Assembly (NCBI GenBank): GCA_964016885.1
Contig: OZ024743.1
Location: 121,024,001 to 121,088,000 of the forward strand
Reading direction: 5' to 3'
Source of the DNA: Eledone cirrhosa
Lineage: Eukaryota
Length of the DNA stretch: 64,000 nucleotides
Below, one piece after another: positions 1 to 64,000 of this stretch; positions within the stretch are counted from its first letter, which is position 1, and each line of letters starts with the position of its first letter. The notes under the pieces were generated by a model. It was not told the origin of the DNA. It saw only the letters and a program-made list of their open reading frames with translations, and searched no databases. A program made the translations under genes and the position numbers.

Positions 1-1312
1 AGTGGCCAGGCGTTCTAGTGGCCAGGCGTTCTAGTGGCCAGGCGCTCTATTTGCAGTGGCCAGGCGTTCTAGTGGCCAGGCGCTCTATTTGCAGTGGCCA
101 GGCGCTCTAGTGGCCAGGCGTTCTAGTGGCCAGGCGTTCTAGTGGCCAGGCGCTCTATTTGCAGTGGCCAGGCGCTCTAGTGGCCAGGCGTTCTAGTGGC
201 CAGGCGCTCTATTTGCAGTGGCCAGGCGTTCTAGTGGCCAGGCGCTCTATTTGCAGTGGCCAGGCGTTCTAGTGGCCAGGCGCTCTATTTGCAGTGGCCA
301 GGCGCTCTAGTGGCCAGGCGTTCTAGTGGCCAGGCGTTCTAGTGGCCAGGCGCTCTATTTGCAGTGGCCAGGCGCTCTAGTGGCCAGGCGTTCTAGTGGC
401 CAGGCGTTCTAGTGGCCAGGCGCTCTATTTGCAGTGGCCAGGCGTTCTAGTGGCCAGGCGCTCTATTTGCAGTGGCCAGGCGTTCTAGTGGCCAGGCGCT
501 CTATTTGCAGTGGCCAGGCGTTCTAGTGGCCAGGCGCTCTATTTGCAGTGGCCAGGCGTTCTAGTGGCCAGGCGTTCTAGTGGCCAGGCGCTCTATTTGC
601 AGTGGCCAGGCGTTCTAGTGGCCAGGCGCTCTATTTGCAGTGGCCAGGCGCTCTAGTGGCCAGGCGCTCTATTTGCAGTGGCCAGGCGTTCTAGTGGCCA
701 GGCGTTCTAGTGGCCAGGCGCTCTATTTGCAGTGGCCAGGCGTTCTAGTGGCCAGGCGCTCTATTTGCAGTGGCCAGGCGTTCTAGTGGCCAGGCGCTCT
801 ATTTGCAGTGGCCAGGCGCTCTAGTGGCCAGGCGCTCTATTTGCAGTGGCCAGGCGCTCTAGTGGCCAGGCGTTCTAGTGGCCAGGCGCTCTATTTGCAG
901 TGGCCAGGCGTTCTAGTGGCCAGGCGCTCTATTTGCAGTGGCCAGGCGTTCTAGTGGCCAGGCGTTCTAGTGGCCAGGCGCTCTATTTGCAGTGGCCAGG
1001 CGTTCTAGTGGCCAGGCGCTCTATTTGCAGTGGCCAGGCGTTCTAGTGGCCAGGCGCTCTATTTGCAGTGGCCAGGCGTTCTAGTGGCCAGGCGGTCTAT
1101 TTGCAGTGGCCAGGCGTTCTAGTGGCCAGGCGCTCTATTTGCAGTGGCCAGGCGTTCTAGTGGCCAGGCGCTCTATTTGCAGTGGCCAGGCGCTCTAGTG
1201 GCCAGGCGCTCTATTTGCAGTGGTCAGGCGTTCTAGTGGCCAGGCGTTCTAGTGGCCAGGCGCTCTATTTGCAGTGGCCAGGCGTTCTAGTGGCCAGGCG
1301 CTCTATTTGCAG
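1..1312. repeat. GC-rich minisatellite of two interspersed units: 16-bp AGTGGCCAGGCG(T/C)TCT and 22-bp AGTGGCCAGGCGCTCTATTTGC
   Basis: Units read directly; near-perfect copies in irregular order; runs off the left edge of the window. Confidence 0.97.
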
Positions 1313-1568
1313 TCAATATCCGCTGCGTGAATGACTAAGTATGTTGTGGCTGTTGATGCAGACAAACCACGGGGTTGCGACACCTCAGCGTTTCATTGGA
1401 GCTGAACAAGTATTGTCACCGTTACTCAGATTCATCTTGCCCAACTCGTCACTTTGGGGGAATTGCAATCCTGGTTCATGTTCATACCGAGAGAGGGCGC
1501 TTGGCAACTGGAATTTAGTCACGCACCCACAGCTCTCTGCTAGACGAGTATGTGGTTGGCAGCATTAA

Positions 1569-2345
1569 TTATACCCCTTTACGTTCTAAGTTCAAATTCC
1601 GCCGAGGTTAGCTTTGCCTTTCGTACTTAGGGGGTCGATAACATAAAGTACCAGTAATACACTAGGGTCGATATATTCGACTTTCCCTTCCCCCTTCAAA
1701 TTGCTTGCCTTGTGCCTAAAGTAGAAACAATTATTATTATATAAGGGCGGTGGATTGGCAGCATTGGTAGAGAGTCGGACACCATGCGTTCCAGCATAGA
1801 GTTACGTCCCTTTACCGACTGAGTTCAAATCCCGCGAAGGTTAACTTTGCCTTTCATCCTGACGGTGTCGATAAAATAAAGTACCAGTAATGTACTGGGT
1901 ATTTGCTGGCCTTGTGCCTAAAGTAAAAATATTTATTATTATTATTACTGGAATGGCAGTGGCTTAGCAGCATTGGTAGAGAGTCGGACAACATAATTGG
2001 CAGCATAGATTATACCCCTTTACATTCTGAGTTCAAATTCAGCCGAGGATAGCTTTGCCTTGTGCCTAAAGTAGAAATAATTCTTATTATGTAAGGGCGG
2101 TGGATTGGCAGAATCGGTAGGGCATCGGACAACATGCTTTGTGGCATAGAGTTACGGCCCTTTTCGTTCTGAGTTCAAATCCCACCGAGGTTAGCTTTGC
2201 TTTTCATCCTTACGGGGTCGAGAAAATAAAGTACCAGTGGTGCAGTGGGGTCGATTTAGTGCCCCCCCCCCCCCACCACCATCACCAGCCACCAAAAAAA
2301 GGTTGTTGGCTTTGTGCCTAAATCATAAATCATTATTATTATTTA
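1569..2345 (+). mobile_element. Four head-to-tail tRNA-derived SINE copies (about 1569-1740, 1745-1947, 1955-2090, 2095-2345)
   Basis: A-box-like GGATTGGCAG..GGTAGAG, B-box GAGTTCAAATCCC, core GCCTTTCATCCTTACGGGGTCGATAAAATAAAGTACCAG (resembles the Meta/MESC SINE domain), tail GGCCTTGTGCCTAAAGTAGAAACAATTATT. Confidence 0.9.
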
Positions 2346-2436
2346 ATTTCCTCTGTGTTGACTATATGTAACTTGGTCTTTTGAGAAGGGGTTTTCAAGC
2401 CTTGGATATTATTTTTTCATATACGTGTCATATAAT

Positions 2437-2620
2437 TGATTCTACTTTTAGGAACAAGGCCAGCAATTACCCAGTGCATTACTGGTACTTTATTTTATCG
2501 ACCCCGTAAGGATGAAAGGCATAGTCAACATAGGCGGGATTTGAACTCAGATCGTAAAGGGACGTAACTATGCTGGAAAGCATGACGTCCGACCCTCTAC
2601 TGATACTGCCACTCCAGTGT
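2437..2620 (-). mobile_element. tRNA-derived SINE, same family
   Basis: Reverse complement of the consensus seen at 60801-60990. Confidence 0.9.
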
Positions 2621-3459
2621 CATATAATACTATTTTACAAGAGAAATAGATGTTTTTAGTAATAAATATTCAAACCTTCAAGTTATCTTGTTTTGACTAC
2701 ATTCATAAATGCGTCGTTGTGACAACAAAATAACACAGACGAAGAAGGCAAAAGAGCAATATTTCAGCACAAAGCCAAAAATAGAGACAAGCGTCCTTCA
2801 CTGATGCGCATACATTCTTTGGATACAAAGGGTTTTATGTTGTTTGGAAGAAATTATTTAATGAATGTTTCTCAAAACACATTTGTAACAGACTCAGCTT
2901 CGAGTGAATAGCCCCCAACCTTCAGTAAATGAATATAGATAATTTACGGTCGATACTATATTGTGTTAAAAATAGTTGTATTCCCTTGTCCCAAAAATAT
3001 ATTTGGAAGCAGTCAACGTGAAAGCTAATTTAACTTTGACTCAAAAAATGTTAGGGCGGCTTTTTATTGAAGGAAGCATAATCAGATGCCAGGGCTGATA
3101 TATTATTTATGAACAGAGCAAAGAATCTATGATGCCGTGACTTATGTGACCGTTGATGAATCGAGACGAGAAAAAAGTTAGTGGATATAACAGCCGCACA
3201 TAAATTTGTGATCCAGTATATAGGATAGTGCAATACAAAGGTGGTAGCCATGGGCATAGCAAGGGACATCGAAACATTGTATCACATTTTTAAAGCAGCA
3301 TGGCTAGGTGGCATAAATAACTGACGGAATCAGCTTTGACTTGAGAATGTTTATACTCCTTAGCATCAGAAGGTCATCTTGTTATTGTCGTAGTTGATTT
3401 CCATTATGGGTATAGTATCTTTACAGCGTCATTGATATTGAAATGCCATAAATTTAGTA

Positions 3460-3770
3460 CATGGGCGTGCAACAGGCGGCCCGCGGGCCACAATCCGGCC
3501 CGCCAGAACAGTCAGAGTGGCCCGCGATGACTTTTTAATTTTTACCTTGGCTTATTTAGAATTTATTTCGTAACCGTAATACAATTTTCAGTTAGTTGTT
3601 CTATACTAAAGGGCTTCACTGATCGGGTTATGTGTGTTATAATTTTCCAGTTCCATGTTATGGAAAGAAGTTGTTTTGAATCTTTGGAATAGTGCTTAAA
3701 TATTAATGGCCCTAATAGTTGTTCCAATTTTCAAAAGTAGCCCGCCAATTGAATATGTTGCACATCCCTG
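3460..3770. mobile_element. Non-autonomous hAT (Charlie/Buster-type) MITE
   Basis: Imperfect TIRs CATGGGCGTGCAAC / GTTGCACATCCCTG; perfect 8-bp TSD ATTTAGTA (3452-3459, 3771-3778) with central TA; subterminal GGCCCGCGGGCC motif. Confidence 0.88.
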
Positions 3771-4476
3771 ATTTAGTAGTTTCCTTTCATGTTAGAAAGC
3801 GTGGGTATGTTGTATGTTGTATACGTGTGAGCAGTCACTATTGTACGAGCTCCACGTAACATCTGACAATAATAGAACATTTTGTATTTCGATCTCTCGT
3901 TTGTTTGTCGTCTGTTTGTTCGCATCTGTTGTCGGCGAGTGTCTACAATAATATTATTTCATCCTTTCTCCGGATATCCTCATTCTAGCTGGACGCGTTC
4001 TTTCTTCCTCCGGGCCCAAAGGGCTTCATTCATTCTTTCCACTGTGTTATTACATATATGTCGACTGTGTGTGTCTCCCAACGTCTAGCGACAAGAGTTT
4101 ATTAACCTCTATATGAAGGTTTATGTGTCTATACTATTCATAATATACTTAAAATTTTGTTTTCGATCTCTATCGTTTTTGTTGTGTCGGGTTTGTTTTT
4201 TCGTCTGCTCTTCGTTTTATTTCACTATTTCTTTAGAATGACTGATCTACTTTGAGGCTCTAGTTGTGGTGTAATTCCGAATGAACGTGTTCTATGCTCA
4301 CCGCCGAAACACCTAACGTGTTTTCTCATAAGATATATGGGTTTTTCTCTTTCTCTCTCTCTATATATATACATATATCTATAAATTTGAATTATTGATG
4401 CTCTGGACAAATACCCATTGAGATTTTCTACTGAGAAGCACAAATATCATCATAATATATTTGTTCTGATACCTTA

Positions 4477-4634
<158 letters not shown>

Positions 4635-5185
4635 AATCCAGTTGAATCACTTCCTTCAGAAGCCGGAATTATAGTTTTCAGAATTCAAAACCACTGCAAT
4701 CGCCAATATCGATGCTACTAAACATAGATGCAACACATAAGTAAATTTGAAAGCAATGTCAAACTTTTGTAGCAATCATTAAACTGCAAATGGAGGAGTA
4801 AAATGCTACATGAATTTGTTAGAAGCGTCAACAATTTTAACAAGAATTACAACCTATCGCATGCCACCATAAAAACTTAAAGTAGTATAGGAACGTTATT
4901 TTTAAAGTCTTTAGTATCTACACAAAGAAACCTAAAAATGTACTAGAGGAGGAACCTAAAATTTAACGGGTCAACATATATCTGATGTATGGCCTGAAGT
5001 AGTATTAGCATTAACTAATAATAATGCTAATTCCCAGAGTTTGGAAGCTGATAAAAATTCTAATGTGCATTATTGTAGATTTCTCAATCACATTGATTGA
5101 GATCGTCCCCCCACCAGATATATAAACACACACGTGTGTGATTTTTGTAACTGTACGTATATATCTAAATACATATGTGAATATA

Positions 5186-5224
<39 letters not shown>

Positions 5225-5225
<1 letters not shown>

Positions 5226-5945
5226 CTGTTTTCTCTTTTCTCCCCTGTTCCCTTCTATTTTCCTTCCCTCCCTCCTCCGTTTTCCCAATAACTTACCCAG
5301 TTATTGTACGCTCTGGGGGTAGATATCTTGTCTTTAAAGGGTTGTAATATCCGAGACCTTCAGTAGACAACTGATGAGCAAAACTCCCCGCTCCCCGTTA
5401 TTGCTTACTTCTTAATCTCATTCCATTTTAAGCTACCTACCTTAAGTAGCAACTACACAGCCAATCCTATTCTCCATATATTTGATCATGTTTCGCTGAT
5501 ACCAGTCTTATCTCTCCTTCTACCTACATATTTTTTTACTATCTACTCTTACCCCTCTTTCTTCCTCTCACTTTCACTCGTGCTCTCTCTGCCAGCCACC
5601 TCATTTTTCCCCTCGCCTGATCCTCTAGCAGTCCTTTTCTCACTTACACTCGCTGGGGTCAGACGTGTTTTTTCGTTCGCCCACACGCTCTTGAACTTAA
5701 GTTCTGTTATCGCTGTGGTCTTGGATTTTCTTACCTTAAGTTGCTCGCACATTGCTCAGTTTGTTGTTTTTGTCCTTCCCTCCCTCCTCCGTTTTCCCAA
5801 AAACTTACCCAGTTAATCGAACGCTCTGGGGGTAGATATATTGTCTTTAAAGCGTTGAATATCCGAGACCCCTATAAACAACTGATGAGGAACCCCCCCC
5901 CCCCCCCTTCTTGCTTTCTTCTTATTCTCATTTCATTTTAAGCTA
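5225..5945 (+). repeat. Element with diverged ~170-bp direct repeats (about 5262-5435 and 5774-5945), flanked by (TA)n
   Basis: CCTTCCCTCCCTCCTCCGTTTTCCCAA...CGCTCTGGGGGTAGATAT...ACAACTGATGAG...CATTTTAAGCTA occurs twice about 510 nt apart. Confidence 0.75.
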
Positions 5946-6145
5946 TATATATATATATATTATATATATGTATATTTACATATGTGTATATATTATATAT
6001 ATGTATATATATGTATATATTATATATATGTATATATATATGTATATATTATATATAGATGTATATATAGATATATATTATATATGTATATATATATTAT
6101 ATGTATATATATATATACATATATATATATATACATATATATATG

Positions 6146-7420
6146 TATAATAAAGAATTCATATCTAGTAACATATATATACATACAGATGCATATCAAT
6201 GCTAGCAAATATATAGGTTTTGTCTTAATAACAGTGTGGTTCAATGCATGGGTTGCAGAACAATAATATAAGAGACGTAAAATAAGAAAATTATAAAATT
6301 AACTTACTTACTAAAATATCACTTCCAACTAATTAGTTTCTGGAATGGAGTAAATATATTTTCCGAAGAATAATATGGAGAAGCATTCCGTCGCCAGGAA
6401 AGTCTATTCTCATGTAAGTTTCCAGGCAAAGCGGGGACACTGGAAACTTATTAAAAAATAATTCAGTGGATAGGAAATAGCAAAGCGTGGACTGAATTCC
6501 AAGCCATTGAGAAAATCTCTGCCTCTACGTCTGTGGCAAATTCAAAAAGAATCGAACACGTGACATCGAGGTCAATCAGTGGAAAGTGGTTTGCTAATAA
6601 GACAGCGGCCTGCCTACAACCGTAGCAGCAGTCATGGCCAATATTGCTCGACAAATAATTTGGAGATAATAATAAAGAATTCATATCTAGTAACATATAC
6701 TGTTATTAAGACAAAACCTATATATTTGCTAGCATTGATATGCATCTGTATGTATATATATGTTACTAGATATGAATTCTTTATTATTATCTCCAAATTA
6801 TTTGTCGAGCAATATTGGCCATGACTGCTGCTACGGTTGTAGGAAGGCCGCTGTCTTATTAGCAAACCACTTTCCACTGATTGACCTCGATGTCACGTGT
6901 TCGATTCTTTTTGAATTTGCCACAGACGTAGAGGCAGAGATTTTCTCAATGGCTTGGAATTCAGTCCACGCTTTGCTATTTCCTATCCACTGAATTATGT
7001 TTTAATAAGTTTCCAGTGTCCTCGCTTTGCCTGGAAACTTACATGAGAATAGACTTTCCTGGCGACGGAATGCTTCTCCATATTATTCTTCGGAAAATAT
7101 ATTTACTCCATTCCAGAAACTAATTAGTTGGAAGTGATATTTTAGTAAGTAAGTTAATTTTATAATTTTCTTATTTTACGTCTCTTATATTATTGTTCTG
7201 CAACCCCATGCATTGAACCACACTGTTATTAAGACAAAACCTATATATTTGCTAGCATTGATATGCATCTGTATGTATATATATGTTACTAGATATGAAT
7301 TCTTTATTATTATCTCCAAATTATTTGTCGAGCAATATTGGCCATGACTGCTGCTACGGTTGTAGGCAGGCCGCTGTCTTATTAGCAAACCACTTTCCAC
7401 TGATTGACCTCGATGTCACG
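6146..7420. mobile_element. pLTR/retrozyme-like element: inverted copy (6146-6699) abutting a partial tandem copy (6700-7420, period 523 nt)
   Basis: Near-perfect inverted repeat; CTGTTATTAAGACAAAACC at 6700 and 7223; contains an HHR motif in each orientation. Confidence 0.85.
7053..7135 (+). ncRNA. Type I hammerhead motif with core CUGGCGA (A6G); mirror copy on minus strand at 6321-6403
   Basis: ACTTTC-CTGGCGA-C GGAATG...CATTCC A-GAAA-CTAATTAG-TT-GGAAGT; palindromic stem III. Confidence 0.65.
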
Positions 7421-9970
7421 TATTCGATAAATTTTAATGTAGTTATGGTACAAAAGAAGTTGTGTCCCCTACAAAGCTACAACATTTTTTTTCACTCTAC
7501 GTACTCCCCATTCTTTAAAGGTATAATGCAGAGAATGTGTGATTCAAAGGGTGGTAACGCCAAGAGTTTGCGAGAGAAGAGAGAGTATGTATGTTAATGG
7601 GTTATGGGTAACAGAATCGTAAGATTGTAGGAAAAGGAGACACTGGTAGCTATATGCTGGATGTTGGCAGTTGGTAGGAGAGAACAAATGGTGGATAGTA
7701 AGAGGGAATTATGATAGTACATGAGAGGTGTAGATATCAATTAAGTCTATATAGGGAGTGATAATATAATGGTTAGCGGCAGAAGTAATAGTATTGAATA
7801 TGAACAGGAGTGACAAATAGCAATAGATATGGGTGCGAGTGATAGTGGTAAATAAAGAATCTGATGTGAGGAGAGTGAATGATTGTTAACGCTAAAGCAT
7901 GACAATGCTGAACATAACAATAGTGGTAGGAAGTGATGGTAAGAGAGACGTAGAATGATAATGATAATGAGTATTGTTGGAGGATTGAACACGAGCATAT
8001 CAAATGTATTTCCTCCTTACAAAGTCTGGTCGGTACAATGAATAGGATAGAGGTGAATAGATAAAAGGGTATCTATTAGGGTAGGCCGTATATATGTATG
8101 TATATGCGTGTGTGTGTGTGTGCCAGTATGTGTGAGTGTGTGTGTATCAGAGATCAATAGTAGTTCTATCACCCATTGTCTAAACAAATAAAAATCATCA
8201 TATTTTATCTACATTTAAATTCAATTTTTTTAACGCAGTTTGCATTTGTATAATATTATGAACTAACATTGTGTTAGACAGCATTATATTTACAAAATAT
8301 TTTTAGAAAATTTCATTTAAAAACATTTTTTTTTTCTAAAAGACAGTGTGTTTTTAGCAAAATAATCAATAGCTGCTTTTAGTGCATATTCGTTATTAAA
8401 ATAAGCATTAATGCACTTACAAGAAAATCAATAATCATTTTCCTCTTTACTTTAATTATTTTCCCAAAATACAAAAACATTAGGCTTTTTTCACGAAGTT
8501 TTTCAATTTGCATAAGAAGAAAATTTGTTCTCAATAGTATTTTTCATAGTGGAATTTGTTTCACATATTTCATCGTCTCTAAAGGAGCATTGTAGGAAAT
8601 ACATTATATAACACTCCAGGGAATATATTATATAATTCAGTATCCGTGTTTAAATAATTGTTTCATTACCAACACCTTTTTATGATCAATGTTGTAGCAT
8701 GGTGTTTTATTAAAATTAAAGTTTCTAGTTTTAGCAAATAAAGATTTATAATGCCTATATATATACTGTGATTATGTATTCAAACCATATTTCTGGTCTG
8801 AATACATTTCTTTCCAATTTGAAGTTTCTAACTTTAGGAAACAAATAATTAATATTTTAAAATCTATTCTGCCATATCTGACGTTGACTTCATCCAAACG
8901 TGATAAAAACCAGTAATATATTAAGGCCAACTCAATCGGCTATGCCTCTTCCCTACGATACTTAGCATAGTGCCTTCGTAAGAAATCAATATTCTCTACT
9001 TATTAATTTCCTTTTAAAAACAGCACTAAAATCTATTGCAATATTCAATTCTACTGCAAACCCTCTTGATATTGATTTGTATTAATCTGTTGGCATAATC
9101 ACCCTACATTCTCAAAGTTATTGATTAGGCTCATGAATTATTTATTAGGCCCATAAATTTATGGGATTAGAACCGGTTTTCTCAATTGCAAAAATGTATG
9201 AATGTTCTTATTTTTTAATATTTATAATTCATCTTAGAATGAGTGTATATAATATACATACAAATTTCAGATTTTAGTACATTTCATAAACTATCTATAG
9301 CTACAATACTACTAAAATCTCTACAAGATTTTTTAATATCAATTTAAAAATTGCAAATAAATGAGGACGTGTATAGCGTCACGCGCCAACGCATTTTATT
9401 GGGAAAATTATCATTCATATTTAAAATTAGATTAAACTATGAGTTCGATATCCGTTTAAATTGGTATATTGAACTTGAACTCATTTGCATTTCGGGTTGT
9501 GGTAATCGAATCATTGATGTGGATAATCGGTGAAAAAAAACAACACATATACTCTAATTACAAAGATACTTTTATTTTATACATAAATTGAGATTTTTTA
9601 ACACTTAAGTAGCTAGTACGGGAGATTAAAATTTGTTAGATATAGCATGATTCAGATAAATGTATTTAAAATGTTTCGTAAATAAAAGTAAAGAATTAGT
9701 TTGATACTTCACTGCTACATACTCCTAAAAATGCAACTAACATTAAATTATATGTCTGACGAAATCAGTTGATCAACTAATATAGAATAACTGAGGGATG
9801 TTATTGTTGAACGAAAGTTTCAAAGAGATAGCTTAATATGATAAAGTTGATTTATAAATGTTGCAAGAAAATGGTCAAAACATTAATAATATATTTACTG
9901 TGAAATATATTACATTTATCAAAATATTAGTTCATAACATACGACGACGACGACAACAATGACCCTCTCA

Positions 9971-10007
9971 AGAAGAAGAAGAAGAAGAAGAAGAAGAAGA
10001 AGAAGAA
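9971..10007. repeat. (GAA)n microsatellite
   Basis: Direct reading. Confidence 0.95.
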
Positions 10008-11034
10008 ATATCTGCCCCCCCCCCATATATACAAAATAAATGTTTTTATTAAGAGCATTTTATTATACATATCTCAAACCTAAATCGAATAAATGCCATT
10101 AAGTTCTTTCATGGATTATGAAGACAAACTAAATTTACATCATTTGAAGTTAGCAAGATAAAAACTAGTTAGAAAACTAGATTAAGAACTAGTTAGAAAA
10201 GTCTTGTAATTGAGTTATATAAGTTGTATACAAAACATTTAATATATTTATCACGGCAATCAGACATTTTGATTTCGTTTCATCTATGCTGTAAACTCAA
10301 GCGTATGTCTTCCCCTTGTAAAACGTCACCATCATAAAATTTATCAAAGATCCAGTTCCTTTCCAGAATAATCATCAAGAAAACCAATCGGATTCAAATG
10401 TATTCCTCGCTTAAAACAGGGAAAAGTCACGAAACGAAATGTGTAGAATGATTAAAAGTTCAAATGAGGAGAGTGAGAAAACAAAGAAAGATATAGACAC
10501 AGTTTTAGGAGTGTTCTAATCAATTTGACGTTGGAGAACAAGTTTGGTAATTCTACGTAAAATTTGCACCTCGTGCAACCGACAAGAGCTTCCCATATCT
10601 CGGTTACTGTTACCGGTTTTTCGCCGAAAGTCGCTACAGGCCTTACGTCCGTTACGGCCTACGACCCCCTCTTAACAGAAACAGTTACTCAAAGTTCTGC
10701 TAAAAAGTCTCACACATTTGCCTGGAATCGAGCAACACGCTGTACCTCTGTCACTCGGGCCCATCGAACAGTACTTCTTTCAAGAACCTCACTTTTGAAG
10801 AGTAATTAGATACTCCCAAATTGCTTGGTCTTTGCAATGAACTCTATGTCCGGAATGAACTCGGGGTTGTGGGGGCATCTCCTGACTTTTTTGGATTTGA
10901 TGCTGATACATCTGATTGTAAGAGATTTGTTTCGTCGCTGCCAACATCTCAGGTGGAACAGTTATGTTAGCCCAGGTTTTCTCAACTGTTACGTGGCACT
11001 GTTGGTTAAGAGGGCATGCGCCTTTCACTTCCAG

Positions 11035-11385
11035 TAACGGATGCCCTCTTAACCAACAGTGCCACGCAACAGCGGTGATATATGAAGATTTAACCTCCAA
11101 GCCAGAAACAGCATCCATGAACCTGGACAGAGAGCCGTTTCTTTAACCATGAAACGACTTTCAGATATCCAGACAAGTACATACCATTATGTTCACGAGT
11201 CACGTGTGGAAACGCAAAGAAATGGCATAAATACTGAAATGGCATAAATACTGAAATGGCATAAATACTGAAAAATTCCAGTCCCTACATTAACCGTTCG
11301 AAAACTGCTTATGTACTGTTGAAACGTGGGATATATTTACACAACAGTTTACTAAAAAGAACTGCATGAACACTCGCTTCAATAT
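11035..11385 (+). pseudogene. Degraded Penelope-like GIY-YIG endonuclease fragment
   Basis: Frameshifted segments GCPLNQQCHATAVIY, RFFNHETTFRYPDK, SHVWKRKE, SPYINRSK parallel the protein at 38118-38594; 32-bp fold-back 10986-11072 at its 5' end; 17-bp triplication at 11220-11272. Confidence 0.6.
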
Positions 11386-11925
11386 TTGGTCACACGGAAC
11401 TTAATTTTTTCTAAAGGAATGGTCTAGCCCGGACTAAAATTCGATTTAACTCTGTTACGGGTGATCTCACTGAACACAAGTTAGCCCCCTTTTCCGTTTC
11501 AAAATTTTCAGCCATACCTCTTACAAAATTTACTATATCCACATAACAACCTTAGTTCCCTACCCCTAGTTTTAGATATCTCCTATACAATCAATAACCT
11601 CCTCGGAAGTAACTCTATTGCAGAATGGAAGATTGAATGAGTTGGCATTAAGGCGAATGAAACTCGATTATTTACCTTACACCATCTTTGCGAACTGATT
11701 ATATATAACCCATTCCACGGACTGGGTGCTCTAACCTCTAGAATATTTCATACTAAGTTTTTTCACAATATATATATGTGTGTGTGGGTATGGGGGTGTC
11801 TATGTGTGTGTGTGTATGTGTGTGTGTGTGTATGTGTGTGTATGTGTGTGTGTGAATATATATGTGTACAATATATATATTTAGAAAGAGAAGGGACGGA
11901 GTGAGGAAGAGAAAGAGTTATATAA

Positions 11926-11958
<33 letters not shown>

Positions 11959-13025
11959 TACATGTGTGTCTATGTGTGAGTATATATACATTTTCATGCA
12001 GTATACTGTCTAAGCAGCAATAACAAAATTCCTTCTATAAAACGATGGGGACGTATTTTGATTTTCTCAATTACTTCCCTATTTATATCTCCCTCTTTCT
12101 ATCTCCCTCCCCCTTACAGACACTATCAACCTTTCTATCAATCTTTTTTATATTGCATTTATTATTTTACTGTGAAATCATTACATTCATTTTGTCCAAC
12201 AGGAAATTGTCCGGCAGCCCAATCAACCACTTTCATTTATTTGTAATTTCCGAGAATAACAGGCTATTTTCACTTGCTCCGCTGCTGCCCGTTTAACAAA
12301 TGCTTTAATGACGCCGGCATCACATGTGGTCGTAGAAATTATGTTTCTATATTACGGCGTGACTGTATGCGTTCGTAAACTGATTGAAAACATGTCATCG
12401 AAAAATGCAAATTCAATTTTTATGGCGCATGAGGAGGATGTTGATTTTCAAAACAGATTGGTTTCAATACGAAATATATTGTATCGGCGTTGAAATATAT
12501 TCATCGAAAATCAGTATTTTTTACAGTGAAATACTGTCTCGATTATGTAAGAGATAGACCGTGAAATAAACTTGCTCTTACCAATTTAATGAGAATTATA
12601 TTCCGCTAGAAATTGATCAGATTCAAATTATAATCTATAACTGTCTTCGTTTCTCCGAGTGTTAGAGTCTCTCTCACCCTATCTCTCTCTTTAACTCTCA
12701 CTATTCCCCCTGCCCCTCTATATCCCTCTTTTTTTCTCTCTCACATTAGTGAGAGCGGTATATCGGTATCTGATAGATAAGGAGTTCGATATTTCATAGC
12801 AAACACTGGCCACATTTTTGCCGACTATAAGCGTTATTTAACGGACTTTCTCAGATATGTGTAGCAACCATCTGTATATGCATTTATTTCCTGCGTTTGG
12901 GTCTTCTTGTATGTTTCAATATATATATATATATATATAATGTGAAGACTAAAATCCAAAGAGGATTCGATAAGGATAAATATATAAGAACCCTAAAGCA
13001 AATATTTATTAAAATAACAGATTAA

Positions 13026-13074
13026 AGTTTAAGCAAAGAATCGCCGCTTTCACCCTTAACGAGATCTTCTGAAA

Positions 13075-13076
<2 letters not shown>
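13026..13076 (-). ncRNA. Type I hammerhead motif with core CAGAAGA (U4A)
   Basis: Minus strand AGTTT-CAGAAGA-T CTC GTTAA GGG T-GAAA-GCG...TGC-TT-AAACT; second copy at 43701-43751. Confidence 0.6.
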
Positions 13077-13107
<31 letters not shown>

Positions 13108-13115
13108 CCATATTT

Positions 13116-13465
13116 AGCTTAAGCCAAAGTCTCGAAAGTCAGTTTCACTCATAAAAGGGCCCCAAATGCAATTTCTGAAACTAATATTGGAAGAAATTCC
13201 GTCATTAGAGGGGATTCTTTGGAAGTAGAACAATATTGAATGGAGAGCATACAAACCATGTCTTTGTTGAAATAGCAGGGTGCGTTCAGCACGTGCGTCA
13301 TTCAGTATATCATTCAAATGAACATATATCTTTCCATATATCAGGAAAATGTGACAAGTTTATAATGCCGCTAGAAATAGGACTCAAACCCTGGTTTCAT
13401 ATTTCTAGAAAATGTAGTTGGGGACCTTATATGAGTGAAACTGGCTTACTTCTGTTTGTCTAGCT
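13116..13465. mobile_element. Probable MITE with imperfect ~45-bp TIRs
   Basis: AGTCAGTTTCACTCATAAAAGGGCCCCAAATGCAATTTCT (about 13137-13176) mirrored by AGAAAATGTAGTTGGGGACCTTATATGAGTGAAACTGGCT (about 13407-13446). Confidence 0.6.
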
Positions 13466-13977
13466 TATATTCCAACCAATGGAGATTTTGGTTGAAGTTA
13501 AATATGTTTAAATACTTCTCTGATTTGATGTTTATCTTTTCATTGGGATGTCTAAATATATTAGAGACGGTTTGAAGTATGTGCTTATTTTATATAAGAT
13601 ATTATATTTAAGTAGTATTCATTTTTTTATCGTTTCATTTATTTCAATAATAGTTGTTTTGCTTTCTTTCTCATTTTGTGGTCTAAACGTCATCCCACCG
13701 TTAGATTTTATGTTTTTAGGGTCTTATATTTCGCCTCGGTGGTTCGTTTAGTTTATATTTCAGGAGACGTAGAAAAAGAGTGAAGCACTACCTATTACGT
13801 GATGGGGTTGTAGTTGCTGCAGATAATAATAGTTTTAAAAGACGGCTGCAACACTGATAACGTCTGTCTTTCCCAATTATGTTTATTCTTTAATTATACA
13901 TTCAAAAATTGATAATATCTATAACCTGTGAGTTCATAATTCTGGAATCTAAATTTTATTATTTGCACCAGAATGAG

Positions 13978-14192
13978 AATGGTGGATAGAGAGTATCAGT
14001 AGAGTGTCGAACTCTATACTGCAAAGCATTGAGTTGTATCCCTTTGCGTTTTTAGTTCAAATCCCACTAAGGTTAGCTTTGCCTTTTATCCTTACGGGGT
14101 CGATAAAATAAAATACCAGTAATGCATCGATTTAATCGACTTTCCCCTCCCCAAATATTGCTGGCCTTGAGCCTAAATCTGAAACCATTATT
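13978..14192 (+). mobile_element. Diverged tRNA-derived SINE
   Basis: B-box TAGTTCAAATCCC and the same core as the other copies. Confidence 0.85.
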
Positions 14193-14239
14193 TGCACAAG
14201 AATGTATAACGTGCTATAAATTGTTTTTAATGTGTTTAG

Positions 14240-14297
<58 letters not shown>

Positions 14298-17200
14298 GAA
14301 GGAAGGGGGGGGGGGCTGTTATGATTTTTATTATATTGATTCTTATGTGAAAACGCTTAGTTTTGTTTTTGTCTGAAGCAGGAAGTGTTTCTAAGTGTGA
14401 AATACATTCCGTTTTCTGTATAGAAAGAATAATGCAGCAGAAAATTATCAGCTTATCTCAAAGACCCTTTGGATATATTTTTCTCAAATACTACAATTGT
14501 TAAACTCGATGCTTTTCCATATAACTCTAACAGTTATAATAAAAAATTGTACTGTATGTTTGTTTTGTAATACTATTCCATTTGATAACACATCGCCAGA
14601 AACCTCCCTTGTTTTATGATACACAACTTCTCATTTTAGAATATTCATACTTATATTAAATCCTTCCATCAATATATGTTAATTGATACACACAGACAGT
14701 GTATTTCATTAGAAATACAGTAACAAAAGTAATAACCACATTTTCGACTTCATTTATAAACATATAAATTCTATTATTCTTAAAATATGTTCGTTATAAA
14801 AAGTGTGACACATTTGTCATACTTGTCATAGAATTAAATTAGTAATTTATCCAAATGACTGATATATCACAATTACTCCAAATCATTTCGTGAATTAGAC
14901 AATCTTGGAAGGAGCCATTTCCTAAAGGCATAATAGAAATGGAATTCAGTGACAGGCGAGTTGATGATTCTTTTGCGATTTAATGTTCAGTTATATCTGC
15001 TTCTGACTGCCTTTGCTGATGCATTGGCTATTACTTTTGCTGCTGCTGTTGCTGTTCTTTCACGCATCGTTTTTAATGCCCCTTTTCTACTATAATTGTA
15101 GGAAAGCAGCTGCCTTTGCTTGGGCTGCTCTGGCACTCTATTATATGACTCATACTAAATTGTTAAAACCACGAGTTCAGTTTCAATAATACAGGTCAGT
15201 TACAATAATACAATATGACGAGATTTGCTTTCAATTTGTTTAATGTCCTTTTATTGTAACGAACAAACCAAGCTCCAAATTTAGGTCAACTGTGAAATAG
15301 ATGTAGCGTTTTGTGTATTTCTTTCATGTGAGATGAGCATATTTTCAGAATGTTGTGAGTGTATCTAAATATTCATTATAAGTAAATTTATATTTCCAAA
15401 ATCTGAATAGCTTGGAATGAGCAATCACGAGGAATGTACAAGACACGCTGACAATCTAAATATTACTGCAATTTTAATATTTTCTGTCGCTGATAGGTGC
15501 TATATTGCAGTAAATGCTAGGCTTGCTTACTTTTCGGGTGATCTTACATTGTTCTTCCTGTAAATAGTCTGAACGTAATCTCAGAACATTAATTATCTAG
15601 TTCTATTGTTGGCTTTCTGGTTTTGCTGCCTCATTGACTAAGTTTGTGGCTTCCACGCTAAAATGTCTCACAAAGTATATATGTGTTAAAGATATACAAA
15701 ACCAGCACAAAAATAACCACGAAACTGAAACTTTTTCAAGCTATCCATAGCAAAATTGGTCATTACAATAGTTAAATAAATTATTATTTCTGCAAACATA
15801 CCAATTTCTTTAAAATTATAATTTATATTGTATGAATCAATTTCATATGAGGTAACATAGAAGGGCGCATAGTCAAAGACTGGTGGTTCAATTTAGAATG
15901 TCTAATTGTTACACGTGTGGCAGTAAGGGCATTCTAAGAGTTTTCTGACCAGGAGACGAATTTGAGAGACATAGATCTTTCTTTGTCTGATTCATCGTCC
16001 GAATTACTCCCGAGTAGTTTTGGAGGAAATAGTATTCAGTATATGGACAATAAAGTGAGAACATAGTGATCAAAGATGCGAAATGCGCTGTTATTGATCC
16101 AGGAGTCTGTGTGTTTTCCTTACATTATATCATTCAAATTGCAACTGCGTTTATATATATTCATTTAATTATTTTGTATAAATTAGCACATTAGCATGTC
16201 TTAATATATCCTAAAATATTTTGAACACTTTCACAAAATGGCAACAGAAAATAAAAGAATTATTATATCCGTTTAGGTCTATACATATTTGGGTTTCATA
16301 TTTCATCGAATCAAGATGCTTCATGAACTACTATATACTAAAATACTACATCAAACGTTGTGCCTATTTAGCAAGGATGAATATTGAAACGGCATAGTTA
16401 CATTTCCCTAGTATATTCACAGTCATTTCCGTAAATTCTGGAATTTCTTTAACAGTAATGATGAGCGACTAACGCACAATTTATATATGAAGCCTTATCT
16501 CTTTTCCCAATTATATATTTATTTCTCTTTTCCTCATACCTCTTTGCTTTTTTTCAAAATCTACTCTATTTTTTCCACTTTAAAACTTTTAATATTTCTT
16601 CTAGCTTTTTTATGCAAACTACTCTTGTTATCTAGGAGAATAATCAGTCAGATCACATTTAATTAGATACTTGAATAAAAAGGACGAACGAAAGTAATAT
16701 ATGACAGTTTACCAATGTAACAAATGTAAGAATATATGTATATATATATAAATGTGTGTCTGTGTGTGTGTCTGTGAGAGAGAGATAGAGTGTGTGTGCG
16801 TGTGTGCGATCGCGCGTGTGAGTATGTGTGTGTGTCTGTGTGTGTATGTATGTACATGGCGCTATAATCATCCCATGAATATTGCTATACGTGTAAATTA
16901 CTTGCAGAGACATAATAGAAAAGGGAAGAACAACTAAACAACATGAAAGGATGCATTCTCTGTGTAACGAATGTGATAGCTAAAATATATCTGCTTTCTT
17001 TGCCACAATTTGGCATACAGAGATTTCTTGTCGAGATTCTACTATGATGCACTTCGTAACAGACTGCTGAAAAAAATCGATTTCAGGATTCTTTGCTGAT
17101 GAGTAATCTATTGAATCGTTTCCATAACTTGTCAACATTATGCATCGAGATAAATGTCAAGGGTCTTAGACTGAAAAAAAAAAAGAAAAGGAATCTTATG

Positions 17201-17631
17201 CTACAACATGCAATTTACGTTATTTGCCTTACAATTTACTATTAACCTTTGTAATCTAGAAATGTTATACGAAAGACGTTTTGTTACAATTCTTGTCACA
17301 TTCGGAATAGTCTCTCTCAATTTTGATTATAACAGGTGCAAAATTGTTTTACAGATTCTTTTAGCTTGATCTTTTTTGAAAAAATATATTTGTATGTTTT
17401 ACAATCTCTTTCTTTCTTCTATTATATTGCTATATGAAACATGCGCTTAATTCAATTTATTTCAGAATTTCAATTTCTAGCTAAATTGTATGATATCAAT
17501 TACAACAGAACATAAGTATTTCATTGACGCATGTATAAATACACACAAAAATATACATATATTATACTGTATTTCGTTGTATCATATATATATGTATGTA
17601 TGTACGTATATATATATATACGTACATACAT

Positions 17632-18027
17632 GATGACCCCTTAGCCTTTGTTAAGGCAGAATTCTAGGAGAAGGAAAACTCTGATATAACACCTGCAACC
17701 CTGATGGTATCCAATGATGTTGACTTGTTCTTCTTTTTGGTAAATATCATCTTGGTTAAGAGAGTGGGACCGGCTTTGTGCAGTGCCTTTGTTCACTATA
17801 AAAGCTTCACGGCAGGGGCATTGCTTTAGATCTCTCTGCACTTGTCGTCACATGGTACCATGGGCCCAGCACTATGTGTCAATAATTGTCACAAGTGTAG
17901 TGTTTGTACCAGAGTTTTCAAGTCGCTGGCTGGACTAAAAAGTCATAGTCGTTCAGCGCATCGGTAGGGGTTCTCCTACATGGATATAAAGTAGTGGCCG
18001 TACTCGAAAACGAGTTGGCAGCCACCA
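17632..18027 (+). mobile_element. Bipartite RTE-derived non-autonomous retroposon (second copy 52162-52570)
   Basis: 5' CTAGGAGAAGGAAAACTCTGATATAA resembles RTE 5' UTRs; 17890-17967 encodes [25 protein letters not shown] (C2H2 finger); 3' hairpin tail GGCCGTACTCGAAAACGAGTTGGCAGCCACCA. Confidence 0.75.
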
Positions 18028-18189
18028 TATATATATATAATAAGGAGTTGACGGACCCAGCATATTCATCAATGCCAGGACCGGCTGTATCTCAGCGTAC
18101 TCAATGGGCAATGTAAGATACTTTCCCAGAGTATACACATATTTATTCACTTCAATATAACACACGTAAAACGGGTGCCTATAATAGTT

Positions 18190-18297
18190 CTCGGACTCGA
18201 GTTTCGGCCGCACTTTATGCAGCAGTAAGGTGCACTGCACCATCCGTCTGCATATACTATGCAACAATACATCGGCTTATGCGGCTTCATCAGCGGG
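18190..18297 (-). ncRNA. Type I hammerhead, canonical core, within a pLTR-like segment (about 18041-18450)
   Basis: Minus strand CCCG-CTGATGA-A GCCGCA...TGCGGC C-GAAA-CTCGAG-TC-CGAG; palindromic stem III, GUC site. Confidence 0.8.
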
Positions 18298-18469
18298 TAT
18301 CGCCTAATCAATAACCACTCGATTGACAGAATCCAAGCCCCAGCCCATGCCGATCATGAGTGTTTATGACAACCGACACGGTAAAGCGACTAGCTACTGG
18401 AATCCGATACAACTCTGTTCACCGACTAGCCACCGATTTACACATTTTACGTATATATGTATATATATA

Positions 18470-19422
<953 letters not shown>

Positions 19423-19550
19423 CACACACACGCACACACGCACACACATATATATATATGTGTGTGTGTGTGTAAAATATATACACACACACGCGCACAC
19501 ATATCTATATATATATAAAAACGAGGATGTGTGTGTGTGTGTTTGTATGT

Positions 19551-19582
<32 letters not shown>

Positions 19583-20147
19583 CTGTGGACAACTTTGGAC
19601 AGTTAAGGCTTTTACAATTCCCAACCGAATTTGACCAACTTTTCTGTGCACGTTGCACCTATCGCTAAGATGGTCACATCACAAACATTCTCCTCTCTTA
19701 TTCTCTCTCACACACACACATACACACACAAAGACTAGTTCTAACACGAAAAGAACATCTATCCCCACATTTACGTATAGACATATCTTCTCACACTCAC
19801 ACTCACACACACATACTTACACATTCACACATTCTCCCACACACTTAAACAGACAGGTACTAAAAAACCTTTTAAAAGAAGACTACTCTTTATCCACCTA
19901 ACCTTAACTCTTTGACATTAGAGATAGAACAGATACTCTATACGATTTCCTGCCAGCATGACTTGGCAAGCTATTTAGAACACTAGTTTAACCGCTTTAC
20001 TTCCCTCCGAAGAAGAGATATTATCTCGAAGATTAAGGACATTTAAATAAATCTAAGGTAAAAGACTAATTGTCAACAATATCTTTTGCATTTGCATCTT
20101 TTATTCTATGCCCATACCTGCATTGTTTTGGCTTTACAAATTCAAAC

Positions 20148-21461
<1,314 letters not shown>

Positions 21462-21989
21462 TGAATTAATTTTCCGTATCAAATTTTACATATACTTCGT
21501 ACGAGCATTTATGTAGTTTGCACCAGAATTTTTGTATCGTGGCGGCACCCTTAGAGATAGTATTAGTATTCTTTTTCGGGATTCTGAATTATTATTTCAT
21601 ATTAGTTTATTTTTTTGCACTGGGTGGTTGCTGGCCTTGTGCCTGGGTAGAAACCTTTATTTATTATTTCGTGGTAGTTTCTTTAGTATTTTGGCCCCTC
21701 ATTTGTTGACCCGTCACCGTAAGATTTACTCGGTTTATTACTTATACCTCTTAAAAGGGTCTCATTATAATTCCGTCCCACCTAGTAAACCTTTCTTTAG
21801 CCTAGCAGTACCAGTGAGAGACTTGATAGCTGTCCTTAGGTCGTAGTAACCAGAAATTGTTTATTTTTTTTTTACATTTAATTGCTTTTTAACACTCGGT
21901 ATTTTTCTATACATTTACCCCATATTGTTTTACTTATTGTTTCGACTTCCTCCCCCTCCCCCTCCCTAGTATCTTCTTTGACCTCATGC

Positions 21990-22353
21990 CCAGCTGTAGT
22001 CGGCACTATCAACGCATGACTGGGCCTCCTCCACCCCCTCTCCCTCTTTCTCCTACTGGCAGGTTCAGCTACCCCTTCCTTCCACAAATTGCCATGATAG
22101 AATTATTATGTCTCAACAACAAACTTTTGACCAATCCTTGTGACAATCACTTTTACCATATATAGAATTACCCCTTGAGAAGCTCGGCTATTCAAATACC
22201 AGGATAATTTTCATTTAGTCTAGAATTAGCCGTCGAAACGGCTTGAGCTCAGCCGTCGGGGTCCTACTCGTTCCTATTACCCACTCTACTACCCTAAGTA
22301 TTGAGTACTTTGGTGCGTTATGGTCCACCTGGTTCCTTACCACATTTCCTCCG

Positions 22354-22355
<2 letters not shown>
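21990..22355 (+). mobile_element. Penelope pLTR, diverged relative of 39090-39442
   Basis: Colinear similarity (GCCATGATAGA, ACCAATCC, HHR, TTGAGTAC..GGTGCGTTATGGTCCA..TGGTTCCTTACCACA), ending in (TA)n. Confidence 0.8.
22170..22262 (+). ncRNA. Type I hammerhead, U3-A8 variant
   Basis: ACCCC-TTGAGAA-G CT CGGCTA...TAGCCG TC-GAAA-CGGC TTGAGCTCA GCCG-TC-GGGGT. Confidence 0.8.
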
Positions 22356-22427
<72 letters not shown>

Positions 22428-23067
22428 CTATTTATTTTTTTATTTATTTATCTATTTATACGTTTGTGTATTTGTCATGCAACATTCTTGATATGAAATC
22501 GTGTGTTGAAACAGATATTGTTATATTTGGAGAGGCTCATGTTGCCAGTACTGCTAATAAAAAGAAACACACACACCATATGATTTTCACTCGTTGTTCA
22601 TTCGTTCGTCAAAGATATTTCATCACACATTTTGTAAGTTCTTCAATATCTTTTGCGCCTCGTCTTTTTTCAGGTCTTAAACTTCTTCCATACCTTGTCT
22701 TTTGTTTTGTGGTGCATTTTTTATTATTCGTGTCTGCACATGTATTTGCACCTGTGCCTTCGCCTGTGTGTGTTTGTCATGTCCATGTGCGTGAGGGGGT
22801 GTGTAACTTTAGCTGTTTGTGTCTGTTTTATCCTTATTCTATCTTTAATTGTTAAGTTGCAGGCTGTTAATATTAAGCTCGTGTTTTCTGTTCAGGCTAG
22901 GTCTATCTTCTATTATGTGTGTGGCCTCGTCAGTAACTGCACCTAGAAATGCAAGCGTTTCCTCGCCTTTATATTTTAACAGTTTGATAATTAAAATAAA
23001 GAGCTTTATTACCATTCATTTGACTAACACAGTTTTAATTTTCCCTCAACAGATATATGTGAGTAAA

Positions 23068-23820
23068 TAATTGTTTCTACTTTTGGCACTAGGCCAGCAA
23101 TTGTTCCAGTGCATTACTGGTACTTTATTTCAGCGACCTCATACGGATGAAAGGCAAAGTTACCCACGACGGGATTTGAACTCAGAACGTAAAGTGCCGT
23201 AACTCTATGCATCAAAGCATAGCGTCCGACCCTCTACCGATAATGCCAATCCACTGTCCTTGTGAGTAAATAATTGTTTCAACTTTTGGCATAACGCCAC
23301 CAATTACCCAGTACATTACTGGTTCTTTATTTTATCGACCCCGTAAGGATGAAAGGCAAAGTCAACCTCGGCGGGATTTGAACTCAGATCGTAAAGGGAC
23401 GTAACTATGCTAGAAAGCATGGCGTCCTACCCTCTACCGGAGATGGACAATACAGTAATTAACAATATGATGTTGGAAACCGCGTTGTTGGACTTCGTAA
23501 TATTCGCACCAACTTCTTCGAATGTTAGCAGTTAGTGTAATTGCAATGTTTCGGCTTAAAAATAGTAATCTTTGCTTTCTTTAAATCATATGTCTCCATG
23601 CTCTTTTACGTTTTTGTGTTGATAAACACAGCAAGCTGCATTTCAGAAATCTTATTTACCTAATATAGATTGAAACGACTAAAAATGAAAGATTTAAAAT
23701 AATTGTTTCTACTTTAGGCACAAGGCCAGCAATTATCCAGTGCATTACTGGTACTTTATTTTATCGACCCCGTAAGGATGAAAGGCAAAGTCAACCTCGG
23801 CGGGATTTGAACTCATATCG
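23068..23820 (-). mobile_element. Three SINE copies (23068-23260, 23272-23440, 23700-23820)
   Basis: Match to consensus; first copy flanked by TSD TGTGAGTAAATAA (23058-23070, 23261-23273). Confidence 0.9.
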
Positions 23821-23824
23821 TTAG

Positions 23825-24110
23825 CATTCTGGAAAAGCAGGCGTTACACTCCTAGTAGTCTGACAATTTCTTCACACTCTTCAGCAAACCCGTTCTTGGA
23901 TTTTCTTTTCCAGACCTTAGCTACTCTTCCAGTTCCGGCAGCTGATTTCATGCTTCAGCAAAATGTGTCCCACTTTCTTCAATTTTGAGTTGGGGTAGAT
24001 GAAGACTATTGAGAGCAAACTTTGAGCTAATAGGACGATAGGCGATCCTACATTTAGCACCCAATCACTGCGGAAGTCACGGATATCACGACAAAATATA
24101 ATTAATTTAT
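23825..24110 (-). pseudogene. Possible RTE LINE EN-RT linker remnant
   Basis: Minus-strand translation WDTFC*SMKSAAG...KVWKRKSKNGFAEECEEIVRLL resembles the RTE linker. Confidence 0.45.
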
Positions 24111-24258
24111 CATGTGTCAGTGGCTGGAGTGTGATGTTTCCAAGTATCTTTGATCTTATTTTTTTTACGAAACCATGAATTTCGAAAGATTTTATTTTAT
24201 ACAATTAATTGTCAAAATGTGCTATGTGATTTTCAGCATTTAATGAAGCCCAAGTACA

Positions 24259-24292
<34 letters not shown>

Positions 24293-24296
<4 letters not shown>

Positions 24297-24485
24297 CGGT
24301 GTATTGGCAGTATCGGTAGAGGGTCAGACGCCGTGCTTTGCAGCAAAGAGTTACGGCCCTTTATGGTCTGAGTTCAAATCCCGCCGAGGTTAACTTTGCC
24401 TTTTCATCCCTACGGGGTCGATAAAATAAAGTACCAGTAATACACTGGGATAATTGCTGGCCTTGTGCCAAAAGTAGAAACAATT
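24293..24485 (+). mobile_element. Full-length tRNA-derived SINE
   Basis: Match to consensus. Confidence 0.92.
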
Positions 24486-24870
24486 CTTCTTCTTCTTCTT
24501 CTTCTTCTTCTTCTTCTTCTTCTTCTTCTTCTTCTTCTGAGAGGGTCATGTGGACAGAGTCCTCCTCAAACAATCCCTCCAGTGGGTCCAGTCACAAGCA
24601 ACCGTCTCCAACTGATCCGGCTATATTGCAAGTGAGAGCAGCCAAGCTCATGGATGTTATCCTACCATCTTGCTTGCGGTCTACGTTTGGGTCTCCTGTC
24701 GGTTGGTTTGGCCCGTAAAATCTACCCAGCAATTCTTTCCTGAGACATTCAAACCCCATACTCATACTATTAGAGCTGTGATCTCTCAATTCGGAGAAGT
24801 GGTTCAACCTGGAGTGCCTTTCTGATCTCCGAGCTACGCACTCTATCAAGTAACGTTACTCCACTTCGGT
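24486..24870 (-). pseudogene. RTE-like LINE 3' end with (GAA)n tail
   Basis: Minus strand GRPKRRPQARW*DNI, then a short UTR and (GAA)n at 24486-24538. Confidence 0.55.
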
Positions 24871-26451
24871 GGAACACATATCAATTGTGTCACAACTACA
24901 TTTAATCATTTTAGTTTTTGTTTTATTGTTTTAGTTTAATACAATTTGTACGCATTAACAAACTGCTATTGATATAAGAAAACCAATGTTTTCTTAAATA
25001 TTCATTTAAAACGTAAATCGTGTAAGGTAGCAATGAAAAAACTGGATGTGATTTTAGCTAAATTGATTTTTATTGAATCATTAACTGTTATTAATCACTG
25101 AATGTCCTTTAAAATGTACTATAATTCGAACTATAAATGTGTAAATAAATATTAAAGTAGAAATGCTTATTTCTAGACGTTCGATCAAAACATATATTGT
25201 ATTATCAATATTGCAAATATTATGATTGGTTTATACCAACAATTATCCACTAGACATAAATTATTTGTAAAACAAACCCCATCTAGGCTGATAGATTTAA
25301 TATACAGTACAAGTGTTACATGTTAAAATCATGGTAGTCTGACTGGTGATAAACACACATAATATATTTGGAGGTAGTCAATTATAGCTTACGACAACAT
25401 AATATGAGGTTGACCTGTTCGTCTCGAGTATTACATTATGAAAGCTATAAGGCACTGCTATATTCAGGAGCTATAACAATTATTGCGATCGAACAGTTTG
25501 AGAAAGCAATAACTCTAATAAAAATTGACAATTAAATTGTTGAAGACAATTTAAGTATGATTTATTGAAAATATATTAATAACTACGAGGGAATAAGGTG
25601 CAAAGGAAAAAAGCGGTTCTTGAAGAAAATTATACATGACTGCCTGCAAGTGTAGCAATATGAAAATAACCTCTATGGCATAATGTGACATAATATAACC
25701 ATTTATAATCGCGTTTTGACACTTATTACCATTGCATCAATATCCAGTATAAGAAAGCTTCATAATAATGACTCACTTTGTGGCCCAGTGATTCTATAGT
25801 TGCATGCTGTGCTTAGAAAGGGGCGTAAAATATAGAAGGCGGAACAAAGAATGCTTTGAGGAAGTAATACATGATATATTCGTCTCAAGAATCTTTTCCT
25901 CTTTAGATTTTTTTTTTCTTTTATAATGCTCTATATAATCAGACATGAAATAACCATACAAGTAAGTCTTAGGTACATAACTTGGATCTAATATGAATTA
26001 ATTATTCTTTTAGGTCTATCTATAATTATATTCACATGAACTAGAGTATTCACTGAGGCTCAGAAATAAAACAAATGGATGAGGGACGAAAACGAATTTA
26101 TGAAAAATATTTCTGCAATATTATTTCTGCGAGGAAAAAGCTTAACTTATATTTCTCTAAATTTGATGTATGTTAATTGTCATATATTCATTTTATTAAG
26201 TCTAAATAGTGAGTTTTGTTACTCATGAGTTTCGCCTGTTTATCAAATGTCACAGATAAGAACAGGCGAGACTCAAGAGTAACAAGACTCGCTATGAATA
26301 TTAAAATTCTTTTCTCTCAGCCATCAAAAGCATACGGATATATATATATATATATTTGTATGTATGTACGTATGTATATATATATATATAAATATATATA
26401 TTACACATATATACAAACACACACATACACACACACACACGCATATACATA

Positions 26452-26523
<72 letters not shown>

Positions 26524-29500
26524 TCTGCTTCATATACATACTCTGTTTCATATACATGTTCATATACATGTCTCTGTTTGCTTCTTTTCTATTGATCTTA
26601 GTGGTTCACAAAAGAAAAAAGACCCGATATATATAATAGAAGAATAGAGTGATTATATAGGTTGATTTATTCATATTCTTCTTACACCATAGCTATAATG
26701 ATGTGGTGTGTACATCTGACAGACTGACAGAGAAATATTCTAGAAAACAAATATAAATATACGAACATTTACATGGCATAGTGTCGGTCGAGAATTTAAA
26801 GACAATAATATATACTGTTAGCGGAGTAATTTTCTCTGTTTTTATGATTCTACATGATGGATGTTCCTCAGAACTATGAATGAACAAGCACTATATAATA
26901 CATTTGATTATCAACAAACAGCACTTTAAAAACAATTGTATATATCATTTAATTGAAAGATATTGAGACAGTTATTTATTTCAAAGAAATAGAAACATGT
27001 TCTTCCGAGAAAAAAATGCAAAATCGAACAGTCTTGATTTGATTATTTCTCACAAAACCAAAACGAAAGAAACTGCTTCTGTAAAGAAAAACATTGATTG
27101 AGAGTTATCAAGCGATAAAAACTATAACGGACATTTGTAATGATATATTGTTGCGAGTTTCCTTCTCGTCACAGCTCACTTAATCGAACATTTTAAAGCT
27201 CCTTAAATACTCATTTAACAGTAAATTTATTAAGTCATTACCGTTATTAGGATCCTTCTAGCCATTTCTTTATTACTACTTTTGTTGAGCCCATTTCAAA
27301 TCATTGTTTTTATCTATTTTTGTTTAGTATATTTGAAAGCTGTTCTCTTCTTAACATCAATACTGGAGCAATTTATAAATTATTCATTTGTCCTCTACTT
27401 TATTTATTCTTACTAGCTGGCCAGTTGTTTGTTTGTTATTCTTGTTAGTATTGTTTTGCTACCGATTTCGAGTGCTGTTCTCCTTTTGGGAAAATGAGTT
27501 TAGTTTCAGAGGCAATGTTTACAAGAACCTTCTCTATACAAATAAGAGAACTTGTTTAATTAATTGGTTCATAGCCTTCTTTTTTTATAAGATATTTCTT
27601 TCAGCTTTGCTTTTCTTAATTTGTTTTACACTTTTACTTTGTGGGTGTATTTGAAATTGAGATATATAACAATATGTTGAATAATACTAACATCGGTAAA
27701 CTATAACTGTATAAAATATTTTCATGTTTGATAACTAAGTTTATATAACATGTTATCACTTTCTAATACATGAACGCGATCTATTTCCTGTATTTTTATA
27801 CTTTAGTTATTCTCACTGCAGGCTACCTCGGTACTTTTACATCTAACTGCAGTTAACATGGCGTCAAGGAGTGTTGTTGAGAAAACTTGTTTCTATGACT
27901 TCTCCCTTACAAAGCAATTACTCTTATGTTTACTTCTCACCGATCTGAAATGTTTCCTTGCTTACGGCCAACAACTACTTAGCGCTCCAACGCTGTTTTG
28001 TGTTATATTTGAAAGCATTTAACATCGCAAAATTAAGCTAATGTAAACAGCGATGCAATTAATGATAGTCAATGAGAAAGAAATATCGTGGTATTTCTCA
28101 AGAAAATACTATTATAGCCATAATTTTTGTTTATACATAGTCCTTTGAAAGATTGTAGTAAACAATGAATATCTGATGTTATTCACTTAAATTGATATAT
28201 AAAATGGCTATATATTTCATTGAGTGTTTCTAACTATAGTAAAAAGGCCTTTAATTATAGTATTGCTTTGAAGAGAAAGACATTACGGCACATATCTTTG
28301 TTACATTTGAATGGAAATACATTTTTTTTATCATTAAAATTTCAGAAATGTTTGTAGAATTCATACAGCTTTCAATAAATCATCTACAAACAAACATCTA
28401 AAATTATATATCTATAGTTCTAATGTGAGTTGTTTCTAATAAGATTATACGTTTTTGTTTAGATTGTATATTCATGATATTGATCGTTCATCGTTAAAAT
28501 TTCTTATCTCTTGAAGTGGGCCCAGATTATATTTGAAGTAGAAAAATTCTTTTTTTTTTTTTCGTATTACAGTTTATAGAATTCTTATTCACTAAGCTAC
28601 TGTTTAAATTTAATCGAGGATTATATACATATCCAGGAATAAGATACTCATAATGATGGGAGCTCAAGCCTATGGAAACAGTGAAATGTAAATATAGACA
28701 CTAATAATTTTAAATGTATTTAAAATTAACAGAATCGCTAAATGTTATTCATCACTATCATATCTTCGAATCAAACAGGATGCGTCATGCACAACACAAA
28801 GAAATGTAGAAGACCTAATCTCGAAAGTTCGATGTATATTTCGTCAAAGGATTTTATGAAATTTCAACTGATTAATAGAAACAAATAGAAACGAGAATTT
28901 ATATAGCATTTAGTTATATTTTATCATTGAATGAACGATTCTTAGAAATTAAACATAGTTTCAACTATCCATGCTGTCTCAAAGTTTATCGTTCTCAATT
29001 TGTTACAATCATTCTATAAAAACAATTGTGTTTCTTTCTTAATGATAATAATAGTAGATATAACTGGTTATAACATATATTGTTAAATTCTTATTCAGCA
29101 AGATCTTGAAATATGAACAAAATTTTGCAAGGGTAAGATACACATATCAGCATAAATCTTAATGAGTAGACTTTTTCAGTCACTGTTTAAGTAAGCTACT
29201 TTGTCTACCTATTTATCAATACTCAGTAATTCACTTCCCCTATAAGGTATGTTTACATAAGAGGCGCATCTAAGATAAATTGTGTTATATACTATCATCC
29301 CATGGGATCTGCCGAATACTTCTATCATTATGGGTCAACTAATTAGTGGTATGTCATTGAAATATAGTAGTAGAATGGTTAATTAATCTAAACAAATACA
29401 AGTTTATTTAGTATATAGAATTCTATTTGATCAATCATCAAATCAATCATATAAAATCAACAAACTGTCTCTTTCTCAAAGGCTACAGGAATTCTTTCTT

Positions 29501-31199
29501 ATTTAATTTACTAATTATAAAACATAAAGGATTATCGAATAAAATATGCAAGGTGGTTTTCATAATAGAAATTATAAATAACAAACGAGGTGTAAACAAA
29601 ATTGTAAAGGGATATAATTTCGAATACCAAAATACTAGAACTTTGTGTGCACTACATGAGTATAAAGTATTGTTACACTGACTACAACGTGTCCTTGTTT
29701 TGAGAAAAGTACGGCTATCCCCTACTGTAGTGTAATACTAAAATATCCAGCGCAAAAGGACTGGAAAATGTCAGTGAGCAAATAATTAGAAGAGAAAAAT
29801 GCAATTAACTTTCAGCTAATGAAATATCAGTAGATATAAAAATACAAATAGCTGCACATTTACCTTGATTGGTATTGTCGAGTTCTACTCGTCGATTCTA
29901 TGGATTGAATTCTTACAGTCTACATGAGAAGTGACGTACAATTTTGTTAGTTTTATTGAGGATGTGGGTATCGATATCACACAAGCCAGAACACAGCTGC
30001 TTTTAAAGATACATGGGTAAAGGATACAAGTGATTCATTTTGTGCCACGTTGTGTGTCTTAGGTCGAGCTGAGATGTGTAATAGAGCTGGATTATTTATT
30101 CTTAATATTTTTATTTTATATTTCATAGTTCGGACAACAGGCATGCATAAGGATATTGATATAGTTATTTCAAACAATGTAAGCATACACAAAGTTGATG
30201 GAATAAGATTATTAGTACCATTAAGGAATTGGACTTAATCTCACTGTAATTTCTAATATCACATTATTCGATATCCTAGATGTAAGCATATATCTGAATC
30301 TAATAAATACAATCCATACACACACACCAAAATGAAAATAAAATGATATCGACTGAAACTCCAATCATTAATCCTCGCTGTTTAAGCAATGCTAGTAGAA
30401 AAGATCCCCAAACCAGTGTGTCGTCAGTCAAGGGAAAGTTTAAGAGATGTGCAACATGCTTGTAGTGATGGTGAATGGTGTATTCCACAAACTGATTAAA
30501 TTTACTGCCGAACTTGAACCATCTCCAACTACTGGAAAGAAACATAATGGCATTAACGGATCTAATCCTACGTTCAGTCAAATATGCAACTGAAAGTTAC
30601 CAAAAATGTCTTAAATTTGATCGAGAATCATTTCTCGATATGTAATAGATATTCAATATTTCCTATCGAGAAAGCATAACAATTATTTATTATAGGTTTT
30701 CGAAAATATGCAAACATCATCACTTGTAATAAATTCTCTAAATGTCATCAAATGATTATAATTGTATGTGTATAGTCAGAAATGAAGGCGGATGACTCAG
30801 TTGATAGAGCATCAGGCTTACAATTTACGTTGTGTTCATGAACAGGAGACTTAATTTTCCAGTTATATATATATATATATATGAGAGTGTGTTGAAGTTT
30901 GCTTGAAGCATTGAGGAGTAATAACAATAGTCGTTTTGCAATGCAGATGGGTAAATCTCTGGGTAACAGAATCAGGTGATAATGAGAGAGAGAGATGCAA
31001 GAGGAAGCATAGAAAGAGATATAGAGAGCGTAAAGGAAAGTAGGAAAAAGCGTAAAAATAATAACACAAGATAAATTTACCTAGGAAGTGATTTGATAGT
31101 CCCTATATTTCAGATTTCGCATCCATCAACTTAGGGTTTTCCGAGGAGAAAAGTTGTCGGAGAGTGACAACATGTGGCCTCCGATGTTTACTGTGTGCG

Positions 31200-31259
<60 letters not shown>

Positions 31260-31288
31260 GATGGCTACCCCCTCGTTATCGAATATGG

Positions 31289-31371
<83 letters not shown>

Positions 31372-31399
31372 AAGAAAAAGGTCGTAATCAGGTAGACCT

Positions 31400-32225
31400 G
31401 ATTCATACACATAAGTGTGCATTAAGATATATCAAAGTTTAAGACTATTAAATTTAATAAGATACTCAATGAATTATGTAATCTTACATTCAGTGTAGAT
31501 TATCTCTAGTCTTAAGCTTTGATATATCTTAATGCACACTTATGTGTGTAAGAATATATTTCATTCACTTTCTGATAATGATTGAAGCTCGATTTTATTC
31601 TCTAAATTCTATCTCGAGCAGTTTTTAGAGACAAGACATATGTTTGATATATTTGATTTTGTACCATTCATGACACCCTTTGAACGTAATAATAATATGT
31701 CTGCTCCTTATTTTGTCGAGAGGTTGGACTGCTATTTCTAGTGGACGAGAACCCTTCATGTCGCTGTGAGTGCTAAATTCTTGTATTGATATCATGTGCC
31801 ATTAGCCACTTTCAACCCTGTATTGAGTGAGATTAGGTGATTTTGAAATTCCCTCACTGATGATCCGTTTCAAAATACCTAATTTCACCGTTATTTGGTG
31901 AAAAGTATTCTAATTTTGTGGAGAATATATATAAGGGAAATATATTGATCGTTATCAGGTATTTTGTTTTTATTTTTTATTAAATTTAATAAGATACTCA
32001 ACGAATTATGTAATCTTACTTTCAGTGCAGATTGTCTCTGGTCTTAAGCTTTGATATATCTTAATGCACACTTATGTGTGAATGAATATATTTCATTCAC
32101 TTTCTTATAATGATTAAGGCGCGATTTTATTCTCTGAATTCTATCTTGAGCTGTTTTTAGAGACAAGACATATGTTCTATATATTTGATTTTGTATCACT
32201 CATGACACCCTTTACTTTGAACGTA
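31400..32225. repeat. Short inverted segment plus partial tandem (period ~531 nt), pLTR-like architecture
   Basis: TATTAAATTTAATAAGATACTCAA at 31446 and 31978; 31402-31446 is the reverse complement of about 31509-31550. Confidence 0.8.
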
Positions 32226-32409
32226 ATATTAATAATAATAATAATATATATAATATTAAAGATACTATTTATAGTTAGGTATATTTTAAACTTTTTATAG
32301 TTATGTATATTTTAAACTATAAACAGGGAAGGTCAGTAATTTATTACTACCTTATTACCAGTAAGATAAATAGCTCAATGTAAGAACATCAGTTGTTCTA
32401 CAGAGCAGT

Positions 32410-32440
<31 letters not shown>

Positions 32441-35400
32441 GGGGGGGGTGATAAAAGACCCACGTTGCTAACCCGCTATTAAATAGGAATAAAAACAAGG
32501 GGATGCATAATACGAGGACAACGGCAAAAAGGAGAAACTGACAGTTTCTTCTCTTCAATCAACTTGCATTAAAGTTGGGACTATTCATTCCAGAGCACAT
32601 GGGACCGTAACAGAATACACTGGAGGACATAGGGAAATGTGTGCCTTTTGAAGAATTATACAAATAAAAAAACCCAAATGCTACAAAGCACTGTGTTTCA
32701 ACTGAAAAAGAATAAATAAAAACTCGATGCACAATAGCTTAACCAAGAATATAAAAACGAAAATGAATAGTTTGGACTGTAGTCCTTCCAAGGGAGGGAA
32801 AGGACGGGTGGCAACTCCTCCTGTCGCTGAGTGAAATGGGGCGTGTATAAACAGTCAAATATTCAGGAAGTGGAGGGAAGACGAATATGTAGAGACAGAA
32901 GGAAGAAAGAGTGGAAGAGAAAGAGAGAGAAAAATAGAAGCATAGGAAAGGAAGGAAGGAAGGAAGGTTGCAGGTAATGTAATATTTATTTTTGTGTTAA
33001 AAAGAGCTGCGTGGTTAAGACCATATCTAATAGCTCACTTTTGTTTTGTGCGCCCACGTTTTTATTTTACTTTAACTTTCTTCGTCCTTTTACTTCACTT
33101 CATCAACTTCAACAAACCAAAATATTCATATCTCTGACATTTCTTCAGTAGAGGTTTTCTGGTATTTGTTGTTTAACTCCCCAGATCAACGTTCATCGAT
33201 CTGATTAATAGCACGTAGTCGTCACATGGTTTAAATAGGCTGTTGTTTGAATTATTATGTGAAATACACGGATTCATTCACCAAATATATTAAGACTTTG
33301 TCTAGTTGAAGACCATACTCTGAAATGTGGGATGTTGTGCTTTATTGTATAGAATACATTGTGGCATTCTAGTTATATTGATTTTTCTTCCTCTAACCTA
33401 CCCGCAATGCGATTATATTACCTGATATTCCTAGAAGAGCAAGCCGTTAAAAATGATACATTTCTCAATACGGAATCTAACATATTATAAGAAAATTCAC
33501 CAGATACTATCAGATAGTCCAATAAATCCACTATCGGTAATTCGAGTGAAGTCTACATCAGTGCAATAAACATATAGCCAGATTAAGTCACGAACAAAAA
33601 CAAACAGAGAAAATATACAACGGAAACAACAAACAAGAGCACAACGTGAAAATAACAATACTGTAAAGAAAGGTAAAGGAAGGGAAAAATCCGAGGTTTC
33701 ATGCAATTAACTTTTCTCAAGATAAAACAGAGAAAGAACAATTGCTTTGAAGAAAAAAGTAATGAAGTATGCTGTAATGTCAGACAGAATGAAAGGAGAG
33801 TGGGATAGACTCTACACACTTCCTGTATGATATTCCAGTATACTTCATTCTAAATGTACTATTTTCCTTTTTATTTTTTATTTCTTCTCTTTTCCCCAAA
33901 GAATAATAGATATTTATCCGAAACGTTAATTTCTCCTACTTCCTTTCATAATATAATTACATTGACTTTGAGTAAGTTTCTATTGTTTCTCGTCTTTTGC
34001 TTCATCTACCACTGTCGTGGGTATCAAATAATCAAGTCATTTCACCCTTTTCTAGCAAGGTTTTTATGCCATCCATGTAGTTGATTGTTCCCTTAATTAT
34101 CTATAGATATTCAATCCACCATTATTCAAACTCAGGATTTTTTTATATACCTTTTCTATTTCCATGATCAGGAATGCCCCATCATCTATCATTGACGTTA
34201 TTACTTTCTGCTTTTTCGATAAAAGTCTGATATAACTGCAATTGCTTACTTCAGTCCGATTTAATGTAGTCCGTGGAGATTTTTATATACATTTTATATA
34301 GATTTTATATACATCTTTCACAAAGTGTGTATGATATTTTATATCATCCTTATTTGTTGTATTTGGTATACCTTTTTTATTTTGCTCCATTATGAGGTGC
34401 TTGTAGGGCATTGTAGGGCTTGTGTATATTCCATAATGTTGGCATTTCAGTGTACGAACACTATCATGCCTATTCTTCATGAAGTCTAATAATTGGTAGG
34501 CGAAAGCAATATGATATACGTTCTCACCCTCTAGTTATTCTGCAATCGCTTCTTGTATTTTGTAGTTTCTAATGAAAAAGCTTTAGTCAAAAACTCTTCA
34601 ATCTCAACTTGAGCATCCTGCACTTATCAGACTTACAGGGGCCTTATGGCTTATCCAATACTACTACTACTTTTTTCATTCAGACATTATTCTCTTAACC
34701 ATTTTCTTACTATTTCTAATGAAATACACTGCCTACAGATTTGAATTAATTTTCGGAATAACCAAATATGTGGAGGACTTTAATAAAGTTAACTAAGCTT
34801 TCCATTAGTGAACTAAGATTTAAAACATTTCTCAACAAATATTTCTAAAATAGAATTATGATGTCAGGTTTTAATATAAAAAAGAGCAGTTTTGTGTCGT
34901 AAATCCACGATGGTTTAGGTGGATTGGTATCAAAAGGGCTAATATTTTCTGTTATTGTATATCTATTACTCTCATTTCTGTCTGTTACTTTAGCATCAGT
35001 TTTAAATGTTGATCGAAGTCTCCAGCTCTAACAAAATTACGACCTAAATGGACACGTTTCTTTAGTTTTGGTATATATGTTTCTAGAAGCGTATAGTTGA
35101 AAAGTAATGGTCCTGTCTCCAGTTAGATGTAGTTGAGATGTTTGTCGAAACCAGATTTATTCATCCCATGATGTGTTCTCGTTTAGTTGTGTTATATTTA
35201 TTGATTTAATTCTCTTTCTTTTCTTAATATGAAATAATCGTGCTTTATAGTGTGAAGATGTGGTTAATACAAATATTTATGTTAAATATTTTGATGACAT
35301 GATATAATGAGTGTAACTAGTAACAGTGATTCATTGCTTATAGGAAGCTAATTCGAAGACCACACAAATTACAAGTAATTTCTTACTGAAACAAACTTCA

Positions 35401-36903
35401 AACTACATAGCCATTGCTATAAGACTCTCAATAACTTGCTAACACGGAAACATCTACAATGTTCCAGAACACTACTCCAAAATACTATTTTACCTACACA
35501 GTCAGGACGAACATAAAACGACAGGCACAAACAAAAATAATAGCATTAATCTTAAACACAGTTAAATGATGCACGCCACAAGATGTAGGTGCAACGAATT
35601 GAGTGCGCATTCCAGTCACAAGTGTGGCTACCACCAAACTTACAGATATGCCAGAAAAAACTAGACAGAAGGGTATGTGTAGTATGCCCTGGATGTATCT
35701 ATACTCAGTGTATGATAAACAATTTGAAACACGATGTGCATAAATCAGTGTTTGAACAATTACTTACTGACCATACATTTGTGTGATGGAGAGCCCAAGA
35801 CCAATAAATATTAATACACATTTTAGAAAAGACAGCCTAGGCAATGAAATTGAGATTCAATATACTGCTGGTTGTTTTAGGTATCTACAATTGAGTCTTT
35901 GTATATAGAATTTGAACACACGACTCAGCTCCCCTGTTTTTGTTATACACCGCCCTTATATAAGTAAGCGATATCAGAAATAAGACACTCTTTCAGATAC
36001 ATGAGTCGTGATATAATGACTCTTTTCAAATCTTAGTTGACATAATTTCTCATTTTTGTGTTAGTGATTTTCTTTTAATAACCATGTAGATAATAACTTT
36101 TAGACCACTCTCACCTAAATACATAATATACCTATAATACAGTCAGTTACTAGAGGATACCGTTGAGTTATATCGATTTTTTTAAAACAGAATGTCTACT
36201 TAAAGAAGCTTCATATATTTGATGAACGAATGACAATGTACAACAACTGCGTTAGGAATTTCTTATTATAGCTTCATTCAGTGCTATTCCGACATTGGAT
36301 AAATGCTGCAACAACATTTAAACTGCTGCAGTGGAGATAGTGGTGGTGCTTCTAATACTTGTACCAACACTGCTACTTCTCTTACTGCTACTAGCACTAC
36401 TGTTGCTGCGGTTGTAAGGAATGAAGAATATTTCTTTCTCAACAGCTTCTACAAAGAATCATAAATATAAATATAACTATAGTAAATATAAGTTAACAAA
36501 ATTTTAGAAGTTGAGGTCTATTGCCTGAATAGAAAATGAAATAGATTTATTTAAAATAGAAAAAGACGTAGACTAGCTTTAATAAACATTTCACTCCATC
36601 TGCAGCTGATAAATATATGTCTATTTATAAAACAAAATTCTTATACTCGATATCTATCGCAAATTCAAAGCGTATTTCTATACATATTCTTATAAAAAGT
36701 GATGAAAATAGAATGTTGTTTGCCAATGGATGTAATAGAAGCTATAGAAAACCACTACATATGGTTATGTGTGTATATATATATATTTATATATATATGT
36801 GGGGGGGGGGGGTGTATGTGTGTGTGTGCGCGTGTGTATGTGTATCTCTATATATATATATACATATATATATATTATATATACATATATATATATATAT
36901 ATG

Positions 36904-36956
<53 letters not shown>

Positions 36957-36957
36957 T

Positions 36958-37029
<72 letters not shown>

Positions 37030-37601
37030 ATGTGTGCGTATATGTGTGTGTATATATCTATATCTATCTATCTATCTCTCTATCTCTCTCTCTCTCTCAC
37101 ACTCTCTCTCTCACTCTCTCTCTCTCTCTATATATATATAGGAAAAGTATGACCCCGACGGCAGAGGTCAAGCCGTTTCGACGGCTATTTCTGGACTAAA
37201 TTAGAATTTTTAGCCTGGTGAATAAATAGCCGAACTTTTAAAGGGGGTACTTCCTTATATGGGAAGATTGTAGTTGTCAAGAGGATTGGTTAAAATTTGT
37301 TGTAAACACAAATAAGTCTATCATGGCATTTGGTGGGAGGTAGGGGTGGCTGAACTTGCCTGTAGAAAAATAGGGCAGTGATAGGAGCGGTCAAGCGTTG
37401 AAAATGATATTTTATACAGCAGATTCTGAGGATAGAGTATGAAGTGGAGGAGGGAGGTTATAGGTAAATCTAATAAGAGTAGGAGACAAAAAAAGATATT
37501 AGAAATAAAAAAAAATATATATATAAAATTAGATAGTGAGAAATGAATAAAAAAAATCACAATGCTATCTTACAATTACAGGTTAATAAGTTGAGAAGTA
37601 C

Positions 37602-38594
37602 TTCGAAAATGATCTGTACTACCCATACAGGAAACCAAACGACAACCTGCACTACATCCACCGCCGCTCTAACCATCCTAGAAACATCACCAATAACCTG
37701 GTTAAAAACATCTCCTTCCGCATATCTCGTTTGTCCGCTAATGAGCATATATTCGACGAACACGCGCCTCATTACAACCAGGCCCTCGAGCGGGGTGGCT
37801 TCCGGGAGGAAATATCCTTTTATCCAGCTCCCCTTAGCGGATCCTGCAGGCGACACCGCTGCTCACGCAACGCAACGTGGTTCAATCCTTCCCATAATGC
37901 CGAGGTGGCAACACCTATCGGGAAACTCTTCTTTAGACTCTTCGAAAAATACTTTCCACTACAACACCGCTTCTACAACTTAATCAACAAAAACACCATC
38001 AAACTCTCCTACAGTACCACACCTAACTTCGCACAAAACATCGTCTCCTCAAACAACAAATAACTTAACCCCTATGGAGGAAATAACCTAGACATCAGTG
38101 GAGAGCCGACCAGGAGGTGTAACTGCCCTGATAGATCTACGTGCCCCCTCAACAACAAATGCCGAGAACGTAACGTGATCTACCAGTGCAACGTGAGGAC
38201 GGACACCTCCAACAAAGCTTATATAGGATTAATCGCGTGTGACTTCAAGATTCAGCTCTACCAACACCGACATACTTTCCGAAACCCGGTCCAGCGACAT
38301 GCCACTACACTTTCGGGACACATCTGGGACCTCCAAGATAATAATATAACCTACAATCTCACTTGGAGCTTACTGTCCAAAGCTAACTCTTACACGGGAG
38401 GACGCCGTCCGTGTAACTTATGCTCGGAGGAAACATTAAAAATGCTGTTTTCGAAGGAAACATTACAAATGCTGTTTTCGAAGGACCAACTCCTAATTAA
38501 GAAAGAGCAACTGGTAACCGCATGCAAACAATTGCGTATGACTTACCTCGCCCTCAAACCCCATAACGACCGGGAGAGAGGGGACAAGGGCTGA
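37602..38594 (+). pseudogene. PLE RT thumb plus C-terminal GIY-YIG endonuclease; one frame with one premature TAA (38061-38063)
   Basis: YRKPNDNLHYIHRRSNHP; CNCPDRSTCPLNNKC; VIYQC...YIGL; HRHTF; TLSGHIWDL; CNLCSEE; 27-nt tandem duplication (ETL.MLFSK twice). Confidence 0.92.
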
Positions 38595-39257
38595 TACCCC
38601 CCTACTTGCTGAATAAGTTAGGGGAAACCCCAGCTTACTTAGGTAGATGTATCTCTTATCTTTTCCTCTTTGTCTTCTCCCTCTTGTCTCATCCTATCAC
38701 TTCCTTCCACCCCCTATTTTCTTCCTCGTCTGCTTTTCCACTTCGCCTACCCCGATGCACCCCATCAAGCCTCTGTAGCATCAGTTCCCCCACCCCTGTA
38801 ATATTAAGATTGAAATGGCCGAATACGTTTTACTAACTACTTATAGCAGACGTGTTAAACCCCTTTAATTCGGTATCAGTTCTGGTACTACTCAATTTCT
38901 ACAAGTTGTTTCTATTCTCAACTTATTAACCTGTAATTGTAAGATAGCATTGTGATTTTTTTTATTCATTTCTCACTATCTAATTTTATATATTTTTTTA
39001 TTTCTTTCTATTATCTTTTATTGTTTCCTACTCTCATTCGATTTACCTATTTTATAACCTCCCCCCTCTACTTCATACAGAATCTACTGTATACATATCA
39101 CTTTCAACGCTTGACCGCTCCTGTCACTTCTCTATTGTTCTACAGGCAAGTTCAGCCACCCCTACCACCCACCAAACGCCATGATAGACTTATTTGTGTT
39201 TACACAAATTTTAACCAATCCTCTTGACAGCTACAATCTTCCAATATAAGGAAGTAC

Positions 39258-39352
39258 TCCCTTGAAAAGTTCGGCTATTTATTCACCAGGCTAAACATTC
39301 TAATTTAGTCCAGAAATAGCCGTCGAAACGGCTTGAGCTCTGCCGTCGGGGT
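39258..39352 (+). ncRNA. Type I hammerhead, U3-A8 variant, in the PLE 3' pLTR
   Basis: TCCC-TTGAAAA-G TT CGGCTATTT...AAATAGCCG TC-GAAA-CGGC TTGAGCTCT GCCG-TC-GGGG. Confidence 0.8.
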
Positions 39353-39761
39353 CATACTTTTTCCTAGTTCCCACGATACTACTCTAAGTATTGAGTACTC
39401 TGGTGCGTTATGGTCCATCTGGTTCCTTACCACAATTCCTTTTTTTTATGTGGGCTGACAGTAAATGATTAAGGAACTGCAGAAACCCAAAAAGCTAGAA
39501 TTTAACATCCTTCTAGCGGGTCCGGTGAGTTTTTACATTCATTTAATTTATTAATTTATTAATTTATTATTGGAGTGACCCGAATTTTCCTGGTCGTTTT
39601 TTTTTCGGGTGTGCGAATGATTTTAGGCATCGTCTCTATGTGTTGGTACTTTAACGATAGTTATAGCTCTGGTTCATCCAAACTATTGAGCCCTCTGCCA
39701 CACATGTCGAAGATTGTTTATCGTTATTTCGTGGGCCGAGATTCTGATTCTCGATTATTTA

Positions 39762-39828
<67 letters not shown>

Positions 39829-39876
39829 ATATGTATATATATATGTATATATGTATGCATATGTGTATGTATATAG

Positions 39877-40038
39877 GAATATGGACACACTAGAAGTGGA
39901 AGACCAAGGTTACCGTATGTTGATACCCTAAGGACAGACACTGGTCTGTTGGAGACGCAGGACATGGCACCGATAATGATGGACAGAGACCGCTGGAGAG
40001 AACTCGTCCATGGATCTCGGGAATTTTACCCGCCTTAG
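39877..40038 (+). pseudogene. RTE LINE C-terminal remnant
   Basis: [53 protein letters not shown]. Confidence 0.75.
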
Positions 40039-40536
<498 letters not shown>

Positions 40537-40542
<6 letters not shown>

Positions 40543-40862
40543 TGCCCCCTCGTTATCGAGTATGGCCATTGCACGTTATACCATTATTAATTAATTCTAT
40601 CGTGCAGAAGATATTTTTTAAAGTGAGGAAAGACTGTGCACTGAGCCAATCCCACTCTCTGAGCGACAGTAGCTATAACACGGAAAGAAGAAACGATCAA
40701 CATCATCCGTAACTACTGAGCCGCAGGTTATATCAGAGTTATTCCAGTTTCCTGAGTTGCCTTCTCCTAGAAGAATGCCCTGACAAAGGCTAGGGGTCCT
40801 TCACTCCCAGTGCTTTAACCCCGCGATCGGGTGTCCAGCCGACTATTTCAATGTCCCCGCGG
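40537..40862 (-). mobile_element. Second bipartite RTE-derived family (3' fragments also at 31259-31292 and 59925-60055)
   Basis: Minus strand GACCCCTAGCCTTTGTCAGGGCA..CTAGGAGAAGGCAACTC..CTGATATAA and tail GGCCATACTCGATAACGAGGGGGCAGCCATCAT parallel the 17632-18027 element. Confidence 0.7.
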
Positions 40863-41042
40863 ATATACATACACATGCACCCATGTATATACACATATAC
40901 ATACATATTTACACACTTTTGGATGGCCGTTGACTCTTATGAGTTCTTCCGCCCTTTATCAGGTTTTGCTTTTTGTCCTGGAGAGTGTCCTAAATCACTC
41001 TCCTCGCCAAGTAAACTTGGTGGGGTTGCCGGTTTAGTCGTC

Positions 41043-41123
<81 letters not shown>

Positions 41124-41318
41124 TATAGAGAGATATATAGAGAGATATAGATATATACACACACATATATATATATGTATACATATAAGAATATTTATTA
41201 AAATTCACACAAAATATTCATACACACACATACACGCACACATATACATACATACATACATACATACATACATACATACATACGTATTTTGTGTGAATTT
41301 TAAGCGAATATACATATA

Positions 41319-41373
<55 letters not shown>

Positions 41374-41382
41374 ATGTGTATA

Positions 41383-41449
<67 letters not shown>

Positions 41450-41453
<4 letters not shown>

Positions 41454-41905
41454 AATGAATAATAACAGGTAGACATCATAAAAAGGTAATTTATTCCGTG
41501 TGCTTACAAGTCTTTCCACGGTGGTACTGCAGCCTAGTTATGCTACGTGCAAATTAACAAGTACTTGCAGAACTCGAATATCCAATGCTGTGACCATTCT
41601 GCTCTGAGGAAACAGTGGTCACAGCATTGGATATTCGAGTTCTGCAAGTACTTGTTAATTTGCACGTAGCATAACTAGGCTGCAGTACCACCGTGGAAAC
41701 ACTTGTAAGCACACGGAATAAATTACCTTTTTATGATGTCTACCTGTTATTATTCATTCTTTATATACACTCCGGAATACTGAAGGATCAGGAACTAAGT
41801 TTCTTGAACAATTCTTCCATAACTCGTAGAGTAACCTCTTACCGTACGTCAACCATATCCAGTGTGCTAATTAACCATTACTACATCTTGGATAATCCTA
41901 TACCT

Positions 41906-41906
<1 letters not shown>
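41450..41906 (+). mobile_element. Fold-back pLTR element (arms 41450-41596 / 41616-41762) in (TA)n
   Basis: Near-perfect ~147-bp inverted repeat with the HHR core in the spacer. Confidence 0.9.
41600..41711 (+). ncRNA. Type I hammerhead, canonical core
   Basis: TGCT-CTGAGGA-AACAGTGGT...ACCACCGTG-GAAA-CACTTG-TA-AGCA, followed by AATAAA. Confidence 0.75.
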
Positions 41907-41940
<34 letters not shown>

Positions 41941-42047
41941 ATGTGTTTGTGTGAAATAACAACCCAACCAGGAACTGGGCATATCAGAGTATTGACAAAG
42001 TTATACACCTCAACAACATGTGTACTCGTCTCTACCACACTAAGTCG

Positions 42048-42104
42048 TACTGCCTGAAGAGGTCCCAGCCAAAGATGGCTGTCACTGAAATATATATAAC
42101 AGTA
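42048..42104 (+). ncRNA. Minimal type I hammerhead, canonical core
   Basis: ACTGC-CTGAAGA-GGT CC CAGCCA AAGA TGGCTG TC ACT-GAAA-TATATA-TA-ACAGT-AATAAA; one stem I mismatch next to the core. Confidence 0.75.
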
Positions 42105-42204
42105 ATAAATGAAACCAAATTTTAAACATTTGACTTATTTGTTTTATTTTATTTTATTTTATCTCTCTCTATATATATACAATATATATATATATACGCA
42201 CACA

Positions 42205-42260
<56 letters not shown>

Positions 42261-43518
42261 TGTATTTATTTAAATGGAAAAAATGAAATATCATTTCTCA
42301 CTCTTAGTACGGCGGATACTTAAATATAAGTATGTATACGTACATACATATATGTATACATACTACAGACGTAGTATGTATATACATACATACATGCACA
42401 CATATATATATGTACGTATGGGTTTACCGAACATTAATTATAATGCTCGATTTGTTTGTAAACAAACAGCCCGAATTATTATCCGTACAGTGTTCGGCAA
42501 CCATCGTTTTCCATTTATTCAACACTGACAAGGGAACGGTGAACTAGTTTCTTGGTTATTAGCTGTATTCAGCACCGTATACCTTCCTGTCAACCGATTG
42601 AACGTTTGAATGTATATACTTTCCTTATGCATATTAACAGCTGAGCAGCCTAATTTGCATATCGAGTGAGTTAGTCGGCCGGGTGTACCGAAAACGATAA
42701 ATGGAAAAAATGTATTTATTTAAAATTCACAGAATATATGTATATACACACACATATATATAACGTGCAACGTCGGTGATGAGAAGAAAAAGCATGTATA
42801 ATAACGCAACAACAATGTGTAGTTATTATGAAATACAATTTGAACAGTCTTCGACATTTCGAACTTATTCTGTTTTTATCTATGTGACAAGAGATAAATA
42901 TGATCTTATTGTGGCAGAGTTTATGCCTATTATGTGTATGTTTTTTGTATTCTTTGTGATTGTAGTGTATCCGTGTATGGGTATTTGAAAGTGGAATTTC
43001 TATGGGGCTAAGATTTGATTGTTTTTATTTACTGAATACATATATACGTAATATTGCTTGTTGTGTTTCTATATGCGTCTCTACTGATGTAAAGCTCTGG
43101 ACAGTGTATGTGATTGAGTGCATGCGAACATTTTTGTCGTGAGTGAATGAGTTAAGCTTTTGCAATAAGTATGTGTATAGTGGTGTTAGGAAAAGTGTGC
43201 ATGTATTAGGAGGTGGGGGATGTATCTATGCGTATATTTGTATTGTGAGGAATGTGTATGCATTGGTTAATTTTGTGATGATCAATGTGTGTATAACCAG
43301 TGTTATGGAAAACCTCTATGTATGTCTGCGTATGTTTTTACTGTATGCGTATAAATGTTTTTGCTGTATGTGTTGCTTAAATTTTATGTTTGAATATGTA
43401 TGTATGTGACACGTCTATGAGGTAATGTATATATCAAAGAAATGGGGACTGGAAATTGAGACCTTGAAGGCGGTGAAATTTCAGAGTAAAAGCTGAATTA
43501 TTGTTCAGAAAGAGTCTG

Positions 43519-43657
43519 AGTCCAGAAATAGTCGTCGAAACGGCTTGAGCTCTGCCGTCAGGGTCATACTTTTTCCTATTACCCACTCTACTACCCAGAG
43601 TATTGAGTACTCTGGTGCGTTATGGTCCATCTGGTTCCTTAACACAATCCTTCGTTA
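43519..43657 (+). mobile_element. 3' fragment of the 39308-39442 pLTR (HHR 3' half only)
   Basis: Near-identical sequence, ending in (TA)n. Confidence 0.88.
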
Positions 43658-43700
43658 TATATATATATATATATATATATTTATTAAAATAACAGATTAA

Positions 43701-43751
43701 AGTTTAAGCAAAGAATCGCTGCTTTCACCCTTAACGGGATCTTCTGAAACT
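43701..43751 (-). ncRNA. Type I hammerhead motif, U4A core
   Basis: Minus strand AGTTT-CAGAAGA-T CCC GTTAA GGG T-GAAA-GCA GCGATTCTT TGC-TT-AAACT. Confidence 0.65.
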
Positions 43752-43892
43752 AAAAAAACAATCTGTAGTTCCAGACTCTTTCTAATATAGTCACACTCTA
43801 CAATCCCAAGTATCGAGAGCTCTGTTGAATAATGATCTCATTAGTTTAATACAGGTTTATTCCTTATACACACACACACACACACACACACA

Positions 43893-44080
<188 letters not shown>

Positions 44081-44095
44081 CATATATACATATAT

Positions 44096-44139
<44 letters not shown>

Positions 44140-44143
<4 letters not shown>

Positions 44144-44216
44144 GTAAAAGTTTTATTTAAATTGTTTGGATACAACAAGCAAATATTAAAGTTTCCATTT
44201 GTTAATATCGTATATA

Positions 44217-44260
<44 letters not shown>

Positions 44261-45059
44261 ATATTAACAAATGGAAACTATATTTATAAAACCATATTTA
44301 TTTCATTATACATATTTCAAGGGCCACTAAGGCAAACTATGGTGCGCTTTCATCAGATAAAATATAATATAGGTTAGTTTTATAAATAAATATTGACATA
44401 CCCTGAAAAGAAATGCAGCCATTCTGGTTGGAATCTCCTGGATAGTGGAGTTATTATATTTATTGTTGGTTTATTATGCAAATTAGTGTCGGAAAGGTTT
44501 AAATAACAGTATATTTAAATTAAGCCGTTGGAATAGGGCAAAAAGAAAGAAAGAGAAAATAAGATAAAAAACGAAAGAAAGGAAGAGAAAAAAACCTGGG
44601 TATATTTAAGTGAGAGAGAATAGCGTAATTTTGAGAGAAGAGGCGAAGAAATAAATATTTATTTATTAAACTAACCTATATTTGGATTGGCAGTATCGGT
44701 AGAGGGTCGGACGCCATGCTTTGACGCATAGAATTACGGCCCTTGCCATTCTCAGTTCAAATCCCGCCGAGGTTAACTTTGCCTTTCATCCTTACAGGGT
44801 CGATAAAATAAAGTACCAGTAATACACTGGATAATTGCTGGCCTTGTGCCAAAAGTAGAAACAATTATATTTTATCTTATGAAAGCGCACCATAGTTTGC
44901 CTTGGTGGCCCTTGAAATGTATAATGAAATAAATATGGTTTTATAAATATAGTTTCCATTTGTTAATATATTGTATATTTACTCCAATAATTTGTTGAGT
45001 GCTTTATATCAGTTATAAAAATATTTTGCTTGTTTATCCGAACAAATTAAATATAACCT

Positions 45060-45060
<1 letters not shown>
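44140..45060. mobile_element. Inverted-pLTR element with noncoding interior; SINE (44683-44868, plus) inserted in the right arm
   Basis: 44257-44395 mirrors 44655-44680 plus 44866-44975. Confidence 0.82.
44302..44361 (-). ncRNA. Type I hammerhead, canonical core (plus copy 44871-44928 has core CUUAUGA)
   Basis: Minus strand TTTAT-CTGATGA-AAG...CTT-GAAA-TATGTA-TA-ATGAA-ATAAA. Confidence 0.75.
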
Positions 45061-45114
<54 letters not shown>

Positions 45115-45714
45115 CATTCGTACATACATACGCATGTGTATGTGTGTGTGAATGCAGAATGCGGATATCATTTCACAAATCCAAACCAAGAGAACTTAAA
45201 CAATACACAACTCACAGCACCACATGAAGCAGATACATGCTTGCCAAATCCGGTTAATATACCAAATCTACCAGAGGCAACATATAACCCACGAAAAATT
45301 ACTATATTAGAAAAAAAAGAAAAAAATGACACAATACTTCTTGCTGTATGATATGATACCATGCAGAGGCGAACAATACGCATACACCTCTACTCAAAAT
45401 CGATATCTATGAAAGAGATGAATACTTATTCATTTTGTATAAGAACAATTTATATAAGAGCAAAATATTTTGAAAATATCTCGGGATGTGATTTGAAGCC
45501 TTATTGTGTTGAAGGAAAAAATAGACAACGTCAATAATACGTGATCTATAGTCGCTAAAGTGACGTTTCTTATAGCCAACGAGACGCTAGCACTGCTGCG
45601 AATTATACGCAGCTCGCAACACCTGACCATTAGACTTAGTGATTATGCATTCCGTAAATTTATCACGATTCCCTTGCGGTTGGTGTTGTAGTTTTTGTTG
45701 TTATGTATTTTTCC

Positions 45715-45842
45715 CAGCTCTTTATATTCTGAGTTCGAACCACACAGTGATCAACTTTGTCTTTCATAATTTTAGGGTCAATAAAATGAAGTACCAGAAC
45801 ATTACTAATCGACTTTCCCTTCCACCCAAATTGTTGGCCTCA
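45715..45842 (+). mobile_element. Diverged SINE fragment
   Basis: GAGTTCGAACC...CTTTCAT..GGGTCAATAAAATGAAGTACCAG. Confidence 0.7.
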
Positions 45843-45849
45843 ATCAGAA

Positions 45850-46920
45850 AACACCGTGGCTGATGAAGTGCAAATATCTGCTCAGTCTACGTCATCTCCA
45901 GCTTTACCTCGACCGTGCAGAAGTGTGTTCACGCAGTTTCCTTGACACAGCTGCAGTCCTGGGTCACGCGAAAGCTGAGAGGAGGCACTTGGAAATTGGA
46001 ATCTCTCCAAGCGCTCACAGGGCAGGGTGATCGGTGGGAACCTGCCTTAGCTTTCTTTAGAGATTTAGTTGCGGATAAAACCGACGTCGTTCTTTGAGAG
46101 ACTGGAAATTCGAGGAAGATCAACTAACCACCCTTTTCCAGGACATTTAGTCCAGGACCATGGACAACTTCCAGAAATCCTTGGCCTGACAGTGCTACAG
46201 AAGAGCTTTGCCAGTTCGAAATAAACTCTACAGGCATGGAAGTGCCGTCAGTCGGGTCTGAGCGCGATGACACAGCGTTATGTAACCCTCCTGCACGCAT
46301 TCGTCGAGGCTCCAAGTATTGCCAAATTGTGGGTTTATGAAGAACACCTGTTTTCGTGTTTGGGACGCATTAAACTTTCAACTGAGTGCATTGTAAATAT
46401 CACTCCGGCGTCTTCCTTTAGATGAGACGGAGGCAGTCTTTATCTGCCAGGTGGCCAAGGTGAAAGAGGTCATGTGGTGGATCCACTTGAAACTGTTAAA
46501 GACAAGTACATTCTTAGGCGAATCCTCAATTAACTCTTTCAGGTTTCACCTGAGAGAAAAAATCAGGGTGGAGCGGGAAATGCTGCCTTCTAACCAGATT
46601 GTTGAAAGGTGGGTGAGAGAGGCGATCATGGCCTGAGTGAATGGGCTTGATCTGACTATGCGCCTGTAAAATGGTGGAGGACAACTGAGGCAGGTCACTT
46701 GCCTTAGACATCAAGGTTACCATGGCTTTCTCAACGAGTGGCCCTCGGACGTGTTCCCACCTTTGGGGAATTTGTTGTTTTGATTTATTAAATGTTTATT
46801 TATGTTTTAGTCTTCTTTATAAACCTTTCTCTCACATAAAAACTCACACTTTACCGTCCTGTACCGTTTTTAATTTCCTCTTAATGTAATGTAAACCCTG
46901 TGTGGCTAATAAAAAAAACA
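45850..46920 (+). pseudogene. L1/Tx1-clade LINE 3' end (zf-RVT-like region, 3' UTR, A-rich end)
   Basis: ALPVRNKLYRHG...LLHAFVE...IAKLW; KEVMWW...FRFHLREKIRVERE...VERW; ends AATAAAAAAAA. Confidence 0.72.
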
Positions 46921-46939
46921 TTATTATTATTATTTAGAT

Positions 46940-47330
46940 AGGGCACTCTGGAACTCAGTAGATAGGAATAGCACAGATTGCTCCAGATTTAAAGTGGTTG
47001 ACCACACAGACAATAAATATGTGATCTACATGGTCAATCTAGATAAGCTTCGTAGTCTTTGACCCAGATACTGGAAGCTTAATGGCTGGCTGCAAAGAGA
47101 GGTAAATTGCCTGGTTTTGATGATCTACCCTATGACATTCATACTGTTATTCTAAACTTGTTTGGCGGTCTCTTAGCAGATGCCTATTCAGGGAGACACA
47201 TCCATTCTCTAAGCCAAACTGCGGTGGTGCTACCGAAAAGGACTCGAACAATTTTCGGCCCATGGATCTTCTGAATGCGGACTTCAAGATTTCGGTCAAC
47301 ATTTAGCAAATACGTTGAGATTTGTCATAG
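46940..47330 (+). pseudogene. L1/Tx1 EN C-terminus and RT N-terminus fragments
   Basis: RYWKLN and NNFRPMDLLNADFKI motifs. Confidence 0.65.
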
Positions 47331-47339
47331 TTTCTATAT

Positions 47340-47950
47340 TTGTAACCCTTAGGGAGGAATACTGTAAAGGTTAGGATTGCAGTAATCCCGCCTGAGCTGA
47401 ATATCTGGTGGGTTCTGGCCTGCGTGGTGCTGGAACTAATTGACACCCAGTTCGAGATGAAGAAGACAAGGAGGGAAAACTGAGAGAGGAGGTACTCCAC
47501 ATCAAATCAGAAAAGGTGGAGAAGATCCCAGACCTTACTACCTTATGGGGAGTAGAACCCCATGACATCATTGAACAGAAGAGGCCTGGTTGCCATCTGT
47601 GTAAGCAGACTAGCCACATGAGAGGTGTCTGCACTCGACTAAAGGCAGGGGATAAGAGGCCCCTCCTTCCTGCAAACACAAGGGCTCAACAGTCACAACA
47701 ACAACACCATTAGTCAACAACCACACGAATGGCGGAACCAACAACAGCAGATCCAGTACCAACAAGAAAAACAACTCCAACAACAAAAACAACAGACTCT
47801 AACAAAACCACCCAGGGGACCGCCCCAAAATTCTCCCTCTCCCTCTCTTTCACGTCCCCCGATCTAAACACACACAAAGACAAACATAAACATATCTCCA
47901 CCGCCACCATTGTCAGACAAAGGCACCTCCTCACCTCCTTCAAGGGAGAT
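47340..47950 (+). pseudogene. Gag/ORF1-like remnant with a CCHC zinc knuckle
   Basis: CHLCKQTSHMRGVC (C-X2-C-X4-H-X4-C) in ORF 47516-47713, followed by a Thr/Gln-rich region. Confidence 0.65.
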
Positions 47951-48266
47951 TAAGAACAACAAAATATAATAAAAAAGATATAAAGATTCGGACAACAGAT
48001 CCTGAGAGGCACCATCACCTAGTCCAGGAAATAAAATCATACACACCCAGACCAAACAAAAGCACACCTGCAACAATACTAACTGACAACATAACCACCA
48101 TCGACACCACCATCAACTTTACAACAGTCACAGCCACAACCAGCCAGAACTAAAAATTAAAACGCACAAACACACAAAAGCAACAGCAAACAAGAGCATA
48201 TAGACTATACCTCGTGTTAGCGAGGAGGACAAATAAAGAACTAATACCCTCCTAACACGAAATAAT

Positions 48267-48444
48267 TGTTTCTACTTTAGGCACAAGGCCAGCAATTACC
48301 CAGTGCATTACTGGTACTTTATTTTATCGACCCCGTAAGGATGAAAGGCAAAGTCAACCTCGGCGGGATTTGAACTCAGATCGTAAAGGGACGTAACTAT
48401 GCTAGAAAGCATGGCGTCCGACACTCTACCGATATTGCCAATCC
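48267..48444 (-). mobile_element. Young SINE with 12-bp TSD
   Basis: TSD ACACGAAATAAT at 48255-48266 and 48445-48456. Confidence 0.93.
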
Positions 48445-48899
48445 ACACGAAATAATGTCATTGAGAAAGACGTATATATCTTGATAATGGTCCGTATGTC
48501 CCTCTAGACTTATAAAAACATTAAGGAAAGCTTCCCTCCAAGGATGTGGGAAATGTTAATGTAAAAACCACAAGTAGGCTTTTAATGGGGTTTCCAAAGG
48601 AACCACACTAACTAGAGATGGTGGTCGAACGACCCAATCTACAACAGTACCCATATGACGTCTGCTTTGGCTTACAAGCCCAGACTTTCACATACATACA
48701 GGTATGCATCCCTCACAAGAATGAGTCCCTTTCAAACCCCGTTCTCGCAGCGGACTAATACCCCCATATCTTTATTGACCCGCTTCACTTCAGCATGCCC
48801 CCTCCTGCTTCTTTTTAAATTCCTTAATACTAGTAGCAATCAGATTTCACCACTGGTCTCTGTCAATGGCAAGATTTTTTCCCATATTTCGGTGTTGTT

Positions 48900-49565
48900 G
48901 TAGATCTTATACAAGGTAATTTTCAGGTAGTTTTTAAAGTTAGGATTGCACTACAGGTGTTTGTCTGGCAACGTTTATCCATAAAATACATGTTTTGGCA
49001 GTCTGCTGTCCTCTATGCTTATTATGTTATCTGAATACTGGAGACACCGTTACATGAAGCACCGGATATGCCCACAGTATGCTGTCCATGTCTTACACCC
49101 ATACAGCAAGGGTGTAATCACACATGTTTAATACACTTCAACTTTCCTGTGCACGCTGATATCTGACTCTGACCACAGTCGCTTCTTCAGCTTACCAAAA
49201 GCCTCGGTAGCTTTAGCTATTCAGTTGCTGACCCCTTCATCAAGGCTGCTGTTTCTGGAAAGGGTACTACCCAGGTAGGCGAACTTGTCCCCAGCCTTCC
49301 AAATTTTCCATTTGACAGATATGGATTGTGGAGTATATGGCTTTCAGGGTGAATGCTAATACATCACCACTGTCTTTTTCAGGCTGATGTTCAGACCAAA
49401 CACAGCACATGCTGCAGAGAAGCAATCCATGAGGACTTGAAAATCTTCTTCTGTGTGGCTGAAGACTGTCTGGGTAAAGGAGATCATGTATCAGTACAAT
49501 ATATGTTTTTGGTGCTGCAAGGAATCGCTGGATGATAAAGAGTTTTCCTACGCATCGATCGTTAA
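48900..49565 (-). pseudogene. RTE LINE, RT C-terminal half
   Basis: GKLFIIQRF...IHDLLYPD (decayed YADD); FAYLGSTLSRNSSLDEGVSN*IAKATEAFGKLKKRLW; PLLYGCKTW. Confidence 0.88.
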
Positions 49566-50676
49566 CACACCACACATACATACATATCTATATGTATATA
49601 TATACACAGAGGTATCCACTGTAAGTTGTGGGGTCTATTCTGTATGAAGAACTCAATGTAATCCATATGTTGAAAATGTTGTAGGTTATGATAAATCTCA
49701 GAAAACAATAAAACATTAAAAGGAAAACAGAGTCATGATATAAGTTAAAACAATGAAATAAAAAATCAAGTCATTAGAGATATACTTCACTGCTTTACGA
49801 TCGTTTCTCGATGGTGATAATACATTGTATCTATACTCAGTTATTGATCTATGTAAGTTTACAAACCATCAGATAGAGAGAATATTTACTTACATGCATA
49901 TCACCAGCTGTTTTCAAAAGCAATAATAATTTTATTCAATAACAATTTTACTCAGAATTAGTATCATGTCCATATTTGGAGGTAGTTGAAGAAATAACGA
50001 ATTAAATTGTTTTTTTCATATGGTGTTAAGATGAAAAGTAATACACTTTAGTTGAGGTCATGACCCTTTTAAAGGAATGGTTAAAAGGTGTTAGTAGAAA
50101 TGGCATAAAAATCTATTAGGAAGGAAGGGGATTGTCAAACTGATAGTTGAATGTATCTTGTATAGTGAATTTAAAAGGAATGTCAAAATAAATGCTGATT
50201 AGTGTTGTATTGAGTTTTAAGGTGAATATAAATTAATGTTATGGCTAGGAAAGATAGTATATTAAAAGATGAAAATTATAATAAGATAATGTGGTATAGT
50301 AATGCGATAATATACAACTTAACCAACAGCATATAGTACGGTGTGTTAAATTGCACTCAGTATAATATAACATACTATACGCTCTAAAATATTACTAAGT
50401 ATGTTTATGCATAAACAATCAAACTCAGATAAGTACATGTTGGCATAGTTAAAACACATAAATTTCATAGTCTACAAAGTGCACATATTCACACCACATA
50501 TAGAGAGAGGTACAGTTATATTGATATCCAAACAAAATATACATACGTGCAAATAGATGCAAACCTAAATACACATCCACGCGCATGCATATAATCATAT
50601 ATATACATATTCATATATATCTATATCCACACATACACATATACCCCCATATATACATATACATATACAGATACAT

Positions 50677-50729
<53 letters not shown>

Positions 50730-51055
50730 TACATACATACATATATACATGTACATACATATAGACACACACATACATACATATATACATACGCATTTAC
50801 ACATATATATATATATATACACATATATATATATGTATATATACATATATATATACATATATATACACATACATAGACACACATATATATATATATATAT
50901 ATACATATACAACACACACACACATACACATATATATATATATAGACACACTTGTGTGAGCATGTGTACACTAATCTTACATGTGCACACAATCATATAT
51001 AAACATTCATACATCTATACTCACATATACACACGCACAAACACATATATACCCC

Positions 51056-51090
<35 letters not shown>

Positions 51091-51240
51091 ACACACTCAC
51101 ATACATATACACTCCCATATATATATATATATATACACATATATATACACACATACATATACATATACATATACATACATACACACATACACATACATAC
51201 ACAACCATATACATATATACACATATACACATACATAAAC

Positions 51241-51339
<99 letters not shown>

Positions 51340-51699
51340 AATATATACACACATAAATATATATTCCATATCATACATAGCTGTTTATTTTCACTCATGT
51401 GGTTGTGTATTTTGTTGCCTTTAGTCATTAACGCATAAATCTAAGGAAGCTAAAACATTAAAAGGCAAAAATAAGCATGAATGCATATAATTAGGGGAAA
51501 GAGGTACTAATAAATGTTATTCTATACGGAATTATAGTGAGTTACTATTTAGAATTTTTAATTAGGTTTATTATATTTAATTAAGTTTATAGTATTTAAT
51601 TAGGTTTATAGTATTTAATTAGGTTTATAGTATTTATATGTTTTTCGTAAATGTTTATAGTATTTAAATGTTTTTCGTAAAGCGGTAAATAATTATAAA

Positions 51700-51912
51700 A
51701 AGAAAAAAATACATTTTAAGTTATTGTGGAACACCATTCTACAAAAAACTCCATATCTTGGAAACAGGAGGGAATGCAGATTATGTTCAGGAGAGATCTT
51801 GGAAATTATTAAATCTAAGGACGATTTATTAAATAAAAGACAGGAATTGATCATAGTCTGTAATCACCGTATACGAAAAACATTTAACTATAAACCTAAT
51901 CAAATACTATAA
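51700..51912 (+). pseudogene. PLE GIY-YIG C-terminal fragment
   Basis: WNTILQKTPYLGNRRECRLCSGEILEIIKSKDDLLNKRQELIIVCNH. Confidence 0.85.
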
Positions 51913-52161
51913 ACCTAATTAAATATTCTAAATAGCAACTCACTATAATTCCGTATAGAATAACAATTTCCCCTAATTATATGCTTTCATGCTTATTTTT
52001 ACCTTTTAATGTTTTAGCTTCCTTAGATTTATGCGTCAATGACTAAAGGCAACAAGGTACACAGCCACCCGTATTTGCATGAGTGAAAATAAACAGCTAT
52101 GAATGATATGGAAATATATTTATGTGTATATATTTGTGTGTATATATATATCATCGGGAGA

Positions 52162-52565
52162 GATGACCCCTTAGCCTTTGTCAAGGCAGAATTCTAGGAG
52201 AAGGAAAACTCTGATATAACACCTGCAACCCTGATGGTATCCAATGATGTTGACTTGTTCTTCTTTTTGGTAAATATCATCTTGGTTAAGAGAGTGGGAC
52301 TGGCTTTGTGCAGTGCCTTTGCTCACTATAAAAGCTTCACGGCACAGGCATTGCTTTATATCTGGAGATCTCTCTGCACTTGTCGTCACATGGTAGCATG
52401 GGCCCAGCACTATGTGTCAATAATTGTCACAAGTGTAGTGTTTGTACCAGAGTTTTCATGTCGCAGGCTGGACTAAAAAGTCACACTTGTTCAGCGCTTC
52501 GGTAGGGGTTCTCCTACATGGATATAAAGTAGTGGCCGTACTCGAAAACGAGTTGGCAGCCACCA

Positions 52566-52570
<5 letters not shown>
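52162..52570 (+). mobile_element. Bipartite RTE-derived retroposon
   Basis: Near-identical to 17632-18027. Confidence 0.85.
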
Positions 52571-52647
<77 letters not shown>

Positions 52648-52804
52648 TTATGTATGTGTATATGTGTATATATGTATATGCTTGTGTATGTATGTGTATG
52701 TGTATGTATGTATATGTATATGTATGTATGTGTGTATATATATGTATATATATATATATATGGTTGTGTATATATATGTGTATATATATATATGTATGTG
52801 CATG

Positions 52805-52835
<31 letters not shown>

Positions 52836-53158
52836 ATATATGTGTTTGTGTGTGTGTATATGTGAGTATAGATGTATGAATGTTTATATATGAGTATGTG
52901 CACATGTAACAAGAGTGTACATATGCTCACACAAGTGTGTATATAGATATAGATATGTGTATGTGTGTGTGTGTGTGTTGTATATGTATATATATATATA
53001 TGTGTGTGTGTATGTATGTGTATATATATGTTTATATATATATGTATATATATATATATATGTATATATGTGTATATATGTGTATATGTGTATGTATATA
53101 TGTATGTATGTATATGTGTGTCTATATGTATGTACATGTATATATGTATGTGTGTGTG

Positions 53159-53189
<31 letters not shown>

Positions 53190-53194
53190 ATATT

Positions 53195-54055
53195 AGAATT
53201 GTTTTAGAGTAGTGACAGTCTCACTTACTTTAAATTTTCAGCAAACAGGGGGAGATAAAGCTGACAGAGCTATGTTTCATACTGATTGGTACTTATCAAA
53301 GCCAAGTACCCCACCTGTTTGCTGAAAATCATGAATGTTTGATTCTTATAGAATTTCTAATAATAATCAGGAATTGATTATACAGAGCGGTTGCCGGTCA
53401 AGCAGGAATTGAAAATTAGAATTCGCGCTCTGAAATAGCTATATATATATGAATGTATATACAGTGTATTTTGCAATACATTGTATGCTTAATTAAAAAC
53501 ATTTCGAAGACCTTATGCTATTGTTCGGCAAACAGGTGAGGTACTTGGCTTTGATAAGTACCAATCAGTACCAATCAGTACGAAACATAGCTCTGTCAGC
53601 TTTATCTCCCCCTGTTTGCTGAAAATTTAAAGTAAGTGAGACTGTCACTACTCTAAAACAATAGCATAAGGTCTTCGGAATGCTTTTAATTAAGCATACA
53701 GTGTATTACAAAATACACTATATATACATTCATATATATATATAGCTATTTCAGAGCGCCAATTCTAATTTTCAATTTCTGCTTGACCGGCAACCGCTCT
53801 GTATAATCAGTTCCTGATTATTACTAGAAATTCTATATGAATCAAACATTCATGATTTTCAGCAAACAGGTGGGGTACTTGGGTTTGATAAGTACCAATC
53901 AGTACGAAACATAGCTCTGTCAGCTTTATCTCCCCCTGTTTGCTGAAAATTTAAAGAAAGTGAGACTGTCACTACTCTAAAATAATAGCATAAGGTCTTC
54001 GAAATGCTTTAAATTAAGCATACAGTGTATTGCAAAATACACTATATATTCATTC
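53195..54055. mobile_element. Retrozyme-like element: inverted monomer (53198-53525) plus tandem copies (53528-54055), period 324 nt
   Basis: HHRs at 53259-53303 (minus), 53547-53601 (plus), 53881-53925 (plus). Confidence 0.88.
53881..53925 (+). ncRNA. Compact type I hammerhead, U3-A8 core, GUC site
   Basis: GG(C/G)T-TTGATAA-GTAC CAATCA GTAC-GAAA-CA TAGCTC TG-TC-AGCT; enclosed by TTTTCAGCAAACAGG / CCTGTTTGCTGAAAA. Confidence 0.85.
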
Positions 54056-54933
54056 ATATATGTGTATGTATCTGTATATGTATATATGGGGGTATATGTG
54101 TATGTGTGGATATAGATATATATGGATATGTATATATATGATTATATGCATGCGTGTGGATGTGTATTTAGGTTTGCATCTATTTGCACGTATGTATATT
54201 TTGGTTGGATATCAATATAACTGTACCTCTCTCTATATGTGGTGTGAATATGTGCACTCTGTAGACTATGAAATTTATGTGTTTTAACTATGCCAACATG
54301 TACTTATCTGAGTTTGATTGTTTATGCATAAACATACTTAGTAATATTTTAGAGCGTATAGTATGTTATATTATACTGAGTGCAATTTAACACACCGTAC
54401 TATATGCTGTTGGTTAAGTTGTATATTATCGCATTACTATATTACATTACGATCTGAGTTCAAATCCCGCCGAGGTTGACTTTGCCTTTCATCCTTACGG
54501 GGTCGATAAAATAAAGTACCAGTAATGAACTGGTGATTTGCTGGCCTTGTGCCTTAAGTAGAAACAATTATCTTATTGTAATTTTCATCTTTTAATATAC
54601 TATCTTTCCTAGCCATAACATTAATTTATATTCACCTTAAAACTCAATACAACACTAATCAGCATTTATTTTGACATTCCTTTTAAATTCACTATACAAG
54701 ATACATTCAACTATCGGTTTGACAATCCCCTTCCTTCCTAATAGATTTTATGCCATTTCTACTAACACCTTTCAACCATTCCTTTAAAAGGGTCATGACC
54801 TCAACTAAAGTGTATTACTTTTCATCTTAACACCATATGAAAAAAACAATTTAATTCGTTAGTTCTTCAACTACCTCCAAATATGGACATGATACTAATT
54901 CTGAGTAAAATTGTTATTGAATAAAATTATTAT

Positions 54934-55065
54934 TGCTTTTGAAAACAGCTGGTGATATGCATGTAAGTAAATATTCTCTCTATCTGATAGTTTGTAAACT
55001 TACATAGATCAATAACTGAGTATAAATACAATGTATTATCACCATCGAGAAACGATCGTAAAGCA
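54934..55065 (+). ncRNA. Type I hammerhead, U3-A8 core, long stem II (mirror copy on minus strand at 49791-49922)
   Basis: TGCTT-TTGAAAA-CAGC TGGTGATA...TATCACCA TCGA-GAAA-CGATCG-TA-AAGCA. Confidence 0.78.
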
Positions 55066-55113
55066 GTGAAGTATATCTCTAATGACTTGATTGTTTATTT
55101 CATTGTGTTAACT

Positions 55114-55175
<62 letters not shown>

Positions 55176-55179
55176 TATA

Positions 55180-55237
<58 letters not shown>

Positions 55238-55436
55238 GATAAATCTACCAAGAGTTTACGGTAGTGTCCAATCCGTATGAAGAACTCAATGTAATCCGGA
55301 TATCATGGAAAGAAGAGATGCAATGAAATATCACTTTCGGTGAAAGATAAACGGAATACAGAGTCAAGATAAAATATTAAAAAAATAATGAATAAAACAA
55401 TGAAACAGTTCCTTATATTAAACAAAAAAAGTTCAT

Positions 55437-55576
55437 TATTTAACGATCGTTTCTAGGATATATATGTGTTAGAATTGGCATGCATATTCAACAGATCTAT
55501 GTACAAAATTATACAAAATTATACAAACTATCAAGATTAAATATACATACCAACACATATATATGCCGTCTTCAGA

Positions 55577-55580
<4 letters not shown>
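55437..55580 (-). ncRNA. Type I hammerhead, canonical C3-G8 core, long stem II, in pLTR fragment 55235-55580
   Basis: Minus strand TATTT-CTGAAGA-CGGC ATATATATGTGTT...AACACATATATAT CCTA-GAAA-CGATCG-TT-AAATA. Confidence 0.8.
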
Positions 55581-55652
<72 letters not shown>

Positions 55653-55659
<7 letters not shown>

Positions 55660-56919
55660 TAATGAAATGACAGGAGGCTGGATTTGTGTAAATCCTTGAA
55701 AGGTTTATTATACTATGATCATTTCAATGACCGGGTTCCGTATGAATCCGGTGATATCATCAGGTATTCGAAATATAATACGTGAATGTAATAGATAAAA
55801 TCCATGGGGCTGAAAATCGAGGACTCGAGGGCGACCGCTATTCTGTTCCTTCAACCTCAGCCGGTCGCCCTGGAGTGACGTGGCGAAAGTTTATAGTATG
55901 CTACTACCGGTCAGATAAACGAAAACAGAAAGGGATGGGAGCATAAGTTAACGTCGATCTCATGACACAAGGTAAAAGAAAGAAAGGAAGGAGAGAGAAG
56001 AAAGGGGAAGAAAGAAGAAGAGAAGCCAGGGTTAATGTCAGCTAAAAGAAGAAAGGCAACTACTACCGGTCAGATATAGGCAAGCAAGAGGGGGAAGGAA
56101 GATAAGTCTGCGGGAGGAAGACAGGAAGAGAGGAGAAGAGAAGGAAGAGAAGAGAGAAGTAGAAAAGTAAGGGTTGATGGCTACAAGAAGGAAGATAGAA
56201 AGAAAGAGGAAGAAAGGTCGATATTAATGTCAGACCACAGTCAAGCCAGGAGTGGCGCGAGAAAATGTTCACAGGGACCCGCATCTTAGCAGAGGTGAAT
56301 ATATTGGGAGTCAGTGTGTTACAGTGTTTAGACTTCTAGGATGAAGTTAAAAAAATTAATAATCAATATTCAATATTAAAGAGGTTAGAAAATTTAAAGT
56401 TCAACAGTTTAACATTTTATTATATAATAGTTCCGATTTGTTCTTTAATTTAAAGGTACTATGTGGCGGTTAAAACACCGGCCGCGCCTCGGGCCCCATG
56501 GCGAATTAAGCTACGCCGAGTATTTTCATTTACTGAAAGAAGGGGAAATTTATTTTTCCAAGCACTCCAGGTGAGCTCGTTCGCCAGGGAGCTGGTCGCG
56601 CCGCCATTAAAACCCACCCAACAGTCCGACAGAAAGTTGGAACTTTAAACTTTCACGTATTATATTTCGAATACCTGATGATATCACCGGATTCATACGG
56701 AACCCGGTCATTGAAATGATCATAGTATAATAAACCTTTCAAGGATTTACACAAATCCAGCCTCCTGTCATTTCATTATAATATTTAACTCCGTAATAGC
56801 ACCACCAACTACAAAAACAAAGACGGTTGAACTGCTTTACGTTGAGTACTCTCTATATTATTACATTACGATTGACCATACGGAATAGACCAGCTCTATA
56901 CAGTGGTGAACCTCAAACC

Positions 56920-56922
<3 letters not shown>
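55653..56922 (+). mobile_element. Non-autonomous PLE-like element with inverted pLTRs (55653-55786 / 56652-56785), in (TA)n
   Basis: Perfect ~134-bp inverted repeat containing an HHR; noncoding purine-rich interior. Confidence 0.88.
56671..56728 (+). ncRNA. Minimal type I hammerhead, canonical core (mirror copy on minus strand at 55710-55767)
   Basis: ATAC-CTGATGA-TATC ACCGG...CCGGT CATT-GAAA-TGATCA-TA-GTAT-AATAAA. Confidence 0.85.
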
Positions 56923-56959
<37 letters not shown>

Positions 56960-56963
<4 letters not shown>

Positions 56964-57707
56964 CACCAACATCGGTGTTGGTGAATTCTTTTAAGAAAAC
57001 AACAACAAAGAAGTTGGTTTGCAAACTCATGCTCGCCCCCCTCCCCCCCTGTTTCACGCCTGTCTCAACTAAGAGATGTTCTAGTTGCTTACAATTGACG
57101 CAATCATATATGAACCTATAAGCTCATTCAATCATGTAATGGACCTCTAAGCTCTGTAAACTTCTCAGGGAAAGCCAACTTCATGAGTATACACCAAAGG
57201 GCTTACCTATTGACTGTGTCAAAGACTTCATGTGATCAATAAAAGAATTGTACAGATCAAGCTGTTGCTGTGACCCGTTCGTTCTGATCGGAAAACAAAC
57301 AGATTCCAGCAGAAGGGTAGGTGGAATGTGCATCGGCAGATGATTAAGAAGAATACTGGAAAATATATTTCCATAAATTGATGATAAATAGATCCCATGG
57401 TAGTTGTCACAAACAACGTTGGTTTTCTTCTTCAAGAGGGATTCCAGAATGGCATCCTTCCACTCCTGTGGCATTGCATCCTTCAACCACACCCGGTGAA
57501 TGCGCATGGCTTAGTGGTTAGAGCATTAGGCTTGCAATCGAAAGGTTGTGAGTTCAATTCTCGGACCGGGTGATGTGCTGTTTCCTTAAGCAAGACACTT
57601 TATTTCACGTTTCTCCAGTTTACTCAGCTTCAGAAATGAGACGATAGGATACCTCCAATGAGATATACCTTGGAGGAGGCCAGCTAAACCTGCATAGGTA
57701 TAAGCTG

Positions 57708-57793
<86 letters not shown>

Positions 57794-59720
57794 GGTAGTT
57801 ATGCAACATATCGTTTACTTCAGGACCAATGTTCAGACGTCTCACGGCAGTCTTCTCCCCTTTCATCGGCTTGTTAATGACGGGAGTATACTCCAAGGCC
57901 TCACTCACGTCGGGACTGACGAGGGATGCCTGGCTTAGAAGGTCGTTAAAGCGATCACATGATCTTGCCTTGATATCATTACGCTTGAGCAGATCTTCGT
58001 TTCCATTCTTTGACGTCAGGGGGGACAAAGACTGTGGTGGCTGGGCCATATATTGTGCGCAGTTCGTGATATAATGATTTAGCATCTCATCTTTCTATCG
58101 AGCCTTGTATTTGATGCACATTATCGCTCCACCATAAATCGCTTACTGTTCTGATTTCGGGCTGCACCTGCGCCGTATATCCTTTGAACGCCTTCTCCAG
58201 CTGAGATGATTTTCTGCACCTTCATTCGATTATAACAAGAGCCTGTCCACACATTTTTTCTTTTCCTTTAGAAAGCCTTCCATTAGTGGTTTATTTGCAG
58301 TAAAGCAGTCCTGACGTTTTTTCTCTGCATAATGCCAAATCGTGGCAGTTGTTTGCTGAAAGACAAGCATGCATCATCACTTTAGTTTACTGACCTGCTT
58401 CTTGAAAGTTATTTCGTTTATCTGAGCACGCCAATTGCAAGACGTTTATACATCTCTATACCTTGATATCGCAAGTTTACCTCATCTTCCGAATACGGAC
58501 ACAGAAAGTTGCTTTTAAGAAACGGTGATCCGTCAACACTCTGCCCCTCTCATACAAATGTTCAACAGAGAGATATGAAATTATACAATTCATTACTTGT
58601 TACTATCACATTTTCTGTAATATCCCAATGACGTGAATTTGGGTGCATCCAGGTCTCCTGGTACTTGTTCTTTTGTCTGAACTATATGTTTCCAATGACA
58701 AAATCAGATTCCGGACCTACCTGCAACAGAAGTCCATTCCTCTTGTACCTTCCAATTACATGTAATAGATTCACACCCGACACGAGCATTCAAATCACCC
58801 AACACTAAAAGTTTGTCATCCTTATTTTTCAAGACTATTCGCATATTTGCGTAAAATGTATCTATTTCTGCTCGGGTAATTACAAGATATGGAACACACA
58901 CACAGACCAAAGTTCTGATTTAATGTGGAGCGGCAATCTAAGTGCCATAATCGAATCGGAGACACCATTCAGAAGCACCAGAGAGGTTCTTAGAACAAAA
59001 CCCACCTCGGCCTTTGTTTAATAAAGTATATCCTGAGTCTGTTTTTTCTAGCTGGCCATCATCAGGTAGCCGCATTTCAGAGTGAGCGACAATATCCAGT
59101 TAATACCCCTGAAATTCTTTATAGATAACAGCAGTTCGACATTCACAAGGATTTGAAGCTGGTAAATCCAATAGCATGCGCAAGTTTCAGACACATTTTT
59201 CGATGTCATTGAAGATTTATTCTGTCCACTGTTTGTCTTGGTAGTCTGGTCAGCCTAGATATGGGCAAAGTTTGTTTCGACCACCTTTTCTGGGTTACTT
59301 CTGGTTAGCAGATGAGTAGTGCTACTCCTGGAAAGGGCTATTCAGTCACTTGGGGTGCTGCCGAGTCGTACAATTGCCTATGTCTGGAAACAAAACGATC
59401 AATATCCAAGTCGCCCACGTGTTAGCTTGCTATTACGTACTTTAAGGTTGTTAAACATGTGCACATCACAAACCTCCCCAATGCTGACTATTTTTTGAAT
59501 GAAACGTTTTCTGTTATCCGTTCAGGGTCTAAGACGTTTCTGTGTGTGAACTTGATTCTGGTGGACCTGGCTTGCACAGAACCACGTCCACTTTTCAGAC
59601 AAAACCAGCAGGAAAAGCTAATGACCCAACATAGTTTAGGGCAACCAGTAACTGATTCATCCTCAGGTTTTCTACTAGAGTTTCTCTCGCTTAGTATAAT
59701 TTTGGGTGGCCGCTAACTGT
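56960..59720 (-). pseudogene. RTE LINE 5' part (UTR, APE endonuclease, RT motifs 0-4)
   Basis: DKLLVLGDLNARVG; TWMHPNSRHW; MPQEWKDA...CDNYHGIYLSSIYGNIF; FDTVNR*ALW; GVKQG. Confidence 0.9.
57502..57792 (+). mobile_element. CORE-like tRNA SINE with (CA)n tail, nested in the RTE LINE
   Basis: TGGCTTAGTGGTTAGAGC...GAGTTCAATTC; CCTTAAGCAAGACACTTTATTTCAC. Confidence 0.7.
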
Positions 59721-60800
59721 TGTGTTCCTCCGCCATTTCACCGGTTTTGGTTTTTCTCCCTCAAAATATCCCAAATATCACGATCTTCACCAAGCTAGCT
59801 TCATGGGATTGTCAAATTAGTCGCCGAGGATCCGATCATGCAACAGCTTATACTAGGTTACATATTACCAGTTGCGCTCGAGTGCGACCTCACATACATG
59901 CATGCATACATACATACCTACATGATGATGATGGCTGCCCCCTCGTTATCGAGTATGGCCATTGCACGTTATACCATTATTAATAATTATTAATTAATTC
60001 TATCGTGCAATGCCTGTGCGTGAAGATATATTTTAAAGTGAGGAAAGACTGTGCATGCATACATGCATACATACATACATATCTACCTAGTTGATGGTGT
60101 GTAAATTCCAATGAGAGAGTCTTGTGTCTACGTTAGAAACCGTCTCTCTCTCTATTGGCAAACATTTGTGAAATTATAAAACCAGAAGAACATACATACA
60201 TATATACACACCTAAATATATCGCCGAATACATATGAGTTGGTATAAGTGGACTACACATTATTTTGTCGTCATTACACGTCATACACGTTATTTTTCCG
60301 TCAAAAATATCTCGCCACTAATACAACACTGGAAAAATCATTATCTTCTTTGGCTAAAGCCAAATGAGTCCATCTAAACCAATTTTAGAAGTAATCATGC
60401 CATAAATTGATCTTGTAAATAACATGTGTGTGATTAAAGACAGAAAACATATCGTAGTTTGTAGAACTATCGAAAGGAATTTCAATACACTTTTGAATCA
60501 AAACATACCAGGTGATTACATGAAGAGGGAGAATTGCTATTTGTAATATGAAACTTCTGCTTTACCCATGCTTCATTATAAAGTACTTGTGCCACTAAGA
60601 CGAATTCATTCAGAAGAGATACGGCAAAATTAGCCATCATAAATTGTACACCGTATCAGTATATCTATTGTGAGGAGGACGAGAGAGAGATGGAGGTGAT
60701 GGCAGTGGGTGTTCGGCTCTTCCGTGTTCGGACACATTGCACCTGTTATGATTTTATCATACATAGGTTTATTTTTCTCTTATTATTTTCCTTACTTAGA

Positions 60801-60990
60801 GGGCGGTGGATTGGCAGTATCAGTAGAGGGTCGGACGCCATGCTTTCCAGCATAGTTACGTCCCTTTACGATCTGAGTTCAAATCCCGCCGAGGTTGACT
60901 TTGCCTTTCATCCTTACGGGGTCGATAAAATAAAGTACCAGTAATGCACTGGGTAATTGCTGGCCTTGTGCCTAAAGTAGAAACAATTAT
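60801..60990 (+). mobile_element. Young full-length SINE with ~19-bp TSD
   Basis: ATTATTTT(C/T)CTTACTTAGA at 60782-60800 and 60986-61004. Confidence 0.95.
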
Positions 60991-61639
60991 TTTTCTTACT
61001 TAGAAGATACAGTAACGTTAATGGCGGAGAAAGAAAAAAATTTCACAAGACATTGACAGGAGAGCAAATTTTACATCAGATACATCATCAATATAACCTA
61101 TCATTATTCACACCAATAGATTTTGTTCGCGAAAAAATTACTTAAACCCCGAATCGCGACTAAATTAAAAACGGTAACAATAATACTGCTGCGTTAACAC
61201 GGACACATTTACAGAGGAATAGAAATCAGTGAAGATTACAAACAACTTGAAACATAGCTCACAGAAAAATCGAAGCAGAACTTCACTATTTACATCGATA
61301 AACCACTAAACAAAACAACGATTATAACACGAGTCGATAGGAAAACCTACTGACTTGATATTATTCGTGATCGATCAAGCTGCTAAAGAACACCTAGCAC
61401 AAATTGAAGCTCCCAGCTTTTGAACATTAAATGTTCTACTATATTGTCTTGCAATTATTATTCGCCAGCAGATAAGAGAACAGAGATCGATTGAAATGAA
61501 ACATACAACCGAAATGGATCAACTCACTTCAAAGAAAAATTGACAATCTGCGGGGGAAAATGAGAGAATTCGATACTATCATCAAATGCGATGTAAATAA
61601 AGTATTCATGAACTAACCAGCTTCAACTGTATAATAGAC

Positions 61640-61810
61640 ATTCCAAATGTATGGGAACACTTAGCTGCTGTTAGTACTAATTTTCAGTTGAATGAACTAG
61701 AGCAACGGGAAATGGAGTACATTGATCAAAGATAAAGTAGTTAGTCGATCTGGAAATCGAACTGATGACTTAAGGATTGTGAACCAAACACCCTAACCAT
61801 TAGGCTTTGC
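61640..61810 (-). mobile_element. Degraded CORE-like tRNA SINE
   Basis: Minus strand GCCTAATGGTTAGGGTG...CAGTTCGATTTCC. Confidence 0.5.
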
Positions 61811-63347
61811 ATTTTCATGCCACTTTGCTACGGTCTCTAGATGGGACAGTTGCGACAAGTCCACCACGGGAAACAATTGCATTTCATTCGTTTACAATTC
61901 GGTTGTCAGTCATTTAAGCACACACCTGCTCCACCGTCTACTTGAACCACTACTCGTCATTACTGGTGGTAATGGTCATCTTGTACTTCCTCGTTGTGCG
62001 TAGTTCGCAATAATAGACCAATTGTCGTCACAACATCGAATAGCAGCAGGACACCGTCACCGGCTCTGGTTTGGAATTATTGCTGTTTCTAAACATCAAA
62101 TAATCAGCTGGCACTTATATCTGAATTTTCGAAAGCGGTTTTGTGCGTTGTTATCAGATTGAAAACCGTTCTGAGAATTTCTTCTCGTCTTTCCTTTGTT
62201 GTTTTAAATGGCTGACATGTAGAGACCGAACATTCCATCGCAACATTTGCTGCCTTCTCCACATTATCGTTTTTTTTTTTTATGATATGCAGTTGTGCAC
62301 ATGCGGCTAACGATATTAGTGAACAAGATATGGTGAGAGCGGATGAAGTCGAAACATTGAAATCAGTTGTTACCTCATCGATCCTGTCAGTATTTATATG
62401 CTCGTTTCAAACCATTCAATTTGAAACCTATGTAAAATTCCACATTTGTCATGATATACAATGTTAAACACAACAAACAATTATGATCGAAGGAAGAAAT
62501 ATTGTGTTTCTCCATAACTAATAGGGTTCATCATGGAGTCACAACAAGAAAGAGGTGCAAACTGAGAGGAGATTATATCCATGAATTTGAAAATCGATAA
62601 ATGCCATAAATACTAAATTTAGCTAGAAGAGGTGTACAGGTAAATGTAAAAATATATATTCCAGACTAGCAAATTCTTCAGGATTTAAACTCAAGACCGG
62701 GCATTAATATTTTCTGACTCTGTACTAGTTTTATATGGATTGTGTTTTATATGGATGTTAAAACCATTTCTCATCCATAGCATTTCAAATAGAACATAGC
62801 TTTTATTTTTATATCTGGGAATGTTATTTTTATATCTAGATCAGCTTGAAAGAAAATAAACCGACCTTTTATACCTGAAGTGTAACATTATAAACGTTTA
62901 TCCTCTTTATCTTGCATAGCACAACTACCTTATCTACGAAAAGAAATGAAGCTTCATTCATTCTGCCACAATAAAAATGAAGTTACATTCTTCGTTCTAT
63001 ACCTCGAAGGTTCTCAGTAATTTTAATAGGGCCAATTATTGATGCTCGAAAGAGCTGTTCATTTTACAGCGGTATATAACAACTCCATTTTATATCCTGA
63101 TAATAGGGTATAATTTGGATCATATATATTATTAAAAGAATTATCTCAGGCCATGTAGGCACAGTAGACTAATTGGAATATCAAGGGACATGTAATGGGT
63201 ATCAAACAGAAGATAATTCTATTTTACTAGCATTAGATACACTCACGCAGGTATCGATTTTTGCCTCCCACTTTTTATTTCACATGAATATGACCTCACA
63301 GGGAGTAGCATTAATGGACAAAATAATACATACATGCACGCACACAT

Positions 63348-63405
<58 letters not shown>

Positions 63406-63418
63406 ATTTATATGCATG

Positions 63419-63450
<32 letters not shown>

Positions 63451-64000
63451 TATATATATGTGTGTATGTGTGTGTGTGTAAGTGTATTTTCGCGTTTGTG
63501 TGAGTTTGTGACAGAGAGAGAGAAAGTTAGAGAAAGAGAAAGAAATGCCTTCTATGTGTCCATGTTTTCTATAACAAGTGATCGACTGATTTGTGTACTC
63601 CATCCTGTACTAATGATCAGAATATAGTTAGAATTCATTCTTAACAAAAAATAGAATAATTCAAGAAATTTATAATGCTACCACTGAATATTGAGGTGAT
63701 GAAGCGAGGAAATTACATTTTTTTCATAATTGTAGGAGCTGCATTATTAGTGATCTGTTCAAAGAATACATAACTGACAATTGCCAGAAATTATTAGTTG
63801 GTGTTAGATGAAATCTTAGTCTGATAATGTATAATGACAAATTAAATAGCATGTACAAGAAAAATGTTTTTTAAAAGCACAACTAAATAAAGTAAAAGAA
63901 ATGTAACAGAAGGAACAACGGAAAGTTAAGGGGAATGTACCAGAAATAATTCACTTTGATTGCTATCTGTCAGTATCGTACACAAATTTCAGGGTCTGAC

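Follow-up and report, generated by a model that had tools for sequence, protein, structure and literature searches.

What kind of element is a noncoding unit with predicted self-cleavage sites 324 nt apart, how did it reach its present position, and does it give rise to an RNA of monomer length? These questions are raised by a locus in the window studied here (the whole 64,000-nt stretch of DNA that was analysed, counted from its first letter), for which a sequence-only reading had proposed a mobile, hammerhead-bearing unit of the non-LTR retrozyme type yielding a 324-nt linear or circular RNA. The first part of that proposal is supported by the layout of the element, by a descriptor search and by the many copies of the unit, and we consider it probable that the element is a non-autonomous, many-copy non-LTR retroelement of the retrozyme type that was mobilised by the enzymes of Penelope-like elements (PLEs). 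Taken singly, the locus amounts to a transposon copy in decay, for which nothing points to a host function.

Results

Layout of the element and its insertion site

The element is composed of an inverted unit followed by a forward segment (Table 1; unit numbering starts at the predicted cut, 53598 being position 1). The two parts overlap by 2 nt at their junction and the inverted unit differs from the forward unit by 4.3% substitutions, while within the forward segment a direct repeat of 180 nt recurs at a spacing of 324 with 95% identity. The 3′ end of the forward segment falls within the internal TA tract of the unit, and it is possible that this tract provided priming homology with the TA target. 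The sequence-only reading had described a noncoding tandem repeat at 53195–54055 with an inverted monomer upstream. The inverted monomer is present and the unit is indeed noncoding (no stop-free stretch of the forward segment exceeds 49 codons, and a reverse transcriptase/GIY-YIG ORF is absent from the element); a second unit does begin, but the forward units amount to only 1.63, and the extent has had to be adjusted to that given in Table 1. No target-site duplication is discernible at the flanks of the element, the site being a microsatellite. As both segments span the whole unit together with its cleavage site, a cleaved linear monomer would be excluded as template, and we infer that the insertion was copied from a circle or an uncleaved multimer. 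The inverted unit also bears a few extra bases at its outer end (53192–53201); with these included, the last 10 nt of this end are the same as unit positions 163–172, perhaps through a microhomology jump at priming and perhaps by chance.

Table 1. Positions of the element, its hammerheads, the surrounding palindrome and the neighbouring PLEs in the window
Feature	Positions	Strand	Remarks
Whole element	53198–54061		Inverted unit and forward segment within TG/TA microsatellite
Inverted unit	53198–53525	−	One full turn + 6 nt (from position 60 through 324 and on to 65)
Forward segment	53524–54061	+	1.63 units (positions 261–324, full unit, then 1–140)
Predicted 324-nt monomer between cleavage sites	53598–53921	+	34% GC
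Internal TA-rich tract of unit	53719–53744	+	Next tract copy contains the 3′ end of the forward segment
Left-flank TG/TA microsatellite (target site)	52953–53194		Resumes 54057–54148
Inverted-unit hammerhead	53263–53299	−	U3–A8; helix I paired; predicted cut 53263/53262
Hammerhead 1	53547–53601	+	Helix I paired; predicted cut after 53597
Hammerhead 2	53881–53925	+	Predicted cut after 53921
Hammerhead 2, helix II	53892–53895/53902–53905	+	
Hammerhead 2, helix III	53909–53911/53918–53920	+	
Clamp helix closing hammerhead 2	53856–53870/53935–53949	+	15 bp
Palindrome	49738–55118		5.4 kb, two arms
Empty site in sister arm	50675–50677	−	Unbroken microsatellite
First PLE, 5′-truncated and decayed	37139–39366	+	Adjoins TA microsatellite
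ORF pieces of first PLE	37590–38060, 38064–38591	+	Collinear, matching ~700-aa proteins
Terminal repeats of first PLE	37139–37597 (inverted), 38915–39366		90.5% identical
Candidate type I hammerhead, U3–A8, in terminal repeat of first PLE	39262–39347	+	
Second PLE ORF, C-terminal fragment, at palindrome centre	51697–51885	+	tblastn E 2e-7 to first PLE
Inverted repeats around second PLE fragment	51323–51593, 51887–52151		

The sister arm of the surrounding palindrome carries plain microsatellite at the equivalent place, in keeping with the earlier observation that the unit is absent there, and this suggests that the unit was inserted into the right arm rather than lost from its sister. Loss does form part of one alternative, that the unit is a DNA repeat, satellite-like or of the fold-back type, which was multiplied at the DNA level, with the hammerhead a dead relic and a deletion in the sister arm possible. 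Microsatellite flanks would permit deletion by slippage, a target-site duplication is unreadable, all three arm-specific insertions lie on the right arm, and the copies within the element diverge among themselves by 4.3–4.4% substitutions, more than the 1.6% that separates the outer segments of the arms. The inner segments of the arms, however, differ by 6.3% and 9.2%, and with inner differences of 6–9% the comparison of ages fits copies identical at insertion and a heterogeneous template alike.

Hammerhead motifs

The window contains three copies of a core that ends in GUC (53582–53597 and 53906–53921 on the plus strand, 53263–53278 on the minus strand), and the core positions confirm that the two forward sites, previously predicted after 53597 and 53921, are exactly 324 nt apart. 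In all three motifs core positions 3–9 read U3 U4 G5 A6 U7 A8 A9, as the U3–A8 assignment of the sequence-only reading would have it, and the conserved type I core with its 3–8 pair and GUC is complete. A strict type I descriptor gave three matches in the window, precisely these hammerheads, and one match in 20 first-order random 64-kb sequences. A relaxed descriptor missed hammerhead 2 as well as the PLE motif described below; an extra relaxed-descriptor match at 36029 (minus strand), which has no GUC, was taken as chance.

The family version of the hammerhead is of canonical size (a helix II of 4 bp, a loop of 6 nt and a helix III), and helices I–III can be formed both in it and in the inverted copy. 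The sequence-only reading described core and clamp soundly but made no mention of defects, which are present in all three copies. Hammerhead 1 contains a 10-nt tandem duplication that gives a loop II of 16 nt and a competing helix II, and in its predicted fold helix II is incompatible with the core. In hammerhead 2 the second pair of helix I is a mismatch (G53883 × G53923) where the family letter is C, and in the inverted copy a G10.1–U11.1 wobble replaces G–C. The 15-bp clamp described in the sequence-only reading is paired throughout at hammerhead 2, and it is equally intact in the inverted copy. At hammerhead 1 the inversion junction cuts its length to 13 pairs, one of them G–U.

Rfam and folding predictions

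An Rfam scan of the whole window at gathering thresholds gave no hammerhead. The only hammerhead match, to Hammerhead_HH9 (RF02275), reached 15.1 bits (E 0.19) where the gathering score is 52, and in this weak alignment helix II, loop II, GAAA, helix III and GUC are in register; the HH9 model has G at position 8 where the unit has A8, and by score the unit is not a member. The fold of the 324-nt monomer has a z-score of −5.85, with the clamp joining the two ends. The hammerhead cores alone (z −0.53 to 0.27) are no stabler than shuffles, and low folding z-scores are due to the clamp. The active fold was predicted to lie above the ensemble by 8.0 kcal/mol for hammerhead 1, 7.6 for hammerhead 2 and 5.6 for the inverted copy, these energies being modelled without tertiary contacts and without a known-active control. 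A read-through RNA was predicted to form a hairpin of ~330 bp in a fold-back over 53198–53986 (383 pairs, −581 kcal/mol) in which hammerhead 2 is buried.

These predictions bear on the possibility that a transcript of the locus itself sets free an RNA of 324 nt, whether linear or circular. Its two GUC sites at unit spacing with complete cores, and a stable monomer fold with the ends held together, favour such release, and in coral, mussel and axolotl retrozyme circles are reported to be plentiful (PMC7229834). Against this, helix I of hammerhead 2 is interrupted by G53883, hammerhead 1 bears its 10-nt duplication, the 383-pair fold-back of a read-through RNA would bury hammerhead 2, the unit has no match to the consensus of an A box, a B box or an octamer, and retrozymes are described as promoterless and dependent on read-through (PMC7761336). 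As both flanking hammerheads are defective and the monomer, in a read-through RNA, would be taken up in pairing with the inverted unit, circular RNA from this locus is doubtful; we regard release of a monomer in either form as very improbable, and a circle in particular as no less so. A transcript of 53528–53960 may not cleave even if the family is active. The locus more likely stays silent, or gives double-stranded RNA by folding back, than yields 324-nt circles. For the family as a whole we consider the chances that it makes circular RNA to be about evenly balanced.

The unit in sequencing runs

The unit is a member of a many-copy family in three organisms. The run search listed nine runs, six of which contain the stretch or part of it; no RNA run was among those listed as containing it, which has no bearing on expression. 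Family counts were taken in four of the nine (X1, X4, X5 and X7) against one period of the unit with 53663–53752 left out. Other copies of the monomer, on which the sequence-only reading hinged, do exist: 1614 contigs of X1, 26 of X4 and two of X5 fall on the unit, together with 4439 raw reads of X7 (summed depth in the runs is not copy number). These sequences also identify the letters private to this locus, namely G53883, T53838 and A53957; at 53883 the family letter C makes up 99.6% of X1 depth, 651/694 X7 reads and all of X4 and X5.

Among the variants listed (40 of the 44 variant rows), none falls at the 15 core positions, whereas 19 of the 52 positions around them are variable (Fisher p = 0.003; p = 0.02 if one of the remaining four rows lay in the core, 0.08 if two did). 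With no core variant listed, U3–A8 appears fixed in the family. At three pairs of positions the changes are of matching frequency. In the X7 reads (unphased in each case) 53893C (204/1009) is matched in helix II by 53904G (209/1025) and 53895T (69/1011) by 53902A (66/1002), and in loop III 53913G (64/1044) is matched by 53916C (66/1050), although such matched changes may stem from one subfamily. An invariant core and helix changes that appear paired across the family, among the variants listed, tell against a dead relic within a repeat amplified at the DNA level, as does a layout that is the PLE pattern (see below), and we judge that explanation to be the most improbable of those considered here.

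Loop III has a further property. G at 53912, which accounts for 82% of X1 depth and 802/1046 X7 reads, renders 53909–53920 wholly self-complementary, and all three local copies carry the minority T. Inside a single molecule 53913 and 53916 would have no more than a loop of 2 nt to close, so their matched frequencies hint at pairing between two hammerheads, and the family sequences suggest that the hammerheads may work as dimers through a palindromic loop III, a mode of cleavage via palindromic helix III that has been described for animal type I motifs (PMC4209133).

Two other features of the runs were noted. Depth in X1 over 53773–53827 is several times that of the hammerhead, and 1452 X7 reads depart from the reference at 53816 and agree on one consensus. 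The 53773–53827 module is thus common to the unit and to some repeat or locus of greater abundance. In addition, 200 of 620 first-mate-plus X7 reads end at 53951, just past the clamp, with heterogeneous continuations (agreement 0.36). Position 53951 is possibly a frequent natural 3′ end, although the RAD reads are a sample of few loci.

PLEs in the window and the pattern of insertion

Partial tandems, an adjoining inverted copy and a bias to microsatellites are traits of PLEs (PMC8557442; PMC8969392), and the element displays a partial tandem, an adjoining inverted copy and a microsatellite target, which is the PLE insertion pattern. Its two 3′ ends differ by 75 nt, as against the 30–40-nt tail described in PMC8557442. 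From this comparison the inverted monomer, whose significance the sequence-only reading had not noted, would be best read as a hallmark of Penelope-like insertion.

Two truncated PLEs lie in the same window (Table 1). The second ORF piece of the first contains a cysteine linker and a GIY-YIG-like end (Atlas 0.94; GIY-YIG, 34% of one cluster). Word-index protein searches with the window ORFs gave no match, and Pfam gave nothing useful for four window ORFs and a weak RVT_1 in just one of eight relatives. The terminal repeat of the first PLE includes a candidate U3–A8 hammerhead in which helix II is long and branched and helix III has 5 bp, and the helices of which are present in the unconstrained fold; it came from a relaxed descriptor limited to that stretch and without a chance control, and its counterpart in the inverted copy is changed at core position 5. 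The fragment of the second PLE lies between inverted repeats at the centre of the palindrome, so the palindrome itself may be a PLE inverted insertion extended into its flanks. Homology between the unit and the terminal repeat of the neighbouring PLE was considered and rejected: alignment of the unit to 38860–39366 scored 38 against a shuffle mean of 41, a score reached by 217 of 300 shuffles. The unit gave no blastn match elsewhere in the window.

It could be argued that the unit is itself the pseudo-LTR (3′ end) of an autonomous PLE, heavily 5′-truncated and with no independent circular-RNA cycle. The layout matches that of the two truncated PLEs in the window, U3–A8 cores have been reported from PLEs (PMC4209133), the terminal repeat of the neighbouring PLE has its candidate U3–A8 core, and the X7 reads ending at 53951 (200/620) are as a natural 3′ end would give. 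On the other hand, unit abuts unit without coding sequence in the inverted and forward segments alike, and the hammerhead is canonical with a 4-bp helix II and not the 7–8-bp helix of minimal PLE motifs. Moreover, summed X1 depth past the clamp (115,000–164,000) is not below that of the hammerhead (42,000–96,000), and the loose ends at 53951 in X1 run on into the unit. We therefore think it unlikely that the unit is a pseudo-LTR and retain a non-autonomous retrozyme-type element mobilised by PLE enzymes as the better explanation.

Discussion

A model for amplification

For the retrozyme-type element mobilised by PLE enzymes, amplification might proceed as follows. Intact family members would be transcribed as multimers and cut at GUC, probably aided by two hammerheads pairing via their palindromic helix III, and the cut monomers may become circles, the clamp holding their ends together. 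The PLE endonuclease would then nick a TA target and the PLE reverse transcriptase would read across the cleavage site of a template that was circular or multimeric, which would give rise to more-than-unit and inverted cDNA. The copy at this locus would have decayed since its insertion.

A more specific version may be put forward tentatively, and we think it rather less than likely as a whole: a parasite and its helper PLEs would both carry the rare U3–A8 core, the ribozyme would be selected as a dimer, and insertion would be of the rolling-circle type. The inverted cDNA would then represent one turn + 6 nt of the circle and the forward cDNA 1.63 turns, the latter having been started on the TA target from the TA tract of the circle itself. 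If this is true, inverted insertions would give rise to long hairpin RNAs, by which the family could be silenced; and if the host is a cephalopod, as an octopus-like landscape of SINEs and microsatellites may suggest, a retrozyme family would be added to a group for which our searches on octopus and cephalopods listed no such report, though supplementary lists might hold examples.

Comparison with known systems

The unit resembles the animal non-LTR retrozymes (Cervera and de la Pena, 2020, PMC7229834), as there presented, in being a noncoding tandem unit of 150–450 bp with GC below 50%, a type I hammerhead of canonical size, a self-paired monomer, many copies and no LTR features seen, and it shares the palindromic helix III of the axolotl/newt motif from the same source. 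It differs from them in its U3–A8 pair and in its arrangement of 1.63 tandem units plus an inverted unit. With the pseudo-LTR hammerheads of PLEs (Cervera and de la Pena, 2014, PMC4209133; Craig et al., 2021, PMC8557442) it has in common the type I topology, the palindromic helix III, the U3–A8 variant (in Schistosoma Cercyon), a tandem plus inverted insertion and a microsatellite target, whereas it has no ORF, a helix II of 4 bp as opposed to 7–8 bp and no extra base after A9. The U3–A8 core is not new: it has been reported in natural hammerheads (PMC3088659), and ~1,300 U3–A8 motifs were retrieved through Schistosoma Cercyon PLEs (PMC4209133).

Retrozymes have been presented as non-autonomous PLE derivatives by Li, Clavereau and Pollet (2026, bioRxiv 10.64898/2026.07.22.740005), in whose preprint one of nine predicted retrozyme dimers was cleaved in vitro. 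The present unit falls within the working definition given there, having two consecutive units with hammerhead motifs and PLEs in the same genome; the link drawn in the preprint is sequence similarity to Xenopus pLTRs, whereas here it is the anatomy of the insertion together with a common U3–A8 core. We think it likely, then, that the element is a further case of a known type, a Penelope-mobilised, hammerhead-bearing tandem unit. The anatomy of the insertion bears on which retrotransposon moves animal retrozymes and on the use of a circular template, and if the family is active it represents one more animal lineage with ribozyme-made circular RNAs. As the family escapes both Rfam thresholds and C3–G8 descriptors, U3–A8 retrozymes may be under-counted. 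In published cephalopod genomes, 235 hammerhead 1 loci are given for the giant squid (PMC6962438), and in the text available to us the repeat annotation of Octopus vulgaris (PMC13282606) lists Penelope families and the words ribozyme and retrozyme are absent.

A pattern scan of metagenomes gave 11 loci, all of one bacterial-looking coding stretch without helix I/III or blastn similarity to the monomer, and these were put down to chance; the same scan of viral contigs gave no matches.

Other features of the window

Several features were recorded in passing. Sequences confined to one arm of the palindrome number three, all in the right arm (52152–52567, 53195–54058 and 54447–54571), the last being a SINE-like repeat with 95–96% identity to copies at 48262–48386 and 60866–60993. 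A marginal tRNA-like match (29.2 bits) at 57507–57564 is probably the head of a SINE, and the neighbouring minus-strand ORFs at 57181–57510 and 57708–58094 resemble what we take to be LINE fragments. At the other end of the window, 17–1313 is a GC-rich minisatellite with a 38-bp period and higher-order variants.

Follow-up and report, generated by a model that had tools for sequence, protein, structure and literature searches.

Neighbouring hammerhead motifs, likely from Penelope-like retrotransposons of Eledone cirrhosa, carry a matched C3-G8/U3-A8 difference

A 64,000-nt stretch of the Eledone cirrhosa genome (GenBank assembly GCA_964016885.1, contig OZ024743.1, positions 121,024,001 to 121,088,000 of the forward strand; hereafter the window), which has a GC content of 34.5% and is rich in (TA)n tracts and interspersed repeats, contains two neighbouring hammerhead-type motifs of the type I layout on opposite strands. 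Motif A lies on the plus strand (54934–55065) and has the core UUGAAAA, a 103-nt helix II and a palindromic stem III, ACGAUCGU, whereas motif B lies on the minus strand (55435–55582) and has the core CUGAAGA, a 115-nt helix II and the same stem III. An initial annotation had placed both motifs and their cores here without naming a strand, and had described a double change at core positions 3 and 8 between them; all of this agrees with what we find. Specifically, motif A has U3 at 54939, A8 at 54944, G12 at 55049, stem III at 55052–55059 and A17 at 55060, and motif B has C3 at 55575, G8 at 55570, stem III at 55450–55443 and U17 at 55442. In each, the core letters follow the order N3 U G A N N8 A9, G12 A A A15.1 and U16.1 H17, three helices surround the core with stem I open, and positions 3 and 8 form a Watson-Crick pair, U-A in A and C-G in B. 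Position 17 also differs (A in motif A, U in motif B), and cleavage is predicted after A17 (55060) and after U17 (55442), respectively. Stem I comprises 5 bp in A (UGCUU/AAGCA; pairs UA UA CG GC UA) and 7 bp in B (UA UA UA AU UA UA AU). Motif A reaches a (TA)n tract 55 nt past position 17; motif B forms the start of a solo 345-nt copy (55238–55583) that has (TA)n on both sides and no attached ORF.

Comparison of the two motifs indicated that U4, G5, A6, A9, G12, A13, A14 and the whole of stem III are invariant. Two of the five stem I pairs and seven of the eight pairs at 10.5–10.12 are changed on both sides with pairing kept, a count that for helix II may be inflated by a register shift or by helix replacement rather than reflecting stepwise covariation. 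The base of helix II opens in both motifs with C.A at 10.1–11.1, which is not a canonical pair, followed by A.G or G.U, then G-C, then a C.U or C.C mismatch; beyond this base the pairs run UA GC GC UA GC AU UA AU in A and AU UA AU UA AU UA AU UA in B. The C.A opening is not strictly disqualifying, because U.U is tolerated at this place (PMC3088659) and in related PLE loci occurs more often than any other state (9 of the 14 external motifs tallied), non-Watson-Crick combinations being common in that clade. The internal motif ACATAGATC, which together with stem III had been reported earlier as common to A and B, was recovered in both, at 55002–55010 (plus strand) and 55494–55502 (minus strand), with one other, unrelated match at 15969. 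A second inner motif, GATAGTTTGTA, is likewise common to A and B and stands in the same order relative to it; the two pair as a sub-hairpin. We note that this sub-hairpin in the outer part of helix II (GAU-AGUU-UGUA against UACA-UAG-AUC; 54986–55010 and 55494–55532) is retained between A and B while the remaining helix has changed.

Motif A has a twin, A2, on the minus strand at 49791–49922 (core U3 at 49917, A8 at 49912), that is 98% identical to it. The two belong to a nested inverted repeat, at the centre of which lies a C-terminal fragment of a Penelope-type GIY-YIG endonuclease (51685–51890, plus strand; HMM iE 1.5e-12, tblastn 2e-14). The left, inverted arm (49598–51700, minus strand) ends in A2, and the right arm (51868–55118, plus strand; 3′ UTR or pLTR) ends in A and is broken by later insertions at about 52152–52567, 53192–54058 and 54450–54566. 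The arms are 98% identical in their outer parts and 85% identical by BLAST, with indels, in their inner parts. Since G at 11.2, a variant present in fewer than 1% of the family, occurs in A and A2 alike, we treat them as derived from one template and count them once. Motif A thus lies downstream of the GIY-YIG fragment on the same strand, across the later insertions and about 620 nt of microsatellite. It likely, though not certainly, belongs to the same element as the fragment; it could instead represent a separate element duplicated together with it. Motif B, for its part, would be connected to a Penelope ORF through its homology to A alone. The insertion at 54450–54566, which breaks the right arm upstream of A, is one copy of a SINE-like high-copy repeat of about 190 nt that also occurs at 60780–60997, at 48260–48446 and at about ten more sites. 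This repeat may resemble octopus SINEs.

The Penelope elements in the window are 5′-truncated fragments only, and inverted 5′-truncated flanking copies accompany several of the hammerheads (the arms A2/A, E2/E and G/G2). One fragment, at 37581–38594 on the plus strand, is a broken Penelope-type ORF (RT thumb and GIY-YIG) with an in-frame stop at 38061 and an inverted pLTR beside it (37139–37597). It has 4134 relatives at E ≤ 0.001, the long ones carrying the RT motif YRDD and a C-terminal CCHH-type GIY-YIG, and the ESM Atlas gave a lead for it at 0.95. Pfam returned no matches for two ORF pieces from the window and found GIY-YIG in only 2 of 15 long relatives, and a search for homologous proteins starting from longer proteins found none. 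Downstream of the fragment by 670 nt, on the same strand, lies a U3-A8 hammerhead, E (39258–39351; core UUGAAAA), with a stable 5-bp stem III, whose inverted copy E2 (core 37242) carries U in place of G5. By these relatives the fragment comes from a canonical Penelope-type element, with the inverted terminal copy and E beside it; inverted 5′-truncated copies are described as typical of PLEs, and hammerheads as typical of their pLTRs (10.1101/2021.04.23.441226). A second member of the same family, D (22170–22262, plus strand; core UUGAGAA), also U3-A8, has the hammerhead fold as its MFE structure. We also observed an inverted pair at 18470–18617 and 19133–19300 with a D/E-type stem III plus GGGG and a long hairpin upstream; it may be a rearranged or inserted variant and, having no stem I by its UUGAGAA, was excluded from the core table. 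Weak matches to the Penelope profile (iE 0.01–0.05) at 11030–11428 and 30231–30398 are possibly older fragments.

To describe the motifs we used a type I hammerhead descriptor in which positions 3, 7 and 8 were left free and position 17 was required to be A, C or U. Its top ranks in the window were B (score 22; core 55575, minus strand), A (20; 54939, plus strand) and A2 (20; 49917, minus strand), and eight block-shuffled windows gave a maximum score of 16 with a mean of 0.12 per window. AT-rich DNA might be expected to yield hammerhead-like strings, an A-rich core such as UUGAAAA forms easily, and two neutral transitions could be complementary by accident; the occasional shuffle that scored 16 fits such an origin by chance, as does the outcome with Rfam. 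The latter gave no hammerhead match in the whole window at the gathering threshold, none among the matches listed (150 of 221) for 36000–58000, and no match at A or at B. However, the Rfam miss at A and B is uninformative, since Rfam also missed the hammerheads of 12 of 12 control Penelope loci, which have short canonical-looking motifs. Moreover, the real scores exceed those of every shuffle, the shuffled loci scatter over 12 different 3/8 combinations whereas the real matches are C-G or U-A, and variants within family A leave the core untouched (see below). We therefore consider a chance origin highly improbable and largely refuted. A search of metagenomes with the exact A/B-type pattern gave 0 matches. 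A borderline Rfam tRNA match in the window (57507–57564, 29.2 bits) is probably the head of a tRNA-derived repeat.

The relatedness of A and B that the initial annotation proposed holds for part of their length. The 3′ flanks past the cut site align between family A and family B with a score of 102 (z 10.8, 0 of 500 shuffles), but the similarity of helix II is not significant (z 1.6, 36 of 500 shuffles) and over the first 60 nt past the cut site the alignment is no better than chance (z 0.8). The 3′ motif said to be common to both is real and 23 nt long, with identical copies on the minus strand at 49642–49664 in family A and 55275–55297 in family B; it is carried, however, by the twin A2, about 130 nt past its cut site, and not by copy A. 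The neighbourhood of the two motifs, by contrast, fails as a sign of kinship, both copies ending in (TA)n like other families in the window. The stretches that do not align leave some room for a different history, in which the hammerheads are real and the ribozyme parts of A and B are not mutually descended, having come together with a shared 3′ end through recombination or helix replacement, so that the 3/8 difference would separate two old lineages and involve no switch. The clustering of the endonuclease fragments of A and E, both U-A, at 88/81 support, with long branches, could be read in the same way. We think this history quite unlikely given that stem III is identical in A and B, that both have C.A at 10.1–11.1, G-C at 10.3 and a mismatch at 10.4, that GATAGTTTGTA and ACATAGATC occur in equal order, and that the spacing to the 3′ end is equal.

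Across the window we tabulated positions 3 and 8 in 15 cores of 8 families; of these cores eight are U-A (A, A2, D, E, E2 and F1–F3), seven are C-G (B, G, G2, H, H2, I and J) and none is mixed; G5 is lost in two of the 15 copies. The occurrence of U3-A8 in other families, noted previously, was borne out by cores at 22175, 39262 and 53885, to which 53551 and 53299 can be added. The last family, F (UUGAUAA), consists of type I hammerheads within a long closed stem I, in three copies of about 334 nt at 53198–54060, two in tandem and one inverted, each with its own small defect. Four other families are C3-G8. Family G (56671–56925, plus strand; core CUGAUGA at 56675, inverted copy G2 at core 55763) has a palindromic stem III, AUGAUCAU, and its 3′ tail shows weak homology to A2; family J (41600–41711, plus strand; CUGAGGA) has an 85-nt helix II and a tail weakly homologous to G; family H (44299–44364, minus strand; CUGAUGA) has a second copy, H2 (core 44876), with G5 changed to U; and family I (18191–18295, minus strand; CUGAUGA), with a palindromic stem III, ACUCGAGU, and a weak 2-bp stem I, is the least secure in the table. 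Rows dropped from the window were 16066 (G-C), 32438, 42536, 8438 and 3983. The window family table gives p = 0.018, or p = 0.10 without G and J, the families not being independent samples.

For an external set, three scans of 41 Penelope loci from metagenomes yielded 18 motifs in 17 loci (L002, L003, L004, L006, L008, L009, L010, L011 with two, L018, L024, L025, L026, L029, L032, L033, L034 and L036). Of these motifs 17 are C-G, one is U-A (L025) and none is mixed, and the family table pooled with that of the window gives p = 8e-5, a value inflated by kinship. Rows dropped from the external set were L002:999 (G-G, within the ORF), L004:-1262 (C-U), those falling below the 12.5 cut-off (L005:2373, U-G, with A at 15.2, a shuffle-level score and a location outside the PLE part; L017; L025:2040) and those with a broken core (L027 and L039); L003 +276 (U-G; GAAAU, without stem I/III), L025 +294 and L037 +587 were dropped as well. 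We note that the exclusion of the two U3-G8-like strings (L005:2373 and L003 +276), made on structure, is a judgement call in favour of the result. In hammerheads of the marine Penelope clade (L002, L003, L004, L006, L010, L011, L018 and L025) helix II mostly opens with U.U, and Rfam misses them; L011 contains two different hammerheads 200 nt apart.

Variation within family A was followed in run X1, comprising 1446 contigs that match the A2 stretch (49600–50100) at 80% identity or more (469, 466, 367 and 144 in successive identity bands). In these contigs no variant at a frequency of at least 3% was seen at 49917 or 49912, or at other core, stem I or stem III positions, with the reservation that contigs drop rare variants and that depth is not copy number. 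The four differences listed at the base of helix II all keep or restore the fold: G to U at 11.2 (99.7%, giving A-U), G-C to G.U (72% and 11%) and C.U to C.C (41%). No lineage intermediate between A and B was seen among the X1 contigs, whose 80% cut-off cannot reach B-like copies. Runs X6, X7 and X8 gave 4, 1 and 1 contigs, respectively, none of which spans the core, and so have no bearing on positions 3 and 8. Loose contig ends in X1 and X6 indicate that other subfamilies retain the 3′ half of the sub-hairpin with a differing apical part. In A2, an ATG starts a short frame across the 23-nt 3′ motif (49666–49605, minus strand) that could begin the next ORF of a tandem; such a role of the motif as an ORF start is unproven, the ATG being missing in B and altered in 17% of X1 depth.

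Mixed states at positions 3 and 8, which according to the initial annotation would speak against its reading if they were as frequent as paired ones in family consensuses, were thus found in 0 of 15 window cores and 0 of 18 external motifs, and X1 showed no variant of at least 3%. Selection on the 3-8 pair is, as judged from sequence, well supported; the catalysis for which the annotation took the motifs to be selected is a prediction. Taken alone, the single double change between A and B, both parts of which are transitions, would be weak evidence of covariation. That the pair has been kept despite a change of both its letters argues for selection on the active fold in these Penelope hammerheads.

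As to direction, the tail of the C-G family G aligns weakly with A2 (z 3.8, 1/300) and with the C-G family J (z 4.4, 1/300), with no clear alignment to B (z 1.7); 45 pairs of tails were tested, and we treat the G-A2 and G-J matches as leads. A common base of helix II, mismatch, two pairs, mismatch, is found in A2, B, G2 and J. The weaker C-G relative G (56675) suggests that U-A is the derived state, and if A, B, G and J form one superfamily, C-G would be ancestral and U-A would have arisen once, on the A branch. We suspect that the change occurred by two transitions, probably via a U3.G8 wobble, in an active master of family A. Repeated independent adoption of U-A by D/E, F and A, another suggestion of the initial annotation, is unproven: the flanks of D/E, F and A do not align with each other, and 2 of 11 branches in the endonuclease tree are starred. 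AT bias as the driver of U-A is likewise plausible but unproven. By family, U-A accounts for 3 of 8 in the window and for 1 of 17 outside it (p = 0.08). Among the 13 loci tabulated for AT content, the external one with U-A ranks second, and the one that ranks first is C-G.

Taken together, our analyses indicate, with a probability of roughly 0.8, that A and B share the type I layout and represent two homologous families, likely pLTRs of Penelope-like retrotransposons, and that the matched swap from C3-G8 to U3-A8 was likely fixed in A because pairing is needed for the predicted self-cleavage. The firm parts of this reading are the core letters and stems, the homologous 3′ flanks, the endonuclease fragment at the centre of the insertion that carries A, and the lack of any mixed 3/8 state. 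Folding of helix II gave z of -2.7 for A, -1.6 for A2 and -7.5 for B. The monomer hammerhead fold lies 4.0 (A) and 3.9 (B) kcal/mol above the MFE, and the stem III palindrome forms a self-duplex of -10.0 kcal/mol. We propose that the 8-nt palindromic stem III would be too weak as a hairpin, so that two ribozymes would pair through it; the dimer would then cut after A17 (55060) or U17 (55442), perhaps with help of the element's protein, and such self-cleavage would process the element's RNA. Dimeric cleavage of PLE hammerheads was reportedly described by Luense et al. in 2017. The copies in the genome are themselves probably decaying.

The motif might instead have been retained for a role other than cleavage, either as a fold bound by the RT or as a DNA hairpin in insertion, the 3-8 pair being a relic or serving that fold. 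Work on PAc (Poseidon) of Anolis carolinensis makes this worth weighing, for there cleavage required protein and was dispensable for insertion in vitro, hammerhead mutants inserted normally and no RNA ends were found at the cut site (PMC11167929). In addition, minimal PLE hammerheads cleave poorly (PMC4209133), and catalysis requires neither the long helix II nor its conserved inner loop. On the other hand, the invariant positions coincide with the catalytic core, the 3-8 pair is part of the active fold, and all curated motifs have A, C or U at position 17, though the scans demanded it. A role without cleavage therefore appears unlikely to us, and predicted self-cleavage remains the reading we prefer. 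Single mutants of PAc at position 3 or 8 are described as losing cleavage, which a G3-C8 double mutant partly restores (PMC11167929). PAc resembles the present families in being a PLE pLTR hammerhead with AT-rich insertion sites and two 3′ end points, but G3-C8 rather than U3-A8 was tested there and the PAc ribozyme overlaps the start codon (PMC11167929).

The U3-A8 swap itself is already published, including for Penelope elements. Perreault et al. (2011, PMC3088659) described this covariation in several natural hammerheads, activity having been demonstrated in vitro before then. The C3-G8 to U3-A8 change seen here is like those natural core variants, which were active in vitro; the variants tested came from phages and bacteria, and the text of that paper describes neither a C.A mismatch nor a pair of families within one genome. 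In Schistosoma mansoni, the U3-A8 variant of the Penelope (Cercyon) hammerheads was found by homology to C3-G8 relatives and has about 1,300 matches (PMC4209133), so that U3-A8, which the initial annotation called uncommon, is not rare in Penelope elements. The motifs described here resemble the PLE pLTR hammerheads of Cervera and De la Pena (2014, PMC4209133) in being of type I, in having a palindromic stem III that implies dimer cleavage and in their location in PLE repeats, as well as in the opposite-strand pairs 100–700 bp apart, the many diverged families per genome and the U3-A8 variant. They differ in having a helix II of 103–115 nt, as opposed to a stem of 7–8 bp, and an 8-nt palindromic stem III, and in having C.A at 10.1–11.1 in place of the conserved G10.1-C11.1 and one extra 5′ nucleotide described there. 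Our literature search, over main texts and passages, returned nothing on these families or on variants with a 100-nt helix II, though such variants may be shown in the supplements of PMC4209133. For comparison, 235 Rfam hammerhead matches are given for a squid genome (PMC6962438). Family F resembles animal non-LTR retrozymes, with tandem units of about 334 nt and type I hammerheads (PMC7229834; 10.64898/2026.07.22.740005), and by that analogy may be called retrozyme-like; A and B, unlike such retrozymes, form no tandem arrays. The term 'U3-A8' is absent from the main text of PMC7229834.

What is unusual in these hammerheads is the very long helix II, and with the conserved inner loop and the C.A opening it could mark a new variant. 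The case is a clean natural one, in high-copy animal retroelements, of a 3-8 pair maintained across a double change; with the swap already in print, what it adds is modest, and the apparent selection on the fold stands against the in vitro work in which cleavage was dispensable for insertion. As by-products, the analysis provides natural pairs on which kinetics could be compared, together with a class of hammerheads with a long helix that is invisible to Rfam. Tentatively, A, B, G and J might form a superfamily of long-armed Penelope hammerheads that share a non-canonical helix II base (C.A, U.U or A.G at 10.1–11.1, two pairs, and a mismatch at 10.4), in which the conserved inner loop of a 100-nt helix II would serve as a docking site for a protein or a tertiary contact and the core pair would have changed from C-G to U-A along a single branch; we consider this possible, though doubtful. 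If it were true, the superfamily and the two other U-A families would offer a series of natural replicates in which to follow compensatory drift at a catalytic base pair under AT-biased mutation.

Finally, the 3′ ends of the copies follow a pattern. In families A and G they lie 55–60 nt and about 200 nt past the cut (49738 and 49598; 55118; 55653; 56925). A2, B, G2 and J all end 191–208 nt past position 17, and 18 X1 contigs and one X7 contig enter (TA)n at the shorter end point. The two end points are thus about 140 nt apart, compared with 30–40 nt in PAc (PMC11167929). Several truncated or inverted copies also start at or within the hammerhead (55583, 44368, 55789 and 41596), as if reverse transcription often stopped or switched there.
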